From IMG/VR virus record IMGVR_UViG_3300031673_000017, positions 12,670 to 76,669 of that record: a stretch of 64,000 nt of DNA. The stretch is one strand, 5' to 3'. This document shows positions 1-64,000 of this stretch, piece after piece; positions within the stretch are counted from its first letter, which is position 1, and each line of letters starts with the position of its first letter. This DNA comes from a virus. Lineage: Duplodnaviria > Caudoviricetes. Position numbers and translations under genes: made by a program. The notes below the pieces were generated by a model. That model was given only the letters and a program-made list of their open reading frames with translations. It was not told where the DNA came from and ran no database searches.

Positions 1-136
1 TGAAAGATTTCTCGTTAGACTTTACACCAACATCGACTTCTTTCGCACTGCGTTTAATTTTCTTAGCAGCATCGTCGAATTGTTTAGCTCCATATTGGGC
101 ACGGAGGGCGTTAATGGCAACATCAAGTGAAGGAAT
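1..136 (-). CDS. Tape measure protein, N-terminus (partial; not in ORF track; apparent ATT start)
   Basis: Open frame (I/M)PSLDVAINALRAQYGAKQFDDAAKKIKRSAKEVDVGVKSNEKSF running off the window, directly after the tail chaperones. SD-like AAGGTAGG lies ~8 nt upstream of ATT at 136; in-frame TAG at 146-148. Confidence 0.7.
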   Translation of the reverse strand, partial: MPSLDVAINALRAQYGAKQFDDAAKKIKRSAKEVDVGVKSNEKSF

Positions 137-154
137 TTTAATAACCTACCTTTT

Positions 155-457
155 CTAAATCTTTATATGTTTTTCTCGCATAAATTTAATATATTCTTCA
201 TCCATGATGCGAATAAAGTGGGCAACTTCTTGTCGCCTTTCGACATTAAAAATTCCATTTAAATTTAACCAAGATTCTATTTCAGAAAATAGAATATATC
301 CATAGTTAGTTACACTTCTTAGGCCAGACTTTGTATTTATTACAATAATCTGATTGTTTCTTGATGAAGATAAAGCAGCAAAAGCATCCCAAATAAAAAG
401 TAAATCATTATGTAGTTTTGGCTTTGGATGTTTCCCTTCTTTTCCAACTGCTTTCAA
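155..457 (-). CDS. Tail assembly chaperone, frameshift-extension part (lambda gpT-like)
   Basis: Lies between chaperone and tape measure genes; frame is open upstream to the slippery site at 508-514 (KKLINFLLWNIEWGVWYSKLKAVGKEG). Confidence 0.8.
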   Translation of the reverse strand: MKAVGKEGKHPKPKLHNDLLFIWDAFAALSSSRNNQIIVINTKSGLRSVTNYGYILFSEIESWLNLNGIFNVERRQEVAHFIRIMDEEYIKFMREKHIKI

Positions 458-504
458 CTTACTATACCAGACTCCCCACTCTATATTCCAGAGTAGGAAG
501 TTTA

Positions 505-909
505 TTAGTTTTTTTCCGAGTCTTTAACTAAATCTTTTTTATACTGGTCTGCATTTTCTGATATTGCAACGACGAAAGTATGAAAATCCTTCAACTCTGG
601 ATCTCTAAAAAATTCCATTGCTTTATCAGGAGAATACGGTATGGTTGCACCATTATTATCTTCAATATTTTTCCAATCTAAAAGAACAGTGTGTGCTCGC
701 ACTTCTAAAAGAACATCGGAGAGTTGTTCAATTGTTAGTTTATCGCCTCTTATATCTTTCTTTTTTGGTTCAACAAGATTACGAAGTAGCTCTTGATATT
801 TTGGGTTACGAGCACGAGCAATTTTTAACTTGATTCCTTCTGCGAAATCAACCCAAACTCCGCCTTCTTCTTTCTTAACATCTGTCTTAATACTTTCGAT
901 GTTCGCCAT
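505..909 (-). CDS. Tail assembly chaperone (lambda gpG-like)
   Basis: 134 aa, immediately downstream of tail tube gene; ends in GAA AAA AAC TAA slippery sequence. Confidence 0.8.
   Translation of the reverse strand: MANIESIKTDVKKEEGGVWVDFAEGIKLKIARARNPKYQELLRNLVEPKKKDIRGDKLTIEQLSDVLLEVRAHTVLLDWKNIEDNNGATIPYSPDKAMEFFRDPELKDFHTFVVAISENADQYKKDLVKDSEKN
508..514 (-). promoter_or_regulatory. -1 programmed ribosomal frameshift heptamer A AAA AAC
   Basis: X XXY YYZ heptamer in the zero frame just before the stop; a -1 shift enters the 155..457 frame with no stop. Confidence 0.8.
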
Positions 910-980
910 TTTTAAGTCCTCCTCGAAATTGTTAATAATTAAAGTGTTATACTACTTTATTTTTAATATTCATGTAAGAA

Positions 981-2204
981 TTAAGCTATGCCTGTTAAAC
1001 TACCAGCAAGTATTACTACAGCAGCAATGCTACCTTCAAAATATTCTGAAACTGGGAATCTTGCAATACGAATTGATATTTTTTCAGTTGCATCCATATA
1101 TGCATGGAACTCAAAATCACCAATAACATCAGTATTTATACCACCAGCATTTCTCGTCCCATCGATAATTTTAACAGATGGAAGTTCAATAACATAACCA
1201 TTTCCATCTGCATCCCTCACAGCAAGAACTATCGATGTAACATCCTGGTCTAAATATTTATCGAATAAATCTGCTGTTAATAAATGAAGTGATATTGATC
1301 CAGTTATCTCAACAGTTCCAAACCCCATACTCGCGACGCCGAGAGTTCCAACTTGTAATCTTGTTCTTAAATTATTATTAATGTTCAGCGAAAGACTAAG
1401 AATTGCAACGTCTTCTAAATTCTCTAAAATATCTGTGACATGATTAGCCCCAGTCATTATTACTGAAGTAGTCTCGTCGTCATATCCACTTCCTGCAGAA
1501 GCTGTAAGCGATTCTTCAGCAGAACCCATAAAACCGAAATTTCCTTTTATGATTCCATCTGCTGGAATTTCCAACGACATTGTATTTATACTCATTCCTT
1601 TAAGTAATGATAAAACATTTGATATGTCTTTGAAATCTTTTTCAATATTGTAACTCACAAGAGTTATTCCATTAGTGATTTGTGAACCCATCTTAACTGT
1701 TATTGCACTGCCTGCAGCTTCAGTTACTAAAGTCCCATTCGCTAATACTAATTTAGCTGATGTCTTACTACTTATTTTAAAGAAGCCGTTATTGGCCGTG
1801 GTAGAAAATCCTGATACATAAATCCATTGACCTGTTACAAAACTACCAAAACCACTACTGGAATCATTTAATGAATTATCAGTAGATGATACACTAATAG
1901 TTGAACTGTGTGTTATCCTAACTTCTGTTGACCAGCCAGAATCATCAAGTAGTGCTGCTTTAAGAAAGTCGTCATGTGAACCATAACTCAATTCGAAATC
2001 AATGGCACCACTTGCACTTAATCCTATTCTTGCTACATCAGAAATTTGCCTATCACTGCGAATTTCTTCACTTATCGTTGTAGCCATATCTTGTTTCAAC
2101 GATTCACTATTATATCTAAGAATTTGTAAATTGGAACCTGTTTCTTTAACTCCAAAATCACCTTCTTCAACATAGGCTAATTGTACTCTGTTAGCATCAG
2201 ACAT
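981..2204 (-). CDS. Major tail tube protein
   Basis: N-terminus MSDANRVQLAYVEE...LRYNSESL...SEEIRSDRQ typical of siphovirus tail tube proteins; position between terminator and chaperones. Confidence 0.8.
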   Translation of the reverse strand: MSDANRVQLAYVEEGDFGVKETGSNLQILRYNSESLKQDMATTISEEIRSDRQISDVARIGLSASGAIDFELSYGSHDDFLKAALLDDSGWSTEVRITHSSTISVSSTDNSLNDSSSGFGSFVTGQWIYVSGFSTTANNGFFKISSKTSAKLVLANGTLVTEAAGSAITVKMGSQITNGITLVSYNIEKDFKDISNVLSLLKGMSINTMSLEIPADGIIKGNFGFMGSAEESLTASAGSGYDDETTSVIMTGANHVTDILENLEDVAILSLSLNINNNLRTRLQVGTLGVASMGFGTVEITGSISLHLLTADLFDKYLDQDVTSIVLAVRDADGNGYVIELPSVKIIDGTRNAGGINTDVIGDFEFHAYMDATEKISIRIARFPVSEYFEGSIAAVVILAGSLTGIA

Positions 2205-2262
2205 TTTTACGCTCCTTTTTTATTTTTTATTTGTGTTATTATTGTTTTTATTTTATTGGCTA

Positions 2263-2799
2263 TTAATTATTCCATAAATAACCAGTAACAGAATAAAGTT
2301 CAGAATCTGAGGAACCTTTTAATTCTGGTTGTGTGTCAAAAACACAAGTATTAGCTGTTGCAACAACACAGCTGCCGCCTAATCGCACTGTGTTCAATCT
2401 GATACAGGATATATCAGAAGCTTCTGTAATAGAACTAATTAAGTTCTGTTGCGAATCAAGATTACCATTAGCTATTCCAGAAACTGTTGTTATAGAACTA
2501 ACTATTTCAGATAGGAGATCAAACCCACCAGAAACATCTGCTATTATAGCAGCTAATCCATTTAGTTCAGCTTCAAGTTCTAAAGCACCTGCTGAGTTTG
2601 CTGCTTCTGCTACTGAACTTATTAACGCTGTTGTCTCTCCGAGTATGCCTAAAAGTCCAGCAACACCCGCACTGTTAACAGCGGAAGCACCACCAAAATT
2701 AATGTAATTAGAATATGTACTTAGCCTATAAATTGCATTTTCAACTTTTCTAATCGCGTCCACGATCATTTTAGCTATTTCGTTACGTTGGTCACCCAT
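2263..2799 (-). CDS. Putative virion protein with ~20-aa Ser/Ala-rich repeats
   Basis: Repeats such as LISSVAEAANSAGALELEAE; LDSQQNLISS is shared with 3665..5059. Confidence 0.5.
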   Translation of the reverse strand: MGDQRNEIAKMIVDAIRKVENAIYRLSTYSNYINFGGASAVNSAGVAGLLGILGETTALISSVAEAANSAGALELEAELNGLAAIIADVSGGFDLLSEIVSSITTVSGIANGNLDSQQNLISSITEASDISCIRLNTVRLGGSCVVATANTCVFDTQPELKGSSDSELYSVTGYLWNN

Positions 2800-2856
2800 T
2801 TTACGTCGCCTTTCTTATTTTTTGGTTTGTTTAATTTTTAAATTATTTCTTAAACT

Positions 2857-3252
2857 TTATTCATCATAATGAAATGGACATGTTACTGTCACTTGATAAT
2901 TATCATCCACTCTTCCATTTTTAGCGATTCTCGGAACATTAAAAATAACTGAGTTATCAACATCTATTGACCTAAATGCAGTTGCTATTCTATCAGCAGC
3001 TACAAGAAGATTACTCATTCCTAATCCTACTTCTTGTTTAATTCTTACAGTTAAATTTCCGATATTACGATAGGAGTTTATACCTATTTCTTTTTGTTGT
3101 GAATCTCCAAAATCAATTAATACCTCACACCAAAGCCCAGATGTTGGGGTAGCACGTGGATCGTCGTCATAACGGACAACATATCCATAGACTACAGCAA
3201 CAGCAGCAGCAAAATATGTATTAATAGAATTAGCTAAACTTTGAAAACCCAT
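2857..3252 (-). CDS. Tail terminator protein
   Basis: 131 aa with G.L.VRIKQEVG.G...AD.IA..F pattern; synteny upstream of tail tube. Confidence 0.65.
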   Translation of the reverse strand: MGFQSLANSINTYFAAAVAVVYGYVVRYDDDPRATPTSGLWCEVLIDFGDSQQKEIGINSYRNIGNLTVRIKQEVGLGMSNLLVAADRIATAFRSIDVDNSVIFNVPRIAKNGRVDDNYQVTVTCPFHYDE

Positions 3253-3659
3253 TATTTAATTCCTGATAGCCACGCTGCCATCTCTGTTAAAGTTATTTCT
3301 AAAAATCCTTCTGGATGCTGAGGACTTCTGCGAACATATTCTAAATATTCGATATATTCCAAATTATTGGTAATATGTACTAACGAAAATGGAGGTATTG
3401 TTGCTAATTTTGAAGCTCCACTATTGATAGCAAAATCAGCCATCGCACCTTCAGTACCTTCTACGATAAGAGATGAGTTTGCTGCTCTACCAATTTCAAC
3501 TTGCCAGTTACCTCTTGCACGTCCTGTATCGACCGGAGTTCTAAGAACTATTCTTTTTAATACTTCAAGACATACCTGCTTATAAAATTTATTCATGTCT
3601 CCATGAATTCTTTTGGATGCAACATCAAGTGCGACGTTAAAATTTATTAAGTTTGACAT
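3252..3659 (-). CDS. HK97 gp10-like neck/tail-completion protein
   Basis: TPVDTGRARGNW and NNLEYIEYLEY motifs. Confidence 0.8.
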   Translation of the reverse strand: MSNLINFNVALDVASKRIHGDMNKFYKQVCLEVLKRIVLRTPVDTGRARGNWQVEIGRAANSSLIVEGTEGAMADFAINSGASKLATIPPFSLVHITNNLEYIEYLEYVRRSPQHPEGFLEITLTEMAAWLSGIK

Positions 3660-3664
3660 TAGTT

Positions 3665-5059
3665 TTAGTCACCTGCTTCTACCTCAATAGTATAAAGTAA
3701 AATTCCGGTTGAATCTTTTATTTCAGTAATTCCAGTTACAGTCCATACTTTTGATGCTGAACCGATTATTAATTTCAATCCGACTTTGACATCAAAACGC
3801 AAATTATAATTAACGATTCCTGATAGCCCATTACCCGATGTTATTAATTCTGCTGGCTTGTAACCTTCTCGATTTTTGTATATTGGAATTATTTTTACTG
3901 GAAAATCAACAACATGACTTAAAGTAGTTTTATTAGTGCTTGGGTTAAAAGTAGCATCGGGATACGTTCGAACAATTGCGTCAATTCCTTTTCTCTGCAA
4001 CATATCATACCATTTTTTAGCTGTTGTATTTTGGCGAAGATGATATAAAATATCTAAGTTGCCAGACGCACTACTTAAAACTACCGACGAGCTTATTAAA
4101 TTTTGCTGTGCATCAAGAAATCCTATGACACCAACAACTTCTGTAATATAACTTATTAAATTAGTTAAAACATCGAGAAAACTTAAAGATGCAGCGACAC
4201 TTGGAATCTCAACGACATTGCTTCCAATGCCTGGTTGAGAATCAAGAGAGCTTACTGCCACTGATATTTCTGCTATAGAACTTACTAATTCTGAATCCAG
4301 TTCTAAATAACCAACAGTGCTTGCAACTTCTGAAATATTGCTGACCAATGTAAGCCATAAACTAAGAGAACCAGAAGTACCAGAGTTTACAGTTGCTTCT
4401 GAACGGACTAATGTAAACAAAAAATTAAATTCGCCTGTAACACCTGAAATTATATCTGTTGATCCACGAAGTACAACAGTAGTTGCTAACGTAAACATAG
4501 CCCCTGATATATAAGAATCTTCTGTTATTATACTTGCTAAGTATTTTTCATTTCTTAATGTCCCAGAAGTATTAGAAACAATTATTACTTCGCTTGCCAC
4601 TGGAACAATTAAAGAGCCGTAAGCGTCAAAAATTGTAAATGCTGAACCAGATCTACCCCATATTATGCCTTGAAGATCCTCTGTTTGATTTATAACTACT
4701 CTTATAAATCTGCCTGTTTTTGTCGTTGCCAATTCTTCTACGAAAATTTCAGTATCTTGCCAAGATGATATGCCTGTTGCAACAGCAGATCCCCAATTAC
4801 CATTCGTTTCAGAAACATAAATATCCACATCAATAGGATCAAAATCGCCAAAATAAGAACGTCCTTTGAATTTTGTTAGATTATAGAATTTACCATCGTT
4901 CTCACCAAGATCAACTACGAAAAAATGTATGCCACCATCATGGTCTGCATCGTGTTGCCAAACATCTGTTCCACCAAGAGCTTCTGAAAGCGTTCGCATA
5001 TCATCAGAACCACAACTGCTCTCATAATTTGAACTATTTATTCCTAACCAGTCTGACAT
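3665..5059 (-). CDS. Head-closure-like protein fused to an N-terminal beta-sandwich (F5/8-like) domain and 20-aa repeats
   Basis: C-terminal ~115 aa (MLQRKG...YPDATFNPSTNK...WTVTGITEIK...LLYTIEV) resembles head-closure proteins and sits in that syntenic slot; N-terminus has VVDLG...DIYVSE...GRFIRVVI. Confidence 0.5.
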   Translation of the reverse strand: MSDWLGINSSNYESSCGSDDMRTLSEALGGTDVWQHDADHDGGIHFFVVDLGENDGKFYNLTKFKGRSYFGDFDPIDVDIYVSETNGNWGSAVATGISSWQDTEIFVEELATTKTGRFIRVVINQTEDLQGIIWGRSGSAFTIFDAYGSLIVPVASEVIIVSNTSGTLRNEKYLASIITEDSYISGAMFTLATTVVLRGSTDIISGVTGEFNFLFTLVRSEATVNSGTSGSLSLWLTLVSNISEVASTVGYLELDSELVSSIAEISVAVSSLDSQPGIGSNVVEIPSVAASLSFLDVLTNLISYITEVVGVIGFLDAQQNLISSSVVLSSASGNLDILYHLRQNTTAKKWYDMLQRKGIDAIVRTYPDATFNPSTNKTTLSHVVDFPVKIIPIYKNREGYKPAELITSGNGLSGIVNYNLRFDVKVGLKLIIGSASKVWTVTGITEIKDSTGILLYTIEVEAGD

Positions 5060-5274
5060 TAGTTAACCTTAAAGAATAAAATTAATAATGCGATGCCTAA
5101 ATTAAACATTCCGGTTGCCCCTGCTGCTACGCAGACCAATGTTATTGCCCAATGATGTCGTAAATGATTGGTTTGATTAATAATCACAGTTCGCAATTTT
5201 TCTATAATTATAATGGACCGTTCCTCTTCTGTGAGATTTTTTAAGTCTTGATATTCTGGCAATGTATTTTCCAT
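5059..5274 (-). CDS. Small single-TM membrane protein (holin-like, unconfirmed)
   Basis: MENTLPE...NHLRHHW followed by a hydrophobic C-terminal helix; ATG at 5274 preferred over the track start at 5316. Confidence 0.4.
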   Translation of the reverse strand: MENTLPEYQDLKNLTEEERSIIIIEKLRTVIINQTNHLRHHWAITLVCVAAGATGMFNLGIALLILFFKVN

Positions 5275-5275
5275 A

Positions 5276-5806
5276 TTAACCTCTTTCCAATTCAGTTGAA
5301 CTAAACGAAGAGCCATTTATTATCCACCATGCAATTAGTTTCTCTGCAATGGTATATGTTTTTTCTGGGTTTTCTCCACTAACATATTCCCGTTCTTCTG
5401 TAATTGGGCCTATTACGTCTTTAGTCCTTTTTACTTTAGAATCATTTTGAAAATCTTCCAACAAAGTATCTCCTTCGATAACTTTTACAGCAAGATATGC
5501 ACATGCTTGTTTTAGCTTTTCAGGTATTGTATCTTCACTTATGTAATTATCATCTTCATCATACATCTCATAGCGTGGCCATTGAAGTCCTTGGTCTGCA
5601 TCATATTTCCATCCGTCCCATGTATAATTAAGATCTAAATATCGAGTCGCTTGTCGAATAGCGTTCTCTTTTTCTGCTTGCGTTGCTGCTGTCCAATTTG
5701 CAGAATTACCGTAGTCTTCTGTTATTTGGTCTGCTTCAGAAACTTCAAGATAAGCATTTGAATCTGAATACGCTCCACCATCTTCTACTACGAATGTTGC
5801 TGTCAT
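5276..5806 (-). CDS. Head-tail adaptor (DnaT-like phage family)
   Basis: FVVEDG...SNAY..VSEAD...AIRQATRYLD...G...DQGLQWPR...IPEKLKQA motif set. Confidence 0.8.
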   Translation of the reverse strand: MTATFVVEDGGAYSDSNAYLEVSEADQITEDYGNSANWTAATQAEKENAIRQATRYLDLNYTWDGWKYDADQGLQWPRYEMYDEDDNYISEDTIPEKLKQACAYLAVKVIEGDTLLEDFQNDSKVKRTKDVIGPITEEREYVSGENPEKTYTIAEKLIAWWIINGSSFSSTELERG

Positions 5807-5899
5807 TTTATCCTCGTATTATATGGTTATAATTCCAGTGGACCGACTACCGCCGCCCACTAAATCTAATAAATAGATATTTTTAATAATTTATTTTAT

Positions 5900-6130
5900 T
5901 TACTCTGTTTGCTCTGCTTCAATTTCTTCAGCACTAAGTTGTTCTGCTGTTTCAATTTCGCCTTCAGTTTTTTCTTCGTCTGTTTTTGTGTCTTCAGTTT
6001 TTGTGTCGTCATTGGATTTTAAATCAACAATATCCCAACCTCGTTTGCAATAAAAATCTAATGCATTTCTCTTTGGAACTTTCAATTCTCTTTTATCCGC
6101 TTTATTTCTTATAGTAACTGCGTGTAACAT
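5900..6130 (-). CDS. Small acidic protein downstream of capsid gene
   Basis: ATG with GAAAGGA SD upstream; E/T-rich tail. Confidence 0.5.
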   Translation of the reverse strand: MLHAVTIRNKADKRELKVPKRNALDFYCKRGWDIVDLKSNDDTKTEDTKTDEEKTEGEIETAEQLSAEEIEAEQTE

Positions 6131-6161
6131 TTTTATCCTTTCAAAAATTATAATTACAACC

Positions 6162-6196
6162 AAAAAAAGTTAGTGGAAGCCTTAACCTCCACTAAC
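6162..6196 (-). terminator. Rho-independent terminator after major capsid gene
   Basis: GTTAGTGGA-(10 nt loop)-TCCACTAAC followed by T7 on the minus strand. Confidence 0.75.
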
Positions 6197-6256
6197 CTCT
6201 GAGGAGGACTACTACCTGGCGGCGATGCCCGGATTAAAACTAAATTAAATCAGATG

Positions 6257-7510
6257 TTACGGTGCACCAACGATTCGCATCGCAAGTTCTGGACGTACGA
6301 GGTCAGCACCATAAAGAATGTCGAATTCCCAGACTGTTTGTTTATGTTGTCTGGAAACTTCTAATCTAAGGATTAGCCCCGTGACTGGATCTTGCATTGT
6401 AAGCATCTGATTTCCCAATGCATACTGAGAAGAGTTAGCGAGCAATGGACGAGTCGCGAATGCAAACGCATCACGATGGAAAACCATATTAACCGCATGG
6501 CTATTAGCGATGGTTATGGTGTCACCTGCAGCACAAGTATGTTTCAACGCTGGCTGAAAATCAACTGGAACGCCTGCACCAGTATTTGTTAAAGTAACAG
6601 CGGCTGCTTCAGTAACAACATACGTCTGATCATCTGGAACTAATGTATTGGCAATTTGAAAAATATCGCCTGGAACGATTGTTTTGGAATCGTTATCTGC
6701 ATCAATCATACCAATGGTTGTAGCACCTAAAGCACAAGCACCACTTCCAACTGTGAGTTTAGAACGAGTTGCATCAAAAGCCGTTCCACATGTATGGTCT
6801 GGAACATGATCGTCTGCCACCCAGTCAATGCCATACTTTCTACCAATTTCACCTTCGATTTTTACAGCAGCAGACATAATTTTTTCTGCGTCACTGAATT
6901 GTGAAAGGTCAAGAGCATTAGCTTCAGCGTCAAAATTCAAAACACCTCTGCGATCAGTTCTCGGACAAAGTTGAATATTCAAAATTTTCTTTGCCCCTGT
7001 CGCAGCACTTACACCAGATGTCGGAGTTGTTCCAGTAGGTGCAAAAGGATCTACAAAAGCATCAACATTATTAGTGTTGCTGGAAAGAAATCCGTAGATG
7101 CCACGAGAAGTACCTTTATACTTGCTAAAAATAAATTGGTTTACTTCGTTCGCTAAAGCTTTTACAGCTTCATTCATTTGCATCGGAAGAAAATTCTCAT
7201 TAGCGTCGATTTCGCACAATTCACGATCTGTTAAACCGATGGGGTCATTTTGACGCCACTGGTCTAACGGAATCTGAACTTGTGTCGGCGTACACGAAAC
7301 AGGAGTATCACCAGCCGGCTGAGCAAGAACTTCTTTAGTTGCTACAGCTACTGGAACAGGAACATCGATTGTCGTTCCTTTTTTCGCGGCTTCGACACTG
7401 TAATCACTATTTACAAGCCTCGGCATGAAACAACGTTCTCGTAACGTCATTAATGCACGTGCCAAAATTATTGGCATTATATTACTTAATGAATTAATTT
7501 GAGTTGTCAT
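6257..7510 (-). CDS. Major capsid protein (P22 coat-like, HK97 fold)
   Basis: 417 aa after scaffold; KKGTTIDVPVP, FHRDAFAFATRPL, DILYGADLVRPELA motifs. Confidence 0.85.
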   Translation of the reverse strand: MTTQINSLSNIMPIILARALMTLRERCFMPRLVNSDYSVEAAKKGTTIDVPVPVAVATKEVLAQPAGDTPVSCTPTQVQIPLDQWRQNDPIGLTDRELCEIDANENFLPMQMNEAVKALANEVNQFIFSKYKGTSRGIYGFLSSNTNNVDAFVDPFAPTGTTPTSGVSAATGAKKILNIQLCPRTDRRGVLNFDAEANALDLSQFSDAEKIMSAAVKIEGEIGRKYGIDWVADDHVPDHTCGTAFDATRSKLTVGSGACALGATTIGMIDADNDSKTIVPGDIFQIANTLVPDDQTYVVTEAAAVTLTNTGAGVPVDFQPALKHTCAAGDTITIANSHAVNMVFHRDAFAFATRPLLANSSQYALGNQMLTMQDPVTGLILRLEVSRQHKQTVWEFDILYGADLVRPELAMRIVGAP

Positions 7511-7548
7511 AAATTTCTACCTCTAATTTAAAAACGCTTTAGTTAAGA

Positions 7549-7624
7549 GGCTGAACATCCCGTTCACCCGCAGAATCCCTCTGCTACATCAAATCTAAAC
7601 AATCTTTTATAGAATCCCTCTATA
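7549..7624 (-). promoter_or_regulatory. Three hairpins with identical GGGAU loops in the capsid-gene leader
   Basis: Minus strand: TATAGA-GGGAT-TCTATA, GCAGA-GGGAT-TCTGC, TGAAC-GGGAT-GTTCA. Confidence 0.6.
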
Positions 7625-7659
7625 TAAATATTGCCAATTAAACAGATGTATGTTTAATC

Positions 7660-8532
7660 TTATGCTTCCATATTAACCTTTGTTTTACCAGAAGCAATGT
7701 CCGCAAGATTTGCAGACATTCCTTTTGTATCTGACGCATTTACAACTTTACTATCTGTTTTCTTATGCGTCGTGTTACTGGTAGAATCAGTTTTTCCAGT
7801 TCCTGTAGAATTAGCACCAGAGAAGCAACCAGCGAAAGTATCTTGGCCTTTCATCTCTTGTACTAATTGCTCAATAGTCATATCATTTCCAGAATTATCA
7901 CCGATTCTTGGCGTTCCATCCGCTTTTTGAACCTCTGGCTTCCACTTCCCATGTGAATCTTTTACCATTACGACTTGATTTCTAACATGGGGCATTAAAA
8001 CATTAACATTCCCGCCTTCTTTTGAAACAGCTTCAATTATTTTAGAAGTTACGACTGCTTCTTGAAGCTGGCTTTGGGAGTCTGTTAATTCACTTTCTAA
8101 ACCAGTTATTTTAGTTGTATTTTGTTTTACAACTTCATCTAACTTGGCTTGCATTTTCTGTTCTACTCGCCTCTCAGCTTCCTGAACTGCTTCCTTAACT
8201 TTTGTCTCACCATTCCAATTCTTTATTTCATCAATTTTATCCAATGCAGACTTAGCAGCTTCTGCATCGATACCTTCATATTTCTTAAGAAATTCTTGGT
8301 GGCTTGTCTGAGCATTTTTAAATGCATCCTCTGATTTTTTAACTTCAGCCTGTAACGCTTTCTCACTCACTCGCAATTTCTCAACAGTACTTTTCAAACC
8401 AGATACATCTTCTAAACCTAAACCATCAACTTTTGTTACATCGAGAACAAATTTGCCGCCCTCTTCTGTATAATGTTCCTTAACTTTTTCATCTAATCCA
8501 TCTAAACTTGTTCTAATCGCTTTAAGTGCCAT
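7660..8532 (-). CDS. Capsid scaffolding protein
   Basis: Coiled-coil 290 aa; LDGLDE...Y...GKFVLDV...GLKSTVEK N-terminus; immediately upstream of capsid gene. Confidence 0.75.
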   Translation of the reverse strand: MALKAIRTSLDGLDEKVKEHYTEEGGKFVLDVTKVDGLGLEDVSGLKSTVEKLRVSEKALQAEVKKSEDAFKNAQTSHQEFLKKYEGIDAEAAKSALDKIDEIKNWNGETKVKEAVQEAERRVEQKMQAKLDEVVKQNTTKITGLESELTDSQSQLQEAVVTSKIIEAVSKEGGNVNVLMPHVRNQVVMVKDSHGKWKPEVQKADGTPRIGDNSGNDMTIEQLVQEMKGQDTFAGCFSGANSTGTGKTDSTSNTTHKKTDSKVVNASDTKGMSANLADIASGKTKVNMEA

Positions 8533-8569
8533 TTAGTTCTCCTCTAATTAAATTAATAAATTATTTTAT

Positions 8570-8701
8570 TTACTCAGTTACTTCTATAACTGTGACTTCA
8601 CTTTCATCTCCAACGAATTCAAATTCATCTGAAGTTCCAACAAAACGTTGGCCTGCTTGTTCTTGTTCTTGCATTTCTTCTTTTGTTAATTCTTTAGCCA
8701 T
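8570..8701 (-). CDS. 43-aa acidic peptide (below ORF-track cutoff)
   Basis: MAKELTKEEMQEQEQAGQRFVGTSDEFEFVGDESEVTVIEVTE; TAATG overlap with upstream ORF. Confidence 0.55.
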   Translation of the reverse strand: MAKELTKEEMQEQEQAGQRFVGTSDEFEFVGDESEVTVIEVTE

Positions 8702-8925
8702 TATAAAATCCTATCGAATAATATTCCATTATCGCCTTTGAAATGACGGGTATGGTCAAATCCGCCGATAATGATCTTCTCAGGAATTCCATCTTTGAAT
8801 GCTTTACATGTCGTCATATTATTATTTAGATTTTTACATGCTAAGCACTGGATGGACATATCGATTTGTGCGTCTCCAATTATCCCGTCGCCATATGCTG
8901 GAACTATTACTTGTTCTGTTCTCAT
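8701..8925 (-). CDS. Small Cys/His protein; candidate immunity partner of MuF toxin
   Basis: CLAC...CKAFKDGIP...DHTRHFKGDNGILFD; ATGA overlap with MuF stop. Confidence 0.6.
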   Translation of the reverse strand: MRTEQVIVPAYGDGIIGDAQIDMSIQCLACKNLNNNMTTCKAFKDGIPEKIIIGGFDHTRHFKGDNGILFDRIL

Positions 8926-11195
8926 TTTAATAAGTCCTCAATATATTTCGTGCTTTCTGGGAAGAATTGTTTTAATTTATTCCCTACTGTTAGTGCCTGT
9001 TGCCCCTGCCCCATTAGTTCAGAGAATAAATCAGCAAATGTTTCATCGCGTCCAGCAGAGCCTTCCTGCAAAAAGTACTTTAAGTCATTTTTAGTAATAT
9101 CATTAGGTGTTAATTTAGCAATATCTTTTTTATATGCTGCTTTGAAAAATTCTGAATCACTATAACTTACTTTTACTGAATGATTAAATCCGTGTCCTGT
9201 TTCATGATTTATAGTGTATTTCAACATTGTTTTAGATGGTTTATCGAATTTTTTTAATTTAGCTGAATACTTAGTTTCACTAATTGTAATGGTTTTGGTA
9301 TTGATGTTGAACATCCCACCAGAGGAGTCCCATGTTGCACCTTCTGACCAACCTCGTGGATGCTTTCCAGCTAATCTCGGATAAACTTCCGTTATCTTAC
9401 TGCCATTTGTATATGAAACTCTGCTATCATTTAATGCTTTTTTAATTTTTTCTGGGTATGAATCTATTGTATCATTTATAATTTTATTAAATTCTTTTGA
9501 AGTTGTTTTAGTCGTAGTTATCCTGACTTTTGATGCTGTTACCGGAGGTGCTGATTTTAGTTGGGCTTGCTTTGTTATCTCAGTTAGATAAACTTTATTA
9601 CCAACTATTTTATCAACTTTGAATGGTGTACCTGCTTTGAAAAGAATTTCTTTTTCGATCCTACCAATTCCAGAATACTCTGCTATATCTCGACCTGATT
9701 TTCCTTTTATCTGTAATATAACGCCTTTTTTGTTGGCGAGTTCAGGGACAAGGCCCTTAGAAAATCCTTCTGCGATTCTTTCATCAGCCGAAGTTGATTG
9801 AAAACTTTTACTATTCCAAATACTGCCCTTTTTAAATTGTTGTAAAAATGCAGTTCTTTTAGATTCATTTCTGAATGCTAATCCACGATACGAAGTTCCA
9901 TTATAACCATTCATTTTCTTAAGAATTTTTTCAACTTTGTTTGCCTCAACCAGTGCATCCGATATAGATGGTAATGGCATATCACTTCTTAAAGACTCTC
10001 CTAATTGTGCTTTAACAACATTTATATGATTATTAAAAGACCAATCTTTTAATATTTTTTCATCTGATGATGTAAGTTTTAACCCCGTTCCTTTTGTTGG
10101 TATTGCTTTAACTTGCATCGGAGGTGCTGGTGCTAAATCAATTCCTTCACGTTTTGCAATTTGTTTTAATGTTAATGGCTTCATATCCTTGCCAACAAAT
10201 TTATCTATGCTTAATCCTTTTCCAGAATCATAAAGCTCTGCTCGTTTCTTCCCAAGAACTTTTACTTGAACTGATTTAGGTTGAGTCTTTAGCCACTGTT
10301 TGTAAGTCATCTTATCTGGAACTGCACCATTCATTGATGCTCGCGTCGCTGGTGGTGGATCTATAATTCCAAATTCTTGCCAAGATGGTGTAATAGGAAT
10401 TACTGTACTTCTACAATTAAAATGTATTGGCGGTCGTGGTCCATCTCCAACATCGAATATTCTACCATCGTAGCCGATACATTCCATGCTTGTTCTATCA
10501 TCTAAAGTAGAAATCCATTGCACTTTTCTAATAATGTCCATATTTTTCTTAAATACTTCTTCTTTGGCTTGATGAACTACATTAGAAACGGCTGTGCGTG
10601 CGATATATTCTGCTTGCTTCCCCTTAAAATTTAATGCCTTATTAATACGTGCTCCAATAGCCGGTAAACTCTCGCCTGTCGCTATGCCAACTTTTATTTG
10701 TTTAGTCATGGCTATTCTTACAGCAGTGGAATACCCTTTCATCCAAGTTCTGAGTTTCTTGCCGTCCATCGGACGCATCGTAACTAAATTTTTCAACACT
10801 TCGCTACTCGGCATTGCCATATCAATGTCAATTGGAACAGTCTTAGATATTAAATCTTTATTCCAGTCAGCCTCGAATTTAGAGATATTAACGAGCCTAT
10901 CAACTAATACATTCTCAGCTTTTACCATGCCAGCAGTTGAAATCTTCTGTGTTGCGGCAAGCATTCTTTTAAGTCGTTGTGCCGGAATTTTATTAATGCT
11001 TCCAAGTGTACTTAGATTTTCAACTCGGCCTAACTCATCTATTAACTTTTTATAGATCTGCGGAAATATTTTCTGTTTAAGAAAACGACTAATGAGTTTA
11101 GCCTCGCCCATCTTTAATTGTTCAAGATAAACTGCATGACGAATATACCGTTGAAGCAACTTTTCATTTACAGTTGGTATGCGAATTTTGGCCAT
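8922..11195 (-). CDS. MuF (SPP1 gp7-like) minor head protein with C-terminal ADP-ribosyltransferase and zinc metallopeptidase domains
   Basis: MuF core WISTLDDRT...C..YDG...PPIHFNCRS; ART triad YRG...STS...EKE; zincin HETGH...YF...ETFADLF. Confidence 0.85.
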   Translation of the reverse strand: MAKIRIPTVNEKLLQRYIRHAVYLEQLKMGEAKLISRFLKQKIFPQIYKKLIDELGRVENLSTLGSINKIPAQRLKRMLAATQKISTAGMVKAENVLVDRLVNISKFEADWNKDLISKTVPIDIDMAMPSSEVLKNLVTMRPMDGKKLRTWMKGYSTAVRIAMTKQIKVGIATGESLPAIGARINKALNFKGKQAEYIARTAVSNVVHQAKEEVFKKNMDIIRKVQWISTLDDRTSMECIGYDGRIFDVGDGPRPPIHFNCRSTVIPITPSWQEFGIIDPPPATRASMNGAVPDKMTYKQWLKTQPKSVQVKVLGKKRAELYDSGKGLSIDKFVGKDMKPLTLKQIAKREGIDLAPAPPMQVKAIPTKGTGLKLTSSDEKILKDWSFNNHINVVKAQLGESLRSDMPLPSISDALVEANKVEKILKKMNGYNGTSYRGLAFRNESKRTAFLQQFKKGSIWNSKSFQSTSADERIAEGFSKGLVPELANKKGVILQIKGKSGRDIAEYSGIGRIEKEILFKAGTPFKVDKIVGNKVYLTEITKQAQLKSAPPVTASKVRITTTKTTSKEFNKIINDTIDSYPEKIKKALNDSRVSYTNGSKITEVYPRLAGKHPRGWSEGATWDSSGGMFNINTKTITISETKYSAKLKKFDKPSKTMLKYTINHETGHGFNHSVKVSYSDSEFFKAAYKKDIAKLTPNDITKNDLKYFLQEGSAGRDETFADLFSELMGQGQQALTVGNKLKQFFPESTKYIEDLLK

Positions 11196-11198
11196 TAC

Positions 11199-11456
11199 TC
11201 ATCCTATTGTTACAATCAAAATCAAAGTTCTAAGTCCATCTTCAAAAATTATAAAGATATACTTCCCAGTGTACTTGAAAACAAAGTCTAAATCCCATAC
11301 TTCAAATTCAAGATTTTTAAATTCTACTTCTTCTCTGCTTCTAAATGGTGACGGAGAATAAACTGATGCTTTAACCGAGTAGTATATTTCATTTTTAGCG
11401 ATGTAAAATAATCTTTGATGGCCTATTTTATCATATTTTATTTGCTCTACTTTCAT
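11199..11456 (-). CDS. Hypothetical protein
   Basis: Tightly packed minus-strand ORF abutting the MuF start. Confidence 0.45.
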   Translation of the reverse strand: MKVEQIKYDKIGHQRLFYIAKNEIYYSVKASVYSPSPFRSREEVEFKNLEFEVWDLDFVFKYTGKYIFIIFEDGLRTLILIVTIG

Positions 11457-11485
11457 CCATACTGCCTGCCACCCATAATAACTAA

Positions 11486-12031
11486 TTATCCAATCATCGG
11501 AGCAGAATCTGCATTTGCAACATTATCTATTTGATCCGATAGTGTTTTTAATGTATCATTATCTACACCACGAATTGCTGAAACTTTTCCATCAACAGCA
11601 TCAACCTTACCATCAACTGTTGAAACTCCTGCGATAGCTGTGTCGACTTTTCCATCAACTGTCGAAACTCCAGCAATGGCTGTATCAACTTTTACATCTA
11701 CGCCATCAACTTTACCATCTACTGCCACAACATCATCTCCTACAGAATCAATGTTGTGTGCGGTAACTGAATATTTTTTAACAACTTTTCCTGATTTTGT
11801 TACACTATCAATTAATACTGTCCACTCACCTTCAACATCAGGTGTGAAAGCTCCATAATAACGACCAGTCGTACCAATCTCTGTCATTACTACATCTGGA
11901 AAATTAATTGCATCGATAGCATGGCCTTCATCATAAATTACCATTGTTACATCCAACAATCCAGTCTGTGCTTTTGTCGCTTGATAAGTTATTTCTATTG
12001 CTTGCCCAATTTTATATAAACCTTGTCCCAT
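11486..12031 (-). CDS. Putative virion protein with VDGKVD coiled-coil repeats
   Basis: Beta-rich N-terminus (YYGAFTPDVEGEWTVLID); 14-aa unit VDTAIAGVSTVDGK twice (42-bp tandem duplication). Confidence 0.55.
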   Translation of the reverse strand: MGQGLYKIGQAIEITYQATKAQTGLLDVTMVIYDEGHAIDAINFPDVVMTEIGTTGRYYGAFTPDVEGEWTVLIDSVTKSGKVVKKYSVTAHNIDSVGDDVVAVDGKVDGVDVKVDTAIAGVSTVDGKVDTAIAGVSTVDGKVDAVDGKVSAIRGVDNDTLKTLSDQIDNVANADSAPMIG

Positions 12032-12056
12032 AATACTTCCTTTCAGCCCATTTATT

Positions 12057-12443
12057 TTAACCTAATTTTGCATCTTGTTCTACTGTTAAAAATTTTGTTC
12101 CATATTTTGAATCCCACATATTTTGTGAGATAACTTCAAATTCCATAAAAATTGGTTTTCCTAACGATCCAGCATCGTAGATATATAAAATTAATGGCCC
12201 CAATATACTCGTATCTGCAACTGTAACAGTTAAAAAATAACATCCAGCACAGTTAGGAATATCTGTCCATGTTCTTATTATAATATCTTGAACAGTTCCA
12301 TTGGCTTTTACAATATAACGCCAATAATACCAACTAAGTAAAGCCCCATAAATAGGATTAAGTGGATCTGTTACCTTAATTTGTTTCGTCAACAAGACAC
12401 CAACTCTTAAAATCTGTTGTGTATTTTGGCGTAACTCTTGCAC
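12057..12443 (-). CDS. Putative structural beta-sandwich protein
   Basis: Coupled between portal and repeat protein; GCYFLTVTVADTSILGPL. Confidence 0.4.
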   Translation of the reverse strand: MQELRQNTQQILRVGVLLTKQIKVTDPLNPIYGALLSWYYWRYIVKANGTVQDIIIRTWTDIPNCAGCYFLTVTVADTSILGPLILYIYDAGSLGKPIFMEFEVISQNMWDSKYGTKFLTVEQDAKLG

Positions 12444-12446
12444 TTA

Positions 12447-13925
12447 CTACTCCTCATCGTCTGGTTCTAATTCTAAATCTTCATCTTCGGTTCCTTGTTC
12501 CAAATCGTCTTCGGGCAATAAGTTTTTTAGGTCGTTTGCGTCTTCAGCTTCTGCTGCTCGTGCTTCTTCTTCAGCTTCCATGTCTAAAGAAAATACACCG
12601 CGTCGTTGTTCTTCCTTTAAGAATCTTTCCCTTGTTATTTCTCCAGCCTGCCTTATTTTTAATAATAAGTCTTTATCTGAATTTCCTATCACCATTGCTT
12701 CAAAATCACTATAAATATTTACATCCATATCTTCATTTGGTTGAATCTTTCGCCACTCACAAGCAAATGTTAATACTTGTTTCATTCCACGCTCTAACGC
12801 TCTAATCCAAGATTGCAGTTGACTGACCGTTCTACTCTCGTCGATACGTTCTGCAGTCGCAGTATTTGGAATAACTTTCATCAACGGCTGATTGCCAAGA
12901 ACACGCATTTTATTTTCTGTGTCTTCAATATCTTTAGCTCCAGCCTCTATAGATTTACCTGTATGCTCAACATACTTTAAATCAGCTTCCTTTTCAGAAG
13001 TTAAAATTGCCTTTGATGGCCCAATGTCTAATGCCCCAGTCTTTACTATTTTATCAGGTAAACCTCTTCCAAATAGGAGACCAAAACGCGAGAATCTTAA
13101 AATATTTTTTTGGTCCGACGAACTTTGCCAATGAGATAAATTCAACCAAGCAAGGTCTATCAACGGTGGCTCTGCAGTCATAAAACCAGTTTTATTTGCA
13201 TAGATAGTCACTAATGGAATTTTATGGAATGAGTATGTTTTTTCAGCTATTCTATCATATTTATCTTCATTATCTGAATCTTGCTTATGAAGTTCAAAAT
13301 TTTCTTTATTGTAAACATTAATGTAATTCGCTTCTATATCACCATAATCTCCATTAGGCTCTACAACAGTTTCTTTAAATCTTATTTGAGTTAATTCGAC
13401 TGATTTAGATATTTTTTCTGATTGCCATCCAATTAAACTTTTTGGTGATATATTTATTAAATAAACACGAACTCCAAGGCGTTTTTCGTCTGCCAATGTT
13501 AATTGTTTACCAGCTTCTATTTCAATCTCACTATGATCAACAAGAATATGTGCTATGCCATATTCAATAAGATTAGTTAAAACCTCTTTGATAAATACAT
13601 CTAATGGCTTATTATTACCATCAACATCATCTTCAAGATATGCAAGCTCTTCTGGCAATTCTGTTAATCTAACAGGATGTGTAAAAGGTTTATTTGATAA
13701 TTTATTTAATGTATCTCTAAAACCATTATATAATATTGAACGCCCAAGTCTTGTATCATATGCAGTTGCACTTTCACAAGTCTCTATAGGAAGCCATGTT
13801 TGGCCAGCTTTACGCATTGCAAGTGTTCCACCAAGAAGATCGTGGATTAATTCCCAAAATTCTGACATAGTTTCATATCCCAAACATGGGACACTTACTG
13901 GAGATTTTTCTTTTTCTTCAGCCAT
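12447..13925 (-). CDS. Portal protein (DUF4055-type)
   Basis: 492 aa; WELIHDLLGGT..MRKAG..WLP..E...Y..RL.RS.LYN and PPLIDLAWLNLSHWQSSSD motifs. Confidence 0.85.
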   Translation of the reverse strand: MAEEKEKSPVSVPCLGYETMSEFWELIHDLLGGTLAMRKAGQTWLPIETCESATAYDTRLGRSILYNGFRDTLNKLSNKPFTHPVRLTELPEELAYLEDDVDGNNKPLDVFIKEVLTNLIEYGIAHILVDHSEIEIEAGKQLTLADEKRLGVRVYLINISPKSLIGWQSEKISKSVELTQIRFKETVVEPNGDYGDIEANYINVYNKENFELHKQDSDNEDKYDRIAEKTYSFHKIPLVTIYANKTGFMTAEPPLIDLAWLNLSHWQSSSDQKNILRFSRFGLLFGRGLPDKIVKTGALDIGPSKAILTSEKEADLKYVEHTGKSIEAGAKDIEDTENKMRVLGNQPLMKVIPNTATAERIDESRTVSQLQSWIRALERGMKQVLTFACEWRKIQPNEDMDVNIYSDFEAMVIGNSDKDLLLKIRQAGEITRERFLKEEQRRGVFSLDMEAEEEARAAEAEDANDLKNLLPEDDLEQGTEDEDLELEPDDEE

Positions 13926-13931
13926 TTATGA

Positions 13932-15296
13932 TTATGCTCCTATGCGTCCTATCGACGTTAGACAATTGTCTGAGTCCATATCTATTCCGATATAATTAAT
14001 TCCAAGTTGTTCTGCAGCAACTAACATCGTTCCACTTCCGCAAAATGGGTCTAAAATTACTTGTTTATTTTCTTCTGTTGATGGCATTTTAATTAATGTT
14101 AAAAGATATTTTATTAAGTCCAACGGTTTAACTGTCGGATGAACATTCCGAACGCAATCTTCTTTTACGCCTTTTATCTTATGCGTCTTAGAATCAAACC
14201 TTTCACATTTCGCACACTCTACAAAACCTCTTAAGCCAGCATCTTTTTCACTTCGTTTTGCTTTTGCACAATAAAAGAATCTTGATGCCCCACGAAATTG
14301 TTCCCGATAAATTTTACCTGGTGTTCCTATACCAAATATTCCATCGCTATGTGTTGTTTTCTTTTCTCCGCCGCATTGACTAAGCTGCCCACTCTGCGAA
14401 TCCATTATGCGAATAGGGCAATCAGGAATACAAGCGTAAACTTCCTGTTCGTTTTTCGTTCCGATGCAAATGCAATCTGGTGAATGGCTTAGAATTATGT
14501 TGGATGGCCAACGTCCTTGATGATGTTGTGGGTTTTCGACCTTTTCACCACTTTTCTTTTCACCAGCATTCCATTGATAGCACCCACTCCTACTTGAACC
14601 AGCCCTACCTTCCACCATTATATCAGTTCCAATTCGGCAACCATCAATATTCAAACCTGCGACGTTCCACTTTTTGGCGTTCTGTGCATAAGTTAAACCC
14701 TTTTCTAATGGCTTCATCGCTACGATGATTGGTTCGTGTGCTGGTTTTAATCCAGTTCCGTATCCTTCCCAAAGTTTTGCGTCGTCTGTTAGTGGTGTTT
14801 CTCCATCTACTAAATGTCCACCATCTTGTTCTGCCTTTTCAGTCCACGGCCTTGGGCTTAGATTTCCACCAGCAGCACCATGACTCGATTCAACCCAAAC
14901 TTTTTCTCGTTCTACGCCAGATTCTTTATCGAGTTGTTTTGAGATATTACAAGATTTCGGAAAACCTTCACCATAAATCCAATCAATGTTGTCTTTGATT
15001 AAAAATCCAGCGTCTTCAATCGCACAAGCTACTCTGTGAGATGTTCGTGTCCCGCCGAAGCAAAGTAAAAAGCTTCCAGGTTTACAAACTCGTAAAACTT
15101 CTTTCCAAAGTTCAACATTGTATGCTATACCTGATGCGTCCCACGCCTTACCCATGAAATTTAATTCGTATGGCGGGTCTGTAACAATTCCATCGAAAAA
15201 ATTATCTGGAAATATCTTGAGTTTTTCTTCACTTTTACCACAAATTATTTGGTTTAATTTAATTTCGTTTTTAATAATCTCGTCTTGCATCGCCAT
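13932..15296 (-). CDS. N6-adenine/N4-cytosine DNA methyltransferase (beta-type order)
   Basis: Catalytic DPPY near N-terminus; HPTVKP and SAM-binding DPFCGSGT near C-terminus. Confidence 0.9.
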   Translation of the reverse strand: MAMQDEIIKNEIKLNQIICGKSEEKLKIFPDNFFDGIVTDPPYELNFMGKAWDASGIAYNVELWKEVLRVCKPGSFLLCFGGTRTSHRVACAIEDAGFLIKDNIDWIYGEGFPKSCNISKQLDKESGVEREKVWVESSHGAAGGNLSPRPWTEKAEQDGGHLVDGETPLTDDAKLWEGYGTGLKPAHEPIIVAMKPLEKGLTYAQNAKKWNVAGLNIDGCRIGTDIMVEGRAGSSRSGCYQWNAGEKKSGEKVENPQHHQGRWPSNIILSHSPDCICIGTKNEQEVYACIPDCPIRIMDSQSGQLSQCGGEKKTTHSDGIFGIGTPGKIYREQFRGASRFFYCAKAKRSEKDAGLRGFVECAKCERFDSKTHKIKGVKEDCVRNVHPTVKPLDLIKYLLTLIKMPSTEENKQVILDPFCGSGTMLVAAEQLGINYIGIDMDSDNCLTSIGRIGA

Positions 15297-15305
15297 GCCT
15301 TTGAG

Positions 15306-15995
15306 TTAATTAATAGTGTTGAGTGATTTTATAAAATTAACAATTGTCTTCGCTGGTAGTACCAGGCCAAACCCGCCCATATAGCCTACAGCACTTCCTA
15401 TGACTTCGCCATTTAAATTAAACACTGGGCCACCTGAACTTCCAGGTTCGATAATTGCATCTGTTGGATATACCCCCATGATAAACGATGGATTAAGTGA
15501 TGTTACTTCTTTACTTATAATGCCTGAAGAAATAGTTTTTAACATTGAATGTGGATTGCTTATTATAAAAATAGCTTCTCCAACTCGTACATCTGCTGAA
15601 AACTTTACTTCTTTTGTGTCCTTTAATGCTAAAGGATTAACCTGTAATATTGCACATTCTTGGCCTAAGTCGGTTTTTACAACTGTTGCTATATATGATT
15701 TGCTTTCATTAACTAAAATAATAATTCTATTTAGCTTTGCGAGATGCCCTGCTGAATAGATATACCCCTTTTCTTTATTAATTACAAATCCTGTCGCACC
15801 GTGAGACTTAATCGATGATATGCCATCATCAGTTGTAAAAGATTCGCTCGCTAATAGTCTTACAACTGAATATTTATGCTCTGCATACAATCTGGGCAGA
15901 TCTTGCAATGATGGGCGTTCTACGAGCTTTGAAGCTAAACTAAAAGATAAGAACATGCACATACATAAAATAAATACTGTAGTTTTAGCTTTCAT
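15306..15995 (-). CDS. Trypsin-like (S1C/HtrA-type, no PDZ) serine protease with signal peptide
   Basis: Hydrophobic N-terminus; ATGFVI, SAGHL, DAIIEPGSSGGPVFNLNGEVIG. Confidence 0.85.
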   Translation of the reverse strand: MKAKTTVFILCMCMFLSFSLASKLVERPSLQDLPRLYAEHKYSVVRLLASESFTTDDGISSIKSHGATGFVINKEKGYIYSAGHLAKLNRIIILVNESKSYIATVVKTDLGQECAILQVNPLALKDTKEVKFSADVRVGEAIFIISNPHSMLKTISSGIISKEVTSLNPSFIMGVYPTDAIIEPGSSGGPVFNLNGEVIGSAVGYMGGFGLVLPAKTIVNFIKSLNTIN

Positions 15996-16620
15996 TGAAT
16001 GTTACATCCTTTAATAAATATAAGTTGCATGATTTAATTATATCGTGATTCCATGTCCACGCATTATGAGAATTATAAATACTTCTACATCTCATATAGA
16101 ATGCTTCATCTAAATTCTTAAGCCCTAACCACTTCTTATAAAATGCTTCTTCTATAACATCTGGAATAGTTTTGTGTGACCTATGATTGCTTTCTTCACA
16201 AATATCAGTTATTAGTAAATTTTTTACACAATCGTTTTGTGAGACTATTTCAAATAACAACCTATGACTACCGTGGCCATACTCTCCACAAGGATTATGG
16301 GTTAAAATAAAATCAGGATTAATGTTTATTACATCTTTTTCTATTTGAGTGTTTATATTACTAACAGCGTCGGTTAAAAGATAATTTGCCCTTCTTGTTG
16401 GTAAAGCGTAAAAATTATTGTCTTCTGATAGACAGCTAACAAGATTTATATTTTCTTGTTTGCATACTTCCTGCAATGCAATCTTACGTCCTGGCCTACC
16501 TCTTGTTGAATCATCACAACAAATTATAAGGTGTTTTTCAAATTCATCGCTTTGAAAAATTGGCCATCCAAAAAGAACTTCGTCATCTGGATGGCAAAAT
16601 ATTCCTAATACTTTTTTCAT
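15985..16620 (-). CDS. PIG-L/LmbE-family deacetylase
   Basis: HPDDE motif and THNPCGEYGHGSH. Confidence 0.85.
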   Translation of the reverse strand: MKKVLGIFCHPDDEVLFGWPIFQSDEFEKHLIICCDDSTRGRPGRKIALQEVCKQENINLVSCLSEDNNFYALPTRRANYLLTDAVSNINTQIEKDVININPDFILTHNPCGEYGHGSHRLLFEIVSQNDCVKNLLITDICEESNHRSHKTIPDVIEEAFYKKWLGLKNLDEAFYMRCRSIYNSHNAWTWNHDIIKSCNLYLLKDVTFNES

Positions 16621-16621
16621 T

Positions 16622-17269
16622 TTATTTCCTAATTAGGATTAGCAAATTAGCTTGACGGTTTTTGAAAAACAATTTATCAGACACTGATAAGATTTGTCCA
16701 TCAGTAAACTTTTTGAACCCGTATTCACGCATTCCAAAACATAGTATTGTTCCTTGCCTAATAATAGGCAACAACTTATCGATATAAAAACTAATTGGCC
16801 AATGAAAACCAATAGCATAGAAACTATATACACAATCAAAAATTGGCATTTGAGACAAGTCGTTCGATGCAGCATCAATACAAAATACTTTATCATTTTG
16901 AATTCCATTAGCAATACAATATTCTTTCGTTGCTGCTAATCTATTATAATAACCGCCGTCAGTTGACGAAGTCCCTGCAATTTGCTTATCCCCGCTATCA
17001 CCGTCGAGCATGTAAAAATTCGTATTCTTCCAAGAAGGGTAATGTTTGAAAAACCCAACACTGACTCTGCCTATACCGCATCCAATTTCTAATATGTTCT
17101 TTGGATTTGTATTAGCCAAAAGTTTTTCGCATATCTTAACTTCTTTTGGATTGTGATACTGCTCCTGCTTACCATTATATTGCAAGCCTACATACTTTAA
17201 ACAGTTATTTGGTATTATTGCTTTCATTCTAATACCTTGTAAAAATAAAATACGAGCGAACACTTCCAT
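16622..17269 (-). CDS. Class I SAM-dependent methyltransferase
   Basis: ILEIGCGIGR motif I; FDCVYSFYAIGFH; true start may be MKAII ~14 codons in. Confidence 0.8.
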   Translation of the reverse strand: MEVFARILFLQGIRMKAIIPNNCLKYVGLQYNGKQEQYHNPKEVKICEKLLANTNPKNILEIGCGIGRVSVGFFKHYPSWKNTNFYMLDGDSGDKQIAGTSSTDGGYYNRLAATKEYCIANGIQNDKVFCIDAASNDLSQMPIFDCVYSFYAIGFHWPISFYIDKLLPIIRQGTILCFGMREYGFKKFTDGQILSVSDKLFFKNRQANLLILIRK

Positions 17270-17819
17270 CGTCTCGATTATCTTCTTTGTACCACATTAA
17301 ATCTAATTCAAGCCACTCACATATTTGTTCTGGATTTATAATAACAGTATGCCCTCTTCTTGGACTCTTACGATGAACGTGTTGTAAAAATAATAGCCCA
17401 TTCTTTTTTAATACTCGACATAACTCTTTAATGCCCATATTAAAATGCTCTTCAGATAATGAATGGTCATACACTTCCCAAGCAAATATTACATCAATAA
17501 AGTTATCAGGAAATGATAGCGTTGCAAAATCATTTTTTACTGCTAATACATGATTAGGGAGTTTACCCATCGCAGTAAATTCATTGCTTAATGAATCTAC
17601 TAAAAATGAACACTCTGCTTTATTATACCAATATAAAGCTCCACCTAATGCTCCACCACCAATGTCAATTGCTATTGTTGGTGCGTTACGTTTGAAATGA
17701 TGCGAGCATACTTTATTGACATCAAAATAGTTGTATTTCTCCATTACATGTTCTAAATAAAAATTATCTGGATGTGCTGTCCAGTATTGTAATTCGAAAT
17801 TTTTAGACCAATCGTTCAT
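17229..17819 (-). CDS. Class I SAM-dependent methyltransferase
   Basis: AIDIGGG, LSFPDNFIDVIFAWEVYDH, ELCRVLKKNG. Confidence 0.8.
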   Translation of the reverse strand: MNDWSKNFELQYWTAHPDNFYLEHVMEKYNYFDVNKVCSHHFKRNAPTIAIDIGGGALGGALYWYNKAECSFLVDSLSNEFTAMGKLPNHVLAVKNDFATLSFPDNFIDVIFAWEVYDHSLSEEHFNMGIKELCRVLKKNGLLFLQHVHRKSPRRGHTVIINPEQICEWLELDLMWYKEDNRDDGSVRSYFIFTRY

Positions 17820-18519
17820 GATATTCCTTAACTACTTGATGCCCACAATGTAAAACAATTGGCTTTTGATGCATATTATTTATGTCTTCAAGACAAACGC
17901 ACCACGGATAAGGAAGCGGATATGGAACAAAGCCAGTCCTCTCTATAGTCTTCCATAAAAGCATTGGCATTCGCATAGGTGTTTGTTTTGAAATTTCACA
18001 ATATATATCTATAAATTCTTTAACTCCAGACTTACCCCAATTAATTTTGTTAACAAACATAATCGCACAATTCCAAGCAGTTGCTGAATAAAGTTCTGCG
18101 TTCCTTTCGTTTGCAGGGACATCAGAACCTATCTTAGCATCTACACCAACAAAACATCTTGGATTAATTGGTAAACATAAGTTAAATCGATCAGCAAGTT
18201 CAAACCCTTCAAACACTCGCGAATCAACAATTCGCATGTCATCGTCTAAGAAAAGAATTGATGAATAATTTACTAAGGTCAATCCATAAATTTGATAAAA
18301 GTTTTTGTTTCTATTCCCATATCGTGGATGTCCTATCCACATTGGCTCAACTTTTAAGAACTTAACATTATCATTGCCATACCTTAAGCTTTTATAGAAA
18401 TCAGGAAAGTCACATAGAACTGAAATTGGAAGATCTGTAAATTTCCTAATATTACAGATAAGCCCATCAAGTTCTGCTACCCTATTATTAAAACAAGCTG
18501 TTACGATTCCTCTACTCAT
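17803..18519 (-). CDS. GT-A fold glycosyltransferase
   Basis: ILFLDDD DxD motif, WNCAIMF, C-terminal IVLH. Confidence 0.65.
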   Translation of the reverse strand: MSRGIVTACFNNRVAELDGLICNIRKFTDLPISVLCDFPDFYKSLRYGNDNVKFLKVEPMWIGHPRYGNRNKNFYQIYGLTLVNYSSILFLDDDMRIVDSRVFEGFELADRFNLCLPINPRCFVGVDAKIGSDVPANERNAELYSATAWNCAIMFVNKINWGKSGVKEFIDIYCEISKQTPMRMPMLLWKTIERTGFVPYPLPYPWCVCLEDINNMHQKPIVLHCGHQVVKEYHERLV

Positions 18520-19063
18520 ATTTATATACTCCAGTTATCTGTGCAGTAAATCCACTTGGGTCATCGTCGAATATACAATTCTTGTGTAAACTACCATAAA
18601 AATATTTAGCATGAAATGTTGAAAGAATTCTTTTTGCTTCCGCATATCTTATACGTTCAATATCGTCGAAAATAATAAACCCGTTTGGCTTAATATGTTT
18701 TATGGCTTCTCTTAAACATTCAACTCTATGCCGTCCATCGATAATTATTACGTCGAATTGATTATGCATAGTGCTGCATATACTTTTTACATAATCATCT
18801 ATCGGGCAAATTTGTTTGAAGATTAAACGGAAGTTGTTACAATCAGCCATGTATCCCGAAGTAGTATCAAACCACTTTCGCTGATGCTCGACAGAGTAAA
18901 TAAATTTTACCCTATACGCAAACCATTGCGTCGATGCTCCTGAACCCCATTCAAAAACAACCATATCTTTATTTAGAATCGACTCAATATACTCTTTTGC
19001 TCCTGGCATAAAGCATGGATTTTGTTTTTGAATCATTTTATATTCCTTATAAAGAAGGCCCAC
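18512..19063 (-). CDS. SAM-dependent (O-)methyltransferase
   Basis: VFEWGSGASTQW, SVEH, FDVIIIDGRHR, GFIIFDD. Confidence 0.8.
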   Translation of the reverse strand: MGLLYKEYKMIQKQNPCFMPGAKEYIESILNKDMVVFEWGSGASTQWFAYRVKFIYSVEHQRKWFDTTSGYMADCNNFRLIFKQICPIDDYVKSICSTMHNQFDVIIIDGRHRVECLREAIKHIKPNGFIIFDDIERIRYAEAKRILSTFHAKYFYGSLHKNCIFDDDPSGFTAQITGVYKYE

Positions 19064-19105
19064 CAGTGTTTCGCATTACCATAAATAAGAGGCGTGGTGG
19101 GCATG

Positions 19106-20566
19106 TTAGCCTAACATGCCATCTAAGAGCAATTCTTTTAATCGTGACTTGAGATGTAATACTGCAACGCTTTTTTCGTTATAAGCAGCCATTAATAGCC
19201 TTTTGCCGATTGCAGTTCCAGGACCATCTGCATGCGGACAATAATTATAATTAGGCCCCACATCGATAATCTTAACACCAAACTTATTTAGTATCTCGTC
19301 TTTACAAAACCAACAACAGCATAAAATATCTTGATCTATATACCAATCATTTCCTTCATGTTTAAATAACGCTTGCCACTCAACAAGTTCTTTCCATGTT
19401 CTGCTTAATACTTGACTTGTAAGAAAACTTAAAAAGCTTTTTACTTTGTCATTTACTCTGAACATCACCACTCCGCCGTTTATCGGATACTGATATTTAT
19501 ATGGCCTGGTTGTTACTGCTATGTCGAAGTCTTGTTCAAAAGCTGTAAATGGATCTTTAAGATAATATAAGTCAGCATCTGCTGAGATAACTTTTGAGCC
19601 ATCTGGCAAGCTTTTAATAAACCTATATTGGCTGGTAACTTTAGAGCCCATTCTTCCAATGGTGACTTCTTCAGGTATAACATATTGTGTTAATACATTT
19701 AACCCATAATTTTTAACTTTGTCGCTAAATACTATTTTATTACAACCTGATACTTCAGCTAATGTAGATAAACTTTTTGTCATTAACATATCATTAAAGC
19801 CATAATCAGTTATTAAGCAATATCTATCATCTGAATTGTTGCAAAACAAAAGTGGAAGAAACTTCTCTTTTAGAACTTGGTTTTTAAGTTCACGTAAATT
19901 TTTATTGCTGTGCGAAACATTATAAACTGTGTCGCCAGTAGTCGCTAATGGTGTAATCCAATTCATGTTCCTCGATACTGTTATAATTGGAACATTATTC
20001 TTTTTACATAGAATCGAAAACCATAAGTCTCGCATGTAAACTATAGGAAAATCTTGTAGCGTAGGCTTTATTGTCGATGAATGAAATGCAACTGTTCCAC
20101 AAGCTGCTTGATCTACTTGTTCATCTTCAGATACCCAACATGAGAAGCCATAAACATTACGACATTGAAAATAACTCTCGACTGGCTGTGATATATTTGC
20201 AGCATGAACAGTTACTACTGCTTTGCGATTATACTTCTCAATGCATATTATTAACTTTTCAACATAATCTGCAGGATAATTTAAATCATCATCGAGTGTA
20301 AAATAATAACTACTTTGGCCGTTCGTCTTTTCGACCATATTTTCTGCGTCAACTAAATTCCAAATCGAATCGTGAGCATATTCATTTTCTGAATTAAGAT
20401 GAGCGTGTATTTTACTTTTTTCTGAAATCCAATCTGGGATTTCGTTATACCAATTTAATACAACATGGATTTTGTCGACTTGACCAATAATCGAGTCGAT
20501 AGCCATTCTTAATTGTTGTTCGCGTTCTTTAACTGTTGCAATAAACGCAATTACTTTATCCCTCAT
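19106..20566 (-). CDS. Two-domain glycosyltransferase (GT2-like plus nucleotide-diphospho-sugar transferase)
   Basis: N-domain IATVKER...FTLDDDLNYPADY; C-domain ISADADLYYLKDPF...INGGV...DQDIL...YNY...VLHLK. Confidence 0.8.
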   Translation of the reverse strand: MRDKVIAFIATVKEREQQLRMAIDSIIGQVDKIHVVLNWYNEIPDWISEKSKIHAHLNSENEYAHDSIWNLVDAENMVEKTNGQSSYYFTLDDDLNYPADYVEKLIICIEKYNRKAVVTVHAANISQPVESYFQCRNVYGFSCWVSEDEQVDQAACGTVAFHSSTIKPTLQDFPIVYMRDLWFSILCKKNNVPIITVSRNMNWITPLATTGDTVYNVSHSNKNLRELKNQVLKEKFLPLLFCNNSDDRYCLITDYGFNDMLMTKSLSTLAEVSGCNKIVFSDKVKNYGLNVLTQYVIPEEVTIGRMGSKVTSQYRFIKSLPDGSKVISADADLYYLKDPFTAFEQDFDIAVTTRPYKYQYPINGGVVMFRVNDKVKSFLSFLTSQVLSRTWKELVEWQALFKHEGNDWYIDQDILCCCWFCKDEILNKFGVKIIDVGPNYNYCPHADGPGTAIGKRLLMAAYNEKSVAVLHLKSRLKELLLDGMLG

Positions 20567-20716
20567 TTGGTTCGCCGCCTTTCGAAAGATTGTTAAATAA
20601 ATTATAAAATTGCTGGGCTTTTGATAGCTTTAGTTATTTTTATAGCATTAGCCTTAACTGTCACTATCATTAGCCCATGTATTATATATTAAACCGCTTT
20701 AATAAAGTCCTCAGCT

Positions 20717-21388
20717 TTATATAGCTACTTTTACCACTGCCACTGCAGCTTGTGTATCAGTATCTTGTTTTGCGTTTAAAAATGTTTTTAGGGCTTTTAA
20801 CATAGCTACTTCTTTATCATCAGACGTATTTTTGTACTCATCCATAAATACTTGAACGCCTTTTACAAGTTGTATGAATTGTTTATCTTTAACTGAAATC
20901 TCTTCTAATGTTTTGCCTGTTGCTGATGCTAAAGCTTTTTCCATTTCTGGGGGGGTTATATCGCCGGGGCGTTTACGCATTAAGCCCAACAACCCAGTAA
21001 GGCCACCAACTCCGAGTAATCCAAAACCCATGGACGCTATTCCGTTTTCACCAAACCATACTTCTTCTCTTTGTTGTGCAGCAACATAATTATTCGCTAC
21101 AATTTTCTTATGCGTGCTATATGATAGATCGTTCTTTTCAATCATATGCTGCAAGCTCTGCTGAATTATATTGTATGCTGAATCAACATCAGTCTTAAGT
21201 TTTTCAGCCCAGACCATATTTTGTTTCCACCACCCTGTATAGTCATTTGCATCTGCTACTCCGGCATCAGCCACATACTTAACAGCATTTTGGTTAATTT
21301 CAGCATAAGTCACATAATGCGATAATGCAGCACAACCAATACATAGCATAATAAATATTATTGATATTAATACTAATAAACGCTTCAT
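20717..21388 (-). CDS. Putative lipoprotein/membrane protein
   Basis: Signal peptide ending CIGC (lipobox-like); internal Gly-rich TM segment. Confidence 0.55.
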   Translation of the reverse strand: MKRLLVLISIIFIMLCIGCAALSHYVTYAEINQNAVKYVADAGVADANDYTGWWKQNMVWAEKLKTDVDSAYNIIQQSLQHMIEKNDLSYSTHKKIVANNYVAAQQREEVWFGENGIASMGFGLLGVGGLTGLLGLMRKRPGDITPPEMEKALASATGKTLEEISVKDKQFIQLVKGVQVFMDEYKNTSDDKEVAMLKALKTFLNAKQDTDTQAAVAVVKVAI

Positions 21389-21515
21389 TTTGTTCTCCTC
21401 AATAAATAACAGTTAATATTATTACGCCAATCATTATAAACCAGAAAATTATACCAACTAATCTATTTGCTGTTTTTTGGTTCATTTTAATTTCTTTCCG
21501 TTGGCCTCGTTCGAC

Positions 21516-21776
21516 TTAGACTATTCCAAGTGTTTGTAATTGCCCAAGAACCAATACTTCTTCTTGATTCTTTGAGATTATTTCCATGTCTAATACTTCA
21601 GAACTTTGCCACGCACCACCAAGTTCACAGATTCCACAGCCATCACTAAGTTTAAGCATCGAATTTTCACTTCCACGTTTGAACTTAAAAACCCAACCTA
21701 CTGGCACATCACATAATCTCATTGGAATAACTTCTTTGTCTTTACTAATGTCAATGTTCATGATTTGTCTCCTCAA
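21516..21776 (-). CDS. Hypothetical protein
   Basis: SD GGAG before ATG; packed minus-strand array. Confidence 0.5.
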   Translation of the reverse strand: MRRQIMNIDISKDKEVIPMRLCDVPVGWVFKFKRGSENSMLKLSDGCGICELGGAWQSSEVLDMEIISKNQEEVLVLGQLQTLGIV

Positions 21777-21971
21777 TTTAATTTAGTTCGCCGTTTAGTT
21801 TATTTATTTAACATACTTGAGCATCTTTCGCAATTAGGTAAACCGTCTTTGAAAAATTCACAACCACCAGTACATCCTGCAGTTTCTATGGTTTCATCAG
21901 GTGCTGAGCCGTTTCTGCATATTTCTGAATCTTTAAGTATTCCAGCATATAAATCTGAATATTTAAACATT

Positions 21972-22196
21972 TTAATCGCTCTCTAATACACGCATGCCTT
22001 CGACAGTTTTGCCTTTGTTGGCTACTTTTAATAGACTTTCAAGATGCTCTATTTCATCCTTTGCCAAAATTTCTGCTGCTTTTTGTGCGGCTTTCAATCT
22101 CTTAGGATTATTAAGAATAACGCTTGCTCTTACTAATGCAAGTGCATCGCTTTCTGCTTCGTATTGTGCATCAGTTTTTTCAATTACTTGTGGCAT
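21972..22196 (-). CDS. Hypothetical protein
   Basis: SD GAGGA; YEAESDALAL.RAS.I...PKRLKAAQ pattern. Confidence 0.55.
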   Translation of the reverse strand: MPQVIEKTDAQYEAESDALALVRASVILNNPKRLKAAQKAAEILAKDEIEHLESLLKVANKGKTVEGMRVLESD

Positions 22197-22311
22197 TTTA
22201 TTTCCTCTTATTATTAGGAATTAAACATAAATTTTCTTGTCTAACAAATGAGCATTTAAAGATGAAAATTATTCGCGTTCCGGCACGATTAAATCATGGT
22301 TTCACGCTAAC

Positions 22312-22554
22312 CTAATTCTCATCACTTAAAGCTCGTCGTTCTTGTATCGTTAATTGGTTAAAATGTTTTCTTGGATTTCCACAACAATTATTTGAACAAC
22401 AACACGGAGTTGCTATAACCATTCCTGATTGTCTTGGAGTATGTTTAATCTCATGACCAAACCAATAGAGTTTTCTGGTCTTCTGCAATCTTCTATAATG
22501 ATGTCTCCGCGTTGCTGAGTTCATTTTACTTATTCTTTTCAAAACACTCTTCAC
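22312..22554 (-). CDS. Small basic Cys-containing hypothetical protein
   Basis: TPCCCSNNCCGNPRKHF motif. Confidence 0.5.
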   Translation of the reverse strand: MKSVLKRISKMNSATRRHHYRRLQKTRKLYWFGHEIKHTPRQSGMVIATPCCCSNNCCGNPRKHFNQLTIQERRALSDEN

Positions 22555-22867
22555 AACAACATCCTATTGAGTGATTGTTATGATTTTTTGGTTGTTTATC
22601 TTCAGGCCATGGTATTACTTGTGCTATACATGGATCTTTTATAGATTCTATCGCAGCTATTTCTTCCTGCTTTATTTGAATTTCTTTTTCAACAATTAAT
22701 GGGTTTAAAATAAATCCAGTTATTTTCCAAGATCCTTCATTCTCTACATGCTTAAAACTTAGTTCTAACTTTGTCAATATTTCAATCTGAACTCCACTTT
22801 TCAAAGTGAATATGTTTTTATAATAATGCGTTAATTCTTGTTTTGATTCTAAATCTTGTTCTGGCAT
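22526..22867 (-). CDS. Hypothetical protein
   Basis: Coupled minus-strand ORF; C-terminal HSIGCCCEEC. Confidence 0.45.
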   Translation of the reverse strand: MPEQDLESKQELTHYYKNIFTLKSGVQIEILTKLELSFKHVENEGSWKITGFILNPLIVEKEIQIKQEEIAAIESIKDPCIAQVIPWPEDKQPKNHNNHSIGCCCEECFEKNK

Positions 22868-23131
22868 CGCTTTGTCCCCACCATTATTTTACAATTTAGC
22901 AAACATCTACTAATATCTTTACAATAAAACACAATGCTAAAAGAAATATTAGAAAATCTAAATTTCCAAAGCCATATATTGGATCATCTAAGACTTCTAA
23001 TATTTTTAACCACTTTCTCATTTAATTCCACTCTTACACATCACAGCGTTTGAACTGTTGTACTTGTTTGTAGTTTCATAATGCAGTTTTTCTTTATTGC
23101 GTCTATATCTTGACTAATGGTTTTGTTCTGT

Positions 23132-23398
23132 TTATTTTACAAGTTTTATCCATGATTTAGGTATATTGAGTGTGCCCATAATATCTTGTTTACCATATCC
23201 TTGAGTATGAGACACGATTACAAAGTCATCTTTAACACCAACGAATAATGCATTGGTTCTACACCTTGATTTGTCTGCCAATTCCATAGCAGCATCAATA
23301 GTCGTCCAACTGTCTTCAGTAAAGGCATCAATCCATTCGATATATATCTTGTCTCCAAGTTTTTTACTTCTTAGGCGTCTGCTGCTGTTTACATCCAC
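23132..23398 (-). CDS. Conserved phage hypothetical protein
   Basis: IEWIDA...W...C.T...VG...IP..WI pattern common in phage small proteins. Confidence 0.55.
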   Translation of the reverse strand: MDVNSSRRLRSKKLGDKIYIEWIDAFTEDSWTTIDAAMELADKSRCRTNALFVGVKDDFVIVSHTQGYGKQDIMGTLNIPKSWIKLVK

Positions 23399-23715
23399 CG
23401 CTCTAATTCCGTTATTAACGCATCATCTGTTATCTTAACTACTTTACCAGTATAATGGCCAGATGATATTTCTTTACTATCTTCCATTGTGTCTGGAAAC
23501 GTAGATGGGTCAAAATCTTCTTCTGTTGACTTATTCATATACATAGCAGCATTAAGTTGCGTCATATTTCTATTTGCCCGATGCTCAGATGCAAAGCGAA
23601 TATGCTTTTGTAATTTTACTTTATCTGCCCGCTGCTTTTTATTTCTTTGTTTCTTAGATGCTTTCAATTTTTTGAACTCCTCGTCTCTCGGCTCGTGTCG
23701 CCTTGTCCGTCCCAT
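23389..23715 (-). CDS. Hypothetical basic protein
   Basis: MGRTRRHEP...; SD AAAGGCAGGA upstream. Confidence 0.5.
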   Translation of the reverse strand: MGRTRRHEPRDEEFKKLKASKKQRNKKQRADKVKLQKHIRFASEHRANRNMTQLNAAMYMNKSTEEDFDPSTFPDTMEDSKEISSGHYTGKVVKITDDALITELERWM

Positions 23716-23733
23716 GTTAAAGTCCTGCCTTTA

Positions 23734-25281
23734 CTATATCATAATACTTTCACTTGATAGCGTTTCCGCTTCTGTTAAATTTTCGATGTTATCATCTTTT
23801 CTATGTTTATTTTCAATGTCTTGCGCTGATTCTCCTTTTCTTGGAAAATCGCGAAGTTTATGTTTTAATGCTGCTTGTGCTGCTTTCTTAAATTTTCTGT
23901 CGCCGTGGAAATAAATATATCTATGCTTTCTTGACGATTGTTCGAAATAAATTCTATCTCCATATTTAGCTTGTAACTTCTCCCTCATATTCTCCTGCCC
24001 TTTAAACTCTGCTAAAATAGTGAGTTCATGGGCATTCTCTCTTCCGCGTAATTTAAGAGCTTTATGCGTTGTGCTTAATCCTGTATAAACAAAATTCGTG
24101 GCTTGATAGACGCAGCCAACATGGTCTTGAGCCATGTCTGCAAAACTAACTATTATTTTATTCTTTGGAAGCATCTTTATACTTCGCCCAACTAATAAGC
24201 TCGCTTCGTTCTTTCTGTTATACTTTAAGCATAACCTTGTTAGCTCTATGATGTTTGGCTCAAAAAGTACTCCTGCTATATTGACCCTCAATGGCATACT
24301 ACTCGTTTCGCCGTATGTTACAACACCGCATAATTCATCTTCGTAAAATAAACCGAATGGATAGCTCATCATCGGCATGCGTTTTGCATAATGAATATGC
24401 AATAAATACGGTTCACATTCTTGTCTCGTTATTCTTTTAACGCAATACTTCTCAGATTGCATTGTACTTTCAAAATCGGGATGCCGGAATCGAACCGGCC
24501 CTTCCCCACTGGTGGTGGGGCGTTTCGCCCTTGAAACCTCTCCCGTATGTGGCAGAATTATATCGTCAAAATCTGCACTTGATATTGTCTCTGCTGACTC
24601 ACAATTGGAAACATTATCTAATTTGCTAAATTTATTCTCTAACTCTTTAATGCTATTTATTCCTTTAGGATAGTCTCGAATCTTATATGTCAATGCTAAC
24701 ATAATTCGTTTCTTAAATTTCCTATCACCATGAAGATAAATGTATCTATGCTTCCTTGAATTATCTTCTCTAAATAAATCGTCTCCATACTTCTCACGAA
24801 GTTTATCAGTTCTGTTTGGAACGCCTCTAAACTCATCCAATAATGTTATGTTATGTAAATGTTCTTTACCTCTTACTTTCCACACACTACCTTTTGTGCT
24901 TAAACCAGTGTATAAAAAGTTAGTTGCTTGATAGACATATCCAACATGATCCTGCTCTGAATCAGCGTAGCTAACAATTAATTTATTTTTAGGTAAAAGT
25001 TTTATACTACGTCCGACGAGAATACTCGCTTCGTTTTTTCTATTATATTTCAAACAAAGACGATTTAATTCAATTACATATCGCTCATTTTCGTCCCCTG
25101 CTATAAATCTTCTGAGTGTTGAACTTGGTGGCGTTCCGTAAGTTACTACACCACACAACTCTTTGTCTTCACTTGTAAATAAGCCGAATGCCCATGTAAT
25201 GCTCGGCCATCGATGTGCATAATGGATTCCTAATATGTACGTCTCGCATTCTTTTCTGGTTATTTGTTTAACAGTGTACAT
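23734..25281 (-). CDS. Tandem two-domain Mom-like (GNAT-fold) DNA adenine modification protein
   Basis: Two paralogous ~210-aa units, each HYA.R...FGLF...LCGVVTYG...IEL.RLCLKYNRKNEAS.LVGRSIK.LPKNK.IVS.AD..QDHVG.VYQATNF.YTG...KHRYIY.HG; second unit has its own ATG at 24462. Confidence 0.85.
   Translation of the reverse strand: MYTVKQITRKECETYILGIHYAHRWPSITWAFGLFTSEDKELCGVVTYGTPPSSTLRRFIAGDENERYVIELNRLCLKYNRKNEASILVGRSIKLLPKNKLIVSYADSEQDHVGYVYQATNFLYTGLSTKGSVWKVRGKEHLHNITLLDEFRGVPNRTDKLREKYGDDLFREDNSRKHRYIYLHGDRKFKKRIMLALTYKIRDYPKGINSIKELENKFSKLDNVSNCESAETISSADFDDIILPHTGEVSRAKRPTTSGEGPVRFRHPDFESTMQSEKYCVKRITRQECEPYLLHIHYAKRMPMMSYPFGLFYEDELCGVVTYGETSSMPLRVNIAGVLFEPNIIELTRLCLKYNRKNEASLLVGRSIKMLPKNKIIVSFADMAQDHVGCVYQATNFVYTGLSTTHKALKLRGRENAHELTILAEFKGQENMREKLQAKYGDRIYFEQSSRKHRYIYFHGDRKFKKAAQAALKHKLRDFPRKGESAQDIENKHRKDDNIENLTEAETLSSESIMI
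24475..24546 (-). ncRNA. tRNA-Gly-like cloverleaf (anticodon ACC), probably non-decoding, embedded in frame in the Mom-like ORF
   Basis: ACGGGAG AG GTTT CAAGGGCG AAAC G CCCCA CCACCAG TGGGG AAGG GCCGG TTCGATT CCGGC ATCCCGA T: perfect D, anticodon and T stems; acceptor 5/7 paired; C33; no CCA. Confidence 0.7.
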
Positions 25282-25349
25282 AGCATCTCAGTTTATATTT
25301 GCACATGAAAGCTTACAAAAGCACGAGGTATTGTGACAAAATTAAACCA

Positions 25350-26051
25350 TCAGATTAAAATATCGTTACTATTTAGTTGTTCTGCTACATCACAAACATT
25401 AAAATTATCGATGTTACTTTGAAGCAAGAATCGTTTCTTCATCTTCTTATCGAGAATGTACAGAAATCTATACTGAAATTCTTTAGTAATATGTTTGATT
25501 CCTTTATAACGTTCTTTAATTATGCTCCACGTTCGACCACCCGTTTGATGGTAAATAGTAATTGGATGAATTCGCTCCCCATCGGGCATTATGTAAAAGT
25601 CAACGTTTACTTTTCCAATTTTAATTGCATTAGAGGCTTTGTAAATTGTACCGTAGTTCCCAACTGATCCGTCTGCATAAGTTATAACAAATTTAATTCT
25701 TTTATGAACTTGTCTAAGATATGACCTCAATAAACTTATTACTTGTGTCTCTGAGAATTTTGGTAGCTCGTCGCTTAACCACATTCTATCGAATTCACAA
25801 AAGTTTCCTTTCATTATTAGACTCGAAATGGTATGCTTTTCTTTTGGTTTAATCCCATAGCCTAATTGTAAGAATCCTTTTCCATTATTTACTAAGAAAC
25901 TTAAGAATCTATTCTTAGTTGCTTTATGTGAATAATGATACTTAATAACAAGTTCATCGACTATTGTGCTTGGTGTTTCGATTATCCAATAACTGCCATT
26001 GCTAATTCCAATTGGCTTTTTGGTAATTGTTGAATAGATTAAAGATTTCAT
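25350..26051 (-). CDS. mom: Mu Mom-like DNA modification protein
   Basis: HYSHK...LQLGYGIKP...EFDRMWLSDELPKFSETQVIS...TYADGSVGNYGTIYKASN...FQYRF parallels phage Mu Mom. Confidence 0.8.
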   Translation of the reverse strand: MKSLIYSTITKKPIGISNGSYWIIETPSTIVDELVIKYHYSHKATKNRFLSFLVNNGKGFLQLGYGIKPKEKHTISSLIMKGNFCEFDRMWLSDELPKFSETQVISLLRSYLRQVHKRIKFVITYADGSVGNYGTIYKASNAIKIGKVNVDFYIMPDGERIHPITIYHQTGGRTWSIIKERYKGIKHITKEFQYRFLYILDKKMKKRFLLQSNIDNFNVCDVAEQLNSNDILI

Positions 26052-26060
26052 AGCATTATC

Positions 26061-26327
26061 TTATTTTCTTGAGCACTTCTCTTTATCTTCTTTGTACTCT
26101 TCCCTTTCTTCTTCGCTGAGTTGTGCTAAGAAGTCGTAACCAAATTTTGTTCCATATTCTTCAGCACCAATGCTGCGTGTATCTGCTTCAATATCGATAA
26201 TAGGTATTTCTTCTAAGTCCATCGTGTTTAATTTTTGTTTTACGAATTTACGAACTCTACGATGGGCTTTACTTTTATCAATGCTATTAGTCATAACATG
26301 CATTGGGAATCTTCTACTTCTGCTCAT
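26061..26327 (-). CDS. Hypothetical protein
   Basis: MSRSRR...DK.KAHRRVR; SD GGA upstream. Confidence 0.5.
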   Translation of the reverse strand: MSRSRRFPMHVMTNSIDKSKAHRRVRKFVKQKLNTMDLEEIPIIDIEADTRSIGAEEYGTKFGYDFLAQLSEEEREEYKEDKEKCSRK

Positions 26328-26452
26328 TATTTTCCTCTTTTAGCTTTGCCCGTGCTTTACATGCTATACACATACGCTTTGTTGGCTGATGTATCTCACA
26401 GCCACAACACTGATATGCTACTATCGGATTGTCGTAGTTTTTAACTTTCATG

Positions 26453-27805
26453 TTAAACATCATGACTTGAAAACGTTGCACCACCACCAAATGGATATTC
26501 GCGAAACATTTTATATCCCCATCCATCTGATATATGGGTTAATAAACTTTTAATATCTGACTTTTGAATAGAGCCATCATCGTCGCAAGTAACGCCTTCA
26601 AAATCTCGTATAAGAAACTTACATTTTTTATCGATAATCGTTCCGATGTAACCATCAGCCGCTATGAGCCTACTATTAACTGAATTAATTCTTACACGAA
26701 CCAGCGGATTTGATTTCTTGTATTTCTTTTCGCAATTCCATATACTATTAAACTTAGCATCTATGATGTCCCAATCGCTTCCTCTTACTGCTGAGCTTTG
26801 CTTAGCTCCACCAGTAGCATCCCCATAAAGACGGACATAACCTCTATGTATTTTAGACCATCGCTCTATTAATAAATCGCAAAGCTTTTCTGTATTGCTA
26901 TCTTGCTGTAAAAATATTTCGTCGATAGCACAACTTACTAATCCACGATTCTCTCCTTGATTACGCTTTATTAACCATTTAGGTGCTGGAAGTTCTTGTG
27001 ATATTACACAGTTTCCTGGAACTCTATTAAAGTCAAAACAAAAGTCTAATGGATAACTTGGATTGTATAACACCCTTTCGTCTTTTGGAGGACAATTTAA
27101 TTCATTATTGAACGCATAATATGTTCGGCCTTTAAATGAAACAAACTCACCGCCATACTCTTGGTTATAAGTTAATGTATCAGAGTCTGCACGAGCTTTT
27201 TCTGCTTCTTCTGGATTTATTTCATTAGTATGCCATGAGAAAATGTCCCAGTCTTCTTTATCTTTTACATCTTCCGCAAGTTGGAAGTAATGATTTCTAC
27301 CTTCTGGAACTCCAATTAAATCAGCCCATCCAGGACGACCTAATGTTGATAATGCTGGTCTTATGTTTTGTCCCCATACTGTTGGCTTAAAGTTTCCAAA
27401 CTCGTCACCAACAAATCCATCTAATGGTGGGCCTTCTATTCTTTCTGGTTTATCAAGCCCAAGAACTTCAATAGTAGAGCCATTAAACAGTTTTACTTTT
27501 CGAAATGAAATTGATATAGAGCGAAGGCCATCATACAATGCCCATCTCGGAACCATTGCAATAGTATCATCCCAGAAAATATCGACAGCTTGGCGATGTG
27601 TAGGAGCACCAAATACAAATCGGCCTTGTGGTAGTTGAAACTCAAAAGCTCTTATAATTAATCTTCGCTTTGCAATTTCTGTCTTACCACCACGTCTTCC
27701 AGCATGAGCAATATTAAATCTTGTTTGTGATTTAACATATCGTTGCTGTTCAGCATGGTCTTTTAATGGAGTCCATCGAGGTGTGATTGCTTCAGTTACT
27801 AACAT
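26453..27805 (-). CDS. terL: Terminase large subunit
   Basis: Walker A AGRRGGKT, Walker B FVGDE, RNase H-like DFN...YGDATG...HISDGWGY. Confidence 0.92.
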   Translation of the reverse strand: MLVTEAITPRWTPLKDHAEQQRYVKSQTRFNIAHAGRRGGKTEIAKRRLIIRAFEFQLPQGRFVFGAPTHRQAVDIFWDDTIAMVPRWALYDGLRSISISFRKVKLFNGSTIEVLGLDKPERIEGPPLDGFVGDEFGNFKPTVWGQNIRPALSTLGRPGWADLIGVPEGRNHYFQLAEDVKDKEDWDIFSWHTNEINPEEAEKARADSDTLTYNQEYGGEFVSFKGRTYYAFNNELNCPPKDERVLYNPSYPLDFCFDFNRVPGNCVISQELPAPKWLIKRNQGENRGLVSCAIDEIFLQQDSNTEKLCDLLIERWSKIHRGYVRLYGDATGGAKQSSAVRGSDWDIIDAKFNSIWNCEKKYKKSNPLVRVRINSVNSRLIAADGYIGTIIDKKCKFLIRDFEGVTCDDDGSIQKSDIKSLLTHISDGWGYKMFREYPFGGGATFSSHDV

Positions 27806-27981
27806 TAATTAAGATCTCAAACGAACTCGTATTGGTAAATTTAAAATATACCATAAGCGTTTAATTAATGACTTCTTTTTGTTTTTTAGGTTTGATATTT
27901 TATAAGCGGTGTTTTGTGTTAATTGTCCTTTGCCCGCCATTGATACTTCTGCCATCTTATATCCTCGCTCATTTATTTATA

Positions 27982-28641
27982 TTATTCGCCGTAGTCACAT
28001 TCATCGTCTAATCGATCCCTGTCACTTTGTATAGATTTTTCTGCTTCTTCTATTTCTATTTTTAATCGCTTAGCACGAGCTAATTTTAAATCATTTTCTA
28101 CTTGTTTTTCTTCTTCTGCTGAATTTTCATTTTTATCTGAATTTTCAACATTCTCAGTATCTTTTGGTATTTCTTTAGATTCTTCTACCTTTTGTTCATT
28201 CTTTGCAAAACATGTTCCATCTGTCTTTTCGCGTGCATTAATTAAAAACTCACGAATTAATGTAGCACGCTCTTCGAGACTTTCAGTTTCAGCCACATTA
28301 GCTAAGCCTAAAAGGTGTGTTAGCTGTGCATCTGCTGATAAGATGTTTTTTGTTTTTTCATTAGGATTCGCCATTAATCGACGAAGACGCATTATGCTCT
28401 CTGCAATATAATTCCCTTTCTCGATCTGTTGAGCAAGTTTATATAACTTCTTAAGTGCTTTTACTCTTATTTTTCCACAAGTTATATAATCTATTCTCGG
28501 AAAGTAAACATCGAGCATCTTATTTATTTCTGTTAAACTGTATCCAAATGCCCACTTCTCAGCGTAGAACTCTACTGCTTCTTCTAAATTAGCAATATCT
28601 GTCCATCCGTAATATGACTTTTCTTTTCCTTTGTTTGCCAT
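27982..28641 (-). CDS. Possible terminase small subunit
   Basis: Helical/HTH-like N-terminus, acidic tail, just upstream of terL. Confidence 0.4.
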   Translation of the reverse strand: MANKGKEKSYYGWTDIANLEEAVEFYAEKWAFGYSLTEINKMLDVYFPRIDYITCGKIRVKALKKLYKLAQQIEKGNYIAESIMRLRRLMANPNEKTKNILSADAQLTHLLGLANVAETESLEERATLIREFLINAREKTDGTCFAKNEQKVEESKEIPKDTENVENSDKNENSAEEEKQVENDLKLARAKRLKIEIEEAEKSIQSDRDRLDDECDYGE

Positions 28642-28649
28642 AGTTTCTC

Positions 28650-29315
28650 TTAATCATCATTTGTTGTTTCAAATTCGAGCCTTGCGAGTTGTTCGTTCAA
28701 TACTAATATTTCACGCATATTTTTTGTTTTTGCTAATTTTATCTTCAATTGCTCTTTCAGCTCAATTTTATCTAATGAATTTATAAATGTATTATCTTCC
28801 ATTGTTGCTGATCTGATTTCTTCAACTTCATCAATATATTCATTTAAACTTAGATACTCCCTTGGATCTAATGCACGGTCAAAAAAATTAACGACATACG
28901 TAGAAATTCCTAATAGTTTAGCTAATTCATTATCAGACATCTTTCGACCACGTTCTTTATAATGCGTATCTCGTGGTTTTAAGATTTTATTGATTAAACT
29001 TTCAGGTGTATTGATAATAACACTTCTGTGTTTTGCATGAAATAATTCATCTTTTACAACTCTCCGCAAATGTGCCTTAAAAGAATGCTCTGGCCCAGAA
29101 CGATCTCTCTTAAACCATGAATGTACTGCTAAGACTAAAGCAAAATTCGCTATAGCCCTAATATCATCGTCGATAACATTGCCAATACTGATAAAGCTAT
29201 TTAAACATTTCAATATAGCTGGAATTAGTTTTATATTATCTTCAACAAATTGTTTTTCTGCAGACGATAATTTCCAATTTCTTTTACCCATAATGCACGC
29301 CTTGCTATTATACAC
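28650..29315 (-). CDS. Sigma-70-family RNA polymerase sigma factor (probable late-gene activator)
   Basis: FVEDNIKLI, region 2-like ALVLAV..W..DRS...FKAH...V..E, HTH ELAKLLGIS, YLSLNE; likely ATG at ~29291. Confidence 0.7.
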   Translation of the reverse strand: MYNSKACIMGKRNWKLSSAEKQFVEDNIKLIPAILKCLNSFISIGNVIDDDIRAIANFALVLAVHSWFKRDRSGPEHSFKAHLRRVVKDELFHAKHRSVIINTPESLINKILKPRDTHYKERGRKMSDNELAKLLGISTYVVNFFDRALDPREYLSLNEYIDEVEEIRSATMEDNTFINSLDKIELKEQLKIKLAKTKNMREILVLNEQLARLEFETTNDD

Positions 29316-29529
29316 ACGTCCAAATTTTCGGAAAAAACGAGATAAATCTTTTCATTTTGTGAAAATTTATTTTATGCATCGTAAGTGTAGTGTTTATAGA
29401 GACTTACAACAACAGAAATTTCGCCTGTAAAGAACTCTTCTTGGACAATAAATCTGGCTACCAGCTATATTGGGCTAATAACAGCGATTTCTAAATAACA
29501 GCAGGTTTTCACAACTTAAATTAAAGTTT

Positions 29530-29895
29530 TCAATAGTTCCAATCATCATCATCAGAAATTTCACCATCATAAATTTCATCGTCAACATATTCATCTGAAC
29601 ACTCATCACAATCTGTATCGCCAGAAAAATCTTCTGGATAATAGTAATCATCTTCGTCTTCCAAGTCAATTTCTTCATCATTTAATTCTGCAAGCTCTGC
29701 TTCGAATGCATCTTTTCCATCAGAATTTAATAATTCTCCCTCTATCCATTCCATAGCACGAGGATGGCAATCAACCGCACCATCTAATTCGTTATTTAAA
29801 GCTTTTTCTACTGTGTCCTTCCAAAACTGGAAGTATCTTTTAAATTCTGCTTGATTTAAACCAGAATTGTTAAAACAATCACTACACTTACTCAT
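29530..29895 (-). CDS. Highly acidic hypothetical protein
   Basis: C-terminal ~55 aa dominated by D/E/Y; SD GAGAGGA. Confidence 0.6.
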   Translation of the reverse strand: MSKCSDCFNNSGLNQAEFKRYFQFWKDTVEKALNNELDGAVDCHPRAMEWIEGELLNSDGKDAFEAELAELNDEEIDLEDEDDYYYPEDFSGDTDCDECSDEYVDDEIYDGEISDDDDWNY

Positions 29896-30232
29896 TTTAT
29901 GTCCTCTCGTTTTAAATTAACATAAGCGATTTGTCTACATACATATAGACAAATTTTGAAATAAGTCCACATATATGTGGATAAATCATCCATTCTTAAG
30001 AAAGTAGATTATTTCTTGCTCTTCAATGTGTTTTCTAAATGGGCAGACTTGACAAATCTTAGCTTTCTTTCTTCTTTGAATTCTACAGTTTCTATAGAAC
30101 CAGCTTTTAAAATCTATTTTTATGTCTTTCATATTTCGTTTCTCGTTTTACTTTCATTTCTTATTTTACTTTTTATATTAGATATTAGATATTTTATATG
30201 TTTTCCAAAAGATTCACGCTACTTTTAAAACA

Positions 30233-30806
30233 AAATGGGAATGATTTGGGAATGGATTAATTTTTAACTCGCGAAGGCTTAGATTATCGACGCTCGTTTT
30301 CTATAAATTTCATAAATTTTTTATAAATCAAAATATGTCTTGATCGGTACACGTGGTATTTTCTGCAAAATCTATTATCCTTCTAATTAAAATATGTGTT
30401 TTTACCACGTCGTATGATCAGTTAAATTCTGCTTTTCATTCCTTGTTTTGGGTTTGCCCGACTCCACTCCCTCTAATTTTCCCATCCATTCCCAAATCAT
30501 TCCCAAATCATTCCCATTTCATGCAGCCATTTGGGAATGGATTATCGCGTGTTTTACTATCGCCAATTGCGTTTTCACCTATCCATTCCCACATTCCCAT
30601 TTGTGGACTACATCATGGTGTACAATGGGATATTATTCAAACAACTGAAAACAAGATGATCACAGTGTGATCGCTATTGATCTGGTTTTAATTTGGGAAT
30701 GTGGGAATGGATCGAGAAAATCGCAACGGACGTAGCAAAAAATCGCGATAATCCATTCCCATATTACCTATTAAAATGGGAATGATTCGGGAATGAAATG
30801 GGAATG
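30233..30806. repeat. GGGAATG iteron array with ~330-bp imperfect palindrome (candidate replication origin)
   Basis: About 14 GGGAATG/CATTCCC copies, often 11 bp apart; nested inverted repeats across 30481-30806; non-coding, AT-rich flank. Confidence 0.7.
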
Positions 30807-30807
30807 G

Positions 30808-33099
30808 CTAAAACTCATCACCCTGTACCTGGTTTATCGCTGAAATTATACCAGAAGTTCCTTTTTTTCGCAGTCCAATCCAACATTTTACAGTTTTCCA
30901 TCCATCTATTCCAGTTTTTGTATTTGAAATTTTCAAACATACAGTTCCACGACTAATTCCATCTATAGATTCCAATGCCATGTAAAATTTTGATAATGAA
31001 AGTGGTGTTATCCCTTCTACTTCACAATATTTATTATAATAAGTTTTAACATCCTCAAGACAAGTATTCCATTTAATATTATCATCTGCTGAATTTATAT
31101 CAAAATATGTTCTCGCAAATTCTTTAACTGGATTTCCACCGCCTTCAAACCGTTTTCTTATTTCATACGATGATTTTGGCTCTATAAATCCACATTGTTC
31201 AGCAAGTTTATTACCAGCATCTAATGCTTTATTAAATAATCCAGCAAGTTCTGGCAGCCAAGTAGCTAAAATGTCAGGAATCATGTCGACACCACGCACA
31301 TAAGTGTGTGGAAAATTAAGAAACTTAAATCTATTTGATAGAGCATTTGAAAACTCCTGGATTTCAGGCGGCTGATTTCCAGCTATAATTATCTGGCATG
31401 CAAGTTTTCTACTCCAAATCTCTCCATTTTTCTTTTCTATTCTAATTGGAATTCCACATGGAATGCTTTTTAGATTTTCAACAATACTTCCATCTTGTAA
31501 ATCTCTTTTTGTAAGATTTAAATCATCGCTTATTAATAATTTAGCGTTTCTGGCTCGATATAATTCAAATGGCCGCCCAATTTTGCTTAGACTCAATGCT
31601 TCACAATTATCATACCCAATAAAATGACGCATTAACTCTAATATTTGGGTTTTTCCAGAATCTGATTCACCAATCATACAAAGAACAGATTTATATATAA
31701 ATGTGTTTTTCATATAGTAATTAAGAAACTGGAGTAGCATGTCAATGGACTCATTATCATTATTCCATTGATTAGCAAATGCTTTATCTATTTTTGGACA
31801 TTTTGCACTTTCATCATAATCGAATGGTAAAGCGTTCATTGCAATACAAGCATCCATATTTCTTGGAAATACGCAGCGTTCTGGAACATAAAAATTTGTG
31901 CTTTTCAATAAAACAATATCTGCAGGCTCATACTGCTGCAATTTTGTTGACATGTGGAATGGATTAAAAATTGGCATTGATGGATGTTCTAAAATATCTA
32001 AATCTATCTTTAATTCTCCAGATTTTAATATCATTTCTGTAAGACTTGGTGTAGGTTTAAATAATTCTTGACCATCTTTAGATTTCTTATTAAAACTTAA
32101 ACCAAAGAATTCTGTCATACTATTTAATAGCCTATTCTTAGATACTATTTTAAATAATAGTGTTTTCATATCGCCTTTAAGCCAATCACCATCATAAAAA
32201 TGAAGTGGACCTTCCTCTGGTGGATGATAAGTCTCATACCATTCTTCAAATGCAGGACGTGGATCATAATGTTCAAATGATAAACCAGTTACTTTTCCAT
32301 CTTTTATTTGTTGTCGAACGGATGCAAGTGGGAACCACTCTTCTGATTTTTGCACTAATTCTAAAAGTTGTTCTATAGTTCCACCAGCTTCGATCCAATC
32401 AGTAACATCTCCGCCTTTTTTCAAATTCGGTAATAATAATATTTTTACACTTGAGCTTTTGCCATATCTGTCATGAGCGGCAAGAAGTGCTTTTGTTTCG
32501 CCACCTGGGTCATTGTCTTGTAACACAACAACAGGTCTATGATCTAATGGAGTTGTATCTGTTTCTCCCCAGTTGTTCCACAGTGCTGAAGTTGCCGTCA
32601 GCCCTTTATATTTAAGATTACGGGCATCTTTAGAACCTTCACATAAGAATATAATATCACTTTCTTTTGTTTGTGCTACATCATATAAATTATAGAGAAT
32701 TAAGCCTATGCCTTTTACATCCCATATCCATTCCTCTTTCTTTTTACCTGGACGCCTAACTCTAAATCTATTTAGTGCTGTTTTATCATATTTAACTTCT
32801 TGGAATAGAAGATCGGCGTCTAAGTTTATGAAATCGAAAAGAGCTACTATTTTTGGTGTTGGGTATAAATCAGCAAGTTTAATTCCGATAGATGCACAAA
32901 TATCTGAGCATGCACAGCCAGCATGGCAATGTAGTGTAATTTTACCATCATCTTCTAATTTTATCCATAGACTCAGCCGTGCATCCCCATGGCATGGGCA
33001 CAAACCCATAAAGGAATGTTCTCCTTTTTCTTCCTTGCCTTGTATCTTCTTAACAACAGCATCAAAACGTTTAATATCTTCAGGCTTAATCATAATCAT
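30808..33099 (-). CDS. Primase-helicase (Zn finger + TOPRIM + SF3/D5-like helicase)
   Basis: CPCHGD...HCHAGC; FLCEGSKD...QDNDPGG...GDVTDW; Walker A GESDSGKT; IIIAGN. Confidence 0.9.
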   Translation of the reverse strand: MIMIKPEDIKRFDAVVKKIQGKEEKGEHSFMGLCPCHGDARLSLWIKLEDDGKITLHCHAGCACSDICASIGIKLADLYPTPKIVALFDFINLDADLLFQEVKYDKTALNRFRVRRPGKKKEEWIWDVKGIGLILYNLYDVAQTKESDIIFLCEGSKDARNLKYKGLTATSALWNNWGETDTTPLDHRPVVVLQDNDPGGETKALLAAHDRYGKSSSVKILLLPNLKKGGDVTDWIEAGGTIEQLLELVQKSEEWFPLASVRQQIKDGKVTGLSFEHYDPRPAFEEWYETYHPPEEGPLHFYDGDWLKGDMKTLLFKIVSKNRLLNSMTEFFGLSFNKKSKDGQELFKPTPSLTEMILKSGELKIDLDILEHPSMPIFNPFHMSTKLQQYEPADIVLLKSTNFYVPERCVFPRNMDACIAMNALPFDYDESAKCPKIDKAFANQWNNDNESIDMLLQFLNYYMKNTFIYKSVLCMIGESDSGKTQILELMRHFIGYDNCEALSLSKIGRPFELYRARNAKLLISDDLNLTKRDLQDGSIVENLKSIPCGIPIRIEKKNGEIWSRKLACQIIIAGNQPPEIQEFSNALSNRFKFLNFPHTYVRGVDMIPDILATWLPELAGLFNKALDAGNKLAEQCGFIEPKSSYEIRKRFEGGGNPVKEFARTYFDINSADDNIKWNTCLEDVKTYYNKYCEVEGITPLSLSKFYMALESIDGISRGTVCLKISNTKTGIDGWKTVKCWIGLRKKGTSGIISAINQVQGDEF

Positions 33100-33144
33100 C
33101 CAATATAATCTAAGTCGTTATCGTTTAATACTCTCAATTATAAA

Positions 33145-33648
33145 CTATTCATTAACTACACCATTATTATCACCGTAATTCTTTAATTGGTAGCACATTT
33201 CATCATACGCATTTTCTCTTGTGACTTGTGCTGGGTCATCTTTTAATCTATCAGAAAAATGCTCTCGTGTTTCTACGTTAAGATGTAATTCATTAACAAT
33301 TGTTTTGTAGATGTTCTCCCATATAGCAGCTATGTTTTTGTCTGGATGCGTATATCCAATGACTTCAGAAGCATGCATAAGATGGGCAACGAAATGAATC
33401 GGGCAGTGGTCTATATGATCATCAACAAACGATACACACGCATTCATTAAATTTTCTGGATTCGGACGACGAGCGTTAAACGAGCCTTTTGTCATTGCTG
33501 ACTTAATGCAAGCAGAGCGAATGCCTCTTACGAGAACTTTCGCAGGGCCTTCTGATAGAATGCCATCGCAATTTCTAATACAACTAATTAAAACACCTTG
33601 TTGCATCCATTGCAAATCATTAAACCATCTCTTAAGTGAACTACTCAT
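33145..33648 (-). CDS. Conserved phage hypothetical protein
   Basis: W...L.WMQQGVL...IRNCDG...K.LVR.IR...HFVAHLMHASEVIGY.HP. Confidence 0.55.
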   Translation of the reverse strand: MSSSLKRWFNDLQWMQQGVLISCIRNCDGILSEGPAKVLVRGIRSACIKSAMTKGSFNARRPNPENLMNACVSFVDDHIDHCPIHFVAHLMHASEVIGYTHPDKNIAAIWENIYKTIVNELHLNVETREHFSDRLKDDPAQVTRENAYDEMCYQLKNYGDNNGVVNE

Positions 33649-33650
33649 AA

Positions 33651-34085
33651 TTATAATACTCCATCTTTCTGAATAATAACAGGAAATTTAATACTCTTTG
33701 CCAGACAAATTTCAATCATCAATTTACAATTAACCATCATCTCTTCAGGAAGACTATCGACGTGCCACGCTTGTAGCACTTCATCTTCTACTTGAGTAAA
33801 TGGAATATATGCATCTTTACAAAAAGCACGATATATAAACACAGTTCCACCATCACACAACATCGTTATTACATGTTCAAAACCAGCACCGTCCATTTTT
33901 GTTTCTTCGCAACATTCACGAACTATAGCTTCGTTAGGCGTCTCACTTAAACCGCCTAATTTATCGCCAACTTTTCCACCTATGCCATTCCAATGTCCAG
34001 CCTGCCACTCTGGTCGTTTCTTTTGAATTAATAAAACCTCGTCGCGATGCCTATTAAATATAAATCCTAACACGTAATGTTTCAT
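33651..34085 (-). CDS. NUDIX hydrolase
   Basis: VLLIQKKRP.WQAG.WNGIGGK...ETP.EA..RECCEET Nudix box. Confidence 0.85.
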   Translation of the reverse strand: MKHYVLGFIFNRHRDEVLLIQKKRPEWQAGHWNGIGGKVGDKLGGLSETPNEAIVRECCEETKMDGAGFEHVITMLCDGGTVFIYRAFCKDAYIPFTQVEDEVLQAWHVDSLPEEMMVNCKLMIEICLAKSIKFPVIIQKDGVL

Positions 34086-34322
34086 TTAATATTCCTTCTT
34101 ATATATAAAAATTTTAAGTGGCTGCAATGGCTCATTAAAAGTTAACAAAGACAAGCCTATGTTGAATCCGAATAAAATTTTAATTCTTTCTTTTAAAGTA
34201 GGTTTCCAAACAGAAATAATTTCTCCTTTATGCCCTATAATTTTTTTAACAGGCAATGGTATATATTCAGGCTGATCTTTAGCAAATATACAGTTATAAC
34301 CTTTAAATTTTATTGGTTTCAT
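34086..34322 (-). CDS. Conserved phage hypothetical protein
   Basis: MKPIKF...N..FAKDQPEY.PLP...WK.T.KER. Confidence 0.6.
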   Translation of the reverse strand: MKPIKFKGYNCIFAKDQPEYIPLPVKKIIGHKGEIISVWKPTLKERIKILFGFNIGLSLLTFNEPLQPLKIFIYKKEY

Positions 34323-34323
34323 T

Positions 34324-34812
34324 TTATAACCCTTTCATTGGTTTTGAAACAATTGGCTTAGGAGTTTCATAATAAACTATAAACGTCGGCTTCTTAGCTT
34401 TCTTAGCCTTATTAATAGTGTCTTCAGTTCCACGAGATTTACCATCCCAGAAAGCGAGCACCACGTCACAAGCATCAACTATTAACTGGTTTCTTATAAA
34501 TCCTGCAGCCTTTCCATGAGCATCCCAATCAGGCTTAAAAATAGTCGGTTCAGTGAGTTCCCATACACTTGCAAATGTAGCACCTAATCTATCTGCACCT
34601 TTGGCACCACCAGATATAATTTCAACATCAGGAATAGCAAATTCATCGTTTTGATTCGATCTCATAAACATCGCTATATATTCTGCCATAAGATCTATAT
34701 CATTAAAATCTCTTCCACCTACAATTGCTAATTTCATCTTATACTTCCTTATTTTATTACAACATTTCATCACCCTCTCATCATCTCCTATCATATCACT
34801 ATACTTTCCCAT
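34324..34812 (-). CDS. SLOG-family (YspA/DUF2493-like) protein
   Basis: IVGGRDF, ISGGAKGAD, AAGFIRN, AFWDGKSRGT. Confidence 0.85.
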   Translation of the reverse strand: MGKYSDMIGDDERVMKCCNKIRKYKMKLAIVGGRDFNDIDLMAEYIAMFMRSNQNDEFAIPDVEIISGGAKGADRLGATFASVWELTEPTIFKPDWDAHGKAAGFIRNQLIVDACDVVLAFWDGKSRGTEDTINKAKKAKKPTFIVYYETPKPIVSKPMKGL

Positions 34813-34840
34813 ATTAACAGCCTTTCAATATTAATTTAAT

Positions 34841-36100
34841 TTAACCATAAACCCAAGCAATCCAATCAGAATAGCCCATCGGCGTTCGTTTCATAGCACA
34901 TTCAGCATCGAGGTAGAGTCGATAGTCGAACGCCTTTTTTAACTCGATGAACTTCTTTCTTTCATCTTGGTAACACTTCCGACAATACTCTGGTGCCCAA
35001 TCTTTATCTGCTAACAATGTTATAGATGGAACTTTTAATAAGTTCGCTTCTCTTAATTTTAAGCACGAGCCACATTTATCTGACATGCTCATATTTAAAT
35101 CCATTTCATCAAGCACTTCTTTAACAGCAGGTATATTCCATACACCACTCCAAGCAATATTCGAATGACATTTTGCTCCAGGAACTTCGCAATTACATAT
35201 AGCTTTCGGCTCATCAAGCATCGTTCTATCAACGTTCGAATCCATCAGACCACCGTTATTCTTAAAATCTTCATCTACCAACTTTTGTCGTTCTTCTCCC
35301 ATAGCTTCAGCTTTTAATAATTCATTAAATTCATCGTAAGTAATTTTTGGTTGAGCAAGCCAAGGAGCACAAACTATCCCATCATCTTCATTTATTTCTG
35401 TCATCATCTTTTCGATGTCATCTTCATTTTTCATAGTATTTAATTTATCTAATTCTTTCTTCAAATATTCAGTATCCATAATCACACCGTCGATTCTACC
35501 ATCAGGCATCTCTTTAATATTAGCAACATCAAAACCAGCAATGCATCTAAAGTTTGCGATAGTTCGTCCATCTTTTGTTTGTAAAGTATATCCAGTTTTA
35601 TATTTAGCCCATTGGATAATGCCAGTTAATTCTTCTGCATCATTGCCTCGCGTTTCAATTTTACATCTCATAGTATCGCCAGAATGAATATCATTGCCGT
35701 CTCTATCACAAAGGCCTATGAATTTTCGTTCGTCAAAATCAAGTAATAACTCTTCTTTTAATCTCAAATATTTTCTGTTGAGGTCGTATTTTATATTTAC
35801 TAATTTATTGAAATTATTAGTTATATTGGAAAGTTGTTGGTTAAGGACTTCATTGCTACATTTTACTAAAGTAAGCCCTTTTTTCATATAGTTATTCTCT
35901 TCTGTAAGATTGTACCATTCACCAGCATCTTTAAGGCGTAGATTCGTTAATGCACTTTCAAGTTGTTTAACTTTTAATTTTAGTCCAGCTTTTTCGTTCA
36001 TATCATGGCTCAAAGCAACATTAGAGGCCATTAAACTATCTAATTGTTTCTTTTTACCAAAAATACGGCTGTTAATTAATATTCTAAATAATTTTCTCAT
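34841..36100 (-). CDS. Mosaic hypothetical protein with coiled coil and YopX-like segment
   Basis: FIGLCDRDGNDIHSGD...GIIQW resembles the YopX motif. Confidence 0.45.
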   Translation of the reverse strand: MRKLFRILINSRIFGKKKQLDSLMASNVALSHDMNEKAGLKLKVKQLESALTNLRLKDAGEWYNLTEENNYMKKGLTLVKCSNEVLNQQLSNITNNFNKLVNIKYDLNRKYLRLKEELLLDFDERKFIGLCDRDGNDIHSGDTMRCKIETRGNDAEELTGIIQWAKYKTGYTLQTKDGRTIANFRCIAGFDVANIKEMPDGRIDGVIMDTEYLKKELDKLNTMKNEDDIEKMMTEINEDDGIVCAPWLAQPKITYDEFNELLKAEAMGEERQKLVDEDFKNNGGLMDSNVDRTMLDEPKAICNCEVPGAKCHSNIAWSGVWNIPAVKEVLDEMDLNMSMSDKCGSCLKLREANLLKVPSITLLADKDWAPEYCRKCYQDERKKFIELKKAFDYRLYLDAECAMKRTPMGYSDWIAWVYG

Positions 36101-36125
36101 TTTCTCATTTTCTCCTCAATTACAT

Positions 36126-36521
36126 TTAATAACATTTATTTAATTCTAATTCAACAAGAATATCGAGCAACGAACGTAACTCATCAAACGTCTTAATGAC
36201 TTCACCTTGAAAGTTTTCAAGCGTATATTTATATCCACACCAACTATATACTCCACCACCATCTAATTCAACACACCTTAAAACATAAACAGGCGTTCTT
36301 CTCAACTCTATCTTTGCAGCAACGCTACGTTGTAATATACTCGCTTCATACTTCTCGCATTTCAATTCTAAGAATCCCTTCCACCTACGATGAATTACTT
36401 GCAAATCCGGCCATCCAGATTTTTGCATTCTATGACCATGAAAATTCATAACAAACGCAGTTTGTTTCTCTAACTGTTTTATTACTTTTGATTGAAAACC
36501 ATTTTTACCTGTCTCTTTCAT
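36126..36521 (-). CDS. VRR-NUC/PD-(D/E)XK nuclease (Holliday junction resolvase-like)
   Basis: HG...QKSGWPDL...FLELK. Confidence 0.75.
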   Translation of the reverse strand: MKETGKNGFQSKVIKQLEKQTAFVMNFHGHRMQKSGWPDLQVIHRRWKGFLELKCEKYEASILQRSVAAKIELRRTPVYVLRCVELDGGGVYSWCGYKYTLENFQGEVIKTFDELRSLLDILVELELNKCY

Positions 36522-36674
36522 TTTACACCTTTTAAATATTCATCCAGTTAATAACTTTTGGAATTATTATACCAGCACATACTAACATTATAAATGTTAC
36601 AATAAAAAGAAGAAATTCCATCCAATTCCAATATAACCACATTATAATTTTCTTTTGAAATTTATGTTTGCTTT

Positions 36675-37037
36675 TCATTTCATCTCCTTTATTAACGCTT
36701 GTAAAAAATAAGCGTATGCCTCTTCAGAAGCATCTGTTAAATTTAAACCTCTATCCTGGAGACACCAGTGGACTGCATGAAAACACTCATGAGCAAGTAA
36801 CTCAAAACTATGATTACTGAGCCAAATCACACTAATCCAAATACCATCTTTTTTATAAACTTCAAAAGTTCCTTTAACAGATGGCCCTTTATCTGGAGCT
36901 TTTTGATCAAACTCTCCTTTAACTAATCGATTATATTTCTCACGGCTTCCTCGGAACCAATATAAATTAATTCCAAAAAGATCCATATAATAATGATTAA
37001 ATTTCATATTTGCAGTCTTGTGCTTATTTCTTGACAT
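36675..37037 (-). CDS. Small zincin-like protein
   Basis: LAHECFH HExxH and SEEAYAY. Confidence 0.6.
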   Translation of the reverse strand: MSRNKHKTANMKFNHYYMDLFGINLYWFRGSREKYNRLVKGEFDQKAPDKGPSVKGTFEVYKKDGIWISVIWLSNHSFELLAHECFHAVHWCLQDRGLNLTDASEEAYAYFLQALIKEMK

Positions 37038-37317
37038 TTAATTTCTTTCTTTTGAAATATCTTCCTTTATAAATAGGCCCACATTTCTTTATCGTTGCAT
37101 CCTCTTCAAGAATCTCAACTGTAATGCGAATCATATCTTGAGACATATCTTTAACTTTTAACTTATGTAAACAAGGAAAGTTTTTTATAGTCAACAACCC
37201 TTCCAGTTTATCTGCACCTAACCATTTGTTAAGTCTCGAATATAAGCTAAAACAGCCATACCACCGTTGGATGAAAAATTCTTTAGAACTTTTATTTTTA
37301 AGTTTATTTTCTTTCAT
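37024..37317 (-). CDS. Hypothetical protein
   Basis: Overlapping minus-strand ORF with SD. Confidence 0.4.
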   Translation of the reverse strand: MKENKLKNKSSKEFFIQRWYGCFSLYSRLNKWLGADKLEGLLTIKNFPCLHKLKVKDMSQDMIRITVEILEEDATIKKCGPIYKGRYFKRKKLNVKK

Positions 37318-37401
37318 TCAATTCCTTTCTCCCTAATGTTGTAATAGAGAAATATTCATCGTCACAAACACCAAATTTCCAACCAGAACTTACCATCAAG
37401 C

Positions 37402-37953
37402 CTAATTTACTAACTTCCGCATATCTGATGAGTCACCACAATACTGATTATTAGCAGCACGATGTACTGTATGATCAAGTATAGCTAATTGATTTTCCAT
37501 AATATCTACAATATCACCATCAACACAACATTTACGAACAATCATTAAGAGTTTGCCTAACATGTTCAACCTACTTTTGTATTTACATTTTGAACAATTA
37601 CAAACCCCCCAGTAATTATCGTGGTGATAATTTCCTTCAATTAATTCTTTTGTTAAAGTTTGTATCAACATTTTACGTAAATCTGGATTTTGAAATTTAA
37701 CATATAGAATATCAGACATTATGCTAACTTTTATCTGCTCCCAGTCTTTACGCAATAAGACACTGCGTCCTCTTCTTTTAGCCTCTTTACAAGATTGCGT
37801 TGTTCGTATGCGTTCTTGAACAATAGGATTAATGCTTTTCATAGCTTGAAAAGCATGCTCGACAGACGGCCAGATTCTTTTATCATACAACATATCAAGC
37901 CGATAAAAATTACTCAAGAATTCATATTTACCAGTAAACGATGTTATTTTCAT
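37402..37953 (-). CDS. NADAR (YbiA-like) hydrolase with fused C-terminal fragment
   Basis: FLSNFY, PSVEHAFQAMK, R.DWE..K...M...L..KF, LIEGN...D.YWG, NMLGKLLM.VR. Confidence 0.88.
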   Translation of the reverse strand: MKITSFTGKYEFLSNFYRLDMLYDKRIWPSVEHAFQAMKSINPIVQERIRTTQSCKEAKRRGRSVLLRKDWEQIKVSIMSDILYVKFQNPDLRKMLIQTLTKELIEGNYHHDNYWGVCNCSKCKYKSRLNMLGKLLMIVRKCCVDGDIVDIMENQLAILDHTVHRAANNQYCGDSSDMRKLVN

Positions 37954-37954
37954 C

Positions 37955-38227
37955 TTATCTCCTATTATTTTCCCATCTTATTTTATTATCATAACAACCT
38001 GTGTCACTATTATACACAGATCTTTTAATTGTTTGTCTTGCTGTACATCCACTTCTATGGCATGTTCGAACTCCCCAGTCTATTTTAAATCGTGGCCATG
38101 CAACATTTCTATCTAAAAAATATGCTGTATACCAGTGATGCATCCCAAGCCAACAAAGAATCTTGTCGGTCGTGTCCCATATTGTCCAGAAGTCTTTCTT
38201 TAACCATCTCTTAATTATACCATTCAT
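37955..38227 (-). CDS. Hypothetical protein
   Basis: LCWLGMHHW...C.R..C pattern. Confidence 0.4.
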   Translation of the reverse strand: MNGIIKRWLKKDFWTIWDTTDKILCWLGMHHWYTAYFLDRNVAWPRFKIDWGVRTCHRSGCTARQTIKRSVYNSDTGCYDNKIRWENNRR

Positions 38228-38658
38228 TATTCATCTTCCTTACAAGTTCTATTTTTGTATCCATCGTATGTTATAAAAGGACAATTATGGCCATAGTCGC
38301 CAAGTTCACATAACCTACAAGGCCCTCTTGGACATTCCACTTTTTGTTTTAACTTGTATCTTCGTTCTATCCACAATCCACGAATAAGCACAAAGATTAC
38401 AACTAAGCCTATTATATATTTAATCATAATACATCCAATTCTTTAATTAAGTATTTGCGTATAATGCATTAACGCAATAAACACCAACGTAAGTATTAAA
38501 AATAAAAACGCTCTTAGCACTCTTCTCCACTGAGTTAATAGCATCTTCCAACCTATTTTAGCAAATCGATCGGCGAGCAGCCACAAAACTATCAGCATAG
38601 CAACTTTTAATAAATCAAATATTATGACCATTATCTTCTTCTCTTTTCAATATCGATA

Positions 38659-39759
38659 TTAATTCTCAGCGTCTGTTGCTTGTTTTTTAATTTCAGTTCT
38701 AAATTCATAGTCAGGCATTGAACTACCTTTTGGATTTTTAATAACTCCACATTCAGCCAGATGTGGCTCCACAACGCATCGACATTCGTCATTAGTGCAC
38801 ATGTGAAATACTGCAGCGACATCTCTAATAATCTTACCATCCATGGCTACACAATTGTCACATGTTAAATTATCAAGCGTTGTTATTACTTTATACTGCT
38901 GGCCAATAGATTTGTTTCTCTCCGACAACCATTTAGAGTATTTATCCGGAACTCGTTCACAAGTTAATTCAGTGCCAACATAATATGAATACGCTGTCAT
39001 TACTTCAGCATTTTCGAGTTTAGCTTGTAGTGCATTACACCTTTCTTCTGCATCTTTGAGTTTAGTTTCAAGTTGCTCAATCTGCTCAAAGTATTTTCCA
39101 CTCTCATTCTCTAAATCATGATTTCTGTCCCAAGCAACTTCCCATTCTTTAGTTAATTTTTCAACTTGTTTTTGAAATCTCTGATTAGAACCATTTAAAT
39201 TATTAATTAGATTTAATAGATTCTCTTCATTATGTGCGAGTTCATCACGTACTTGTTTCAGCTTAAAAACACTATCACGCACAATCTCTATTTCTTCTTC
39301 TATCTTCAATTTACGATTTTCTAAATCAACTGCTTCTTTAATTGCACCAGCAGCAATTTCTTTGAGTTCATCACGTTCTTGTTTCAACTTAAAAACACTA
39401 TCACGCACAATCTCTATTTGTTCATTCATTCTACCAGTACATTTATTTTTGCCAGATAGAACGTCTGCAATTAATCTTGTAGCTTCCCAAGCTCCATACT
39501 TCTCACCACGCCACCACGCAGGATGTGCAGCATCTGTTCCGTCCCATTGTGGATCGTCTCGCAACTTTATTAGAATAAGGCCATATCTTCTAATAAATAT
39601 CTGTTCAGCTAAAGACATAACTTGTCCGTAGCCTTCTAACCAATCAAGAACCTCGATGGTTGATATTTCTTCTGCTGTCGCGTTCTTAATCCAAATTTCT
39701 TGAATTGGGCTTTCCTTAGCGACACAATTAACACAATCGCAATCATTTTTATGTTTCAT
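38659..39759 (-). CDS. Coiled-coil protein with internal duplication and C-terminal MuF-like Cys motif
   Basis: IEIVRDSVFKLKQ.RDEL twice; TTLDNLTCDNC...DG...H...CRC. Confidence 0.55.
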   Translation of the reverse strand: MKHKNDCDCVNCVAKESPIQEIWIKNATAEEISTIEVLDWLEGYGQVMSLAEQIFIRRYGLILIKLRDDPQWDGTDAAHPAWWRGEKYGAWEATRLIADVLSGKNKCTGRMNEQIEIVRDSVFKLKQERDELKEIAAGAIKEAVDLENRKLKIEEEIEIVRDSVFKLKQVRDELAHNEENLLNLINNLNGSNQRFQKQVEKLTKEWEVAWDRNHDLENESGKYFEQIEQLETKLKDAEERCNALQAKLENAEVMTAYSYYVGTELTCERVPDKYSKWLSERNKSIGQQYKVITTLDNLTCDNCVAMDGKIIRDVAAVFHMCTNDECRCVVEPHLAECGVIKNPKGSSMPDYEFRTEIKKQATDAEN

Positions 39760-39908
39760 TATTACCTCTTAGTGAATTTCATCTTCATTAAGCTCTAAAT
39801 CAGATTCTGGAGCCCACTCAATTGGTGGATCAAAATCTAATTTGGCATCATTTAAAATTTGTACTGCTCTACGAAAACGGTCCATTGCATCTTGACTTGC
39901 ACCTTCCA

Positions 39909-40322
39909 TTATCGCCTCCGACTCTTATGTATTTTAGCCATGCGCTTTTTGGTTAATTCATTAGACATTTCATCCACAGGCGTAGGTTGTTTTATCGCAG
40001 TAGGCCCATTGTTATCTTCATATTGTTTTCTCATGTAGTCGTTATGAGCATCAGCGACTATCACTCCAGCAACGAGAATATTTTCAGCCAGACATTTTTC
40101 ACCAAAAGGTCGCACACAAAGAAGCATCTTTAGATGTTCATCTTCATTAACAAAATAAGGACACTTCCTACAATATGGCTGATACCATTTGCCAACTACA
40201 TTCTTAATTATTTCGAGTTTATCAATAGTATCTACTTCTTGTTCAATCGCTTCAACTATAACTTCAGCAGCATCTGTAATTTTATGTTCTGGTTTTGCAC
40301 TTGAAAAATTTACATTTCCCAT
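39909..40322 (-). CDS. Hypothetical Cys-containing protein
   Basis: CRKCP...C.RP..EKC. Confidence 0.45.
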   Translation of the reverse strand: MGNVNFSSAKPEHKITDAAEVIVEAIEQEVDTIDKLEIIKNVVGKWYQPYCRKCPYFVNEDEHLKMLLCVRPFGEKCLAENILVAGVIVADAHNDYMRKQYEDNNGPTAIKQPTPVDEMSNELTKKRMAKIHKSRRR

Positions 40323-40507
40323 TATTATTTCTCCACTAAATTATAAGCCTTGTTACAACCATCAGCACATGGGGTTCTATTGCACCACAGCCAACACAAC
40401 CATGCTGTACGTCCATCATCAAGAATTACTGGATACCAAGCAAACCATTTCTTTAAAGAATTATTACATTTATTATCTTCTTTGTAAGTAGTTCCCCAAA
40501 TCATATT

Positions 40508-40756
40508 TTACCACGTCCTCTCATCTGTATAAATAAATTCATTTTTCCAATTTGGATTCATATCTGCTTGCTTATAATGAAAATGTTTACAAGCAAAAGT
40601 TTGTAACCCTATTATTTCTTTTATATCTCTCATGCAAACATAGCCTCTTGGAAAGCTATCATAAATACAATAGCGACACTCACCACAATGAGCTTGTACT
40701 TTAAGAAATGATTTGCTTTTAGGTATTTTATCCATTTTAAACCATATCACCTTCAA
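40508..40756 (-). CDS. Hypothetical Zn-finger-like protein
   Basis: CGECRYC...C...ACKHF. Confidence 0.45.
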   Translation of the reverse strand: MKVIWFKMDKIPKSKSFLKVQAHCGECRYCIYDSFPRGYVCMRDIKEIIGLQTFACKHFHYKQADMNPNWKNEFIYTDERTW

Positions 40757-41087
40757 ATATTATTTTTAATTCGCCTATTGGAAAAGAGTATGAATAACCA
40801 ATTTCAATAATAGGCATAGGTTTATAACGCTTAATATTACGTTTAGCATATTGTCTGCCGCCTACACGTTCACTACATAAAGCAAAATGAGTGATCTTTC
40901 CCCAGTCTGACTGAACTGTATTAAAAACGACAAGATTACTATTAGATATACTATAATTTTTGTTAAAAGTCCATTGCTTTACAATAGCACGTGCGTAATC
41001 AGATTTTTTAACTTCACCATCTTTATTAAATAATGCGACATAACAATTAGCCATCAGTTCTCCTCTTAACTTTAATTTTCTGTACAA
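40737..41087 (-). CDS. Small virion-type beta protein, paralog of 49503..49859
   Basis: VALF...EV...YAR...SN...F.....DWGKITHFAL; likely start MANCY at ~41054. Confidence 0.5.
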   Translation of the reverse strand: MYRKLKLRGELMANCYVALFNKDGEVKKSDYARAIVKQWTFNKNYSISNSNLVVFNTVQSDWGKITHFALCSERVGGRQYAKRNIKRYKPMPIIEIGYSYSFPIGELKIIFEGDMV

Positions 41088-41979
41088 TAATCTTACTCAT
41101 AAGACACGTTGAATTATGCTGGCAATATCTTTGTCCAAATTCGTAATCTTTTGCGTATTTTAAGTTTACAACATCATAAGGACATTGAATTATTTTTCCG
41201 CCGATGAAATAATTGGCAAAGTTGCATTTTCTATTACTACAATTACCAGAAACAATATCATTGATGACACTTTCGAAGACACCACGTTTACTTATATGAA
41301 TTTCCATATTACCAGTATATCTCCATAGAAAAGCATGCACAAGCTCCTTGTAATCTATTACGTTCATTGACCCAGAGGTTATTAAATCCATTTCATTCTT
41401 AAAAAAGTCAGCATTATTATCCAGATACCTATAACTGGAAATGAAGAACGTTTTGCAGCCTATACCCTCAGCTTCGTCTGCAACTCTTTTTAGTTCACTA
41501 AGAGTTGTGTTCCCGCCGATCATAAAATTTATATCAACTTCCCCGTTTAGTCTTAGATAGGCACTGACAGGACGGCGTAGTGATTCGAACGGTTTGTCTC
41601 CATCGGAAAGACAATCTACAGAGACACGAATTTTGGCACCGTGAAAATCTTTTGGAACATATTGACCAAGATACAATCCATTTGTGTATATTGTAGTCTT
41701 CAAACCTTTGTCAAAATTATGGTTGCACATTTGATTGATTTGTCTATGCAGCAACGGCTCGCCACCGAGTATATTTATTTGTCTTGCACCTTTACTTCTT
41801 GTTTCAGCAATTGCCAATTTATATTCTGACATTGACATATAGGCATCATCAGTTTCATTCATTGCTCTTATTGCAAAACACCCTTTACATTGCAAGTTGC
41901 ATTTATTAGTAATGTAAATTTGCAGCGTCGGTCGCCGATTGACATTATAAGGTTCATATTTATCCCATGGAAATCTCAT
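41047..41979 (-). CDS. Radical SAM protein
   Basis: CNLQCKGC (CxxxCxxC), GGEPLLH, IYTNG; Cys-rich C-terminus. Confidence 0.9.
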   Translation of the reverse strand: MRFPWDKYEPYNVNRRPTLQIYITNKCNLQCKGCFAIRAMNETDDAYMSMSEYKLAIAETRSKGARQINILGGEPLLHRQINQMCNHNFDKGLKTTIYTNGLYLGQYVPKDFHGAKIRVSVDCLSDGDKPFESLRRPVSAYLRLNGEVDINFMIGGNTTLSELKRVADEAEGIGCKTFFISSYRYLDNNADFFKNEMDLITSGSMNVIDYKELVHAFLWRYTGNMEIHISKRGVFESVINDIVSGNCSNRKCNFANYFIGGKIIQCPYDVVNLKYAKDYEFGQRYCQHNSTCLMSKIIVQKIKVKRRTDG

Positions 41980-42665
41980 TTTGGCTCCTTAATTTATTAA
42001 CCCAAATTAAATCACATTCATCTATTAAACCTGCTTCGAGCATCTCTTCGTTAGTCAAATGCTTATTACATTCAAACCATATCTTATTCATTTTTTCTAA
42101 TTCAATATTCAAGGAATCATATACCATACCAGCCATTACCAGTCTCCTATCTCAAGATCTAATTGCTTATTTCTTTCTTCTATTTCTTTAAGTTCTGTTA
42201 TCTTCATTTGTATTGCAAATAAAAGTTCGATTGAGCGATTTGCAATCACTCCATTTACAAAAATAGTTAAAAATTGTACTGCAGCAACAGCAGGCAGTAC
42301 AACGGTAGTCGATAAAAGATTTGTTTCAACAATTACATCTTTCGTCTCCCATATAACAACGTCATTGCACCAAATGCCAGCAGGCTTTCCATTACACCAA
42401 GTTATAACAATTTTTTCACTCATGTTATTTATCTTCATCTTTATTTTGATGTTTAAGCTTTGAAACTAAAATAGTAGTTTGTTCTCTGCTAAATATATTC
42501 ATAATAATAGCTGTGCCACCATTACTGGCTAAATCTACAACAATCCAATCACGTCTTATGTTATCGTCCCATCCTATTACCTCGACAAGATCGTTTATTT
42601 TTAATTTAGTATCATTATCTTTTGTCATTTCAAATACTCCAGTTTCACAATATTTTTAAATGTTT

Positions 42666-42971
42666 TTATTTAATCTGTTTAATTTTTCTCTTCTCTTTCA
42701 TAATGTAATGAACCATCATCATAACCCATATTACATTCATAATAACAATAAGTAAACCACCAATTAAACTTGCCCATTGTCTCAAGAATGGATAATAATA
42801 CATGTTCCAAAATCCCCACAAAGTAAAATAACCAGTAGCTATAAAACTAACACCTCTAACCTTCTTATCTTTGTGGAGTTTTAAACAATGTAGCATAACA
42901 AATATTCCACCACAGAGTTCGAATAATCCATTTATATTATCTTGCCACATTATCCCGCCCTCATATTGCAT
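42666..42971 (-). CDS. Three-TM membrane protein (PQ-loop/SemiSWEET-like)
   Basis: Three hydrophobic helices; K..KDK.VRGVS. Confidence 0.45.
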   Translation of the reverse strand: MQYEGGIMWQDNINGLFELCGGIFVMLHCLKLHKDKKVRGVSFIATGYFTLWGFWNMYYYPFLRQWASLIGGLLIVIMNVIWVMMMVHYIMKEKRKIKQIK

Positions 42972-43669
42972 TCAGTTTTAGGAACGTCGCACCAATTACA
43001 TTCTTTTTGACTTGGAACTTTTCGACAATCGACTTCATCACCAACAATTTTTTTAATCACATCCCAGATGGCTTGCTTTAAACTCTCATCATCTGCCGCA
43101 CATGCTGGAATATCAACGTTAGGAACTCCATTTTTATATACGATGCAACCATTAAATTTCAATTCTTTATATTTTTCTATTGCTTTTGGCAATAGCATCA
43201 TATAAAGGGCCACCTGAACGTGGTCACTGGTCTTGCAACTTCCAGTCTTGCAATCCTCAACCAATGCAATTGGATGCATTTTTCCAGATATATGTTCATC
43301 TTCATCCTCGCCAATAGCGACGATGTCAGCTTTTCCTGAAATAATTATATCATTTTTTAATTTAAGAATCAATTCCCCATAATATTTAGGCTCATGATGT
43401 ATATAATTGCCTGCTTTTATTTCAAGCCTAAAAGAATTTTGATCTTCGATAAAAACAGTAAATCCAAGACGCTCTAATGCATCCACACGGCTCCGCAATA
43501 ATTGTGTATGGGCTATATTCCATTTAGCCAAGTTAAAATCACCAGATAATTTGTCGTAAGTAAAATGGCATTTAAACCAATACTTCCAAAAACAATGGTC
43601 TTCACCGGCAACCAACTTCGAAATCCATGATGGCCAAACAAATACTTTATCTCTCTTTTCTTTTGGCAT
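42950..43669 (-). CDS. PD-(D/E)XK exonuclease (Cas4/RecB-like)
   Basis: SGKADIV...VEDCKTG...QVALY; C-terminal C.WC..C. Confidence 0.8.
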   Translation of the reverse strand: MPKEKRDKVFVWPSWISKLVAGEDHCFWKYWFKCHFTYDKLSGDFNLAKWNIAHTQLLRSRVDALERLGFTVFIEDQNSFRLEIKAGNYIHHEPKYYGELILKLKNDIIISGKADIVAIGEDEDEHISGKMHPIALVEDCKTGSCKTSDHVQVALYMMLLPKAIEKYKELKFNGCIVYKNGVPNVDIPACAADDESLKQAIWDVIKKIVGDEVDCRKVPSQKECNWCDVPKTECNMRAG

Positions 43670-43922
43670 TATGATTCTCCACTTTCTTTTTACGTTCTTC
43701 TTTTAATTGATTCAAGAAATCAATAATATCACTTAAACATCCACTATTAAAAATAGTTTTTTCGTTTGGATAAAAACAATATTGTCTCCGTCTCCCAAAC
43801 CATTTTATTTCTCCAATAAGCCCTTCGCCTCTTTTACTAATAATCCACCAGACTTGAGTTGTTCGTTTAGAGTATTGCTCAGTCTTGTCTTCAAAGCGAA
43901 TATATTTATATTCAGTTTTCAT
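43647..43922 (-). CDS. Conserved phage hypothetical protein
   Basis: LIGEIKWFGR.RQYCFYP...FN.GCL.DI. Confidence 0.55.
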   Translation of the reverse strand: MKTEYKYIRFEDKTEQYSKRTTQVWWIISKRGEGLIGEIKWFGRRRQYCFYPNEKTIFNSGCLSDIIDFLNQLKEERKKKVENHNAKRKER

Positions 43923-44094
43923 TTTAATCCTTCTAATTAGCTATTTTTAGCTATTTCACCAAGGCTATAATTACTCGCATATCCAGAGATCGCTCGTGTA
44001 TGGGCCTCCAGCAGCCTCGTTTGCAGCCAGCAATAGCTGTATTTAGTTGATTTGCTTATTAGCTCAAATTAGTATATAATCGAAAATAAAGCCA

Positions 44095-44541
44095 TTATAC
44101 AGCACTTTCATTATTTATAAGTTCATAGTCTTCAGATGAACAATGTGGACATAGACAATAATCACTACGTTCTACAAATTCAGAAGCTTTAAATATCTTA
44201 CCACATTTGCATCGATATAAATCCTCAGCCTTTCCGTTAGCACGAGCATCTAACTGAGACACAGATCCATTCTCTTCACGTTTCAATTTCTCATATGGAA
44301 CTACGACTGCATTATAAAATTCATCTGCTATGCAATTCAGAATCCCGTGTGCGTCATTAACGATATCATACTTTTTGGTTAATGATTTTATTTTTCGCAT
44401 TTGTTCAATGCACCAAAGATGTATCAGTCTTGTGCAGCAGTAATTTATTCTTCCGCGAACGCGAAATTGACCACATAATTCCCATAATTTATTTATAAGT
44501 GGGTCTAATTCATCTCTTTCTTTTTGTGTAATATATGGCAT
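44095..44541 (-). CDS. Conserved phage protein with C-terminal Zn ribbon
   Basis: MPYI...R..LDP...G.INY..TRL...PYE..K..ENG; C.CG...CPHC. Confidence 0.55.
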   Translation of the reverse strand: MPYITQKERDELDPLINKLWELCGQFRVRGRINYCCTRLIHLWCIEQMRKIKSLTKKYDIVNDAHGILNCIADEFYNAVVVPYEKLKREENGSVSQLDARANGKAEDLYRCKCGKIFKASEFVERSDYCLCPHCSSEDYELINNESAV

Positions 44542-44555
44542 TTTAATTCTCCTTA

Positions 44556-45239
44556 TTAATAGTTTAATTTAATAATTAGTTCTAACGCAGAGTTACGTTG
44601 AATACGTATTCGACAAATTTTATTACAACTTTTTATAGTACCAACTTTAAAATCACATTTTGTAGCATCAATTGTATTTCCGTATTTCTCAATAAATTCT
44701 CCGATTCTTGGGCAATAAAATAGATATGTAATAGGGTCTGTTTTAGTTCCAATTCCAAGTCGCCCAATTTTATATGGTAAGCCATCTCCAGTAGTATCAT
44801 TTCGCATTTTTATTAATTTCTCAAGTTTGTGTTTACTACCATTTATTCCATTGCTATGAAATTCTTTCTTTTCTTCATCAGTCATTTTTCTCCATTTTGC
44901 GTCGCACAAACAACCATATAATCCACACTTATCGCAAATAGCAGCACCACATTGTCCATCCCAACCATCAAGACGCTCAACCCAATGATGGTCACACGAC
45001 TCTCTTTCCTTTTTACTTTTATTAGGAAACTCCATGTGTTCAAGTGCAGTTATTAACTGTTTTTCAATCATAGCCCATTGAACTGTCTTTGGGACATCAT
45101 CGTGTAAGTGTTGTTGGTAATTTTCAATTCCAAGTTTAATATTGGAAGCCAGTTGCTTTAATTCTTCACTACGAGCGTCAAGACTACTGGTGCTTTCATC
45201 AAATAGAAACTCGGCTAAAAATTCTGATAATTTTTTCAT
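44556..45239 (-). CDS. Hypothetical mosaic protein
   Basis: Long minus-strand ORF with CDHHW...CGAAICDKCG. Confidence 0.45.
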   Translation of the reverse strand: MKKLSEFLAEFLFDESTSSLDARSEELKQLASNIKLGIENYQQHLHDDVPKTVQWAMIEKQLITALEHMEFPNKSKKERESCDHHWVERLDGWDGQCGAAICDKCGLYGCLCDAKWRKMTDEEKKEFHSNGINGSKHKLEKLIKMRNDTTGDGLPYKIGRLGIGTKTDPITYLFYCPRIGEFIEKYGNTIDATKCDFKVGTIKSCNKICRIRIQRNSALELIIKLNY

Positions 45240-45458
45240 TTTAATTCCCCTTGTGAAACTCTTATATAATCACCTTCGCATGAAGTCTCAATCATTAATA
45301 GCCAACCATAATCCATCTCAGGATTGTAAATTTCTTCTTTTAAACCATCATAATTACTATAATATTCTTGAGCATTTTGTCTCGCGAAGTTAAACGCGGC
45401 AACTAAATCAGTAAAATTACTAATTTCTGGATCACAATGCCTATCTTTAATTAATACG

Positions 45459-45932
45459 TTATAAATTATCATCATGCACTCCCGATTTTGGTTTACCGGC
45501 TTCGAGCCATTCTCTTAGTTTTAGGTGCCGTGTCTGTGGCTCAATGGAATTTCCTGACAAAAGTAAAACAGTTGGATAATCAATATAATCAAAATATGCA
45601 ACCATGTCTTCAGTTGTAAGCCCAGAATCTTTTTTCGTAACTAAATGTCCATCAGCAGCAGCACCAAGTTTAGATTCTATCCACATTGAAATCTTGACAC
45701 CAAACACAGAGCCTAACATCGTTCCAAGACAATATGGAACAAAGAATAAGAAGGTCATATCGGCTTTTACCAATTGCCGAAAGGTGATAAACCATATAGT
45801 ATTACTGAAGAAAGCAGCAATAAGATGATACTTCATGTTGTTCCTATTTCTGCTTCTACTTACTATGCTGAAACTTATATTTTGCACAAAAGACAGAAAT
45901 AAAATTGTCAGCATTGCTATTATTGTAGTCAT
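45459..45932 (-). CDS. Membrane protein
   Basis: Three hydrophobic segments; LGTMLGSVFG. Confidence 0.5.
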   Translation of the reverse strand: MTTIIAMLTILFLSFVQNISFSIVSRSRNRNNMKYHLIAAFFSNTIWFITFRQLVKADMTFLFFVPYCLGTMLGSVFGVKISMWIESKLGAAADGHLVTKKDSGLTTEDMVAYFDYIDYPTVLLLSGNSIEPQTRHLKLREWLEAGKPKSGVHDDNL

Positions 45933-45965
45933 TTATTCTCCTCTTAAATAATTTATTAATTTGGC

Positions 45966-46328
45966 TTATACATTCTGTTCTTTTAATTCTTGATATCCTT
46001 CCTCACCATAATAAATCGGAACACCATATTTTTTAGCTGTTATTAATTCTTTAGCAGTTCCTTTGCTCTCTTCCCATCCTGGGACAACAAACATTATATG
46101 AGCGACTTGTAAAAATGGTTGGCTGTTGTCGAAAACATCACCGTAATTCAATTTACCATCAATAACAGACAACAATAAATCATTTCCAGGAACGAAAATA
46201 GCATAACCTAACTTACGAATTTTTTCAGCCCAGACATTCATTGCATGAATATTTTTACAATATTGATTCGCATCAGCATTTAATGCACCAGCTATATACG
46301 CAATTTTTCTTTTTGGCTCTGGTCTCAT
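45966..46328 (-). CDS. DUF4406/nucleoside 2-deoxyribosyltransferase-like protein
   Basis: AYIAG, LRKLGY..F.P, PGWEESKG..E...A...G.PI. Confidence 0.7.
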   Translation of the reverse strand: MRPEPKRKIAYIAGALNADANQYCKNIHAMNVWAEKIRKLGYAIFVPGNDLLLSVIDGKLNYGDVFDNSQPFLQVAHIMFVVPGWEESKGTAKELITAKKYGVPIYYGEEGYQELKEQNV

Positions 46329-46357
46329 TTTAATCCTTTGATTTAATTTTATTTTTC

Positions 46358-46744
46358 TTATTTATTTGGTTTTGTTTTCTTAACTTTTTTGGCTTTCGCT
46401 GTTCTTTGTTCAAGTAACAGTACATGCATCATACCCATTGTATTAAACAACTCAGCACAAAGTGATTCAATAAATTCTTCTCTATCTATATCAAATAAAA
46501 ACCCATCATTAATTAACCAAGTAGCCACAAAGTGCCTAAATTTAGATTCCATATATGTTTGTTTTGTGAATCCTTTCTTCCAATTACCTTCATCTCTGTG
46601 CCCGCCATCTACTTGAGCATTATGTTTTAACATAAACTCACCATAGCGTTGAATTACAATTGGACTTAATCCTCTTGCATAATTTATTTTGCCTTCGTCT
46701 GTATCCCTAATTGCACCTGTCTTGAATTTTCTCATTTTAGCCAT
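46358..46744 (-). CDS. dATP/dGTP diphosphohydrolase-like (DUF5664) protein
   Basis: RKFKTGA.RD.DEGK..Y, R...FM.KH, NWKKG, S..RH. Confidence 0.7.
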   Translation of the reverse strand: MAKMRKFKTGAIRDTDEGKINYARGLSPIVIQRYGEFMLKHNAQVDGGHRDEGNWKKGFTKQTYMESKFRHFVATWLINDGFLFDIDREEFIESLCAELFNTMGMMHVLLLEQRTAKAKKVKKTKPNK

Positions 46745-46814
46745 TAGTTATTCCTTATAAGCATCATTTATCAAATCACTGTGTTCTTTAATTAAATCTT
46801 TATAACCAATTTAA

Positions 46815-46898
46815 TGGCCGAGGTGAGAGTCGAACTCACACACCTATAAAGATATTGGATCTTAAATCCAATGCGTCTGCCAATTCCGCCACTCGGCC
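46815..46898 (-). tRNA. tRNA-Leu (anticodon UAA), CCA not encoded
   Basis: GGCCGAG/CTCGGCC acceptor, TGGCGGAATTGGCAGACGC D-arm, TTGGA-TTTAAGA-TCCAA, long variable arm, GTGAG-TTCGACT-CTCAC. Confidence 0.95.
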
Positions 46899-46913
46899 AT
46901 GATTTATTTTAAT

Positions 46914-48323
46914 TTACCCCATTATTTTTCCAGAGTAATTGTCGATATTAACTTGGAAACGAGCGATGGGGCCGGCAGTCTTATCCCAAATGAAAGCTAA
47001 TCCAGCTCGTTTTTGCCAATTATAACTATGAATTCTATGCCATTCATTTGGCGGGGTTAATCCTGGCAAAAACTCTATACTCACTCCTTGTTCTTCAAAC
47101 ATGTGCGGCTTACCAGAACCTTTTCGATGTTGGTCGCCACAATGAAATTCACAGTACCGAGCGTTTTCCCACACGCCATTTAAGCGATTTTCATTAGCCA
47201 TTAATGCAGCGAGACGAACTTGTTGCTTAATACTATGGCCATGTTCAAATCCAATTAAATTTACACCAAAATTGTGGAATTTAAATGGAGACATGCTGGC
47301 ATCCATAGTAAAGTTTTCATTACTGTGATAGTATGCATTAAGGATTCTACCAAGAGCCACTTCAGAAGAATGAGCATGGTTTCCTGGAACTGATATTACT
47401 TTTACAGGAGCAACTTGTAACATTTTATCTACAAGTGCTAAACCTAATAATTCTCCACGAAGGAATGTATTTTTCCATGCATCCCCTTCTGGCTGTGGAG
47501 TTCCAGCAGTAGTCGTACCAAATGGAGTATCAGTATGCAAGAAATCATTCCCAATTGCAAATACTATTCTCTCAAATGGTCCATGAACTTTAGTCAGCCT
47601 AATTAATTCATCTAATATTTCTACGGTCATTATTTCAGCTTCATCTGGAGTCCAGTTTATATCCGCTGCTGGCTTATAACACCTAAGCCCTAAATGTAAA
47701 TCGAAGAGTGAAATTTCAAGTTCTCTACTTCTGTTTATTGAATTTCCATCAGCATCTTTTAATTTACATCTTTTTATAACAGGCACAATCGGTGAAGCAG
47801 CTTTTATTTTTTCATATAAAGTATTAAGTGCATCTACTGCTGGAGATACACGTTTAAGCCAAACCTTTACTTGGTAATTTGTAAAAGTTTCGCATTGCCC
47901 AGTGCCAGTCTTTATACCACCTACAGTTACTTCCCAAGAATTTATAACTGAACGTTCTACTTCCCAGACATCCATGTCAACTTCTGATATTTTTAATAAT
48001 TCTTCAACTGTCTTTATATCTAACGACCGTGTTGTTACGACGCCTGTCGTTTCTTTGAAATCTTTTATGACTTCTTCGCCTTGATATGCTTTGGCTTTGG
48101 ATTTTGATTTATCTGGGCATTTTTTAGCAGTATCCATACATTTTCGATATTCTTCATACGTTTTCTTTAAACTTGAGTTACGTTCTATCAATCTTTCTAT
48201 TGTACGATCTGATACTTTATTTCTGGCACAAAAAGTGCGTTTAATAAATGTTCCTGCTTTGATTTCTTGACGAATTTTATTTCTTAACTCTGCTTTTTGT
48301 TTTGTTGTTAAAGTCTTGGCCAT
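46914..48323 (-). CDS. Calcineurin-like metallophosphoesterase with N-terminal HTH
   Basis: DLHLG, GNDFLH, PGNH, HGH, GDQH motifs. Confidence 0.8.
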   Translation of the reverse strand: MAKTLTTKQKAELRNKIRQEIKAGTFIKRTFCARNKVSDRTIERLIERNSSLKKTYEEYRKCMDTAKKCPDKSKSKAKAYQGEEVIKDFKETTGVVTTRSLDIKTVEELLKISEVDMDVWEVERSVINSWEVTVGGIKTGTGQCETFTNYQVKVWLKRVSPAVDALNTLYEKIKAASPIVPVIKRCKLKDADGNSINRSRELEISLFDLHLGLRCYKPAADINWTPDEAEIMTVEILDELIRLTKVHGPFERIVFAIGNDFLHTDTPFGTTTAGTPQPEGDAWKNTFLRGELLGLALVDKMLQVAPVKVISVPGNHAHSSEVALGRILNAYYHSNENFTMDASMSPFKFHNFGVNLIGFEHGHSIKQQVRLAALMANENRLNGVWENARYCEFHCGDQHRKGSGKPHMFEEQGVSIEFLPGLTPPNEWHRIHSYNWQKRAGLAFIWDKTAGPIARFQVNIDNYSGKIMG

Positions 48324-48375
48324 CTTTAATTCTCCTTTTAATTTTAATTTCCGAGTTTTAATTTATTTATTTTAA

Positions 48376-48642
48376 TTATTCACCATCTCCTCTGCTAATA
48401 CTTCCAGGCTCGCCATCATGAATACCGCCGCCATTACCTTCTTTTGCTTTTTGATTTATGTAAGCAATGCTTCGATAAAAACCATCTCCTTTGAAAATAA
48501 CACTTACATTTCTGCTTGGAAGCAACTGTAATTTTCTTCGTTTACATTTTGGACATTTTTTTCTTGGGCTATCTTTTATACTATGAACGATTTCTAACTT
48601 TGCATTGCAAGATGAACACTTATATTCATAACAAGGACTCAT
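48376..48642 (-). CDS. FmdB-family zinc-ribbon protein
   Basis: MSPCYEYKC..C...CPKC...FKGDGFY. Confidence 0.85.
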   Translation of the reverse strand: MSPCYEYKCSSCNAKLEIVHSIKDSPRKKCPKCKRRKLQLLPSRNVSVIFKGDGFYRSIAYINQKAKEGNGGGIHDGEPGSISRGDGE

Positions 48643-48644
48643 TT

Positions 48645-49181
48645 TTATTCCTCCCTTTTAATAGAAGTTTTTAATCTTGAAATTCTCCATTTCAATACTG
48701 TTTTAGCATCCTTCATTGGATTATTTTCATTATTGCGTTCAATTAATTTAGAATGGTCGATAACAGCTTCTTGCATATTTTTTAACGCTTGTCCTGTACG
48801 TTTACCTGATGCATTTTTATTCCCAAGATTAGCCTCACTAAGAATCTTTCTTACATCTTCAGAAACTTTATGCCCTAAAGCACTTTTAAGCCCTAAAACT
48901 CCTCCGCCACCATCGGCAAGATTATAGCCGTTAGGGTGTTTGCTTCTATAAGAAAGAATCGCTGCTTTTTCAACAATATCTGCTTCATTTTTACTAATAG
49001 CTTCCCAAAGAAATTCTAATTTAAAATCACTCATATCATATTTACGAAAAGCTCTCCCAATAAGATTACCAGAGCTAATATGCCTACTAATTCTGGCTCT
49101 AATTCTTTGGCAAGTTTGACCTATATACGATTTGTTATTTTTAAGACAAATTATCCTGTATATTACGATTTTCCGTTTTAT
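48645..49181 (-). CDS. GIY-YIG endonuclease with NUMOD3-like motif (catalytic motif lies upstream of first ATG at 49034)
   Basis: In-frame VIYRII...KSYIGQT upstream of 49034; E...I..Y......GYNL..GG; GHKVSEDVRK.LSEA. Confidence 0.7.
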   Translation of the reverse strand: MKRKIVIYRIICLKNNKSYIGQTCQRIRARISRHISSGNLIGRAFRKYDMSDFKLEFLWEAISKNEADIVEKAAILSYRSKHPNGYNLADGGGGVLGLKSALGHKVSEDVRKILSEANLGNKNASGKRTGQALKNMQEAVIDHSKLIERNNENNPMKDAKTVLKWRISRLKTSIKREE

Positions 49182-49501
49182 AACATCTCCCTTCTTAATT
49201 TTAAATATTTTTGTAAGTCTTCATGATTACCAGTTTTTTCGCATTTCTTTCGTGCGTCTTCTAATACGGTATTATCACGCAAGTCTAAAATAAAACGAAT
49301 CCCCATTGCAGCGAGTTCAGCAGCTTCTTGACATGCATTTAGGATATTATTCGCTTTTATTTCATCTTTAAATTCTTCAAACTCTTCGAGAACAACACCT
49401 AAGCCTTCGTGTGGATTATGGAAACTGTTAAACTTTTCCTGTGCTCGTGTAAGTTCTTTTAAAACTAATTGTACAACTTCTTCTGTTGTTATCTTAGGCA
49501 T
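49178..49501 (-). CDS. MazG-like NTP pyrophosphohydrolase
   Basis: HEGLGVVLEEFEEF.DEI...EAAELAAM. Confidence 0.75.
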   Translation of the reverse strand: MPKITTEEVVQLVLKELTRAQEKFNSFHNPHEGLGVVLEEFEEFKDEIKANNILNACQEAAELAAMGIRFILDLRDNTVLEDARKKCEKTGNHEDLQKYLKLRREML

Positions 49502-49502
49502 T

Positions 49503-49859
49503 TTACTCCCTATCTAATAATGCACTTAATTCTATGTTCATTCGATTAGGCTCAAACCATATCTGAATACCTTCACTAACCGACACTCGCTCTGTTAATT
49601 TACCAGTAGCTAAAATATTTCCATCATGCAACGAATCAAAGATACCAAAATGAGTTATTGTTCCCCAACTATTTAATGCTATTGGAAATTGAATTGCATC
49701 AATATTAGTTGCCATATCTCCATTTACGAATAAATCACCAGGCCCCATCTCAATTCGATGGTAGTTTGTACTTTCTCGCTGAACCTCAACTAAACCAAAT
49801 GTTGGAATTCCTGCCAATAATCCTCTTAGTAATCCAATATAAATATAATTCATAGCCAC
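49503..49859 (-). CDS. Small virion-type beta protein, paralog of 40737..41087
   Basis: EV...NY.R...N...I.FP.A...WGTITHFGIFD...GN.L..G.L. Confidence 0.6.
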   Translation of the reverse strand: MAMNYIYIGLLRGLLAGIPTFGLVEVQRESTNYHRIEMGPGDLFVNGDMATNIDAIQFPIALNSWGTITHFGIFDSLHDGNILATGKLTERVSVSEGIQIWFEPNRMNIELSALLDRE

Positions 49860-49876
49860 TCCATTAATCTATCTGT

Positions 49877-50194
49877 TTAACTAATATCATTTTCTGCTAA
49901 TAATTTTTTAAGATAATCTACTTCACGTCCAAGTGATTCAATATCAAGCAAGCTATATTTTATACAAACTCGTAAATAGCTTATTGTTTCTTGTAATGAA
50001 TCTTTATTTTTTGTTGTATGTTTTACATTGACATTATCTGTTAATTGCTTAGGTTTTAACTTAGGTACCTTTTGAAATAATTCTACCAAAGCTTCAAGCT
50101 GATCTTTTACTTCTTTACGGCTTAACTTCTTTTGTGGTTCATCTTTCATTAAAAATCCTCGTCTTCTCTTATAACAGCCTCTGTTCCACCGCAT
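49877..50194 (-). CDS. Hypothetical protein
   Basis: ETI.YLRVCIKY.LLD.ES..RE; true start probably MKDEP. Confidence 0.5.
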   Translation of the reverse strand: MRWNRGCYKRRRGFLMKDEPQKKLSRKEVKDQLEALVELFQKVPKLKPKQLTDNVNVKHTTKNKDSLQETISYLRVCIKYSLLDIESLGREVDYLKKLLAENDIS

Positions 50195-51033
50195 TCTTTA
50201 CAAAGATTTAACGACTGAATTTCCATTCTTTCTAACCACTCTTTTATCTTATCAGGTTGCCAATTTTTCTTATTGACGACAATATCTTTTGTGGTATTTA
50301 GCGTCACTAATTTAAGGTTGCGATCAAATTTTCCAGAATTATAATGTTCTTCTAATGCAAATACTTCTTTAGTAGAGAATAGTTCATAGTTTGATATTTC
50401 ATTTGGCTTATAACCATTAATTATCGCAGATGCAATTAAATTACAGCGAACTCTATTAGCACCTTTTATATTATCGTGTCCTCCAACAAAGGCATAATAA
50501 ATTGCTAATTGATTTGGCATTAGCCCATGATATTTTTCCTTTACATGTGAAATAGTCCATGGTTGTTTTCTCCACGCGAAATTTTTGACTTGTATAACAC
50601 GAAATGGTTTCCCCCTAACGAGTTGAAGTAAATCATTATCACCAGAATAAATAATAACAGGTTCAGTTTTACAATATTTTTCAGTTAGGCTTGCAATGAT
50701 ATCGTCTGCTTCAAGTTCATCATTAAAAGCTGTATCAGCAACCATAGAAATTAATTTTTTAAATCCATTTACACGTTCTGGTGTTAGAAAACTATGTGCA
50801 TCTTTAGCACGCTTTACCTTACGGTCAGCCTTATATTCAGAGTCTATTTTATAACGAAAATTGTTTCTGCCCTCCCAACAAATTATAATTTCATCGTTAA
50901 AGAATTTTCTAATGGCTTCGAGACTTTTTAGAAAGCCATATTCCATCCCTGTTAGCCGTCCATCTCTTGTTACAAGATCTGGTAGCTTATAATTTGCTCT
51001 ATACAATTGCATGAATCCGTCGAGGAGTATCAT
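50149..51033 (-). CDS. 5'-3' exonuclease / flap endonuclease (T5 D15, PolI N-terminal-like)
   Basis: LLDG, WEG...FR..IDSEYKADR, EADD, SGDNDLLQL, GGHDNIKG. Confidence 0.9.
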   Translation of the reverse strand: MILLDGFMQLYRANYKLPDLVTRDGRLTGMEYGFLKSLEAIRKFFNDEIIICWEGRNNFRYKIDSEYKADRKVKRAKDAHSFLTPERVNGFKKLISMVADTAFNDELEADDIIASLTEKYCKTEPVIIYSGDNDLLQLVRGKPFRVIQVKNFAWRKQPWTISHVKEKYHGLMPNQLAIYYAFVGGHDNIKGANRVRCNLIASAIINGYKPNEISNYELFSTKEVFALEEHYNSGKFDRNLKLVTLNTTKDIVVNKKNWQPDKIKEWLERMEIQSLNLCKECGGTEAVIREDEDF

Positions 51034-51221
51034 TTATCAACCCTTAAAATTTCATTGGCATAGGAAGTGTTCACTATGACTATCACTATTAATTATAATC
51101 TCGAAACTTAATCTTCCTGTACAGCTTTTAATTTAGCATAACATTCTCTGGCTCTACGATTCTTTTCTAATCTTTTCTGCTCCTTTAGTTTAGCATTAAT
51201 CTCTTTACATTCATCAGCATT

Positions 51222-51545
51222 TCATATCATATTCAATCGCAAAAGTTCTTTGTAGAATGCAACAGGTTTAAACTCATAGTTATAAACTAAATTACTACAG
51301 TGAAAATTAGAATCAACCATCAGTCCTGGGCAATCATCACACCCATATCCATCATTAGTATAATCACAAAAGAAACAATTTGAATATATCCACTCATTAA
51401 CAAATCCATTATTTTTAAGCCAAATTCTTTTAAGATCATGGGCAGAAAATCTTTTATATGTATCAGTTTCCCATACGCTTGCAATCCACTTCCACATTCG
51501 AAGACATAATGTCCATGTTTGATTTAATGTTCTTTTCTTTTTCAT
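51222..51545 (-). CDS. Cys-rich hypothetical protein
   Basis: CLRMWKWIA...CFFCDY...CDDCP. Confidence 0.55.
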   Translation of the reverse strand: MKKKRTLNQTWTLCLRMWKWIASVWETDTYKRFSAHDLKRIWLKNNGFVNEWIYSNCFFCDYTNDGYGCDDCPGLMVDSNFHCSNLVYNYEFKPVAFYKELLRLNMI

Positions 51546-52005
51546 TATCTTTCACCCTTCTAATATATCATCCCCAGCTTCTACACAATTTATATCATCT
51601 TCTGGATTCGAGACATCACCATCATTTACACATCCAGGTTCATCACCAGTCTGTTCAGCAGTAATATAAAACTTACAGTTGCCCTTTTCTTTATCAATAC
51701 ATCTTGCCATTGTTTAACCTTTCAAATTAGGCGAACTGGCGTAGTTGCTTGCCCCTCAGCTCTTGACTTTTCTTGCTCTACTCTGCTTCGTAATATTGTT
51801 TTTACAATACCATCAGCAGCAAACTCACTACTAAGATTATTTAGCACGCCATTTATTCTTATGGCCTCTTTAGCATGATACGCTTTTTCTTCTTCTGGTG
51901 TCATATTTTAACTCCATATTTTATTTAATCTCAAAATTAGGCGAACTGGCTGAGTTGCTTACTCCTGTTATCTCAGCCAGTCGCCTTGGGAAGAGAATGA
52001 AAATC

Positions 52006-52305
52006 TTAGTTTAACGTAAATCCTCGTTTTTTATCTTCTTTATTTTTTGGCTCAAAGAAACATGTATTATAATTATCAATTATAATATCATGGTCTTTAA
52101 ATGCTTGACTCATATCTTTCCATCCAACAGCAATGGTGCAAAATCCATTAAATATTTTTGCTCTGATGTATACATCTAATTCTCTTATAAAAAATAAATC
52201 GACTCCAAAATCATCATGACATCCTTTAACTTCACCAAGTGCATGAGTATTAAATTGGCCTGAGTAAAATACAAGACTTGGATTGTCTTTCATTCTTACA
52301 TTCAT
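52006..52305 (-). CDS. Hypothetical protein
   Basis: FNTHALGEV; ATGA overlap with upstream gene. Confidence 0.5.
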   Translation of the reverse strand: MNVRMKDNPSLVFYSGQFNTHALGEVKGCHDDFGVDLFFIRELDVYIRAKIFNGFCTIAVGWKDMSQAFKDHDIIIDNYNTCFFEPKNKEDKKRGFTLN

Positions 52306-52574
52306 GATTTAAACCCTTTTATTACTTTTCCATTTTCAATTACTCGCATATTTTCTCTGCTGATATGATGTTCAATACGAGCGTCGATAAACTCTTTAAG
52401 CCACATCTTAAAATGTGCAGCACGCTTACAAATTCTTTCTGCACCTGCTTTTGTAAATACCTTGGCCTCTCTAATATCGCAGACATAACCGCAATTGCCG
52501 TGCTTCCACCACAGCATCGAGTTGCCAACATAATTTCTGCAATCCTGAATATAGAATTTATCATCCATTTTCAA
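52302..52574 (-). CDS. Conserved phage hypothetical protein
   Basis: FYIQD.R.YVGN.MLWW...GY..DI.EA.VF. Confidence 0.6.
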   Translation of the reverse strand: MKMDDKFYIQDCRNYVGNSMLWWKHGNCGYVCDIREAKVFTKAGAERICKRAAHFKMWLKEFIDARIEHHISRENMRVIENGKVIKGFKS

Positions 52575-53327
52575 TTCACCTTTTCATAAGTTAATTCACC
52601 TTTTCATAAGTTAATTCAAATATATCTGTTCTGCATGGATAAAAGTACCCACTATCTGGCTTATAAATTATCAATCTACCAGTCTATCTTTATATTCCAA
52701 ATTTTTACTATTCCTAACATGACTGGAATCAGTGCTAAACAACTTCCACAGAACCCAATAACTTTTAAACAATACATAAATGCTACTGATATTGCGATAG
52801 TGCCTAAAATTTTTAATGTATTTTTCATATTATTTTCCCTTTTATTTCTTTAAAATATAATCAATGCTTATTAATAAACAAATAATTATAAAAAGTATAA
52901 ATTCCATTTTACTTCTCTCCATATCTCGATTTTCTATCCCACGTCAATCCACGTCCTTGAGAGCAAAATCCAGCCCAATATCCCATCCTGACTAATTTTA
53001 ATACTTGTATAGTGAATGTCTTAATATAATGGGTGATTCTTTGCCAACGGACTAATTCAAAAACAAAACAATCAAGAAAATTATCCCACACTCTACAATA
53101 TATAAATACTTTAGATTTCTTTATTTTAATAGTGTTCCAAGGTTTAATGAATGTGTTGATCATGCTATATTCTCCATTCTTCTCATTCCCATTAAATTTC
53201 AGTATTGTCTCTTTGCCTAATACTCTTTCCATCCATCCATTTAATTGCTTAAACTGGTGTTTATTACTATAAATAAAAGTGGCTATAAAAATAATTATAA
53301 CAAGCAAAATTTTTAATTCTTCTCTCA

Positions 53328-54275
53328 TTAGAATTGCTCCGTTGTACATTGTTTCGGGTCTTTGTCGTCACGCCATCGCAAGAATCGCGGAAAACGTAGG
53401 GCACCTTTTGCTGCTATGCTGTCGTATGCACACTCACAAACTCTCCCAATTAAAGCATCTCGTTTTTCTTGTGTATCGAGTGTCTTTCGATATTCGAGTT
53501 TAAATCCAGAACCGACTTGCCCAAGAAAATGTGCTTTTCCATCTTGCTTATAAACAATTATTTGAAGCCCTTGCAAACACCCGTAATGCGTCGTGCTAAA
53601 AGATTTAAAAGTTCCAATTACAACAGCATCGATAGTCTTAACTGGTTTTAATTTATACCATCCAGTCATGTGCGATTCTTTTAATACAAAACCTTCAAAT
53701 TTATTCTTAATTGCCCTTTCTAATAATATTTTTTTATTTTTTTTATTTACAAATCCTTGTGAAATATAAGTGCAGGATGTTGGAAGAGCAATATCAAACC
53801 CTAATATATCCATCTTTAACATAATATCTATAAGATTTTGTTCCGACCAATTCTCTCCATCCAACCACGGAACAGCAAAGACGGTCAGCATTAATTTTTC
53901 ATTAGCTTCGTTAAGCATCGTTGGAACGTTCGTCGCAAAGACTCCAGGACAATGTAGTTCAGCCATTATACAACTATTTGGCGGCATTGCTATAAGCTCG
54001 TTTTCAATATGCTTTATCGCTTGCACTTTCTTAGTGATATCTTTATCATTTTTAGAAGTTATCGTAAACGAAAAATTAGAGTTGCGAACAACTTTTGTAA
54101 AATGCCCATCCAGTTTTGGCTGGATGAAATTAACTTTTTGACCTGTATAATTTTTGAATTTTGGAAGTTTTACGTCATTCATAATTATTTTAAATCCAAT
54201 TAAAGTTAAGGTTTGAGCAAGTAGGATTCCCTTAAATAGCACGCAGCTAACCTTGCCCGTTTTATAATTATACAT
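53328..54275 (-). CDS. ATP-dependent DNA ligase
   Basis: QPKLDG (motif I), EGFVLK (IV), YKLKP (V), OB-fold VGSGF...LRFPRF. Confidence 0.92.
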   Translation of the reverse strand: MYNYKTGKVSCVLFKGILLAQTLTLIGFKIIMNDVKLPKFKNYTGQKVNFIQPKLDGHFTKVVRNSNFSFTITSKNDKDITKKVQAIKHIENELIAMPPNSCIMAELHCPGVFATNVPTMLNEANEKLMLTVFAVPWLDGENWSEQNLIDIMLKMDILGFDIALPTSCTYISQGFVNKKNKKILLERAIKNKFEGFVLKESHMTGWYKLKPVKTIDAVVIGTFKSFSTTHYGCLQGLQIIVYKQDGKAHFLGQVGSGFKLEYRKTLDTQEKRDALIGRVCECAYDSIAAKGALRFPRFLRWRDDKDPKQCTTEQF

Positions 54276-54589
54276 ATAAGCTAAATTAGAACGTCCCTAT
54301 TCTGGCCTTTGGGAACTAATTAACCGCCGTGGTGTACCAGACGCGGCTGCTTCTACTGGATCCTAATTTCAGTCCATCAGTACTTCTACATTCTATGCCG
54401 GTTGTATTTCCGGCTCTCATTAATTGCCGGTTATAATTACCGGCTCTCATCAATTTTACCAGTCAATTAATTGCTGGTCTTCGATCATTGGCTAATGTTT
54501 TCGTAATCGCCTGCAGACTAATCTACTGAAAAGATATTGCTGCTTTACGCTCTTTTTAGTTTAAGAGTAACTTGGGAGTCGTAAAAAAA

Positions 54590-55123
54590 TTATCTCATTG
54601 CTCCAGTAGCTATTTTCTCTGCTTCTTCTACTGTTATAGCTTCTTCTCTGGCTATTTTTTCTTCTGTTGCTACTCGCTCGTCTTCTTTCGTAACTTCTTT
54701 TATCTTAGCTTCGTAGTCTTCAACGTCAATTCCTTCACTTTTCATCTGTTCTTCTAAGTCTGCGAGACGTTGTCTGAGATTCTTTAATTGTTTTACTTTA
54801 CTGTCTTTGCCAGTTACTTCTTTCTTGCTATTGGCTAATTCAGAAATATGTTGTGCAAGTTCTTTTAAGAGTTGTGGTGCTTCGATAAACTGTTTTAATA
54901 CTTGAGCTTTTTCATCTTCTATTTTGGAGATTTCTTCATCGTATTTTGAAATAATTTCATCGAAATGCTCAATAATAAAAGTGTAATGTCTAAGAAGAAC
55001 TTCATCGATTTTTTTACTTTCAGCGATGCTTTTTAATCTGACTTTTGTCGCTGTTTTTTGGATATTAATACATTTCATTTTCATTCTCCTCTTACTAACT
55101 TCTATATTTATTTGAAAATCCAC
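54590..55123 (-). CDS. Coiled-coil early protein
   Basis: E/K-rich helical; likely ATG at ~55083 after GAGGAG. Confidence 0.55.
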   Translation of the reverse strand: MDFQINIEVSKRRMKMKCINIQKTATKVRLKSIAESKKIDEVLLRHYTFIIEHFDEIISKYDEEISKIEDEKAQVLKQFIEAPQLLKELAQHISELANSKKEVTGKDSKVKQLKNLRQRLADLEEQMKSEGIDVEDYEAKIKEVTKEDERVATEEKIAREEAITVEEAEKIATGAMR

Positions 55124-55170
55124 AACTCTGAGCAGTATGTTTACTGCTCAGTAGTGTGGGTTTTCAAATC

Positions 55171-55674
55171 TTAGATTTCGCTTATGTCCACATTATCGTC
55201 TTTAAGCTGCTGTGTTAATGCTGCAAGCTGTTCTCGCATGCGTGCTACTTTCTGAACCCGCTTGCGTGTAGCTTCGTCGCCGAATTTCTCGACATTAGCT
55301 GCCTTACGTTCCTTTTCTTCTGCTCCTTTAATTAGGATAATGGCACGAACTCTTGCCATTAAAGCCTGGTAGCGTAGATGGATGGCGATTCCAGCAAATG
55401 CAGTTTTCTTCAAGGTGTTATGCTTTCTTGAATCAAAACCAGCATAAACAATTTTTCCATCAGCATCTTTGATGGGCTTTGGAACTGCGATAAGCAAACC
55501 ATCGGCATTTACTGCTGACACAATATTTCCGTCCTTGTCGCGATACAGGGCGTCAGCAATCGGAAAATCTATGCGATTGCCTTTTTCCTTCTCAGTTGTT
55601 TCGTCTTCTGTTGTCTCTTCTGAAACATCCGTGTCTTCAGTTTCTGGCACTACTTTGTTAGTTGTTTCTACCAT
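55171..55674 (-). CDS. Hypothetical early protein with acidic N-terminus
   Basis: Strong SD GAGGAG; T/E-rich N-terminus. Confidence 0.6.
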   Translation of the reverse strand: MVETTNKVVPETEDTDVSEETTEDETTEKEKGNRIDFPIADALYRDKDGNIVSAVNADGLLIAVPKPIKDADGKIVYAGFDSRKHNTLKKTAFAGIAIHLRYQALMARVRAIILIKGAEEKERKAANVEKFGDEATRKRVQKVARMREQLAALTQQLKDDNVDISEI

Positions 55675-55731
55675 CTTTTTGTTCTCCTCTAAAAATTAAC
55701 AATAAAATATTTTATTGATTTACGCTTTTAG

Positions 55732-56175
55732 TTAAGCAACTTCTATCACGTCGATTAGACTATAGATAAACTGACTACCATCATCAAATTCGATTTGTAG
55801 TCGCTCTGGTGTTATGAATTTAATTAATTTCCCAATGCGTTCGTGATTATCGCTTTTGGGCGAAACTATTTTGTAGTGAATGATTTTAGCAGCATCTATT
55901 TTAATAACCTCAATTAAAAAACCATCGTCGACACTTTCTTCAGAATCTGTTTCTGGAATCCATAAAAGATCGTCGCTTAGTTTTTCCTTAATCGCCTCGC
56001 ATAATATTAAATCATCGATTGTAGTATCTGTAATATCTATTTCTATTTCCATCGTAACTTTATATTTTACGTTATGGCTGACTTCAGGCCTGCCTTCTTT
56101 TAAAGAATCCATTTCTTTCTCTAATTTGCGAAGCATTTCGATTTTCTTTTTAGCTGATAGTGATTGTCTTTTCAT
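55732..56175 (-). CDS. Hypothetical early protein
   Basis: SD GAGGAG upstream. Confidence 0.55.
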   Translation of the reverse strand: MKRQSLSAKKKIEMLRKLEKEMDSLKEGRPEVSHNVKYKVTMEIEIDITDTTIDDLILCEAIKEKLSDDLLWIPETDSEESVDDGFLIEVIKIDAAKIIHYKIVSPKSDNHERIGKLIKFITPERLQIEFDDGSQFIYSLIDVIEVA

Positions 56176-56265
56176 TTCATTCTCCTCTGATTTATTTCAA
56201 AATTTATCAGTCTGGCCAGTTAAGAGGCCCGTGTTCGCAACTGGCCAGTATGATGAATTATGAGC

Positions 56266-56529
56266 TTATAATGTAAAGCAAACTTCGAACCATGAATCTT
56301 TTGGCCAAGCGTTCCAGCACTCGCTCTTACTTACAAACTTTGCTGTTTCTGGTAATTGCGTCATGAGGCTTGCTGCGAATTTCGTGGCGTCCATCCCGTG
56401 GGTGTAAAAGAAAAAACGTTTGGCTTTGTAAACACCTTTACGAACTGACAGCATATCTACTCCGATAAGCATATCTTTTAATTCTGCTGCTGTTTTAGTT
56501 TTAGCTACTATTGGCTTTGTAAGCATCAT
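56266..56529 (-). CDS. Hypothetical early protein (possibly 3' part of a gene starting at 56610 interrupted by TAA)
   Basis: In frame with MEIENKKVRTTE* at 56610-56572. Confidence 0.5.
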   Translation of the reverse strand: MMLTKPIVAKTKTAAELKDMLIGVDMLSVRKGVYKAKRFFFYTHGMDATKFAASLMTQLPETAKFVSKSECWNAWPKDSWFEVCFTL

Positions 56530-56607
56530 CGACTTTACAGCGTCTCTTTTTCTCTGTAATTTTCGCTTAGCTTATTCTGTTGTTCTGACTTTTTTGTTCT
56601 CAATTTC

Positions 56608-56709
56608 CATTTTATTCTCCTTTAATTTCTTTACTCTCTTATCTATGTAAAGTGTACTACATCTTTAGGTAAAAGCAAAGAGAAAAATCAGGATTTTGCA
56701 AATATTTTT
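56608..56709 (-). promoter_or_regulatory. Promoter/RBS cassette, copy 1 of 102-bp direct repeat
   Basis: TTGCTT...TACACT sigma-70-like boxes, AAAGGAGAA SD, ATG; one mismatch to 58833-58934. Confidence 0.7.
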
Positions 56710-57044
56710 TACGTCCTATAATATCAATTCTTGTGATAGCTCTCAGGGCATTTCGTTGTCCAACTCGTATTTACTGCAGCATCTTTTTTAGCTGTTGGGT
56801 TCGCAAATCGCGGCCTGTGTAGATGTAGTTCTCGACAAATGCCTTCGCACATTAATCCAGTACAAGCACAGAGCATGTTGTCGTCGCTCTGCGTAGCTTG
56901 TACAGCCTTACGACGAGCATCGTTTCTATTGTCGCTCTGCTCGTCTGTTCCCGCTTGCCAATGTGCGTCAAATGCTACTTCTGCTTTTTCTTGTCTCTCG
57001 TTTTTCATTTCACTTCTCCAAAATTTAGTTTATAAAATATCTAC

Positions 57045-57569
57045 TTAGCAATAATTCTGTGGGTTTGCTTTACCTGCTGAATCATTATTTTGGTCTGCTA
57101 AACCTGTTTCCTGACATTGCTCGCATTTTTCTTCTGATGGATCTTTACAACATGGCTCGTGGTCGCCAGATGTATAGCAATCTTTGCCTGCCAGAATATC
57201 TTCAGCCCAAAGTTGAATGTCGTTAAACCAGTGATTTGCAAGACTGAGCAAATACCACATGCTCTTTGATAGCTTATTTTTCTTGGCTGCTTCGATAAAG
57301 CAAGTTTCCCAATCTAACTTGTATTCACCAGTTAAACCAGCTTCTGATTCATTGCGGTCGTAATGATAGCTTTCTTCACGCATCTTTTGAGCATCAAGAA
57401 TGGCTCGTGCTATTTGCTTTTCATAAACTTGTGCAATTTTCTTTTCAAGTTCAGGAAGATTCATTTTGCTCTCCGCTTTCTTTGGTATTTGAAACATAGG
57501 GTCATTCGCACCAAAAACGGACTCCATGGAACTAACTTCATTCTTGTTAATTTTCTGTTTATCGTTCAT
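57045..57569 (-). CDS. Hypothetical early protein
   Basis: SD GGAG; YYLL..AN.WFNDIQ.WA segment. Confidence 0.5.
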   Translation of the reverse strand: MNDKQKINKNEVSSMESVFGANDPMFQIPKKAESKMNLPELEKKIAQVYEKQIARAILDAQKMREESYHYDRNESEAGLTGEYKLDWETCFIEAAKKNKLSKSMWYLLSLANHWFNDIQLWAEDILAGKDCYTSGDHEPCCKDPSEEKCEQCQETGLADQNNDSAGKANPQNYC

Positions 57570-57679
57570 TTCTCTTCTCCAAATTATAATTTATGATTTC
57601 GAAAAACCTTTGCTTCGGGCTTTCAACCGTCTGTACTTTATTTTAAGCAAAGTGAATGTCTCATATTTGCTGAAATACT

Positions 57680-58072
57680 TTACTTCTTTGTGTCTGTAGC
57701 GACTGGGGCAACATCTGCTTCCATCTGTGCCAACTTCTCTTTAAGAACTTTGATGGCTGCCAGCTTCTTTGTTTTCTTGGCTTCGTCACGTTTGGTTTTC
57801 GCATCTGAACGAACCTTCTTGGCTTCCAACTTTGCGGCTTTCTTCGCCTCTGAGCCGAGTCCTTTGTGGATGCGGTCGGCAAGTTTTGTAATGCTTGCAG
57901 CGATTTTCTTTTGTGCTGCTTGACAACTCTCTGGAACTTGTCCGACTACCAAAATTTCTCTTTCGAGTTTACGTAGTCGAGCGATGCACACTGGGACAAT
58001 CGTTGACTTTGCAACTTCGGCTACTGGCTTTGTACCAGCATTTGCTTTGTTTGTTTTGTTTTGATTACTCAT
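57680..58072 (-). CDS. Lys/Ala-rich basic protein (possible DNA-binding)
   Basis: EAKKAAKLEAKKVRSDAKTKRDEAKKTKK; strong SD GAGGAG. Confidence 0.55.
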   Translation of the reverse strand: MSNQNKTNKANAGTKPVAEVAKSTIVPVCIARLRKLEREILVVGQVPESCQAAQKKIAASITKLADRIHKGLGSEAKKAAKLEAKKVRSDAKTKRDEAKKTKKLAAIKVLKEKLAQMEADVAPVATDTKK

Positions 58073-58329
58073 TTTTAAATCTCCTCATTAAATTAAATTG
58101 AAATTGATTCCAAAAACTCACATTTGAGTTTATTTTTGATTATCTAACCAAAGAACTACTTTAGTTTTAGCGAAGTTATTTGCTTTGCATCCGTATTGAA
58201 GCTCACAACCAACGACTCTAATTCCATTATGCTTACGTGGAATCTTATAAGAGTTAAAGAATTCGTTAGCTTCATCATCTAAGTCAAAGTCTTTTATCGT
58301 TATTGGTGTAGATGTTCTTATATTTGCCA

Positions 58330-58611
58330 TTATAATGTTTCCCAAACTATTTCAGCTTCACCTATTTGTCTTGCACAATATTCGATTAAATCTGCTCCGC
58401 CGTTTCTCGAACAACGTTCGACAAAAGCATCATAAGCAGAATGAAAATTAGAGAAATAACAGCATCTGGTGTATCCTATACTTTCAAAATATTGCTGAGT
58501 TACGAATTTTCGTACGCTCATATTACTATCAGTGAATGCCAGAACAATTTGAAACCTCTCGGCTCCGCGTTCTACCCTAAAATTCGCTTGTAAGATTCTT
58601 TGAATTTTCAT
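58330..58611 (-). CDS. Hypothetical early protein
   Basis: FVT.......GY....YF.....A...F.ER pattern. Confidence 0.5.
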   Translation of the reverse strand: MKIQRILQANFRVERGAERFQIVLAFTDSNMSVRKFVTQQYFESIGYTRCCYFSNFHSAYDAFVERCSRNGGADLIEYCARQIGEAEIVWETL

Positions 58612-58832
58612 TTCATTCCCCTTTGAAATACTTAGTATTTATACGTTTTGACTTTTACTCTTCCTGGCTCTGGGAACTTCGCTTTGCTGACGTACCGCGT
58701 CAAAATGAGTTGCCCATCGAAGCCAATTACAATATGTACTTCCATTCCATCAATTTTAATCCATGCTTGTTTTGTTCTGCTGTCTGATGGAAAATCTTTT
58801 GGCTCGATTGTAACTGAATGTTTTGATTTTTT

Positions 58833-58934
58833 CATTTTATTCTCCTTTAATTTCTTTACCCTCTTATCTATGTAAAGTGTACTACATCTTTAGGTAAAAG
58901 CAAAGAGAAAAATCAGGATTTTGCAAATATTTTT
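58833..58934 (-). promoter_or_regulatory. Promoter/RBS cassette, copy 2 of 102-bp direct repeat
   Basis: Near-identical to 56608-56709; ends at ATG of 58632..58835. Confidence 0.7.
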
Positions 58935-59124
58935 GTAAATAGCAGCAAATAATTTTAGGCCTATAATTGAAATCTGCGAATCGCTGTTTTCAGCCTAAAA
59001 ACAAAGGTTTATATGCTGAAAACGCCATATTTAGCCCATACTGGATTACAAGCTGTATTTACTCGTAGAAACGACGATAGGCCCAGCATGGGCCTCGTAG
59101 AGCCTCGTTTTGTAGCGTGAAACG

Positions 59125-61197
59125 CTATAATCCGCGGATTTTTCCAGCAATGAGATTTCCATCAGGAAATTTAATTTTTAATTCACTTAATTTACCTTCT
59201 ATTAATTTTCCATTATTTTCTATCGTTGTTTCGCCTCCCGCAGCTTCACTCCAATTTTTTTCACTTACACCAAGTCCAACTAAAATTGGAACTCTAAATT
59301 TTACAGTAGTAGTTTCCAACATATTGTATATAAAGTCATATAATTTAGGATCTCGTAAATTTTCCAGTGGAACTCCATTTAATAATTCGTCATGAACATT
59401 AGCCCTTATTTTTATTCCCCACTTTTTAGATTCTGAATTATAACGCGGAGAAAACGCAACCATTCTCTCTTTTATAATATCTGCTGCAGTTCCTTGTGCT
59501 ATCGAGTTTAATGCTTTATATGTAGCAGTGCCTGGCAAATATCGGCGTCTGCCATAAGCCGTAAAAATAAAGCCCCTTTGAATTGCTACTTTAATTGCAC
59601 GTTTTGATAATGCTTTTATTTCAGGAAATCTTTCATGGTATATGTCATAAGAATCTTCAGAGTGAGTTTTACAAAGTTCGTTAAATTTCATAACTCTTAA
59701 TTCTGGTGCTAATAAACCTTCATTTATAAGTTCATTTACTTTATCACCCATTGTTTTAATAATATCTTCATTAGATGATAATGTCTTGGTAACTGCCTTT
59801 TTGCCTTCACCATAGACCATTCCAAAATTTAATTGTTTAGCTGGTTTTCGCACAATCCCTAAAAGTTCTGCAACCCATTTATGATAATCTGTCAAAGGAT
59901 TTTCATTATACGCTTTTATTGCTGCCACAATATTTGCATAATGTACAACTAAACGATATTCTATTTGTGAATAGTCGTTTGATATAAATCCCTCGCCATC
60001 AAATGGATGAATAAGTTTCTTTGATCTTTCATTCTGTTGTTGAGAGTTTGGTTTGCTACATGATAATCGTCCAGTTCTTACTGATTGATTATAATTTGGA
60101 TGAATTATGCCATCGACATTAAGCTCTAAGAATGTATCGAGAAATAAACTTTTAAATTGTTGTTCTGTACGGTAGGATGAAATAACATTTATAAGCTCTT
60201 GAGTCTTAGGATTACTTGTTACAGATGGATGATTTTTATATAATGCCATCGCATCTTTATCAAAACTTGGGCGGCCTGTATCTATGTATTGGCCATCTTC
60301 CTTCTCTTTAATCGTAAGTAAAACGGGAAGTTTTAATTGCTTTAACAGAATTTCTTGCATACATGCATTTGAATTAGTAAATTCTTCGAGTCCTGTGGCT
60401 TCTTGAATTTTCTCAGCACTATCAATCATTATTGTTAATGATTTTATAGATTCTTTTCGACACTCGTCAACATCTATTTTTAAACCTTCTTTTTCAATAT
60501 CAAATAGAACAGACGTTAGGTTTATTTCAGTTTCGATTAATCGTTGTACAGCTTCACCTTGTGTTCCTTCAGATTTTTCGATGCGTGTTTGCATCTCCTT
60601 TTGTAAAAATCTATATAATAATCGATTCATTCTCACGTCGTCATTGCAATACTCACCAAGAAGTTCAATAGGAACATCTGCATAAGATTTTGATTTAATT
60701 TTCTTTAAATATGCTTGAACTCTATCTAAACTTCCAGTGTCATAATTTAACCAATCAACACAAAGTGGTTTTAATTTATAATTTGTACGATCACTATATA
60801 CTAATTTAGCGAGATTACAAGTGCACACAAGACGACAATCGAATTGAACATCGTCTCCAATATCAAACATCATCGCGTCGAACTTAACATAGTGGTTTAT
60901 CCAATCATGACAAGATGTAAGTATATCTCTTGCCCAATTCATTACATTTTTAACTGGTAAATTATTTGAACATTCCGCAGTATGTCTAACAGGAACATAA
61001 AAAACTTCTGGCATATCATCGGCAGACACGCTAAACCCGCATATTTTATCGCCCTTAAACGGATACATTCCACCTACTTTATCGTTATCGAAAACTCTTT
61101 TCGATTCGATGTCGCAAAATATCTCCCGCCTATTCCGTAAATCTGGAAGTTCAGAAAGCGTCTCTATTATATGAAATCCATTTTTTAAATTAATCAT
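59125..61197 (-). CDS. polA: Family A DNA polymerase with 3'-5' exonuclease
   Basis: ExoI CDIES, ExoII NHYVKFD, ExoIII YCNDD; TGRLS; motif A DYSQIEYR; motif B KQLNFGMVYG; motif C VHDEL. Confidence 0.95.
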   Translation of the reverse strand: MINLKNGFHIIETLSELPDLRNRREIFCDIESKRVFDNDKVGGMYPFKGDKICGFSVSADDMPEVFYVPVRHTAECSNNLPVKNVMNWARDILTSCHDWINHYVKFDAMMFDIGDDVQFDCRLVCTCNLAKLVYSDRTNYKLKPLCVDWLNYDTGSLDRVQAYLKKIKSKSYADVPIELLGEYCNDDVRMNRLLYRFLQKEMQTRIEKSEGTQGEAVQRLIETEINLTSVLFDIEKEGLKIDVDECRKESIKSLTIMIDSAEKIQEATGLEEFTNSNACMQEILLKQLKLPVLLTIKEKEDGQYIDTGRPSFDKDAMALYKNHPSVTSNPKTQELINVISSYRTEQQFKSLFLDTFLELNVDGIIHPNYNQSVRTGRLSCSKPNSQQQNERSKKLIHPFDGEGFISNDYSQIEYRLVVHYANIVAAIKAYNENPLTDYHKWVAELLGIVRKPAKQLNFGMVYGEGKKAVTKTLSSNEDIIKTMGDKVNELINEGLLAPELRVMKFNELCKTHSEDSYDIYHERFPEIKALSKRAIKVAIQRGFIFTAYGRRRYLPGTATYKALNSIAQGTAADIIKERMVAFSPRYNSESKKWGIKIRANVHDELLNGVPLENLRDPKLYDFIYNMLETTTVKFRVPILVGLGVSEKNWSEAAGGETTIENNGKLIEGKLSELKIKFPDGNLIAGKIRGL

Positions 61198-61198
61198 T

Positions 61199-61759
61199 TT
61201 AATTTTTCGATAACCAACTTTTAATATAATTATTTTCTAAATCATTTTCAATTAATTCTTTCGACCAGAGACGCACGTCAAGCGACGTATCTAATGGCCC
61301 ATTACGACGCACAAAACTAATATTAGAGCCGATGTTCTCATAAGCCACAACGTCTATTAATTCAGAATCAACAATTATATTTGCACAATGCGTGCAAGGC
61401 AAATGAGTAGAAACTAAAATAGCCTTAATATTTTTTCGATGTTGCCTAAATCGTTTTAAATATTTCATAACAACTCTGGATTCAGCATGACTACATCTAC
61501 ACGCACGATCTTTGCCACCACACGTATTTCCATTGCTCGGCCCGTTAGTTGCTGAATAGTGTTCGATTAATTCGTTAAATAAATCAATCTCAAGAATAGA
61601 ACATCCAACAGCTCTTCGCATACATTTACGCTCAGCATTGGCTTTAATTTGCATCTGGGAAAATGTATGTAAAACTACTTGTTTTACAAGCATATCTATC
61701 GTTGGGCTTTTTCTTATCTTAAGCCTTTTTTCAACTTGTCGCAATGTATCTCGTTTCAT
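61199..61759 (-). CDS. dCMP/cytidine deaminase-like protein
   Basis: C.RRAVG, HAE, PCTHC zinc motifs. Confidence 0.8.
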   Translation of the reverse strand: MKRDTLRQVEKRLKIRKSPTIDMLVKQVVLHTFSQMQIKANAERKCMRRAVGCSILEIDLFNELIEHYSATNGPSNGNTCGGKDRACRCSHAESRVVMKYLKRFRQHRKNIKAILVSTHLPCTHCANIIVDSELIDVVAYENIGSNISFVRRNGPLDTSLDVRLWSKELIENDLENNYIKSWLSKN

Positions 61760-61762
61760 AGC

Positions 61763-62374
61763 TTATAATCCTAAAGAATGTCGTCTGCTTAACCAGTCTA
61801 TTGTTAATTCTGTTACATCACTATCACTCACGAAATTTGTATTATTATAATCAAATGCTGGATTAGGTAAGATATTGAATGCATAATCTGAATCCATGCG
61901 GCCTTTTGTACTAAATCGTTTATAAAATTTATTGGATTCGCACATCGCACTTATAGTTAATAAATTTCCACGTTCATCATTATGTAGCCTGCGTCGATAC
62001 CGCTCTTCATCTTCAGCGTATAAAACAACAATTAATCCGCCCTGTCCACGAATCCAACCATTTATTATTTGTAGATGTTCTGGTGAAATTTTGTCTTGAT
62101 GATATGCAAGCCCACTAAGATGGAATCGATCTTGAACAGCATAAGGATTCAACAGCTTGCGGTAGTCTAAGAAGAAATCAAACACATCTTCATTAGGCCT
62201 TGTCATCCAGCCATATACAACAGGCAAGCCCATTTCAGAAATCTTTTTAACAATTTTTTTGGCAAGAATAGTCTTGCCAAGATTGTCGCTGCCTTCTATT
62301 AATAGCATTATGTTTCTCCAATAAATAAGTGATGGAAAGTTGCTCAGGCGTTTTGATGCTTCATTGGCAGCCAT
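61763..62374 (-). CDS. Thymidylate-kinase-like P-loop kinase
   Basis: IEGSDNLGKT Walker A and DRFH; true start probably MLLIEG at ~62309. Confidence 0.8.
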   Translation of the reverse strand: MAANEASKRLSNFPSLIYWRNIMLLIEGSDNLGKTILAKKIVKKISEMGLPVVYGWMTRPNEDVFDFFLDYRKLLNPYAVQDRFHLSGLAYHQDKISPEHLQIINGWIRGQGGLIVVLYAEDEERYRRRLHNDERGNLLTISAMCESNKFYKRFSTKGRMDSDYAFNILPNPAFDYNNTNFVSDSDVTELTIDWLSRRHSLGL

Positions 62375-62430
62375 TTATTTATTTTATTTGCAACACACAT
62401 CTGGCCATGATGCGCCATCACTAATAATTA

Positions 62431-62513
62431 ATATTGATATTGATATTGATATTGATATTGATATTGATATTGATATTGATATTGATATTGATATTGATAT
62501 TGATATTGATATT
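62431..62513. repeat. Perfect (ATATTG)13 hexanucleotide microsatellite
   Basis: 13 full units plus 5 nt, counted directly. Confidence 0.95.
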
Positions 62514-62714
62514 AAAATAAAGAAATATCGATGAGCGATTCTGCGATTGAATCGCAATATGAAATCACTTATAATAAGCAAGCATATCTGGACGCAATAC
62601 CATCATCGATATTTATAATCGCAGCTAAATTTAGGATCATCACAAAATCCATTTCCCATCTCCTTGGTAATAGCTACACTTAACCAACTTCATGAACAGC
62701 TTTCGCTGATGCTC

Positions 62715-63587
62715 TTAAAAATCTTGATTTGCTTTTACAGATGCTTCATCAGGGTCTGTAATTTCTTCGTCGATTACCATTAGACGTGATTTCTCGTACA
62801 AATCTTTGAACTCTAAATGAAGTTTTTGCATGGTATCTGCTTCATCTGGTAAAATAATCGATTGTTCAGGAGATGAAAATTTAAATCCATACCATTTTTT
62901 CGATGGTTCTGGATTATGGAATAATGTTGACAATTTCCAAACTTGTGCCCAAAGAGGGACTTGTTCAGACTCATTGTTTATTATTTGTCTCCTAAGCGAA
63001 ACAGCAGATATGAAATTCTTTCCTTGTCCCCACTCGCCTCTTTCAAAAGAAAGTGTTACAGGAGTTCCGACGAGCGGATGATCGCCATAAATTACGCCAA
63101 TAAAGCGAAGGTGTTCAACATACGAATAATATAGCCTATCTTTTTCAAGCATGTTCTCTTGACCTTCATAGACTTCTTTTCGAGTATCAGCACTTTTTGA
63201 CTTTAATGCAATTTTACTTGATGGATCATGAGACCGCTCTAAAACCATTGGGCCTGTGCCTTTTAAGTCACGCCATTTGTTCCACTCGACAAAAAAGAAC
63301 AAAGGAACAAAATGAAATGATTTAGGCTCTTCATTATGTTTACAAATCATTGCATCACCTGGGCGAACGATAACAGTACCCCTGCCAAAATTAGTTACGA
63401 GATCGTCGTCAGATGTTGGCTGAACAATCTTAAAACGTGGGACTGTTCTGTGTTCTTTAAGGGCATTTAAACTCTCGTCTTGTTCAATATACTTAGCTAA
63501 ATAATCTGGATTAACCGCAACTTTATTAATTGCAGTTTCATTTCGCGACGCTAAACCACCGCCGCCATTCTTTGTCTCATCACTCAT
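62715..63587 (-). CDS. Conserved phage replication-module protein (possible ssDNA-binding protein)
   Basis: PRFKIVQ..S, PLFF..EW..W.D, acidic C-terminus, near DNA polymerase. Confidence 0.4.
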   Translation of the reverse strand: MSDETKNGGGGLASRNETAINKVAVNPDYLAKYIEQDESLNALKEHRTVPRFKIVQPTSDDDLVTNFGRGTVIVRPGDAMICKHNEEPKSFHFVPLFFFVEWNKWRDLKGTGPMVLERSHDPSSKIALKSKSADTRKEVYEGQENMLEKDRLYYSYVEHLRFIGVIYGDHPLVGTPVTLSFERGEWGQGKNFISAVSLRRQIINNESEQVPLWAQVWKLSTLFHNPEPSKKWYGFKFSSPEQSIILPDEADTMQKLHLEFKDLYEKSRLMVIDEEITDPDEASVKANQDF

Positions 63588-63866
63588 TTTTTAATTCTCC
63601 AATTCAAAAAGTTTTTAATTCGTTAATTTTAATTTATTGATTCTTAATTCTTAAATCACAAAGTTGAGTTTTTTAAACTCGGACGCATTTGATTTTCCTC
63701 CTTTCATTATCATAATATAATTCTCCAGCTTATCTTTAATCTTTTAATCTTTCAATTTTCTTATAATCTATCATTTAACTTCACATTTTATTTTCCCTCC
63801 TTTCATTCATAATGAGTAGATTAAAGTCTTATCTCGATATTAATACTTTCATTATGAAGTTATTTA

Positions 63867-64000
63867 TTATTTCACCTTTCGTTTGCGATAAGTTGTTGTG
63901 TATAATGGATATTGTTTTCCAAATCCAGGTGGAATTTCTTTTCCTTCATTCATTCGTTTTGTTAAAAATTCTGTTACTTGTTTCCAGTCAAGACGTAATA
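63867..64000 (-). CDS. Partial hypothetical protein (C-terminus)
   Basis: LRLDWKQVTEFLTKRMNEGKEIPPGFGKQYPLYTTTYRKRKVK*. Confidence 0.45.
   Translation of the reverse strand, partial: LRLDWKQVTEFLTKRMNEGKEIPPGFGKQYPLYTTTYRKRKVK

Follow-up and report, generated by a model that had tools for sequence, protein, structure and literature searches.

Why should a glycine tRNA lie in frame within the coding sequence of a DNA-modifying enzyme? The locus that raises this question belongs to a 64,000-nucleotide stretch of viral DNA (the window; Duplodnaviria, Caudoviricetes; positions 12,670 to 76,669 of IMG/VR record IMGVR_UViG_3300031673_000017), in which a tRNA-Gly-type element separates two domains of the Mom family. 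That phage Mu Mom modifies DNA with glycine taken from tRNA is a recent finding (preprint 2023, paper 2026), made on the assumption that host tRNA is scavenged, and Mu Mom is the first enzyme known to use an aminoacyl-tRNA on DNA. Its glycyl donor is Gly-tRNAGly, a role that the initial annotation of the locus had mentioned and that the literature verifies; all three E. coli isoacceptors work, while Gly-tRNAAla does not (PMC13219725). The enzyme is an obligate dimer that probably reads mainly the acceptor end of the tRNA, and the only family members demonstrated to modify adenine in double-stranded DNA in a Gly-tRNAGly-dependent way are Mu Mom itself and two homologs from metagenomes (PMC13219725).

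ARAGORN at default settings predicts a 72-nt tRNA-Gly(ACC) on the minus strand at positions 24475-24546. All pairs of the D, anticodon, and T stems are intact in the sequence and in its Rfam alignment, the T loop reads TTCGATT, and G18G19 are present. The anticodon loop is CCACCAG, with C33, A34, C35, and C36. The cloverleaf is the minimum-free-energy fold and accounts for 78% of the ensemble, and the patch has a G+C content of 60%, compared to ~33% in its flanks. Two mismatches, A1xA72 and G7xA66, leave five pairs in the acceptor stem instead of the standard seven, and no CCA is encoded. The element scores 24.9 bits on RF00005, under the gathering score of 29, and this model gave no match for it in wider or whole-genome searches. 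All of these details of the cloverleaf that the initial annotation had described are borne out by ARAGORN, the Rfam alignment, and the sequence itself, as are, by translation and Pfam, its in-frame location between two Mom domains and its distance from the second.

Related phages from other metagenomes, L003 and L004, carry a tRNA-Gly(UCC) at the same site within the same architecture. Their copies reach the Rfam threshold (34.7 and 31.7 bits, respectively) and have the canonical anticodon loop CUUCCAG, with U at position 33 where the window tRNA has C. The bacterial GlyRS identity set comprises G1:C72, C2:G71, C35, C36, U73, and a purine4:pyrimidine69 pair (PMC10464925). U73, C35, C36, C2:G71, and R4:Y69 are found in all three phages, and the window tRNA also keeps the G3:C70 pair. 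The G1:C72 pair, however, is absent, replaced by A1xA72 in the window and L003 and by G1xA72 in L004, so that 1:72 (AxA or GxA) and 7:66 (GxA) are unpaired in the three alike. In place of the near-universal U8, A14, and A21, all three have A8, C14, and G21, a departure that, like the low RF00005 score of the window copy, the initial annotation had not noted. The window phage supplies a comparison in its tRNA-Leu(UAA) (46814-46899, minus strand), an ordinary phage tRNA. Like the Gly element, it lies on the coding strand and encodes no CCA; in contrast, it stands between genes, is canonical with every acceptor pair formed, and scores 58.4 bits, whereas the Gly element sits inside an open reading frame, is mismatched at 1:72 and 7:66, and carries A8/C14 and C33/A34.

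The open reading frame that encloses the element (23734-25281, minus strand) encodes 515 residues with two PF25680 stretches (E = 4e-76; 255.6 bits against a cut-off of 27.1). The first Mom domain, MomA (residues 2-206; 24664-25278, minus strand), matches Mu Mom (PDB 8bv8) with an E-value of 2.9e-9. The second, MomB (23842-24462, minus strand), has its own ATG in the window phage. Residues 207-245 (24547-24663, minus strand) align with, and are homologous to, the C-terminal tail that follows the second domain, so the tRNA begins at about the place where the stop codon of the first Mom unit would have stood. The tRNA itself is read in phase 0 as fusion residues 246-269 (HTGEVSRAKRPTTSGEGPVRFRHPDF). 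A 12-nt trailer (24463-24474, minus strand) runs from the discriminator at 24475 to the MomB ATG at 24462-24460; its opening UUU/UUA is conserved, and T75-T77 are invariant in the alignment. A scan for promoters and terminators around the tRNA returned nothing above chance, and no internal promoter can be claimed.

A third, divergent Mom gene of 233 residues (25350-26051, minus strand; PF25680, E = 1.4e-38, 133 bits) is ~20% identical to the fused domains and belongs to the subfamily most often linked with tRNA-Gly elsewhere. Mu Mom (Silva et al. 2026, PMC13219725) falls in the same Pfam family as this protein and both halves of the fusion. Mu, however, carries a single mom gene and no tRNA of its own, relying on host tRNA-Gly, whereas the window phage has three Mom domains, two of them fused, and a tRNA-Gly inside the fusion. 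Arg74 and Ser86 of the first domain fall in invariant columns among 21 Mom sequences and would correspond to the catalytic Arg111 and Ser124 of Mu Mom, assuming an offset of 9 for the delta-10 crystal chain. In all likelihood, the 515-residue protein is the Mom dimer recast as a single chain. An AlphaFold2 model of the fusion from a five-row alignment is poor (mean pLDDT 42.7), with the linker appearing as coil of the lowest pLDDT, and a blastn search with the reading frame gave no match among cultured phages.

P0002, P0003, and the L004 reading frame all preserve the fusion. L004 reads ATA where the other phages have the ATG of the second Mom domain, which leaves this domain with no start codon of its own, and every linker indel among the relatives is a multiple of three. 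Together, these observations indicate that the fusion protein is what selection keeps, and they weaken the earlier suggestion that the element is mainly a cleavage site separating two Mom units. P0004 has lost MomA while keeping the linker, tRNA, and MomB; the state of the tRNA in P0003 and P0004 is read from the peptide, with a possible mismatch at 51:63 in P0004.

Three soil runs, which may be those of the source campaign, contain the stretch unchanged, in contigs of 6.9, 20.5, and 22.8 kb. These contigs and the two relatives from other metagenomes agree on the arrangement, and the junction is thus no assembly chimera, a possibility that the initial annotation had raised. The stretch is carried by DNA contigs of soil metagenomes, which do not bear on expression, and no RNA sequencing run is listed as containing it. 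A search of viral contigs with exact and degenerate tRNA patterns recovered L003 and L004 and nothing else, and scanning metagenomes yielded nothing more than an L003 duplicate and a single-Mom locus lacking a tRNA. None of 185,579 species genomes contains the D-arm pattern, and no host or donor tRNA was identified there.

Among the window, L003, and L004, both partners have changed at four base pairs and no substitution disrupts a stem, bearing out the covariation proposed earlier as a check. This level of compensation was reached by two of 500 shuffles, and slid controls gave zero. Changes on the window branch are limited to loops or are compensatory. The tRNA block is 83-88% identical at the nucleotide level versus 66-80% for the flanking tails, and third codon positions account for 33-44% of its substitutions versus 59-72% in the Mom domains; non-synonymous codon changes in the block outnumber synonymous ones. 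Because the block is better conserved than its flanks and lacks the third-position bias, the constraint must act on the RNA: the block is selected as an RNA structure, and its peptide is a passenger. Since the relatives' copies also pass the Rfam threshold, the tRNA is more than a chance resemblance. From its sequence, fold, and pattern of substitution, we conclude that the element is a real and conserved, if atypical, tRNA-Gly gene, and it provides a clear example of translated sequence under RNA-level selection.

A homologous tRNA lies in the 3′ end of a single Mom reading frame in L090/L172 and L173-175. It shares A8, the 5-bp D stem, and the T loop with the window tRNA. It differs in codon phase and in having G1:C72, U73, and an encoded CCA, with 1:72 and 7:66 paired. 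L090 and L173 differ from each other by four pairs with both sides changed, and the switch between ACC and UCC (A34/U34) occurs within this lineage too. Because MAFFT mis-registered the D and anticodon arms, tRNAs of the two groups were compared segment by segment; taken together, they show at least two Watson-Crick pair types at nine of 23 stem positions.

Gly-type tRNAs adjoin Mom genes well beyond this family. The tRNA nearest Mom is Gly-type in about seven phage Mom lineages (<60% identity between lineages), and Gly-type tRNAs occur at ≥14 of 80 bacterial or archaeal Mom loci, including those of Dehalococcoidia and Chloroflexota. Among 17 tRNAs separated from Mom by more than 300 nt, no Gly-type tRNA occurs (Fisher p = 1.3e-6 by locus, 2.5e-4 by lineage). 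Because the pairing recurs in unrelated phage lineages and in bacterial genomes, the linkage of Mom and tRNA-Gly is not coincidental, as the initial annotation had argued. The enrichment it anticipated at mom homologs is clear in bacterial genomes and in the Mom subfamily to which the third Mom gene is closest, but not at the 80 single-Mom loci nearest the fused domains, where tRNA-Gly is seen at 0/80. Methylophilales phage Melnitz-3, at 60% identity the closest cultured relative of the tRNA-array Mom lineage, carries no annotated tRNA next to its Mom gene. Relatives of L162 retain the Mom-linked tRNA-Gly, whereas those of L105, where the tRNA is on the opposite strand, lack a tRNA, and the L105 association may for that reason be accidental.

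Placement of the Mom-linked Gly tRNAs varies: some precede Mom, others follow it, and one is on the opposite strand. Many are free-standing, with a full acceptor stem including G1:C72, U73, and an encoded CCA (L090, L162, L115-L119). U73, C35, C36, and C2:G71 are present in all of them, and G3:C70 in all except L157, which starts with GCC. The decoding parts, in contrast, are deformed in many, with ACC anticodons (six lineages), G33 or C33, 6- or 8-nt loops, a UGC T loop, or a short D arm. Their RF00005 scores of 22-35 bits compare with 58-76 bits for neighboring non-Gly tRNAs of the same arrays.

A tRNA-Gly-like locus within a mom homolog has already been published: a conserved, complete cloverleaf of ~76 bp was reported in 2011 from ssrA-specific genomic islands of Dehalococcoides (McMurdie et al. 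2011, PMC3146451). Both that pseudo-tRNA and the window tRNA lie inside Mom-family coding sequence. The Dehalococcoides element, however, lies within the initial 150 bp of an unfused mom gene on an integrative island; no function was proposed for it, and Mom was seen as a methylase-like protector (PMC3146451). The window tRNA instead sits in a Mom-Mom linker of a lytic-type phage and has acceptor mismatches, no CCA, and the ACC/C33 loop.

A second parallel concerns function. In Staphylococcus aureus, EF-Tu competes with a Gly-tRNA-dependent transferase, and non-proteogenic tRNA-Gly escapes this competition (PMC7826273). The NP1-3 tRNAs of S. aureus and S. epidermidis are charged by GlyRS, used poorly by EF-Tu and the ribosome, and feed FmhB, FemA, and FemB (PMC7826273). 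Two Mom-linked tRNAs, L116 and L153, share with them the UGC T-loop triplet and the loss of the D-loop GG. The likeness is one of analogy only: in staphylococci a glycine tRNA serves, and in the phage it would serve, a GNAT-type aminoacyl-transferase outside translation. The staphylococcal tRNAs, moreover, are chromosomal, confined to staphylococci, and not beside the fem genes, and their acceptor is a peptidoglycan precursor rather than DNA.

On balance, we lean toward the reading that the element is a co-transcribed, processed, and glycylated donor tRNA for Mom, akin to the staphylococcal non-proteogenic tRNA-Gly. Two tandem mom genes would have fused into a single-chain Mom dimer, with the tRNA gene swallowed by the reading frame. 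The tRNA would be transcribed together with the mom genes late in infection. In a share of the transcripts, host RNase P would release the 5′ end of the tRNA, and RNase Z or some different nuclease the 3′ end. CCA could then be added by the host's CCA-adding enzyme, and host GlyRS could glycylate the RNA through U73, C2:G71, G3:C70, R4:Y69, C35, and C36. The three Mom domains would take the glycyl group from Gly-tRNA for N6-adenine hypermodification of the phage DNA. The 1:72 and 7:66 mismatches, A8/C14, and, in the window phage, C33/A34 may keep the RNA from EF-Tu and the ribosome, and Mom would thereby obtain a glycyl pool undrained by translation. We infer the processing, the charging, the use by the window's Mom proteins, and the exclusion from translation.

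Besides the structural selection, the RNA-level constraint, the recurrence beside Mom, and the deformed decoding parts described above, support for a donor role comes from Mu Mom, which takes glycine from Gly-tRNAGly and probably reads mainly its acceptor end, and from the competition by EF-Tu that non-proteogenic tRNA-Gly escapes in S. aureus. The missing CCA is no objection, since the canonical tRNA-Leu of the same phage also lacks it. Several observations weaken the donor reading. Position 1:72 is unpaired and the acceptor stem has only five pairs, yet G1:C72 is among the determinants for GlyRS, and the L. plantarum enzyme charges an A1-U72 variant less well (PMC10464925). The window copy falls under the Rfam gathering score, and none of the 80 nearest single-Mom relatives carries a tRNA-Gly. 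The RNA must also be cut from an mRNA that is translated through it, and in L004, whose second Mom domain lacks its own start codon, processing would destroy the message. A private donor is not strictly required either, because Mu Mom accepts any host tRNA-Gly, and the UCC anticodon of the relatives fits codon supplementation as well, GGA being the commonest Gly codon. A broader proposal, to which we give somewhat less than an even chance, holds that Mom enzymes have repeatedly acquired a non-translating tRNA-Gly as a private donor. The window clade would then be dual-coded, with the same 72 nt serving as tRNA and dimer linker, each transcript yielding either enzyme or co-substrate, and the wobble position free to drift between UCC and ACC.

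If a donor role is correct, many Mom systems supply their own co-substrate. The phage element would join the staphylococcal cell-wall tRNAs as the second natural example of a tRNA taken out of translation to supply a transferase, and would be the first to serve DNA modification. Orphan "pseudo-tRNAs" in annotations would be explained, and the association would become a genomic marker for glycyl-tRNA-dependent DNA modification systems. The locus would also offer a compact enzyme-plus-donor cassette with which to probe tRNA recognition by Mom.

The initial annotation had ranked first a cis mimic that regulates mom, followed by a private glycyl carrier or decoy. We consider it rather unlikely that the element acts only within the mom mRNA, without release. 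In this scheme, Mom, GlyRS, or factors that sense uncharged or charged tRNA would bind the mimic to tune translation of the second half, or cleavage by RNase P/Z would set the ratio of fused to separate proteins and couple mom expression to tRNA-processing capacity. The absence of CCA in the window clade, the imperfect acceptor stem, and placement in translated sequence 12 nt ahead of an internal ATG are all consistent with such a mimic, as is the elaborate control of Mu mom, whose mis-expression is lethal (cited in PMC13219725). P0004, which retains the element (judged from its peptide) with MomB despite losing MomA, fits as well. The elements found elsewhere, however, are stand-alone, have perfect acceptor stems and encoded CCA, and vary in placement and once in strand, which leaves no single cis mechanism to account for them. 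Mom also probably reads an aminoacylated 3′ end, which an internal element lacks, and L004, without an internal start, indicates that separating the units is not a general purpose. The free-standing relatives favor a private carrier over a cis operator, since G1:C72, U73, and CCA are what a chargeable tRNA needs; the ranking of the two options is thus reversed.

Phage tRNAs that read A-ending codons are common, and the element could be an ordinary codon-supplement tRNA. Gly(UCC) and Leu(UAA) would then serve the GGA and TTA codons favored by an A+T-rich phage, the Gly gene having been enclosed upon loss of the first stop codon and the window copy now decaying. GGA makes up 35.5% of Gly codons in this phage and TTA 48% of Leu codons, and the canonical loops and above-threshold scores of the L003 and L004 copies suit a decoding role. 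We nonetheless regard this explanation as unlikely. The site is the gene of a Gly-tRNA-dependent enzyme, a pairing that recurs in unrelated lineages, and an elongator tRNA would not usually have the mismatches at 1:72 and 7:66 or the A8/C14 that are conserved here. The loop-restricted or compensatory changes on the window branch run contrary to decay, and the U34/A34 switch also occurs in the intact, CCA-bearing L090/L173 lineage.

We find it very doubtful that the element no longer functions as an RNA, being a dead tRNA gene or a recombination scar whose sole remaining role is that of a flexible linker in the protein. The sub-threshold score of the window copy and the predicted coil of the encoded segment, from a model of poor quality, point in this direction; against it stand the compensatory changes with no stem-breaking change across three phages and the conservation of the nucleotides above that of the flanks even though the peptide is poorly conserved. 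Integrative elements often target tRNA genes, and many carry a tRNA copy, but we reject as scarcely credible an attP site built on a host tRNA-Gly gene, since the 5′ half co-varies with the 3′ half, which attP does not need, the D-arm pattern is absent from the species genomes searched, and the complete 76.7-kb genome contains no tyrosine or serine recombinase (PF00589, PF00239) and has a gene content of lytic type, with PolA, ligase, 5′-3′ exonuclease, and primase-helicase.

The window belongs to a complete 76.7-kb IMG/VR virus record and carries all of its genes on the minus strand. The phage encodes PolA, an ATP-dependent ligase, a 5'-3' exonuclease, a primase-helicase and a large terminase; a radical SAM/4Fe-4S protein gene (41047-41979) lies within the replication region. 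Downstream of the terminase are a third, divergent Mom gene of 233 aa (25350-26051, minus strand), which matches Pfam Mom, and a 515-aa Mom-Mom ORF (23734-25281, minus strand) with two Pfam Mom domains. ARAGORN at default settings calls a tRNA-Gly(ACC) on the coding (minus) strand at 24475-24546, in the linker of this ORF, where the initial annotation had described a tRNA-Gly mimic; every cloverleaf detail it listed is present in the sequence. The cloverleaf is the dominant fold, and G+C in this patch reaches 60% against a background of 33%. Positions 8, 14 and 21 are A, C and G, and the RF00005 score of 24.9 bits falls below the threshold of 29. CCA is not encoded, as is also the case for the phage's canonical tRNA-Leu.

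The Mom-Mom fusion is real. Every linker indel is a multiple of three, and in all three copies (the window and the related phages L003 and L004) the tRNA starts in codon phase 0, with the other two frames closed in the flanks. The second Mom domain of L004 (3508-3545) has ATA in place of the ATG of other clade members, and can therefore be produced only as part of the fusion. The junction is not an assembly chimera, a possibility raised in the initial annotation: assemblies from three soil runs cross it unchanged in contigs of 6.9-22.8 kb, and the relatives come from other samples. The C-terminal tail behind the second Mom domain has a homologue behind the first, which places the tRNA at about the former stop codon of the first gene; the likely history is an ancestral order of momA, tRNA-Gly and momB followed by loss of the stop. 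Since Mu Mom is an obligate dimer (PMC13219725), a tandem fusion is sensible as a single-chain dimer, and by analogy we infer that the phage protein may be one. A similar acidic tail (..LENKFS.LDN..NC.LAETLSS.DF..) closes both Mom units (24547-24663 and 23737-23841) and has no obvious counterpart in the single-Mom relatives examined. Protein P0005 joins two Mom domains with no tRNA linker between them, and a large group of ~420-440-aa proteins (P0008-P0017, P0028, P0040, P0120) combines a cysteine-rich, HNH-like N-terminal half with a C-terminal Mom domain.

Comparison within the fusion clade proves that selection on the linker element acts on RNA. L003 and L004 (82% and 77% protein identity) contain the same Mom-tRNA-Mom ORF with a tRNA-Gly(UCC) in the same position, both scoring above the Rfam threshold. 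The three copies show both-sided changes in four pairs (6:67, 29:41, 31:39, and 51:63), break no stem pair, and share the mismatches 1:72 and 7:66. Only 2 of 500 shuffles matched these pair-change counts, and slid controls gave zero. Nucleotide identity is higher in the tRNA block (83-88%) than in the flanking tails (66-80%), third positions take 33-44% of its substitutions versus 59-72% in the Mom domains, and non-synonymous codon changes outnumber synonymous ones, so the encoded peptide is a passenger. This peptide also occurs in proteins P0003 and P0004. P0004 (310 aa, from a Logan assembly) has lost all but the first 8 residues of the first Mom domain while retaining the tail/linker, the peptide encoded by the tRNA, and the second Mom domain; back-reading of its peptide points to a mismatched G:A at pair 51:63 of the T stem.

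In a second phage lineage, the 3' end of a single Mom ORF contains a homologous tRNA-Gly whose CCA is encoded (L090:3609-3682; L173:2609-2682). The unusual A8 and the 5-bp D stem of the window element recur in the L090 tRNA, which has a perfect acceptor stem, U73 and CCA; L173-175, at 84% Mom identity to L090, retain it inside the ORF. Here the tRNA is in a different codon phase, yielding RKKYQEEIR... versus GEVSRAKR... in the window clade, so what is conserved is the RNA. L090 and L173 differ by both-sided changes in four pairs, and with the two lineages taken together, at least two Watson-Crick pair types occur at 9 of 23 stem positions. At this locus the 5' half of the tRNA encodes a basic C-terminal stretch of Mom (MRKKYQEEIR.LP), and the Mom stop overlaps the ATG of the next gene.

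The wobble base is A in L090 and L172 versus U in L173-175, in parallel to A in the window versus U in L003 and L004. An ACC anticodon is, to our knowledge, almost unknown in bacterial tRNA-Gly; its presence in L090, L105, L200, L235 and L246 thus makes it recurrent beside Mom. U73, C35 and C36 are invariant in Mom-linked Gly tRNAs and are GlyRS determinants (PMC10464925). The wobble base covaries with variable-loop position 45 in both lineages (A34 with AAGG, U34 with AGGG; window, L003, L004, L090, L173); seen in two lineages only, this may reflect chance or two old alleles swapped by recombination.

The enrichment of tRNA-Gly at Mom loci proposed in the initial annotation was assessed in three samples of 80 loci each, and holds near the third Mom type (11/80) and in bacteria and archaea (at least 14/80) but not near the fused domains (0/80). 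The 80 viral loci closest to the fused domains (47-65% identity) each have one Mom gene, apart from L081 with two; their 421 kb yield a single tRNA, for Arg, and no tRNA-Gly even at relaxed ARAGORN thresholds. In the 80 viral loci closest to the third Mom type, the 11 Gly-type tRNAs lie within about 120 nt of Mom and are diverse: ACC within the 3' end of the Mom ORF (L090), ACC with G33 on the opposite strand (L105), canonical UCC (L121, L145), CCC (L157), UCC with a short D arm (L115/L118) or a UGC T loop (L116/L119), an 8-nt anticodon loop with a UGC T loop downstream of three Mom genes (L153), and a 6-nt loop, UAUCCG (L162). They are spread over about seven Mom lineages with <60% identity to each other and tRNA likeness of at most 76%, and the tRNA-Gly state switches 11 or more times across the Mom tree. 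Of 17 tRNAs called with confidence at >300 nt from Mom, none is for Gly (Fisher p = 1.3e-6 by locus, 2.5e-4 by lineage). In the same arrays, non-Gly neighbours score 58-76 bits versus 22-35 bits for several Mom-adjacent Gly tRNAs; the atypical ones retain the cloverleaf fold, with compensatory changes in the L115/L118/L116 group. In the 80 bacterial or archaeal loci, the Gly-type tRNA-like RNAs abut Mom (Dehalococcoidia/Chloroflexota, Acidobacteriota, Ignavibacteria, Bacteroidota, Clostridium).

The initial annotation's statement that Mu Mom uses glycyl-tRNA(Gly) as donor is correct. The enzyme attaches glycine taken from Gly-tRNAGly to the N6 position of adenine in dsDNA; any of the three E. 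coli isoacceptors will serve, Gly-tRNAAla will not, and recognition probably centres on the acceptor end (PMC13219725). A dedicated glycyl-donor tRNA for Mom fits best, because features required for charging are retained, those for decoding are unconstrained or damaged, and the genes sit in close linkage with an enzyme using Gly-tRNAGly. The element would be co-transcribed with mom, cut out by RNase P and a 3' nuclease, given CCA, glycylated and used by the three Mom domains. Staphylococci offer a precedent in their non-proteogenic tRNA-Gly, which evades EF-Tu and is the form that FmhB prefers (PMC7826273).

A 1:72 mismatch keeps bacterial initiator tRNA off EF-Tu, and the conserved mismatches of the window element might act likewise. 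G1:C72 is itself a GlyRS determinant, yet 1:72 is mismatched in the window clade; excision would also destroy the mRNA that needs read-through. Both points weigh against a donor, and a cis-acting mimic or cleavage switch, though improbable, is the strongest rival. Close behind it comes an ordinary tRNA for GGA codons that the fusion enclosed, a reading favoured by GGA making up 35.5% of Gly codons. A relic is very unlikely for an element under RNA-level selection. An attP site is the least credible; no tyrosine or serine recombinase was found in the complete 76.7-kb record.

In 2011, a tRNA-Gly-like locus within a mom homologue was reported from Dehalococcoides ssrA islands, with no function given (PMC3146451); the papers on Mom chemistry consulted here do not mention mom-linked tRNA genes. 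New here are the in-frame tRNA position in the fusion linker, the proof of RNA-level selection on it, the homologous tRNA of a second lineage in another reading frame, and the recurrent UCC/ACC switch. Agreeing with the 2011 description, seven cellular loci (L200, L204, L207, L210, L219, L235, L246; about 1393-1496 in each) carry a Gly-type tRNA-like RNA with a GCTCCA end, either immediately ahead of the Mom match or within its beginning; the genomes are from Chloroflexota/Dehalococcoidia and Acidobacteriota, and the anticodons ACC, UCC or in mis-sized loops. L153 (1-3697) has three consecutive Mom genes and, 49 nt further on, an aberrant Gly-type tRNA-like RNA lacking GG in the D loop, a second case, like the window, of several Mom genes with an odd tRNA-Gly. 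At L162:2903-2978 and L178:1333-1408, a Gly-type tRNA-like RNA whose anticodon loop reads UAUCCG, and which has U73 and CCA, precedes Mom by 14-22 nt; it persists although Mom identity is 68%, and its D stem shows a compensatory change. Canonical tRNA-Ala(UGC) genes (L114:2889-2964, L136:2880-2955, L145:2391-2466) lie directly upstream of Mom or overlap its start in the phage lineage with tRNA arrays, raising the question of whether some Mom relatives use Ala-tRNA or Mom merely sits in a tRNA array.
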